Positions 1 through 21,118 of a DNA stretch of 21,118 nucleotides are shown piece after piece. The DNA is taken from the NCBI GenBank assembly GCA_050230475.1, contig JBFLGF010000014.1, positions 124,001 to 145,118 on the forward strand. The letters run 5' to 3'. Under the pieces are notes generated by a model. That model ran no database searches, was not told the origin of the DNA, and worked only from the letters and a program-made list of their open reading frames with translations. The DNA comes from Ancylonema sp. (taxonomy: Eukaryota). Within the stretch, counting starts at the first letter, position 1, and every line of letters starts with the position of its first letter. The translations under genes and the position numbers were made by a program.

Positions 1-3000
1 GGGAGCTGCAGCAGCTGGTGCAGGGGGGTGTGCCCATGGCGCTTCGTGGCGAGTTGTGGCAAGTGTTTGTGGGCACCAAGGGGAGGAGGGAGGAGGGGAA
101 GTACGATGGCTACTTGGACGAGGGGGGGGGGGAGACGGCATCCAATGGGACAGGCGGCAGTTTTGAGGACATCTATGCGCGAATCCGAGCCAAGGACGAG
201 GCGGAAGTGTTCACGTCTCAAATCGAAAAGGTGAGGGGGAGGAGGGGGGGACAGTGGGGGACAGGGGCATGCGGGCAGTGGGGGGCTCGTCGCTGGGGGC
301 AGCTCACAGAGAATCTGAGGGTCTGGGGTCCAGGATCTCCCGCGCACGTTCCCTGGTCACCCCGCCCTGGACGCCATCGGCCGCGACGCGCTCCGTCGGG
401 TCCTGATCGCGTACGCGCGTCGTACCCCGGAGGTGGGGTACTGCCAGGGGATGAACTTTCTGGCGGGCCTGCTGCTGCTGCTGATGCCGGAGGAGAACGC
501 GTTCTGGACTCTTTGCGGGCTCATGGAGGAGTACATGGAGGGGTACTACTCCGAGTCCATGATCGAGGCGCAGGTGGACCAGCTGTGCTTCGACGACCTC
601 GTCAGAGATAACTTCCCAAGGCTAGGTGGGAATACGCTTCGGCCCCTGCTCCCCTCCAAGGTCCTGTAGGGAGGCCCACCTAACGGAGCGGGGGGCGTTG
701 GGGTGGGTTGGGGGGTGCAGTTGGGCACCTGGACATGCTGGGTGTCCAGGTGACGTGGGTGAGCGGCCCCTGGTTCCTCTCCGTGTTCGTCAACGTCCTC
801 CCCTGGGAGTGCGTGCTGCGCGTATGGGACGTGCTGCTCTACGAGGGCAACCGCAGCCAGCTGTTCCGAACGGGGCTGGCGCTGCTGCAGCTGCACTCCG
901 CTGCACTGCTGGACTCGTATGACCCGGGGGACGCCATGGCGCTGCTGCAGTCCATTGCGGGGGCCACGTTCGACGGGAGCGAGCTCGTGTTTGCGGCCTG
1001 TCTCGGATACCCGGACGTGGACGAACTCATGCTGACCGTAAGGGGGGGGGGGGGCTGGGGGGGGCGGGGGGGATGGGGTTGGGCTGACGGGGTGGAGAGG
1101 TTTGTGTGCAGGAGCTGAGGGACAAACACCGCCCCACAGTGCTCAAGATGTTGCGCGATCGTCAGCAGTCTCTGGCTCGCTACCAGTCCGTGAAGATCAA
1201 CCGGATGACAGCAGAAGCGGTGCAGCAGCAGCAGCAGCAGCAGCAGGCTATGGGGGAGGGGGGGGGGGAGGTGACGCCCTCCCCCACCCCTCCCAAACCC
1301 AACGACGTGGCGGCGGCACTCCAAACCCATCGCTTGTCCCTCATGAAGCACCAGAGCATGAAGGGCGCTGACATCAGCAAGGTGCTGGAGGAGCTGCCAG
1401 CTGCCCCTCTGGTGGCGGATACCCGGGCTGGAGCGGGGTCCACCCTCAGGAGACTGCCCTCGGGGGGACTGGCGCTGAAGAGGTTGGGGATGGGCGGGGG
1501 GGGGGGGCTGGCGAGGGTTCAATCGCTGTCGGCTTCGCCCGAGGGTGCCGAGAAGAAGGCGCGCGTGGGGGAGGCCCTGTCCACCCACCGATCCTCCGTG
1601 GTGCGCCACCGCAGCATGCACTCGCCGCAGCTGGGGAAGGTGGCGGAGGAGAGCATGGAGGGGGTGGGGGGGGAGGGGAACCTGGGGTCGGGGTTGGGGT
1701 TGGGGGTGGGGCGGAAGCAGCCTGTGCTGTCGCGGCTGGTGAGTCTTTTTGGTGCCTCGGCCATTATGGTCATGGACGTTGGGGCGATGATGGAGGAGGA
1801 GGCGAGGGGGGACGGGGGGGAGGAGAAGGGGGAGGCGGAGGGTGGTTCGTCGGACGGTACCGTGCAGGAAGCGGAGGAGGGGGAGGACGGGGAGGAGCAC
1901 CTCCTGGCGCAGATCGAGTGGCTCAAGGAGCAGCTGGTGATGGTGCTGGAGGGTCAGGATGAGGCCCAGATGAGGGTGGAGGAGCTGCAGGCGGCGCTGG
2001 CCGAGGTTGCAGAGCGGCTGGAGGCTGCAGAGGAGGAGGACAAGGTGGCCCTGGTGAGGCGGCTGGAGAGGCTGGAGGGGGAGGTGGCGGCAGCCAAGGA
2101 GGAGGCGGCCCGGGGGGGGTCACGGGAGAGGGAGCAGGAGGCCATTGAGGCCGCCATCGCGCTCAAGGAGAAGGTGCTGGAGGAGGAGGTGGACGAACTG
2201 CTGACGGCGCTGGCGGATAAGGAGGAGAAGCTGAGGAAGGAGGTGGAGGACCTGAGGATCATTCTGAGGGAGAAGGGGAGGGAGGTGGAGCAGCAGTACA
2301 AGGTAGGGGGCGGGGGCTGGGGGGTGGGGGTTGGGGGGTTGGGGGGGCTGGGGGGTGGGGGTTGTAGTCTGTCCTGGGCCAGGTTGTGAGGGTGGCTGTG
2401 GTCGGGGTTCGGGTTCAGGTTATGGACCGCATGCAGATGGAGTTCAAGGCCACGGATGACTTGCGTCTGGCGGCAGAGCACCAATCGAGCACTCAGAAAC
2501 ACTTCATCGACCTGCTCATGGTCAGGGGACTGGGGACTGGGGACTGGGGAGAGGGGGGCACAAAAGGCACACTCAGGGGTTTGCGTTTCGGGTCTGTTGA
2601 CTTCGACTCTCGGGTTTCGGGTTTCGGGTTTCGGATTTCGGGTTTTGGGTTCTTCAGGAGAAGGCGCACGAGGCCGAGGTGAAGAGGAGCGATATGGAGA
2701 AGCGCGCCACGATGGCGGAGAGCATGGTGCAAGCGTTCATGGCGGCGGCGCCGGCAGAGGGGACCTATTCCACATTCAATGCCGCCACACCATCCACGTC
2801 AGGCACACCGCGACACAACTCATTCTCATTTGAGGGAAGGAAACAGGTGGGGAGGGGGGGGGGGAGGGTGGGAGGGGGGGAGGGGAGGAGGTGGGGATGG
2901 AGGGTACAGATGTTGTTTGGGCTGTTTTGTTGACAACGTGCGGCGGATTGTGTGGTTGGCGCAGATGATGGGGTTCAAGGACGAGGGGGTGGGCCGAGCA

Positions 3001-3276
3001 GCGATGGACAGCGGCTTGCCACGTGTACGAACACGTGGCGAGTACGGGGGCAGCCACGGGGGGGGCAACTCGGTTGGGGACTCCCCGCGGTCGCTGAGGA
3101 CGACGTCGTCGGGGGCGGGGTCGCCGGGGAGGGAGCTGTTGTCGCCATTGTCTCCGAATTCTTTGCGCGCCATGGTGGCGCACACGAGGAGCAGGGAGGA
3201 GCAGGAAGGAGGGGCACGGGGGCAGTTCCCATCCTCGCATTCGTCATCGTCTTCGACTCGGAACGAGTACACATGA
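1..3276 (+). CDS. 3' part of a spliced Rab GTPase-activating protein gene (TBC domain plus C-terminal coiled coil, plant Ypt/Rab-GAP type); 5' end lies outside the window. Exons: <1-230, 334-625, 721-1037, 1112-2302, 2419-2520, 2658-2846, 2965-3276
   Basis: Spliced translation gives the TBC signature motifs GVPMALRGELWQ, QIEK|DLPRTFPGHP (IxxDxxR arginine finger), VGYCQGMNF (glutamine finger), EENAFW, WFLSVF and LRVWDVLL. Six GT-AG introns (231-333, 626-720, 1038-1111, 2303-2418, 2521-2657, 2847-2964) keep the frame. The stop is TGA at 3274-3276. The long exon 1112-2302 may hide an extra intron. Confidence 0.9.
1223..1246 (+). repeat. (CAG)8 microsatellite encoding polyQ in the TBC protein
   Basis: Eight perfect CAG units, in frame in exon 4. 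Confidence 0.95.
2611..2651 (+). repeat. Telomere-like 7-bp tandem repeat (CGGGTTT) about 6 times, in intron 5
   Basis: cgggttt cgggttt cgggttt cggattt cgggttt tgggtt, directly before the acceptor CAG at 2655-2657. Confidence 0.8.
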
Positions 3277-3780
3277 GTTGTATAGTAATCGAAATTAGTA
3301 CATGGCGACTTGCCCGTAATTACTTTGGTCCGACCCCCCTCTCGGTGAGGCAATTGGTCCCAACAAACTCATCTCAAGACTGATTTATTTCCATAGACGT
3401 TTGTGCGGATCGTTGTTGACTCGTTTGGGGGTTCTCTTGCGAGAACGAGCAGTAGGATGAGGCTAAAGGGTCATGGTCGTTTGCGGCACTTGAAAGTTAG
3501 AAAGGTACGTCATGTGAGATGTACTAATTTTGGCCACGTGCAAACATCAGTTTTCGAAGTGGCTGGGTTAGGAGTGGACGCTAGCCTTAGTTGTGACGCT
3601 TATGATTTGATTGCATTCCCAATGAGACCAAGGGAATGGGGAGAAATTCTGTAGGAAACGTGACGCATGTAGGCCCTAGTTGGAAAGAAATAGCGACTTT
3701 TGATGTGCTCGTCCATGGTTGTTCGGAATACGCTTCTAATACCACATTAATAACCCAAATGAGTAAGAGACAACTTCCAA

Positions 3781-3820
3781 AAATTGTCTCAAATTGTCTC
3801 AAATTGTCTCTTTTTGTCTC
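3781..3820. repeat. 10-bp tandem repeat (AAATTGTCTC)3 plus one degenerate unit
   Basis: Read directly from the sequence. Confidence 0.9.
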
Positions 3821-4333
3821 TCACGTCAAATAACTTGTCCTAGAGATGGTGATCGGCGCCCGGTGACATGTGACGGTGATAGAATAGATAATTGATACGG
3901 TTTGGAACTTGGAACCACCGAAAAGAGGTTCAATATCATATGGAGCTCTTGGTCCACATTTATTTATTTCCTTCTCCTGACGCAAATCGAAAATGCATTT
4001 TGATATTTTTCCTCTCCATGGTTGGCTCTAATCCGTCTAGGGATCTTTACCGGTTCTGGACCGATCCTGGTCCTTGACGCCTGTGCCAAAAAAAAAACCC
4101 GAAAACGAAAACAAAGAAAGTAAAGTCTTTTTCCACCGAAAAAGAGAGTATTGTAAGTACTGCATATCTGGTAGAAACTATACTTGTCGCAATTGCTTTG
4201 AATGTCATTCGCGTGGATGTAGAATGTTGTGTTAGAACTTTCTTCTGCCATCGATGCAAGAATAAAGTTCACTTCTTCTTAATCTCTTTGAATCAAGCAG
4301 ATCACGTCATTACAAACGATGACACAACAAAAN

Positions 4334-6681
4334 AGCACAAGCTCTACGCTAAACTGGAGAAGTGCGAGTTCCACGTGGACAACATCGCCTTCCTAGGCTA
4401 CATAATCTCACCATCCGGAGTGGACATGGACCCGGCCAAGGTGGCTTCCCTCCTCGACTGGCCAATTCCCCAGTCAGTCAAGGAGGTGCAGTCGTTACTA
4501 GGCTTTGCCAACTTCTACCGCAAGTTCATCAATGGCTACTCTACTCTCGCCTGCCCCCTAACCTCTCTGGCCCGGAAGGGCGCCAAGTTCCAGTGGACCA
4601 CCGAGGAGCAGGCAGCCTTTCAGTCCCTCAAGATTTCCTTCACCTCGGTCCTTATCCTGCAGCACTTCCATCCGAACTTACCTATCACCATCGAAGCACA
4701 TGCCTTCGACTTTGGGCTAGGTTGCGTCCTCTCCCAGACAAACGCGGCGGGCGAGCTCCACCCCATCGCTTACTACTCGAGGAAATTTTGTGATGCGGAG
4801 CTGAACTACCCAATCTACGACAAGGAGCTGCCAGCAATTGTTGCTGCTTTCCGCCAGTGACGGGTCTACCTGGAAGGTGCGGCGCACCTTATCATGGTCT
4901 ACACGGACCACAAGAACCTGGAGTAGTTTCAGGCTGCGCGAACCACCTCTAGGAGGCATGCACGGTGGGCCGAGACGCGAGCGGCCTACGATTTCTCTAT
5001 CGTTTACAGGAAGGGGTCCAGCAATGGCAAGCCGGACGCCCTCTCCCGCAAATCTGACTACATGCCGCCAGCCCAGCCCCCCCACCCTATCCTCCCCGAT
5101 GCAGCTCTTCTACCTATCCCCCCTCTACGAGCTGCACCTATCCTCCTGTCCCCGTCAGATCCTCTCCTACCTACCATCAAAGAGGCCTAGCTGGCGGACC
5201 CGGCTCTCCAAGCTATTGCGACGGACTTGCTCCAAAGACCTGCTCAGGAATCAAACCTGAGACCACCCTCAGGCAGGTCATCTGCTAACTACACACTCCG
5301 TGAGGGCCTACTCTACCGCAGCGGCCGTTTGGCAATTCCCCCTACCGCTGCTTCCCTCATCCTAGCCATTCTAAAACAGTATCACGATGCGCCCATGGCA
5401 GGCCACTTTGGGACTGCCCGGACGCACGCACTGCTGGCCCAGTATTTTCACTGGCCGGGTCTGTCTAAGGCGGTCGAAGACTACGTGCGCACATGCGACG
5501 TCTGCGCCCGGAACAAGCCGGTGCGCCACGCGCCATATGGCCTACTCTCCCCCCTCCCTATCCCATAGCAGCCTTGGTCTAATGTATCCCTCGACTGGGT
5601 CACGGACCTACCTCCTAGCGACTACCATGATGCTATTTTGGTGGTGGTGGACCGCCTCACCAAGCAAGCCCACTTCATCCCCACCACCAAGGCCATGGCG
5701 GCTCTTGAGGTCGCTGCAGTGTTTCTTGAGCAGGTGGTGCGCCTGCATGGGTTGCCCTCCAGCCTCATCAACGACCGCGATCCCATCTTCACCAGCCACT
5801 TTTGGCGTCGGCTGCTAGAGTTGTTGGGCATCCACGCCAACCGGTCGACTGCTTTCCATCCGCAGACGGATGGCCAGACGGAGTGCCTCAATTCGGTCTT
5901 GGAGTAGTACTTGCGCATTTACACCGACTACCAGCAGTCTGATTGGGCACGACTTCTGCCGATGGCAGAGTTTGCTTATAACAACTCCAAACATTCCGCC
6001 ACCACCCTCTCCCCGTTTTTCGCCAACTACGGGTTCCACCCGAAAATGTCGTTGCTCCCAGCCTCCCCCGATTCCCCCAACTCCGCAGCAGACGATTTCG
6101 CATTCAAACTGCGCTCCGCCAATCCCAGCGCGCCATGGAGACGTCCGCCAATCGGAAGCGTAGATCCGCCCCGAGTCTCATCCCAGGCCAAATGGTTTGG
6201 TTGTTACGCCGCCACGTCGGATCCACTCGTCTTTCGTCAAAATTGGATGTTCGTCGTCTGGGGCCCTTCCCTGTGATTGGCCAGATCGGGACCTCGGCAT
6301 ATCGCTTGGAGCTGCCGTCCTCCATCAAAATATTGGGACCTCGGCATATCGCTTGGAGCTGCCGTCTTCCATCAAAATCCACCCGGTTTCCCACGTCAGC
6401 CTCCTGACGTTCCCCGTAGGGAACGTGTTGGGATTCGTGTCGTGGCGCCTCCTCCTCCAATCATTGTGGACGGCGCACCAGAAAGTGAGGTGGCGGAGGT
6501 CCTCGAGTCCAAAATCTTGCGTGGCAAGCTGTTTTACCTGGTGAAGTGGGTCGGCTACGACGAATCGGAACGTTCTTGGGAGCCTGCGGAAAACATGACA
6601 CACGCTGCTGACGTGGTCGCCGACTATCATGCCGCGTTTCCCGATCGCCCGGCGCCTCCCTCATCGCGTCCCGCGCCTTGA
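4334..6681 (+). pseudogene. pol: Chromovirus pol pseudogene (RT end, RNase H, integrase, chromodomain)
   Basis: KLYAKLEKCEF..FLGYIIS; LGFANFYRKFI; RNase H AYYSRK..NYPIYDKEL and VYTDHKNL; integrase HDAPMAGHFG..CDVC, SLDWVTDLP, NDRDPIF, HPQTDGQTE; GPFPV (GPY/F motif); chromodomain FYLVKWVGYDESERSWEPAEN. Several in-frame stops and frameshifts. Confidence 0.92.
6285..6378 (+). repeat. 47-bp tandem duplication in the integrase C-terminus (frameshifting)
   Basis: 6285-6331 and 6332-6378 differ at only 2 positions, both C>T. Confidence 0.9.
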
Positions 6682-6692
6682 GGGGGGGGTAC

Positions 6693-7125
6693 TCTTAGGA
6701 CCCTCGCTACAGTCACTAGGGCTCCCTAGCGAGGCTCCCACACTTAGCACTAGAGCGCTACTCAGGCAGTTTTCCCTATAGCGAGTGTTGTCCCTTTATA
6801 GTGATATGTGTGCCCCTCGCGCCTTTGTCCTTATATCGAGTGCCGACCCTTAGCTTTCTAGTTTGTTCTTATAACGAGTTCTAGTTATCCCACATCTTGA
6901 TTAGCTTTGTGGGAGTCGACTTTCACTATATCTAAGTCCATAGGAATGCCTTTAGAGCATTTCTATCAACTCATGTATTTGCACCTTGGTGTGCCTACCA
7001 TATCAACAAATCAAGTTTGACCATCGGCTCATTAGCCTCCCTCCTATCGGCCCGTTTCGCCATTTGCCTTGTGTGTGCATTTGCAACTAGTTTTCTAGGA
7101 GTCCTATTCCATTCCACTCCTAACA
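6693..7125 (+). repeat. 3' LTR of chromovirus 1 (about 433 bp)
   Basis: Follows the PPT. Termini TCTTAGGA...TCCTAACA form an 8-bp inverted repeat with one mismatch to TGTTAGGA. Shares motifs with the LTR at 11008-11381. Confidence 0.85.
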
Positions 7126-8709
7126 GGTACTATGTGCGGAGCCAATCTTACGTCGACCCGACCTCAAAAAAGACTTCTTTCTAGCAACAGACTAGAGCTA
7201 GCATGGCTTGGGAGAAGTCATAAGCGAGGTTGATGAAGAAAGGAGACGAGTACGCCGTAGCCTTTGCAAGTAGAAGTTGCAATGCCGTAGAGAAGAATTA
7301 CAGCAGCTTTCATGGGGAATGCCTCGCAGTCATCTCGACAGTTCAACAGTTTCGCCAATACTTGTTTGGACGAAAATTAACACTTATTACCGATCATGCA
7401 CCTCTTAAATGGATAATGACAACGACCAAACTTATCGGAAAATTGGCGCGTTGGGCATTACTACTTCAAGAATACAAATTTGAGGTAATTCATCGACCGT
7501 GTGTCACGCACACTAACGCGGACGGGTGCAGTCGCTGTCCCTTACCCGACACAGGCAACACGTCCCACGAAATTGACACACTCGGGGATCCCACACCCAC
7601 GTTTACAACATTACCAATTACTTGTGTTAGCCCATCTTACTTCATCAGCTTCAATCACAACACGGTTCAATCGGAAGAAGCCACAGTGGATATTTGGGAG
7701 GACAATGACACACTAACCTTACTTCGATCACATCGCTATGGTACTCATCTCACACCGTTTCAACGTGATCGAATTTACAGGCGGGCGCTTAAATATCGAT
7801 TATTGGAAGACAAACTCTACAAAATCCCTATCGAAGGACACCTCAAATTGGTGCACAAACCAAACGCTCGGGTACCATAGATTTCTACACTGCATACTCG
7901 GTACGGGAATTTTGGAATCAAACGGATCCTCACGGCATTACAAAAGAACTATTGGTGGTTCAATATGGGAGATCAAAGTGGCCGCGATAATTCGCGCTTG
8001 TGTACCATGCTCCCGTTCCAAAACCAACTCCAATGACGGAAGAACGCAACTTCAACCCCTTCCCATTCGAGGGTTATTTTACAAAATGGGTCGAGTTAAT
8101 TCCACTCCCCGATAGGAGCTCCGCCACAACAGCCAATGCGTACCTTGATAATGTGCTAGCACGTTTTGGTGCTTCAGCGGAGACTCTTACAGACCAAGGA
8201 CCAGAATTCATGGGCGAATTCCAAACCCTACAGGCTCAACACAACATTACACACCGCATGGCGTCCCGAGAACACCCTCAATCGGATGACTTGGCCGAAA
8301 GGATGGTTCAAACCATGAAATCAGGTTTGCGAAAAACATTGTTAACGCAACATCGTGATGATTGGGATCTATTCCTTCCATACGTGGCGATGGGATATCG
8401 CATGACTTTACAATCATGATTGGGTTACTCTCCTTACTACTTGTTGTACGAACGACAACCAATCTTCCAAGCACAAATTCAACACCAAGAACACGGTCCG
8501 CTCCCAGCTTCGGACAACGAAATCTAAAAATCCATCGTCAACCGGGGCAAATTGTTCCAAGAAGTTATGCCACTCGCAATGCGCAATCTGGCCATAGCCC
8601 AACAGCGCGATCGACACCAATACTTCAGAGTCCACGGCCAAGGATGGGATCGTCCAATGGCAACATTTCATGTCGGACAATTCGTATGGGTCAAACGACA
8701 AACAAAAGG
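7126..8709 (+). pseudogene. pol: Ty3/gypsy pol fragment (RT-RNase H connection, RNase H, integrase), same family as the minus-strand methyltransferase element; cut at both ends by other elements
   Basis: EPILRRPD, AFASRSCN, ITDHAPLKWIMTTTKL, NADGCSR, LQPLPIRGLF, LTDQGPEF, HPQSDDLAERMVQ, WVKRQTKG, all closely matching motifs at 11382-13050 on the minus strand. A deletion near 8080 removes the first integrase Asp (WGVDFAGP in the other copy). Confidence 0.9.
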
Positions 8710-10277
8710 TGACGTGTTGTTTGAAGTCGGCCGCCCGGAATGGTGCTCTTCATACCTTTACTTCTTTCTTAACTGAAGTTATCTATTTTGATGTCCTCAT
8801 TACTTCTTCTTTACTAAGTTCTGAATGTTGATCATCTCATATAGTCACAATCTTGTATCGATACATGTTGGTAATCTCTCATAAAGTCACAATGTGGTAT
8901 TGTGCTGCTCTCACTAAGTAATATTGCAGATTGAGTCTCTGCTAAGATATCAATATTATATATATCACACGTCTCAGCGGTCTGGTGTGGTGAAATTCAC
9001 TACTTAACGCCGAGGGCGAGCTAATAGATTAGTACAAAAGTTTGTGAAAATACTATAAAGCAACCAAGATAGTCTGGTGCAGACTATCAAGGTTAACAGC
9101 CGTAAGAGTTACTTTCGGTGCGAAAGGAAAGTATCGACGGCGCGTCGATAAAAGATGCTGGCTCAGAAAGAGCGTCAGCAGACAGGTGTAAACAACAAAT
9201 GCTGGCTCGGAGCGAGCGACAACAAACACACACACACAAATGAAATTGCCGGTTCGGAGCGAACGCGGGAAAATCGACAGATATTTAACACACACACACG
9301 CTTGCAGGCTCAGAGAGAGCGTCAGCGAATCGATGTAAGGAATTACAGTCGATTAACAAGCTCGCTCAGAAAGAGCGTCAGCAACAGATTCACATGAATT
9401 AGATCAAATACAAACATACACACACAGATTGCAAAGAATGATTTGCAATCTTACCGGCTGGCTGACGGATGTTAGGCTGAGTCGGAAGACGAGCACGTTG
9501 CGAAGTCGCGTAAGCGAAGGGATGCAATATTCACAAAATTGCAAAGGATTCAGATAACATAGAAGATTGTTGGGAGAGATTTCTTAACAGCGCAATCTAA
9601 CAGCGGAAGCTGGCAGATCTGAAACTACAATTTTTTCTTTTATCACAAAGTTGTTGCGCGGTGCTAACCGGCAGAGTTAACTAGAGTTAAACTGTCGAAG
9701 ATAGCGACAGGCTGGCTTCTATAACATTACAATTAATCACGGCGCGAGATATTTCTCTAGTTCTACGGCTGGATTTAATCGCCGGGATTATCGACAAGTC
9801 GAAAGGGACTTGTGATTTTATCAAAATCGACACGCACCTATTTGTTGAAGACTGCTGGATTCAAGACTTCGGAAAATACGCCACGCGTTATTTTCGAGTC
9901 GTACAAATTTCGTACTTCACTATTTTTATTGTAAGGTACTAGTTCTCACAAAAGTACTAAATCTAGAAAGTCGTTATATTGAATACTCTCGTTATAGCGG
10001 AGTATTAATCTAGAGGAGTTTCTGAACAATCTAGAGGGGTTTCGCCTTAGCGATCTCTAGCGTCATGACAGCTGACGGTGTTGTTTGAAGTCGGCCGCCC
10101 GGAATGGTGTTCTTCATACTTTGACTTCTCTCTGAACTAAAGTTCTCTCTTTTGATGTCCTCATTACTTCTTCTTCTCTAAGTTCTAAAAGTTGATCATC
10201 TCATATAGTCACAATCTTGTATCGATACATGTTGGTAATCTCTCATAAAGTCACAATGTGGTATTGTGCTGCTCTCA
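8710..10277 (-). repeat. Composite 3' LTR region of the DNMT-gypsy element (about 1.57 kb), with a roughly 205-bp direct repeat at both ends (8710-8913 and 10073-10277)
   Basis: Minus strand starts TGAGAGC directly after the PPT and ends ACGTCA. The two 205-bp units are highly similar. 8710-9823 is homologous to 13472-14527 in inverted orientation. No coding capacity. Exact LTR boundary is ambiguous. Confidence 0.7.
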
Positions 10278-10290
10278 CTCCCCCCCCCCC
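10278..10290 (-). promoter_or_regulatory. Polypurine tract (plus-strand primer) of the minus-strand gypsy
   Basis: Minus strand reads GGGGGGGGGGGAG immediately followed by TGAGAGC. Confidence 0.75.
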
Positions 10291-10321
10291 GTTACGAAAT
10301 GGTAGTGTAGAAAACTGGGTA

Positions 10322-10384
10322 TCAGGAGCAGCGTTCGCCTTGGTGGTCAGGACAGAACCATGCACATTCATGTATGACCTGAAC
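10322..10384 (-). pseudogene. C-terminal remnant of pol resembling the end of a PHD finger
   Basis: Minus-strand VQVIHECAWFCPDHQGERCS* resembles the PHD ending (V/I)PEGxWFCPxC/H and stops about 30 bp before the PPT. Confidence 0.55.
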
Positions 10385-11381
10385 CCCTCGCTACCGTGCC
10401 TACGGTGTTTTGTGTCGGAACCCGGTCCCTAGGTCCCGTCTTCGGCTCGTCTGTGGCGACGTGACCTCATCTACAACCGTCAATGCCCTAGCTTGAATCC
10501 TGGCCATCTCGGGAACATTCTCGAAACTGGCGACTCGGTGATTCCCATTTCGAAGCTCGACTGGTTTTTCCGGAAAATTTATACATCGCCGCCGTCCATT
10601 GCGGTTCATCCGACGGGACATCCGCGCTCTACAGATTTTATATCTGCCACCGGGGCATTCGCGATCCCTCCACCATCCAATTTCGTCGACGTGGCGCCAT
10701 CGTATTCTCGCCCTCTTTCTGACACATTCCGATCGGACGGCCGCTGCCGCTGCTCCGCGATCTTCCAGTTTCCGATCGTCCACGTCAAGCCGTCCATCTT
10801 TCGGTCCTTGCTCCCAGTTTCCGATTTCACGGGAGCCCGTTTTTTTCCCTACGACCCTGGGCTCATTATTTTCTCCGCCTTTGAGCCCCGCCATCAGTTC
10901 TCCCTGGCCAAGAGCCCGACCTATTTCGGCTCATTTTTCCAGCCCGGAGACCAGGAGTTTGCCCTTCTCCTTTACGCGGCACGCCGCGCCTTTGACGAGG
11001 GGATACTGTTAGGACTCCCTCTATTGTCACTAGGGTTCCCCTAGAGTGTGCCCTACCCTTAGCTAGCTCTTAGCTTGTAATCCCGATTGCCTAGTTGTTA
11101 AGCCCTAATTTGGTTATTACACTTCATCAACAGTTAGTCCATTGTTAGGCCCTAACTTACATTTGTCCTTATATCGAATTAGGTTCAGTTTTCCCTTATA
11201 ACGAGTTCAGTTCCGACCCTAGTTTCATATTTATACCCATCAGGAATGCTCATTCAGCATCCTGATCAATTCATGTACTCTTTCATATCATACTTGCACT
11301 TTCAACCCTTCCAGTGTGTATTTGTGTTTGTGACTGAGTGCTTTCCTATAAGCTAGAGCCGCCGCTACTGCGACTCTAACA
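10385..11381 (+). mobile_element. 3' end of a second chromovirus-related LTR element: unrecognised internal segment, PPT and LTR (11008-11381), inserted in the DNMT-gypsy integrase tail
   Basis: PPT GAGGGGGA then TAC, then LTR TGTTAG...CTAACA (374 bp). Shares GTCACTAGGG, TTTGTCCTTATATCGA, CTTATAACGAGTTC and AGGAATGC with the LTR at 6693-7125. Left boundary is approximate. Confidence 0.75.
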
Positions 11382-13471
11382 AAGTGTGCCTTTGGTTTGA
11401 CGTTTCACATAAACATATTGATGTTTTAGGAGACGAGGACGCGGTCGTGCCCATGTACCACTGTGTACCCGAAAGTATTGATGCCTGTCTCGTTGTTGTG
11501 CAATGGCAAGGTTGCGCATTGCGAGTGGCATGACTTCCTCAAAAAAAAAAATGCGTTCCAGAATGAATTTTGGTAATTATTTGAGTGCCTCAGGTAAGGG
11601 GTCATGTTCAGCTGCCTGTATTTGTGCCTGGAAGATAGGGTGTTTGCCATACATCAAATAGTATGGTGAATACCCGGTAGAGGCCTGTTTTGTCATGCGG
11701 TACCCCATGGCGACAGAAGGTAGGTAAATGTCCCAATCCGTGCAATGTTCTTTTACGAGGATTTTCCTTAAAGATAGTTACATCGTTTGAACCATGCGTT
11801 TTGCTAACCCATCATATTGTGGGTGTTCCCGGGCTGCAGTACGATGTGTAACTCGATGTCCGGCAAGTAAGTCGGTGAATGCCCCTTCAAATTCCGCGCC
11901 TTGGTCAGTGATGATTTCTCCAAGAGCTCCAAAACGAGAAAGGACATGAGTGAGTAAAGCATGTGCTGCTGATTTTGAAGATTTGTCGGGTAAGGCGATA
12001 AGTTCAACCCATTTGGTGAAATTTTCAATGCATATCATAACGTATTGGTTTTTACGTGTACATTTTGGCATAGGTCCAGCGAAGTCCACTCCCCAACGGT
12101 AGAAGAGTCCCCGAATTGGTAATGGTTGTAGTTGGGTGCGTCCATCAACAAAGTTTGTTTTTGCTCGAGAACATGTGCTGGACATTCTTTGATGACTTGA
12201 ATGACATGATCACCCATCCCATGCCACCCGTAATCTTGTTGTAAAGCGTGGAGCACGCGTTTTACCCCAAAATGACCGTATCGTGTGTGCATGTATTAAT
12301 CAGAGGGATTCATTCTGGTGGTGGTGGAACGATTTTCATGTGCCCAGAGGTAGGGATTTTGTAAACATATCTCCCCATCCATCTATATTTGAGAGCCCGT
12401 CGGTATGTACGCTCTTTGTTGTGGTGTCAAGTCTGGTAGGTGTATGAGTTTTGAGAAGTGTCATTGTGGCATTATTCCCAAATCCACTTTGACATCTTCT
12501 GGTGGTGGTGTACCTTGGTGGAAACCCAGAAAGTACGATGGTGGATTTTGACCCGTGGGTGAGGTTTACATGTAGTAGCAAGGTGTTTTCTCCCCTAATG
12601 TTTCAATCTCACGGTTATCAGTTACTGTCTCTGGTAATGGACAACGACTGCACCCGTCGGCATTGGAGCTTGCAACACCGGGGCGATGGATTACTTCAAA
12701 TTCATATTCGTGGAGTAGGAGAGCCCAGCGCGCAAGTTTGCCGGTGAGTTTGGTTGTTGTCATGATCCATTTAAGGGGTGCATGATCGGTAATGAGGGTA
12801 AATGGTTTACCAAACAGAAATTCACGAAAATGTTGCACCGCCCAAATGACAGCAAGACACTCCCTGTGGAAGTTGCTCTAGTTCCGTTCCGCATTGTTAC
12901 AGTTGCGACTAGCAAATGCGACTGCATATTCGGTACCATCATCATCTGTTTGACTCAAAACGGCACCTAAACCATGTGCACTCAGTAGGTGGCTAGTAAG
13001 TGTGGTTTATTGGTATCTGGTCTGCGGAGCACAGGCTCTGAACAGAATGCTTGTTTGAGTGTGATAAAGGTTGTTTCTTGAGTCTCATCCCAATCCCATT
13101 TGACATCCCCTTTTAGAAGTCCGTTGAGTGGGGAAGCACTGTTGGATAAATGTGGAACGAACTTGCGGTAATAGGAAACCACCTTAGAATAGCACGAAGT
13201 TGATGAATATCCTTAGGTGTTGGCATATCCTTAATAGCTCTGGTTTTCTCATCTTGTGGTGCAATACCTTTCCCATAGATCTTATGGCCGAGAAAGTCTA
13301 TTTCATCCGCAAAGAATAATGACATTTCACTTTGACGAAGGCGATGAAAGACTTCGAAGGTGTTGTACGAAAGTATTGTCATTGATGACATTTCATACTT
13401 GAACTGACTTTCGAAGTACGATGTGAAGACTTGTCGAAGGTGTCGAAGTCTAGAATGGTCCTCGAAAGTAT
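11382..13471 (-). pseudogene. pol: DNMT-gypsy pol, distal part: RT C-terminus, RNase H, integrase
   Basis: EIDFLGHKI, SYYRKFVP, EPVLRRPD, ITDHAPLKWIM, zinc-binding HTRYGHFG..C, core WGVDFAGP / ITDQGAEF / GLAKRMVQ (third acidic residue E>K). Ends YVKRQTKGTL at the chromovirus LTR. Confidence 0.9.
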
Positions 13472-14527
13472 TGTTAAAATCACAAGTCCCTTTCGACTTG
13501 TCAATAATGGCGATTAAATCACTATAAGAATATCTCGCGCCGTTTTCATCGCGAGATTAATTGTAATGTTCGAAGCCAGCCTGTCGCTATCTTCGACAAT
13601 TCAACTCTAGTTAATTCGGTTAGCACCGCGACTTTGTGACAAAAGACAAATTATATTTTCAGATCTGCCAACTTCCGCTGTCAGATTGCGCTGAAGAATC
13701 CCTTCCAACAGTCTTTTGTGTTATTTGTGCAATTCTGTGAATATTGATCCCTTCGCTTACGCGATACGTGCTCGTCTTCCGACTCAACTGACATCCGTCA
13801 GCCAGCCGGTAATTCAAATATTCTTTGCAATCTGTGTGTTGTATTTTACTGATTCATCTGAATCTGACGCCTTTCTGAGCTAGCTTCTTAATCGACTGTA
13901 ATTTATTACATCGATTCGCTGACGCTCTCGCAGCCAGCAAGCGTGAGTGTGTGTGTGTGAAGTATCTGCCGATTTGTCTGCGTTCGCTCCGAACCGGCAA
14001 TTTCATTTGTGTGTGTGTGTTTGCTGTCGCTCGCTCCGAGCCAGCATTTGTTGTTAACACTTGTTTGCTGACGCTCTTTCTGAGCCATCATCTTTTATCG
14101 ACGCGCCGTCGATACTTTGCTTTCGAACCGAAAGTAACTCTTACGGTTGTTAACCTTGATAGTCTGCACCAGACTATCTTGTTTGCTATAGTATTTTCAC
14201 AAACTTTTGTACTATAAACCATATGTTAGCTTGCCCTTAGCGTTAAGTAGTGAATTTCACCAGACCGCTGAGACGTGTGATAGATATAATATTGATATCT
14301 CGTAGAGACTCAATTTGCAATACTACTTAGTGAGAGCAGCCGGACCACCAAGTCCACCTGAGACCCTTCGATCACCTACAAACATCATCGATACCAACCC
14401 AGTCGACATCATCGCTACTCTCTACCACGAGCATTACCACATGCATCATTCTGAGAAACATCCGGGAACAAAGAGGACAAAGTATGAAAAATATCAGTTT
14501 AGGCGGCCGACTCCAAACAGCACGTCA
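13472..14527 (+). mobile_element. Solo-LTR-like copy of the 8710-9823 sequence, inserted just after the YIDD motif of RT
   Basis: Inverted homolog of 8710-9823 with TG...CA ends. Flanked by GTAT at 13468-13471 and 14528-14531 (GTATT if the TSD is 5 bp). Removing it restores SNT|FEDH after YIDDI. Confidence 0.85.
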
Positions 14528-15150
14528 GTATTGCTTCAGTTGCTGATGTCATCAATGTAGCATCGCGAGTTGCGGAATCCTGCCAAAATTCGGTCCAGTG
14601 TGCGTTGAAAGAATGGTGGTGCATTCTTTAGTCCATATGGTACGACATTCCATTCATAAAGTTGACGTTCAGCTCCCCAAAATGCATTCTTGCATTTGTC
14701 TCTTTCAGAGATAGATATCCGGTGGTATCCCTCTCGTAAATCCAATTCGGTAAATATTTTTGCTTCTTTCATGTCCTAAAAGATGTCCTCTATTCGTGAA
14801 ATCTTACTTGTCTTGTTGGGTGTGGTTGAGGATAGGACGATAATCACCACACTGGCGAAAGTCGGTTGGTTGTCCATTCTCGTCCTTCTTTCGTACCACG
14901 ACGGTTGCCGAGGCGTAATTATTACTGTCACTTTTGCGAATCATGCCGAGTTCTAGGAGTTTTTGACAGTTTTCCCGAACAAAGCTCCATTCGGTGTCCG
15001 AAAGACGATGGGAGTTTTGAAAGATTGGTTGAGTTGTTTGCAAAGGAATTTCCATAAGAGTATTGCTGGATGGAAGTAACTCTTCCAGAGAAAAGTTTTC
15101 CTCCAGAAGGTCAATAACGTGAAGTTTTCGTTCCTCCGTAAGATTGTTGC
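14528..15150 (-). pseudogene. pol: Reverse transcriptase, N-terminal and core part
   Basis: LLELGMIRKS..YASATVVVRKKD..RQCGDYR; IFTELDLREGYHRI; YEWNVVPYGLKNAPPFFQR; CYIDDI. Confidence 0.93.
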
Positions 15151-15479
15151 CAATTTCCCATGTAATGGGTTTTACCTCAGTTTTTGGTGGTGAATCTGGG
15201 TTGGATGGAATCATGTTGTCATCGGTGACAATTTCCGATTGGTAATCTGTTTCACTCAATAGTGCTTGAGTGATAGGAATTGCATCTTGAGCGAGATGGC
15301 GTTGCTCAGTTGAAGTGTGATGCAGGTGATTCCTATTATTGTAAAATTCATTGGTCTCGGAGTCGTAATGCAGTGTGTGGTATAATGGAGCAATAGAGTA
15401 GTTGCCCCCCCCCCTTTCTTTGGTTGGCAAGGTGGGGTGTGTACCCTATGCGAGGTTGTAAGATAGAAGTGCATGAGAA

Positions 15480-16455
15480 TGCCTCCCAACCATTTAGCCA
15501 TGTTGCGATCCATCGTGCGTCCCAGCAGTGCTTTCCGAGTATTCTTTGAAATGCCTGGTGCACATGTATCTCCATTGTCAAAACCCATGAGTCTCTCATG
15601 TTCCCAGACATTCGCTTCCTCCCAGTCATGTTTCTCCGTGTTGTAAAGCATTCCAGGGCCTGGTTGATTGTACCCTTGAAATTTAAATTGGTAACTGCCT
15701 CGGTATGAAACAAGTGTCGGTAATGCACGACGTAGTGCGCCAGTTTTGTTAACTGGAGTGAACGGTGGTTCATCATCTTTAAGCACCTTGTTAGGTCGAT
15801 GATGTGGTTCAAGAATGGTTGACAAAGGTGGCAATTCCGGTGTGTCACGAATAGCCAGTTCCAATACATGTGGTGATATCTAGTTTGTCCAGATGCATCG
15901 AACATGGTGGGCTGTGCTACCGAAACTCCATGCGTCGGCAATTGCTAGAAAGCCCAAAAAGGACTTGATGATTGTAGTTGTATCTCGAATTTTCTTCACC
16001 ACATCTCCAAATGGATATGTATTTTCTAAAGCAAATACTGGTGGCTATTTTTGGACTCTGATGAGATGGTTGATGGCTCGAATGAGGTCAAAGAAGTATG
16101 GAAATCGTCGATCATAGTCGCCTTTGCCTTGTCCGGCTTTGCTGACCATCTGACATTCCCACCCAGCGAAGATGAAATCAATAGGTCCTCGTTGTAGGAT
16201 CAGTTCATTTAGATCGTCGTTTGATATTTTTGAAAAATCATGAGAAAGTCGAGTGTCGAAACCTTTGATTGCACTGGTTGGCAATTGTCTTGGGTATCGA
16301 ACTTGAAGTTTGGGTAATGTGGCACGAGTAATGTCACGTGCGTCTTGGTCAATGTCAGTGTGTGTATATGTATCAATGTTGTTTCCAGCTTCAAGGTGCA
16401 TGATAGCGCCAGTCCAACTCATGCCACCTAATGGTTTCCAAATGTGTAAACCATC
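15480..16455 (-). pseudogene. DNMT3-like C5 cytosine DNA methyltransferase domain inside the gypsy polyprotein
   Basis: One frame read through two stops (16045-16047, 15880-15882). Motif I-like LHIWKPLGGM; motif II TYTHTDID; motif IV GPIDFIFAGWECQMVSKAG (Cys at 16153-16155); YFFDLIRAI; motif VI FALENT; motif VIII DAWSFGSTAHHVRCIWTN; motif IX WEHERLMGF; motif X TRKALLGRTM. These parallel DNMT3 GPFDLVIGGSPC / LFENV / AHRARYFWGN / EMERVFGF / RQRLLGRSW. Confidence 0.88.
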
Positions 16456-17049
16456 TTGCATCGCCTTGGGTTGTAAGCGTGCTGTATAAGATGGATCAAT
16501 TGGTACAGCATCACGAATCGGTATACCTTTCTATGCGTTCCATTGTGGTAATGGCTGGTTTGGTATTTTGTCAATGGCCTTGCGTAAATATTGTGCGCTG
16601 TTGATACGCAAGGTTGTAAGTCTGTTGACTGCATGGTGCTCGTTTACTTGTGCCATTGTTCTGGCTGCCGCATTGAGTTGTGGTCGATGCGCTTGACGAA
16701 TGTCTGTATGTTTGGTTGTAGCAAGGTAAACCATGGTATTGGTTTCCCATTCTTGCATCTGAGGTTGGTACTCATTGTCGATGGGTCCATCTGGAAAATG
16801 TTGTGGTTCGTGGTATACACCTTCTTCCATGATACGAAACTCAAATTCTGTCAGAATGTCGGCTTCTTCTGTTGAATGTAACAAATCCTCTTTGGAATTT
16901 GCATAAATGTATCAGCAGACGTGTAAGTAACACCTGCATCCATGTATTGACAATGTACCGATGCCGCGTGTGGCAAGGTGAATTTGACTGTAATTGAGGC
17001 ACGGTGTGTACCCTGTTTTTTCCAGTCGACGCGGAAATGAAAGTGTTGA

Positions 17050-17370
17050 CTCCATGGATCTGTAATGCCTCCTACTATTGGTCCCAGGAAAGTACTGCCC
17101 AACAAAACGTCGTATTTTTCGGACGGTGTCAAATGAAGTTTAACGTTAACCGAAGTTTTGTTTCTACCATGTCCAATGTTGATGGTGTATGCTTTCTTGG
17201 TGGTCCCCAAAGATTGTTGGTATTTGCCTTCTGAAGTTAAGTATTCTTCTCCAGGATCAAGGTCTTGTGGTGTAAGCTTGAGTTGTTTGGCAAATTTGGT
17301 ACCAATGGTCACGTTCTCAGCACTTGAATCGAAAATTGGTAGTGAAGGTGTTTCTCCACCAATAGTGAGT
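17050..17370 (-). pseudogene. Retroviral-type aspartic protease
   Basis: PIFDSSAENVTIG (D-S-G-A-like, Asp at 17328-17330) and C-terminal YDVLLG. Confidence 0.8.
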
Positions 17371-17975
17371 ATGGATTGACAGTTGTCAGCGGTTGGTATA
17401 TGCCAATTGGTTATCAATTTGGCGTTGCAAGGGATCACCGGTGGTTTGGTGTATTGTGGTCCCATTACATAGAGTGCCATTGGTGGTTGTGGCATCTCTG
17501 CTTGTCGAGGGTAGTGGTGGTATGTCACCCTGAGGTGAGTCAAGTAACGTCGTTGTGAACAGTTGGTCATTGTATGTCCTGTTTGTCCACAAAAAACAAC
17601 ATCGTAATTCTTTTTCAATGACATCGTATGGTTCTTCAAATTCATGTCTGTTTGGGGCCTGATGTGGTGCAAACTCGAGTGGTATCGAGGTACATGAAGG
17701 TGAAAGGTCTGGGTGGTTATCAATGGAATATCCCAGGTTATGTTCGATCTTTGTGACTGTTGTAGTCGTTCGAAGCTTTATCATGAGTTTTTCCAGCACT
17801 CGTTCAAGTTGTTCATCAAAAATGTGTACATATCCTGCAAAAATGTCCGACGGAGGTGCCATAACTGTGTAAGTTGGTGGATCAACTTCTCCAGTCTTAG
17901 GCGGCGCGTATCGTGTGAAAGCCAATGTAGCTTTCCATACCTCCTCCGCTTGAAGCAACTGAATGGTGAGATGAC
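17371..17975 (-). pseudogene. gag: gag C-terminal region with a CCHC zinc knuckle (17559-17601)
   Basis: Removing one T from the T-run gives CCFCGQTGHTMTNC (CX2CX4HX4C) and joins the upstream ORF in frame with the protease. Confidence 0.7.
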
Positions 17976-18038
17976 TGTTAGGATTTAAAGTATCGGATAG
18001 GCATACCTTGTTTGGCCTAATCCGGACTTAGCCTAAAA
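17976..18038 (+). repeat. Start of a copia LTR (same family as 19214-19703), inserted in the gypsy gag and cut by the N
   Basis: TGTTAGGATTTAAAGTATCGGATAGG...GCCTAAAA matches 19214 onward with one mismatch. Confidence 0.9.
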
Positions 18039-18689
18039 NATTGCTAAAATCGATATAACGACAAAAGTTCACAACCCCTAAAAACTAACATGTTGATGCA
18101 AGTTTATGCAAATCAAAGTACCCCAAGCGCTTCAATTTCCAAGATTTGAGAGTAAAAACATTGAAGAATCATCAAACGCGGGTGATTTTATGCAATCTTA
18201 CCTACGTAATTCAGGGTTGCACAATGCACTATTCTATCAATAATCTAGGGTCACAATAAGTGGTGGGGCCCACCCGCCAGACATCTTCGGGTGGGTTGAA
18301 AGCTGTCCCGCCCTCCGCCTTCGACCTGCCAGGAGTCCTGGGGGTCCTGGCCTTGGACCCCCACCCTTCCTCCACCCGCCTTTAATCCGCCCCTCCCAGG
18401 GTCCACCCGCAGACCCGCCAAAAAGTGGCGGGTGTCATGTAAAATTGACGGTTTTACCCAACCATGACAATGACCATGTGGTCCAGGACCCAATTATATC
18501 TTTATTTACTTGGATGGTTTATTTTGAGACACGATCGCACCGTGGTCCACTAACCAAGCAAAAGGCATCTCGACAAATAGAAGAAATATTAAAGGTTGGA
18601 ATTCGGTATTGTAGGCATAAAGTCGTGAAAATATTGAATGGGGTAGATTTACGTGTATGATGTACTAGGGTATTACTTCATTTTGGTTA

Positions 18690-18758
18690 ATCACCAAACA
18701 CACTCTTCGGCTAAATCACCAAACATACTCGTCTTCACAAATTCATACTCGTCTTCAC
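18690..18758. repeat. Short degenerate tandem repeat (AATCACCAAACA / CATACTCGTCTTCAC units)
   Basis: Read directly from the sequence. Confidence 0.65.
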
Positions 18759-19703
18759 ATTTTTTTTAATTTTTTTTGTTGTATGCTCAAGTCGTAAAAA
18801 AACCCGTCTAAGTATCCTCGCCGGTTGCGAATATTCAAAGTTTATATAGGTACCAAAATCGGTATAATATTTATAAGGACCGGACTATATATGGTGTTTA
18901 TCATATTTTGAAATTGAGGTCGGCTAGTGACCACCGGGTGCGCGTCTTGTCGGCACGTGCCACTTGCATGAAGATGTGACAATCGTTGTCTTTTTTTTTC
19001 TCATGTAGGAAATTTTGACTTATACATTCGTCCACCTTACGCCTAGTTTTGTGGGTGATATTCCATATTCCATATTGCATATTGCATTATGGTAAAATTC
19101 ACTAACAATCTACTTCCGGCCCCAATATAGCCGATACCGCATACCCGTGTACTCCTTCAAAAAAAAAATCGAATATCGAATACGTTCCCCATCTCTAGAG
19201 AACGTGTAGGTTGTGTTAGGATTTGAAGTATCGGATAGGCATACCTTGTTTGGCCTAATCCGGACTTAGCCTAAAATGCAGTTTAGCATATTAGGTACCA
19301 AGTCCTGTTGTCTAGTTAAGGAACCGGGAATACCACACCCGGGCATCCAACCGTCTTGGCACACCCGGCGGTGTGCCATAATTGTTGTCGTTACAATCTA
19401 GGTGTAGTTTGTCAGAATGTACCTAGGGCGGTGGCACGCTAGTATTGGCTAGAATCTAGTGTGTCAGTTCAGTCCGGCGATAGTGCCGATGTACTTGTGT
19501 GTAGCGGTCTTATGATTGGGCGGCGGTCAATAGTTCCGACCGCCGACCGTTAGACTTGAGATTCGCAATGTACGATCGTCGGGGTATATCAACCCGACGA
19601 TCACACTTTTATGACTATTCCAAGAGACAAAATTGCCATACGGATCCATCGTGCGATACGTATCATTGTTGCGGATAGTACCATCTCATCACAAAATTTT
19701 ACA

Positions 19704-19716
19704 GGTTATGGGCCCA
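19704..19716 (+). promoter_or_regulatory. Primer-binding site of the copia/Ty5/Osser (hemivirus) type, complementary to the internal anticodon region of initiator tRNA-Met
   Basis: GGTTATGGGCCCA directly after the LTR-terminal ACA. Confidence 0.85.
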
Positions 19717-19944
19717 CAGGCTGTCTACGAAGAGACTCTGTGCGGGTCGACATCTAAAGGTTCAACGTGACTGCTGCGCTACAAACGGTAAATTGTGCCG
19801 CTTGTTAAGGGCTAATTATTGGGTTCGGAAATTGTTGCTGTGTGGGCAAGTAATTTTGAATTACGTTGCCGGGAAATTTACCTGTGGAAACTGTGAGCTC
19901 TGTTTTGCTGCGAGTTGTTTTTGTTGTGAGCTAACACCGCAGGC

Positions 19945-21050
19945 ATGTCAGACAAGAGCAACATCCCCTAGTTTACTGGAGCTTCTTACAGAAGTTGGGC
20001 ATTCAAATGCCAGTATGGGTTGGTGGAGAAGAAGCTGCACCGCATCGTCATGGAGTTCGACGGGCTGGCGAGAGAACCTCGGCCAACGCCTGCCGAACCG
20101 CTGACACAGGCAGCACTCGACGCCCTACCTAATAGAGCTGCTAGGGTGATTGCTGTCGCAAATCGTCAGACCATGATTGATGCTAGGGCACCAAAAATTG
20201 CTAATTGGGTTGAACGTGACCTTGAGGCTCGAGCGTATATTGTAAAATACCTCGGCCCATCCGAACAAACACATGTCAGGAAATGTAGATATGCGCATGA
20301 GATGTGGGATACTTTGGAGAGTCATTATGTAAGGCAGGGAGAGATTGAAATCGCCAATGCTACTGCAAAGCTTTCAGCAATTGTCATGTCGGAAGCTTAG
20401 ACGTTGGATGTCTATGTTAAGCGACTGCAGGACATCTTTGAAGATCTTGATAGCATGGGTCGAGAGATGACTACATCCGAGCAAGCGACGGCCTTCCTCA
20501 ACTCCCTCAACACCTACTACTCTGCCAACGTCAGCTCCTTCAACTCTGGTCAAGGACTGCGCCTGCGCTCTACAACATCAACGACATCGTGTCTTCGATG
20601 ATTCAGAACGACGTCCGAGCTGACATCAGACGGAAGAGAGGAGAGCCAGCTGGGGCTGACGCACGAATCAACTACACTACGGATTCGGTGCAAGGCCCGG
20701 TGGTAGGCACGATGGGGGTGGTGGTAGTGGCGTACGAGACCTTCGCGGAATCCAGTGCCACGGCTGCCAGCAGTACGGGCATCTGCGAGAGAGCTGTCTT
20801 GCGGGAATCCAGCAGCAAGGGCCGAAGAAGTGCCACAATTGCGGACGTGCCGGACACCTAAAGTACGAGTGTCGAGACCCACCAAGACAACAAGGTGGAG
20901 GTCAGCAGTATGGCGGCCAGCAGCACTATGGCGGCCAGCAGAACGGTGGCGCGCAGCCTTATGGCGCGAGGAAGGAAGCATAATGGGGATGCCAAGTGCA
21001 ATTGGTGCAAGAAGGACGGACACACCGAGGATATAAGCTTTTGAGTGATT
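19945..21050 (+). pseudogene. gag: Copia gag pseudogene with up to three CCHC knuckles
   Basis: MSDKSNIP*FTGASYRSWAFK; AHEMWDTLESHY; YVKRLQDIFEDL..FLNSL. Knuckles CHGCQQYGHLRESC (20756-20797), CHNCGRAGHLKYEC (20831-20872) and degenerate CNWCKKDGHTEDIS (20997-21038). Stops at 19969 and 20398, plus frameshifts. Confidence 0.85.
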
Positions 21051-21118
21051 AGACGTGCCGGAATAATTAGGTGGGCGACAAAACGAACCGTACGCAAAAG
21101 GATCTCTATCACTGATGA

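Follow-up and report, generated by a model that had tools for sequence, protein, structure and literature searches.

Features of the locus

The window (the whole stretch of Ancylonema sp. DNA analysed in this work, 21,118 nucleotides) bears on its minus strand a copy of a Ty3/gypsy retrotransposon, as judged by the order protease (PR), reverse transcriptase (RT), RNase H (RH), integrase (IN) and by the DDE type of the integrase. This copy is a dead, decayed fragment. Its parts, along with the sequences lodged in it, are listed below in the direction of the element.

16531-18027, minus strand: Gag remnant, zinc knuckle, aspartyl protease and linker (ORF1)
15475-16530, minus strand: DNMT3-like C5 methyltransferase (DNMT) domain, likely the end of ORF1
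12566-15445, minus strand: RT and RNase H of ORF2, broken, split by an inverted solo A-B repeat
13377-14527, plus strand: the inverted solo A-B repeat inside the RT, with GTAT flanks on both sides, 84% like 8904-9824
11382-12295, minus strand: integrase, interrupted by stops: H2C2, core and the C-terminal part as far as KRQTKGTL
10377-11381, plus strand: insert from a different repeated LTR family, comprising its 3′ internal part, its purine tract and a TG...CA LTR (11007-11381)
10322-10375, minus strand: last 17 codons and stop of the pol ORF2, the C-terminal end of a PHD finger (W-x-C-x-x-H, His being the last ligand), decayed
10278-10290, minus strand: polypurine tract G11-AG, linked to the tail by contigs, with a putative role in priming
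10073-10277, minus strand: repeat B1, 205 bp, TG...CA, called an LTR in the earlier note
8914-10070, minus strand: repeat A2
8710-8913, minus strand: repeat B2, 204 bp, which forms the 3′ end and directly adjoins a second same-clade copy

The zinc knuckle and the protease are matched at 16851-17777 of the minus strand, and the 5′ end of the DNMT-bearing element is cut by another LTR at 17976 and by an N at 18039.

The neighbourhood comprises a host Rab-GAP TBC gene with short, very G-rich introns (1-3300, plus strand; PF00566), an element of the chromovirus type that has a chromodomain (E 1e-11), a purine tract and an LTR (4078-7125, plus strand), the second same-clade copy spanning RH and IN (7130-8709, plus strand; 67% to the first copy at the integrase end), and a Copia-type element (17976-21118; gag PF14223 and a zinc knuckle) in which a 63-bp repeat occurs at 17976 and again at 19214. 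The second copy is cut by B2 at KRQTKG, within a few bases of the point at which the insert cuts the first one; this shared cut point near KRQTKG may be due to chance or to a preferred site.

The peptide before the polypurine tract is the end of a PHD finger

The minus-strand translation of 10384-10278 gives VQVIHECAWFCPDHQGERCS, followed by a stop. The earlier note took this peptide for the tail of a PHD finger that terminates pol some 30 bp before a polypurine tract and a TG-starting LTR. The spacing was described correctly: the stop codon occupies 10324-10322, the G11-AG tract (10290-10278) lies 31 bases further on, and the TG follows at 10277. The stop of ORF2 is placed 6 codons past the last PHD ligand.

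As the tail is so short, its identity had to be weighed against a chance reading of the 3′ UTR or of the insert, with the tract and the repeat belonging to another family. Taken by itself, the tail has no Pfam match at E<=1, its pairwise tblastn comparison with 146 relatives gives at best E ~1, which is not significant, and two of its positions are decayed, all of which would agree with a chance reading. On the other hand, in a scoring matrix made of 51 distinct PHD ends, taken from the 53 of 147 search-derived proteins that fit the whole-PHD pattern, the frame starting at 10375 reached 18.6 bits and ranked first among the 26,612 six-frame 13-mers of the window (runner-up 7.3). None of 60 codon-block shuffles was as good as the tail, the best one scoring 14.0. 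The chance reading is refuted by copies of the same family that bear the whole PHD at the same position, and single contigs tie the tail to the B1 repeat, so that we assign almost no probability to it.

The copies in question came from searches with the integrase. The search with the integrase core yielded 28 longer proteins, and that with the integrase end 209 proteins, 120 of them among the matches listed. PF00628 is present in 21 of the 28 integrase relatives, the remaining 7 being all <=417 aa in length. P0140 and its cluster mate P0297, identical to the integrase end of the window at 41 of 50 positions (82%), run on from it into PF00628 with E values of 3e-9 and 3e-10, respectively; both matches are above the cut-off and show a C4-H-C3 PHD with a Trp before the last ligand pair. 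The family copies thus carry PF00628 where the earlier note proposed to look for it, between KRQTKGTL and the polypurine tract, and the PHD tail indeed terminates pol after the integrase. In five of five relatives, GTL and the tail are 95 residues apart, and the hydrophobic-x-x-C-D stretch and the terminal W are tightly conserved across 53 relatives. A metagenome scan with the alignment of the integrase end left 1 distant locus out of 325 pattern matches.

Of 34 near relatives, 33 have a His as the eighth and last ligand, and all 19 others have a Cys; consequently, the ending WFCPDH, odd as it may seem, is the signature of the clade. In the integrase-core tree, built from 59 integrase cores and two rows of the window, the window integrase belongs to a clade of 20 rows (100/99), in which every one of the 17 complete PHDs has a terminal His and two rows are incomplete. 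Of the peptide quoted in the earlier note, only the C and the H of WFCPDH are zinc-ligand positions: within IHEC, the H aligns with a Pro (49 of 53 relatives) and the first C with a Gly (34 of 53), and VQV belongs to the insert. The copy in the window keeps only the last pair of zinc-ligand positions. The peptide is, then, what survives of the C-terminus of a PHD finger that the integrase carried in this Ty3/gypsy element, which is decayed here and has many copies.

The rest of the PHD was lost beside an insert

Contigs of four public sequencing runs were aligned to the window; X1 and X2 stem from one sample, which may be the source of the window itself, and X3 from another study. The region 10262-10396 was matched by 305, 137, 25 and 1 contigs in the four runs. 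The cover ends at 10375/10376 and is zero on 10377-10396, so VQV is insert sequence and the break lies at 10376/10377. This also disposes of the peptide as an antisense reading of the primer-binding region of the insert. Behind 10375, loose contig ends (17 in X1, 6 in X2, 1 in X3) show, when read by eye, the Cys-Leu-x-Pro-x-Leu stretch found ahead of the end of a PHD.

Joints leading from 10376 to 11382 and from 10299 to 11389 were found in one contig each in X1 and X2, both from one sample, and their short sides measure 22 and 27 letters. In a 423-base X2 contig, 10376 is preceded by 307 letters, of which 22 come from the 11382 side; this leaves ~285 bases between the tail and the integrase that are present in the contigs of other copies and missing from the window copy. 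Since the joints and these ~285 bases agree with the 95 residues found in the relatives, the first six ligands must have been deleted together with the left part of the insert; the copy in the window is without a whole PHD, ~95 codons being gone. The proposal that the rest of the domain was deleted or replaced at the insert holds as far as the deletion is concerned, but the insert is 10377-11381, not 10385-11381. It has no matching target duplication on its left.

Other observations concern the insert itself. Its 3′ internal region (10377-11006, plus strand) is repeated in other contigs and contains an open frame of 203 codons that matches nothing in Pfam or Atlas; an adenine methyltransferase gene was considered here and found no support in Pfam, Atlas or a local profile. 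The start of its LTR is 76% like the LTR start of the chromovirus-type element at 4078-7125 over 80 bases.

The element ends in a B1-A2-B2 array

B1 (10277-10073) and B2 (8913-8710) are alike at 192 of 204 positions. At 10070, 75 contigs carry on with unlike letters (agreement 0.34), which likely marks the outer 5′ terminus of the element in other copies, while at 10277 no diverse flanks were seen among the matches listed. B1 belongs to the same family as the PHD tail because many single contigs span 10262-10376. Thus, the tract and the TG-starting repeat do pertain to this element, as claimed previously, but B1 is an inner repeat and not a plain 3′ LTR.

The solo repeat lodged in the RT ends in a third, diverged version of B and begins with TGTCAT at 13377, just as A does. 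The recurrence of B, the divergence of the contigs at 10070 and the common TGTCAT start of the solo copy show together that the end of the element is B1-A2-B2. The left end of the solo repeat is ambiguous, at 13377 or at 13472, the latter likewise preceded by GTAT, because a short RT-like stretch occurs twice around it (13340-13475). Its 4-bp flanking duplication is below the 5 bp usual in plants. We infer a further repeat, A1, given that the 5′ end of the element lies outside the window. Treating 8710-10279 as an unrelated small element with 200-bp LTRs was rejected: there is no target duplication, and the contigs join B1 to the PHD tail.

The methyltransferase and its place in the element

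The DNMT domain of the window matches PF00145 at 22.2 bits against a cut-off of 22 and lies in one frame with three in-frame stops (in the areas of 16043 and 15880 and at the N-terminal border). A profile of the C-terminal half of this domain and 14 homologues proved nearest to DNMT3A (E 4e-24) and DNMT3B, followed by HaeIII (6e-11) and DRM (3.5e-9). The element does, therefore, encode a DNMT of its own, in accordance with the earlier note, and this DNMT is DNMT3-like. A separate copy, P0147, is 87% identical to the window over the linker and the start of the DNMT. A word-indexed search with the N-terminal half of the domain among long proteins found none in 151 candidates; a full HMMER search with the DNMT found 325.

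Two arrangements of the DNMT were observed. In distant relatives, one ORF holds RT-RH-DNMT-IN-PHD. A DNMT before the integrase and a PHD after it occur in 25 of 59 integrase-bearing proteins, a set that includes cluster mates and hits of the DNMT search, and the same order within one ORF in 9 of the 28 proteins of the integrase-only search; L001 is a locus on DNA with this order of DNMT, IN and PHD, with stops. The window has instead the order PR-DNMT-RT, with DNMT and RT in different frames. Among the relatives, P0331 and P0338 (37% to the window) consist of protease and DNMT and end 16 residues past the aligned DNMT, and P0041 aligns with the ORF2/RT frame of the window from the G run near 15415 onward. 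No DNMT was found in the 19 clade mates of the window integrase, 11 of which possess RT and PHD.

Because P0331 and P0338 stop after the DNMT, the clade mates are without one and P0041 starts at the G run, the near-clade layout was probably ORF1 with Gag-PR-DNMT and ORF2 with RT-RH-IN-PHD, joined at most by a frameshift, and the border between the ORFs at the G run near 15415 would be native. P0269 of Closterium, in which a single frame leads through DNMT and RT, speaks against this layout, as does the placement of the Klebsormidium DNMT in Pol (PMC5890265). Since no link on DNA could be made between relatives of the ORF1 type and those of the ORF2 type, the near-clade elements may also simply lack a DNMT. 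No intact single family copy with both DNMT and PHD was recovered from the protein collections or from the contigs of the runs; the link between the two domains in the family consists of one collinear broken copy plus separate fragments. The PHD sits on the integrase in every architecture seen, and the DNMT is in two places or undetected. The long pols P0024, P0026 and P0027 have a PHD after the integrase and no detected DNMT.

At the end of ORF2 in the window, neither a chromodomain nor a DAM was matched by Pfam. Some relatives extend beyond the PHD. In 8 of 22 relatives with long post-PHD tails (P0007, P0010, P0011, P0012, P0024, P0027, P0218 and P0248), both DP-x-x-G-x-G-like and SPW/APW-like motifs are present, which we take to suggest an adenine methyltransferase; no family search confirmed one in these tails. 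Several of these motif-tailed relatives also hold a DNMT and form a PHD version of the EpiLTR layout described below. In L001:6448-8295, a further small domain without a Pfam match is located past the PHD before the end of the ORF. Apart from these, P0195, P0183, P0185 and P0198 are LINE-like or RT proteins that combine a PCIF1-like domain with a C5 DNMT, P0195 accommodating endonuclease, RT, PHD, PCIF1-like domain, DNMT and RNase H in one ORF of 3489 aa.

What the PHD would read and whether it is coupled to the DNMT

The PHD of P0140 has 58 matches in the PDB, led by CHD4, PHD1 of KDM5A/B, ATXR5, WSTF/BAZ, DPF3 and UHRF1/2; ING, BPTF, TAF3 and the ADD of DNMT3 are not among them. The residue two before the His, the position of the cage Trp, is Gly in 55 of 61 sequences and Trp in none of the 61, and stretches of the M/I-x-x-C-D type, with a hydrophobic residue before Cys3, dominate. 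According to the criteria for readers of unmodified H3K4, which include an acidic residue before the first Cys (PMC3241642), the PHD appears to fit the class of unmodified-H3 readers; strict reading of K4me0 is uncertain. Its sensitivity to K4 may be weak, because the acidic residue before Cys1, an Asp in P0140, is absent from P0297 and from most of the 10 aligned relatives.

The same features can be read in another way, namely that the PHD is a generic accessory of the clade that binds H3 whatever the state of K4, or binds another partner, and confers only a general affinity for chromatin, with no real choice of target. The poor conservation of the acidic residue is in line with this, as is the replacement of the last ligand by His in nearly all near relatives (33/34). 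UHRF1 and BAZ2, which are among the kinds of top matches, are R2-focused readers and were counted in its favour too. The literature on PHDs in transposons is likewise speculative in the parts available (PMC9940879, PMC6673714, PMC8557442). What speaks against a generic role is that the hydrophobic-x-x-C-D stretch and the terminal W are so tightly conserved, along with the 2.6-fold intergenic excess reported for the PHD-bearing Gypsy of Chlamydomonas in the accessible text of PMC9940879, where selection is a possible cause as well. On balance, we consider a generic role unlikely.

The earlier note went further and compared the element with animal DNMT3, whose catalytic domain is coupled to a PHD-like ADD. 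In such a coupled reader-writer, the PHD would act like an ADD and bring the DNMT to chromatin unmethylated at H3K4, so that the insertion and its flanks would be methylated at the target; this could take place in a polyprotein that stays uncleaved or within the pre-integration complex. The predicted ligand class of the PHD is indeed that of the ADD, the DNMT profile is closest to DNMT3A (4e-24), and in distant relatives the DNMT directly precedes integrase-PHD in one ORF (25/59, 9/28 and, on DNA, L001). However, the finger is a canonical PHD with no ADD among the 58 PDB matches of P0140, and RT, RH and integrase separate it from the DNMT in the window. The PHD follows the integrase in both DNMT layouts and equally in the three long pols in which no DNMT was detected, and in the near clade the two domains would end different ORFs, >1000 codons apart. 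In the processing of retroelements, the protease of the element is expected to cut DNMT and PHD from each other. Thus, the analogy with ADD as a coupled reader-writer was not borne out, and coupling seems to us improbable for this family.

Discussion

In this work, we provided evidence that a short peptide before a polypurine tract in Ancylonema is all that remains of a PHD finger with which the integrase ended in a DNMT-bearing Ty3/gypsy element. Judging by the relatives, the host is likely a streptophyte green alga. The reading that we prefer, with a probability of roughly 0.6, is that of a decayed Ty3 element in which an integrase-borne PHD tethered integration to unmodified H3 and the DNMT acted separately, on the element's own cDNA. 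The PHD would stay on the processed integrase, in the place where chromoviruses carry their chromodomain, and would tether the integration complex to nucleosomes with free, unmodified H3 N-termini, thereby biasing insertion away from promoters marked by H3K4me3. Being encoded at the end of ORF1, the DNMT would be made in Gag-like amounts and packed into the particle, the site of cDNA synthesis; this would favour its action there, where it could methylate the cDNA of the element and so mark the new copy.

A broader, speculative view is that a green-lineage Ty3 clade rebuilt the logic of ADD-DNMT3 from two captured components, a PHD on the integrase that would read unmethylated H3K4 and a packaged DNMT3 accompanying the integration complex, so that copies land already methylated in H3K4me3-poor chromatin. 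In its course, the DNMT would have changed its place within the element (in the window it ends ORF1; in distant relatives, of which some carry a tail resembling an adenine methyltransferase, it follows RNase H and precedes the integrase), and the PHD would have remained on the integrase. Taken as a whole, this view strikes us as unlikely.

The copy in the window matters only as a pointer to its family. The lineage with both domains is multicopy in one alga, and distant relatives have it as intact single ORFs; such a family allows one to test whether a PHD steers integration as chromodomains do, and whether the DNMT of a retrotransposon methylates its own cDNA.

Ty3 elements with a DNMT and Ty3 elements with a PHD are already in print separately, and the role of neither domain has been shown for them. 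Among the texts covered, no passage describes PHD and DNMT together in a single Gypsy element. REM1 of Chlamydomonas reinhardtii, a Ty3/gypsy element, is said to have a PHD in an antisense ORF. PHDs in algal Gypsy elements and other transposons are described in the available parts of PMC9940879, PMC6673714, PMC8557442 and bioRxiv 2021.11.30.470311, and the accessible part of PMC12344493 has nothing on PHD.

Compared by description only, the family is of much the same kind as KnitGypsy-Dnmt3 from Klebsormidium nitens (PMC5890265), in which a Dnmt3-like DNMT likewise joins the domains of a Gypsy element; the named hits of the searches include no Klebsormidium sequence. A figure legend of that paper mentions DIRS-like repeats, and its peer-review file describes A1 and A2 around the ORFs and two B repeats around A2; this matches B1-A2-B2 of the window, outside which A1 would lie. 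The difference is that the DNMT of KnitGypsy-Dnmt3 is placed in Pol (same source), whereas that of the window likely ends ORF1. The word PHD has 0 occurrences in the main text and three supplements of PMC5890265, and Fig. 4c may show one. When assayed in yeast, the Klebsormidium DNMT was inactive, which its authors call inconclusive, and methylation of cDNA by the DNMT of the element was proposed there, not shown.

Gypsy-7a_cRei of Chlamydomonas reinhardtii (PMC9940879, accessible text) is likewise a Ty3/gypsy element with a PHD in Gag-Pol, for which a role in limiting harmful insertion was proposed; unlike the element of the window, it has no DNMT among the domains listed there. The EpiLTRs of Cymbomonas and Euglena (bioRxiv 10.64898/2026.05.21.726589) similarly join a chromatin reader and a DNA methyltransferase in an LTR element. 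As described in the available part of the preprint, which mentions no PHD finger, their reader is a chromodomain, their DNMT is DNMT4-related and they have a DAM, whereas the element of the window has a PHD and a DNMT3-like domain and no DAM.

Two further known systems are close to the family. Chromoviruses also carry a reader domain at the C-terminus of the integrase, for which a tethering model exists; theirs is a chromodomain that reads methylated K9, in contrast to the PHD of the window family with its predicted preference for the unmodified N-terminus of H3. Animal DNMT3A/B share with the family a DNMT3-like catalytic domain and, by prediction, a preference for H3K4me0, but their ADD lies beside the catalytic domain, whereas the window family has a canonical PHD that is not adjacent to it.

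Follow-up and report, generated by a model that had tools for sequence, protein, structure and literature searches.

A DNMT3-type methyltransferase domain between protease and reverse transcriptase in a Ty3/gypsy relic of Ancylonema, and its possible role

What does a retrotransposon gain from carrying its own DNA methyltransferase (MTase)? Retrotransposons with a DNMT, KnitGypsy-Dnmt3 of Klebsormidium nitens among them, were published in 2018 (de Mendoza et al., PMC5890265), and the text of that paper, in which the Gypsy example gave no activity, leaves this question unsettled. The question is raised again by the window, the whole 21,118-nt stretch of Ancylonema sp. DNA analysed here. In it, a preliminary description made from the letters had placed a DNMT3-like cytosine methyltransferase between the protease (PR) and the reverse transcriptase (RT) of a Ty3/gypsy element. 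Diverged homologues with naturally open frames are now available in number, and the hosts Klebsormidium, Closterium and Haematococcus can be cultured.

The window copy and its methyltransferase domain

The PHD-end motif and a module of polypurine tract (PPT) and repeats B-A-B both lie on the minus strand, and the main element therefore most likely spans 17975-8710, with two interruptions, one a nested LTR piece and the other an A/B fragment in reverse orientation. Its features are as follows, in coding order.

17559..17975, minus: remnant of the gag C terminus, its CCHC knuckle frameshifted (zf-CCHC E 0.095, weak)
17052..17369, minus: aspartic protease, DSSA motif at 17336-17319 (PF13975 E 2e-5)
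16480..17051, minus: protease-MTase linker, with a frameshift near 16900 and a stop at 16533-16531
15475..16479, minus: DNMT3-type C5 cytosine methyltransferase domain, predicted
15446..15448, minus: TAG directly past the last MTase helix, candidate programmed (read-through) stop
15405..15421, minus: 17-nt purine tract with 10 G at its end in the MTase-RT linker, candidate internal polypurine tract
14545..15028, minus: 5' part of the reverse transcriptase up to YIDD (14559-14548), with a frameshift near 14800
13471..14527, plus: the family's own A/B terminal repeat, a reversed truncated piece inserted in RT
12638..13352, minus: 3' part of RT, connection and RNase H (PF17917 E 2e-19)
11382..12483, minus: zinc-binding part and core of the integrase (IN), cut at 11382 (rve E 9e-10)
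10390..11381, plus: 3' portion of a different LTR element, nested (PPT and LTR at 11007-11381), left boundary approximate
10322..10375, minus: end of a PHD finger (W-x-C-x-x-H at 10360-10343), then the ORF stop
10280..10290, minus: polypurine tract with 11 G immediately 5' of repeat B1, in the same place in loci L007, L033, L051 and L078
10073..10277, minus: repeat B1, 205 nt (192/205 identical to B2), then a 2-nt spacer
8914..10070, minus: repeat A2, 1157 nt, beginning TGTCATG
8710..8913, minus: repeat B2, with CA at its end, the 3' end of the element

The placement given in the preliminary description holds: the protease (17369-17052) is upstream and RT (15028-14545) downstream of the methyltransferase, with 2.0 kb between the two. 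The linker ahead of the domain is open in the close relative P0003, and the purine tract behind it (15421-15405) is the sole such tract within 17975-11383. The reversed A/B piece is identical to 8710-10070 in 791/942 columns, and some contigs of public runs join across it. The nested LTR piece takes the place of most of the integrase tail and the PHD finger. Assignment of the PHD remnant rests on its position and on the rarity of its end motif (2 occurrences in the 42,232 codon positions of the window), its profile score being not significant. Further downstream, the B1/A2 junction decamer is that of the related loci L008, L009 and L012; except for this junction motif, no DNA likeness was found between the A/B repeats of the window and the repeats of 80 metagenome loci. 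We infer that the 3' repeat module belongs to the methyltransferase copy, across the nested insertion.

At the opposite end, the element breaks off at the start of a copia LTR (17976) and an N gap (18039), beyond which neither the 5' portion of gag nor the 5' repeat survives. No 5' copy of repeat A was found in 18091-19213 (score 25, shuffles up to 29), and no integrase tail or PHD finger beyond 18040; no tRNA genes were found in the window. A 37-nt unit at 18433-18469 (TGTCATG...CATGACA) has inverted ends that correspond to the first letters of repeat A.

The surroundings are rich in other elements. The 3' end of the main element (8710) adjoins the integrase of another such copy, which lies on the plus strand as an RNase H-integrase fragment (7130-8710) with 67-76% identity to the main one. 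Different insertions have truncated the two integrases at almost the same codon, in a KRQTKG stretch. A decayed chromovirus-type gypsy element (4334-6680, plus) comes after an N gap at 4333 and comprises RNase H, integrase, chromodomain and PPT, with an LTR from about 6693. A copia element with gag (PF14223) and zinc knuckles occupies 19214-21118 (plus). At 17976-18038, where the main-element gag is cut and next to the N gap at 18039, the initial 63 nt of its LTR are found again. At 1-3300 (plus) lies a host RabGAP-TBC gene (Pfam) of 65% GC, which is intron-dense; its introns are short and G-rich, and it has a coiled-coil tail. Its CpG observed/expected ratio of 0.65 is below that of the neighbouring elements. 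The nested decayed retroelements beyond this gene have a GC content of 41-58%.

C5-methyltransferase motifs I-X are found on the minus strand at 16479-15475, in one frame with two TAG stops inside.

16437-16420, minus: motif I
16368-16348, minus: motif II
16167-16150, minus: motif IV, including the catalytic Cys
16032-16018, minus: motif VI
15912-15883, minus: motif VIII
15603-15580, minus: motif IX
15528-15508, minus: motif X
16047-16045 and 15882-15880, minus: in-domain TAG stops

These coordinates agree with the earlier account of motifs I, II, IV, VI, VIII, IX and X standing in order in a single frame with two stops. That account had also remarked that the list of open reading frames splits the domain over two ORFs and loses motifs VI and VIII; indeed, the 54 codons between the two stops, which hold both motifs, lie outside the stop-to-stop ORFs 16045-16530 and 15256-15879.

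For the domain analysis, the minus-strand frame 16530-15445 was translated with X at each TAG. The two checks proposed in the preliminary description, a profile search and a structure prediction on the stop-corrected peptide, both came out in favour of the domain. Specifically, the peptide scores 27.6 bits with PF00145, above the cut-off of 22, and its AlphaFold model (74-row alignment) has a mean pLDDT of 93.9 and a pTM of 0.92. All 33 Foldseek matches listed for this model (ranks 1-50) are DNMT3A/B/C, the best with E 9e-17 and TM 0.79 by target. Profile ranking gives the same order of likeness, with DNMT3A (E 6e-26) ahead of DRM (1e-16), HhaI (5e-10) and DNMT2 (2e-4). The motif order is non-permuted and the domain is intronless. 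By predicted fold and profile rank, the domain is a DNMT3-type C5 cytosine methyltransferase, as had been suggested.

The window copy itself is a dead relic: it carries frameshifts, several stops and motif substitutions. Lesions beyond the in-domain stops include the frameshifts near 16900, 15475 and 14800 and the stops at 16533-16531 and 15448-15446. The catalytic Cys and the motif VI Glu are retained, while motifs I, VIII and IX each have one conserved residue substituted; these residues are intact in close kin.

A family-wide domain in two polyprotein slots

The closest kin among ENA proteins are 74-87% identical and open across the linker and both in-domain stops. Two relatives encode Gag-PR-MTase-RT-RNase H-IN-PHD in a single ORF: P0018, of 2300 aa, and P0084, of 2568 aa. 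Among the 80 metagenome loci, PR upstream and RT downstream of the methyltransferase are both found in 48, RT only in 19, PR only in 9 and neither in 4, so that one or both neighbours are present in 76/80. Contigs of four public DNA runs cover 30/30 bins of 11000-18300. In run X1 the cover is 2,600-3,700 over the methyltransferase and 1,700-3,600 over RT, RNase H and integrase, a depth that is not a copy number. A run labelled glacier metagenome holds 185 contigs with diverged family copies, mostly less than 95% alike. Family copies lacking the domain had been named as the test of its membership; none of the 15 joints listed (there are 82 further) skips it.

Constraint on the domain is apparent in an alignment of 70 relatives. 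The catalytic Cys is present in 68/68 filled rows, the motif VI Glu in 70/70, and the two motif VIII Args in 68/70 and 69/70. The motif IV residue before the Cys is Glu in 37 and Pro in 27 of 68 rows, so that WEC is often found rather than PC. In two groups of 11 and 19 related loci, both outside the window's family, dN/dS is 0.49 and 0.40 for the methyltransferase, compared with 0.52 and 0.40 for RT; between families it is about 0.2, with most dS values saturated.

The domain occupies one of two places in the polyprotein. In 69 long relatives it lies before RT in 14 and between RNase H and integrase in 53, with 2 unplaced, and 45 of these 69 proteins end in a PHD finger. Named members of the pre-RT slot are K. 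nitens GAQ93235 and Closterium NIES-68, -54 and -53; those of the post-RNase H slot are Haematococcus lacustris and Hariotina reticulata. Streptophytes thus appear in one slot and chlorophytes in the other, a pattern that rests on few named rows. The sister group with the order RT-RNase H-MTase-IN-PHD comprises P0043, P0072, P0053 and about 145 further proteins; Pfam overlooks the methyltransferase in many members of this slot, e.g. P0043. In the papers searched we found no account of the post-RNase H sister group with its chlorophyte members, which appears new against that literature.

Trees of the methyltransferase and of RT/RNase H were compared on 139 rows for which near-whole MTase, RT and RNase H were required, including 35 of the 80 loci. 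The slot splits both trees into 49 and 90 rows, with support of 98 and 100. Of 39 strongly supported methyltransferase splits, the RT/RNase H tree repeats 33; all 4 conflicts lie in the post-RNase H slot. Pairwise distances in the two trees correlate at 0.91 in the pre-RT slot, a value inflated by near-copies. An IQ-TREE analysis of 56 rows, which kept only 24 of the post-RNase H rows and dropped 8 near-duplicates, supports the slot branch at 100/94; the window, K. nitens and Closterium fall on one side of this unrooted tree, with the base of that side unresolved. P0084 is the sister of the window copy in both the methyltransferase and the RT/RNase H trees. The window methyltransferase groups with P0084 and P0119 and, in these unrooted trees, is not sister to that of K. 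nitens (29% identity).

At the level of sequence, these results show a family-wide domain inherited jointly with RT, under constraint similar to that on RT in related loci. The modest single-sequence Pfam score (27.6 bits) could have fitted a one-off nested fragment of a host DNMT3, or a chance match to the motifs. Such an origin is refuted by the intronless frame shared with linker and RT in open relatives, by the 76/80 loci and by the congruent trees, and its probability is negligible; the preliminary description, which took the domain to be part of the element, is borne out on this point. Its view of the class as rare is not: the methyltransferase profile collects 275 clusters (at 50% identity) at E<1e-30 and 884 at E<1e-10, with named members in Klebsormidium, Closterium, Haematococcus and Hariotina. 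The Gypsy-DNMT3 kind is far wider than one alga, and the same enzyme is found in two polyprotein slots.

The stop after the methyltransferase

The TAG at 15448-15446 is followed by 213 open codons into RT in the same frame. The P0002 cluster has no stop within the domain, yet ends at the same codon as this TAG; because the 10 P0002 members may be one locus, only two family copies are known to share the stop. Ends 18-25 residues past motif X are also found in P0119 (of the sister sub-clade), in K. nitens GAQ93235 and in others. More generally, among the 187 of 203 rows that reach motif X and could be scored, a stop 15-30 residues past motif X is present in 10/37 pre-RT proteins vs 2/150 post-RNase H proteins (Fisher p 1.5e-6, or 1e-4 counting 7 lineages), an excess that may owe something to contig ends and to errors in gene models.

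Within the L001/L008 sub-lineage, 17/19 loci have their stop further along the linker, at one fixed site, and it is always TAG or TAA followed by CAR-YY. The tobamovirus read-through motif UAG-CAR-YYA (PMC3542737) is matched exactly in L001 (TAG-CAG-TTA), L002 and L055 and nearly, with CAA-CCC or CAA-CCT, in 14 more loci. The stop of L001 is at 5083-5085, in a locus otherwise open over 1369 and 1047 codons. In L001, L002, L055 and the L008 group, TAG-CAG-TTA or TAR-CAA-CC(C/T) stands between otherwise open ORFs. Past the stop, RT continues in the same frame both in the window and in L001/L008. In-frame stops are known in Tca2, SIRE1 and MuLV (PMC2194720). The fixed TAR-CAR-YY context and the stop enrichment point to a putative control of RT by read-through. 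A fixed leaky-stop context after the methyltransferase would predict a high enzyme content in particles.

The window stop reads UAG-G and lacks the CARYYA motif. A MuLV-like pseudoknot behind it was considered and rejected, the 119 nt downstream folding with z -0.6 relative to shuffles. Methyltransferase and RT are joined in one ORF in 15 pre-RT proteins (P0084, P0018 and 13 others), and the linker is open and in frame in 12/65 loci. The 2018 authors, too, place the DNMT in one ORF with RT (peer-review file of PMC5890265).

Whether the TAG in the window's family is programmed is a matter of balance, and we put it slightly above even. The competing explanation, which we regard as quite conceivable though not favoured, is that the TAG is a decay mutation of a non-autonomous sub-family whose active elements have one ORF, as P0084 does. 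This sister element has no stop at that place, every stop in the window frame is TAG, as decay predicts, and no significant structure follows the stop. It is harder to reconcile with P0002, stop-free over the domain and ending at the same codon, and with the ends of P0119, GAQ93235 and others shortly past motif X. Decay would bear on the read-through step only; the enzyme would keep the role proposed below, at Pol-like amounts.

The stop after the methyltransferase and the leaky-stop context were not found in the papers searched and appear new in that respect. That search returned no paper treating Gypsy-DNMT3 elements of mosses, Closterium or Haematococcus, the post-RNase H slot, or read-through in such elements; subscription journals lay mostly outside it, and the figures and main supplement of the 2018 paper may hold some of this.

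Possible role and comparison with known systems

We consider it reasonably probable that this enzyme, a DNMT3-type methyltransferase now seen in a dead copy of a multi-copy Ty3/gypsy element, methylates in active copies the element's own new cDNA. The methyltransferase would be translated with Gag and protease and so would enter the particle. The stop behind it would be passed by occasional read-through in several lineages, probably including the window's family; because it is passed only occasionally, Gag-PR-MTase would be in excess over RT-RNase H-IN wherever a leaky stop follows. The protease would trim the methyltransferase domain, which would then methylate cytosines of double-stranded cDNA inside the particle, or of flanking DNA at integration. 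The methylated new copy would arrive pre-marked, and the PHD finger may steer integration by chromatin state.

Neither CpG nor CHG depletion gives a clear self-methylation footprint. The CpG observed/expected ratio of the window copy (0.72-0.82) is not clearly below that of its neighbours (0.83-1.24); in the second, plus-strand copy it is 1.07. The lack of clear CpG depletion would also suit a domain kept for binding, as a holder of cDNA or RNA, a decoy or a dominant-negative partner of host DNMT3/DRM, as would the inactivity of the KnitGypsy-Dnmt3 domain in yeast (PMC5890265), a result that its authors call inconclusive, and the frequent WEC in place of PC in motif IV. Binding would hardly need a Cys, a Glu and two Args that are near-invariant across relatives of about 30% identity, and we regard this explanation as improbable. 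Somewhat less improbable, though still unlikely, is action in trans once the enzyme is released. It would then methylate host chromatin at the insertion site or near it, or silence the element's own promoter in repeat A, thereby limiting copy number and harm to the host. Chromatin contact would be built in through the PHD finger that ends 45 of the 69 long relatives, a leaky stop would supply free enzyme through the excess of Gag-PR-MTase, and self-limitation is among the options that the text of the 2018 paper lists (PMC5890265). The ordinary, plant-like methylome of K. nitens (PMC5890265) argues against it, as does the position of the enzyme in the polyprotein, which favours action in cis during reverse transcription; the latter argument is made by the 2018 authors in the peer-review file of PMC5890265.

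Methylation of the element's own cDNA could also be set in a longer history, which we offer tentatively and hold doubtful as a whole. One old and widespread Gypsy-DNMT3 radiation in the green lineage would go back to a single DNMT3 capture, with pre-RT (streptophyte) and post-RNase H (chlorophyte) slots; several pre-RT lineages, the window's family included, would have a leaky stop giving a capsid-like enzyme load, and cDNA would be methylated before integration.

The window element belongs to the KnitGypsy-Dnmt3 kind, with the same slot and domain order and a PPT-B-A-B 3' end. The connection with the elements reported from Klebsormidium (de Mendoza et al.), drawn in the preliminary description, is upheld by the same slot in GAQ93235 and by the B-A-B end. 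That description had not noted the B-A-B end, the PHD tail or the recurring stop past the methyltransferase. GAQ93235, which encodes CCHC-PR-MTase and lies on the same side of the methyltransferase tree as the window, is presumably one of the elements of the 2018 paper. As in KnitGypsy-Dnmt3, the window has the gypsy domain set PR-RT-RNase H-IN with a DDE integrase, and an intronless, non-permuted DNMT3-related domain in the polyprotein region. Purifying selection, seen here in related loci outside the window's family, and A-ORF-B-A-B repeats are also shared, KnitGypsy-Dnmt3 having DIRS-like repeats in the order A-coding-B-A-B (PMC5890265, legend of Fig. 4c). The window has the 3' PPT-B-A-B; the full layout is found in 6/40 loci of at least 9 kb and part of it in others. 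Loci with the full layout have a G-rich PPT before B1 and an A beginning TGTCAT, and in L007, L033, L051 and L078 the B1/A2 junction reads CA-nn-TG, like a two-LTR circle junction. A G tract of at least 6 G lies between methyltransferase and RT in 39/65 related loci (L003-L080, many of them near-copies), compared with 0/65 in each of two control windows, and may serve the split-repeat design as an internal primer of plus-strand synthesis. The window differs from KnitGypsy-Dnmt3 in its 29% identity, its non-sister place in the tree, its dead copy and a repeat A of about 1.15 kb, and the text on KnitGypsy-Dnmt3 (PMC5890265) mentions no stop after the methyltransferase, PHD finger or internal G tract. 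Elsewhere, 'streptophytes (Gypsy-DNMT3)' are named as a separate acquisition (bioRxiv 10.64898/2026.05.21.726589), and the kind is also named in PMC12344493.

SymbioDIRS-Dnmt3, whose domains methylate CG de novo in yeast (PMC5890265), has in common with the window kind a DNMT3-type domain in Pol and split direct repeats; it is described as an independent dinoflagellate capture and has a tyrosine recombinase, whereas the window kind has a DDE integrase. EpiLTRs of Cymbomonas and Euglena (bioRxiv 10.64898/2026.05.21.726589) are likewise described as Gypsy-like LTR elements that combine a cytosine DNMT with a chromatin-reading domain. Their DNMT is a sister of DNMT4 and is accompanied by a Dam adenine methyltransferase and a chromodomain, whereas the window kind has a DNMT3-like enzyme and a PHD finger instead; Dam and chromodomain are absent from P0018 and P0084.

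For the stop, the closest parallels are MuLV gag-pol, Tca2, SIRE1 pol-env and the tobamoviruses, in which an in-frame UAG is reported between an abundant upstream product and a rarer downstream one, as would hold here. The present case, in which read-through is putative and read from sequence, differs in that the stop precedes neither member of the protease-methyltransferase pair; because it lies after both, protease and methyltransferase would both be on the abundant side.
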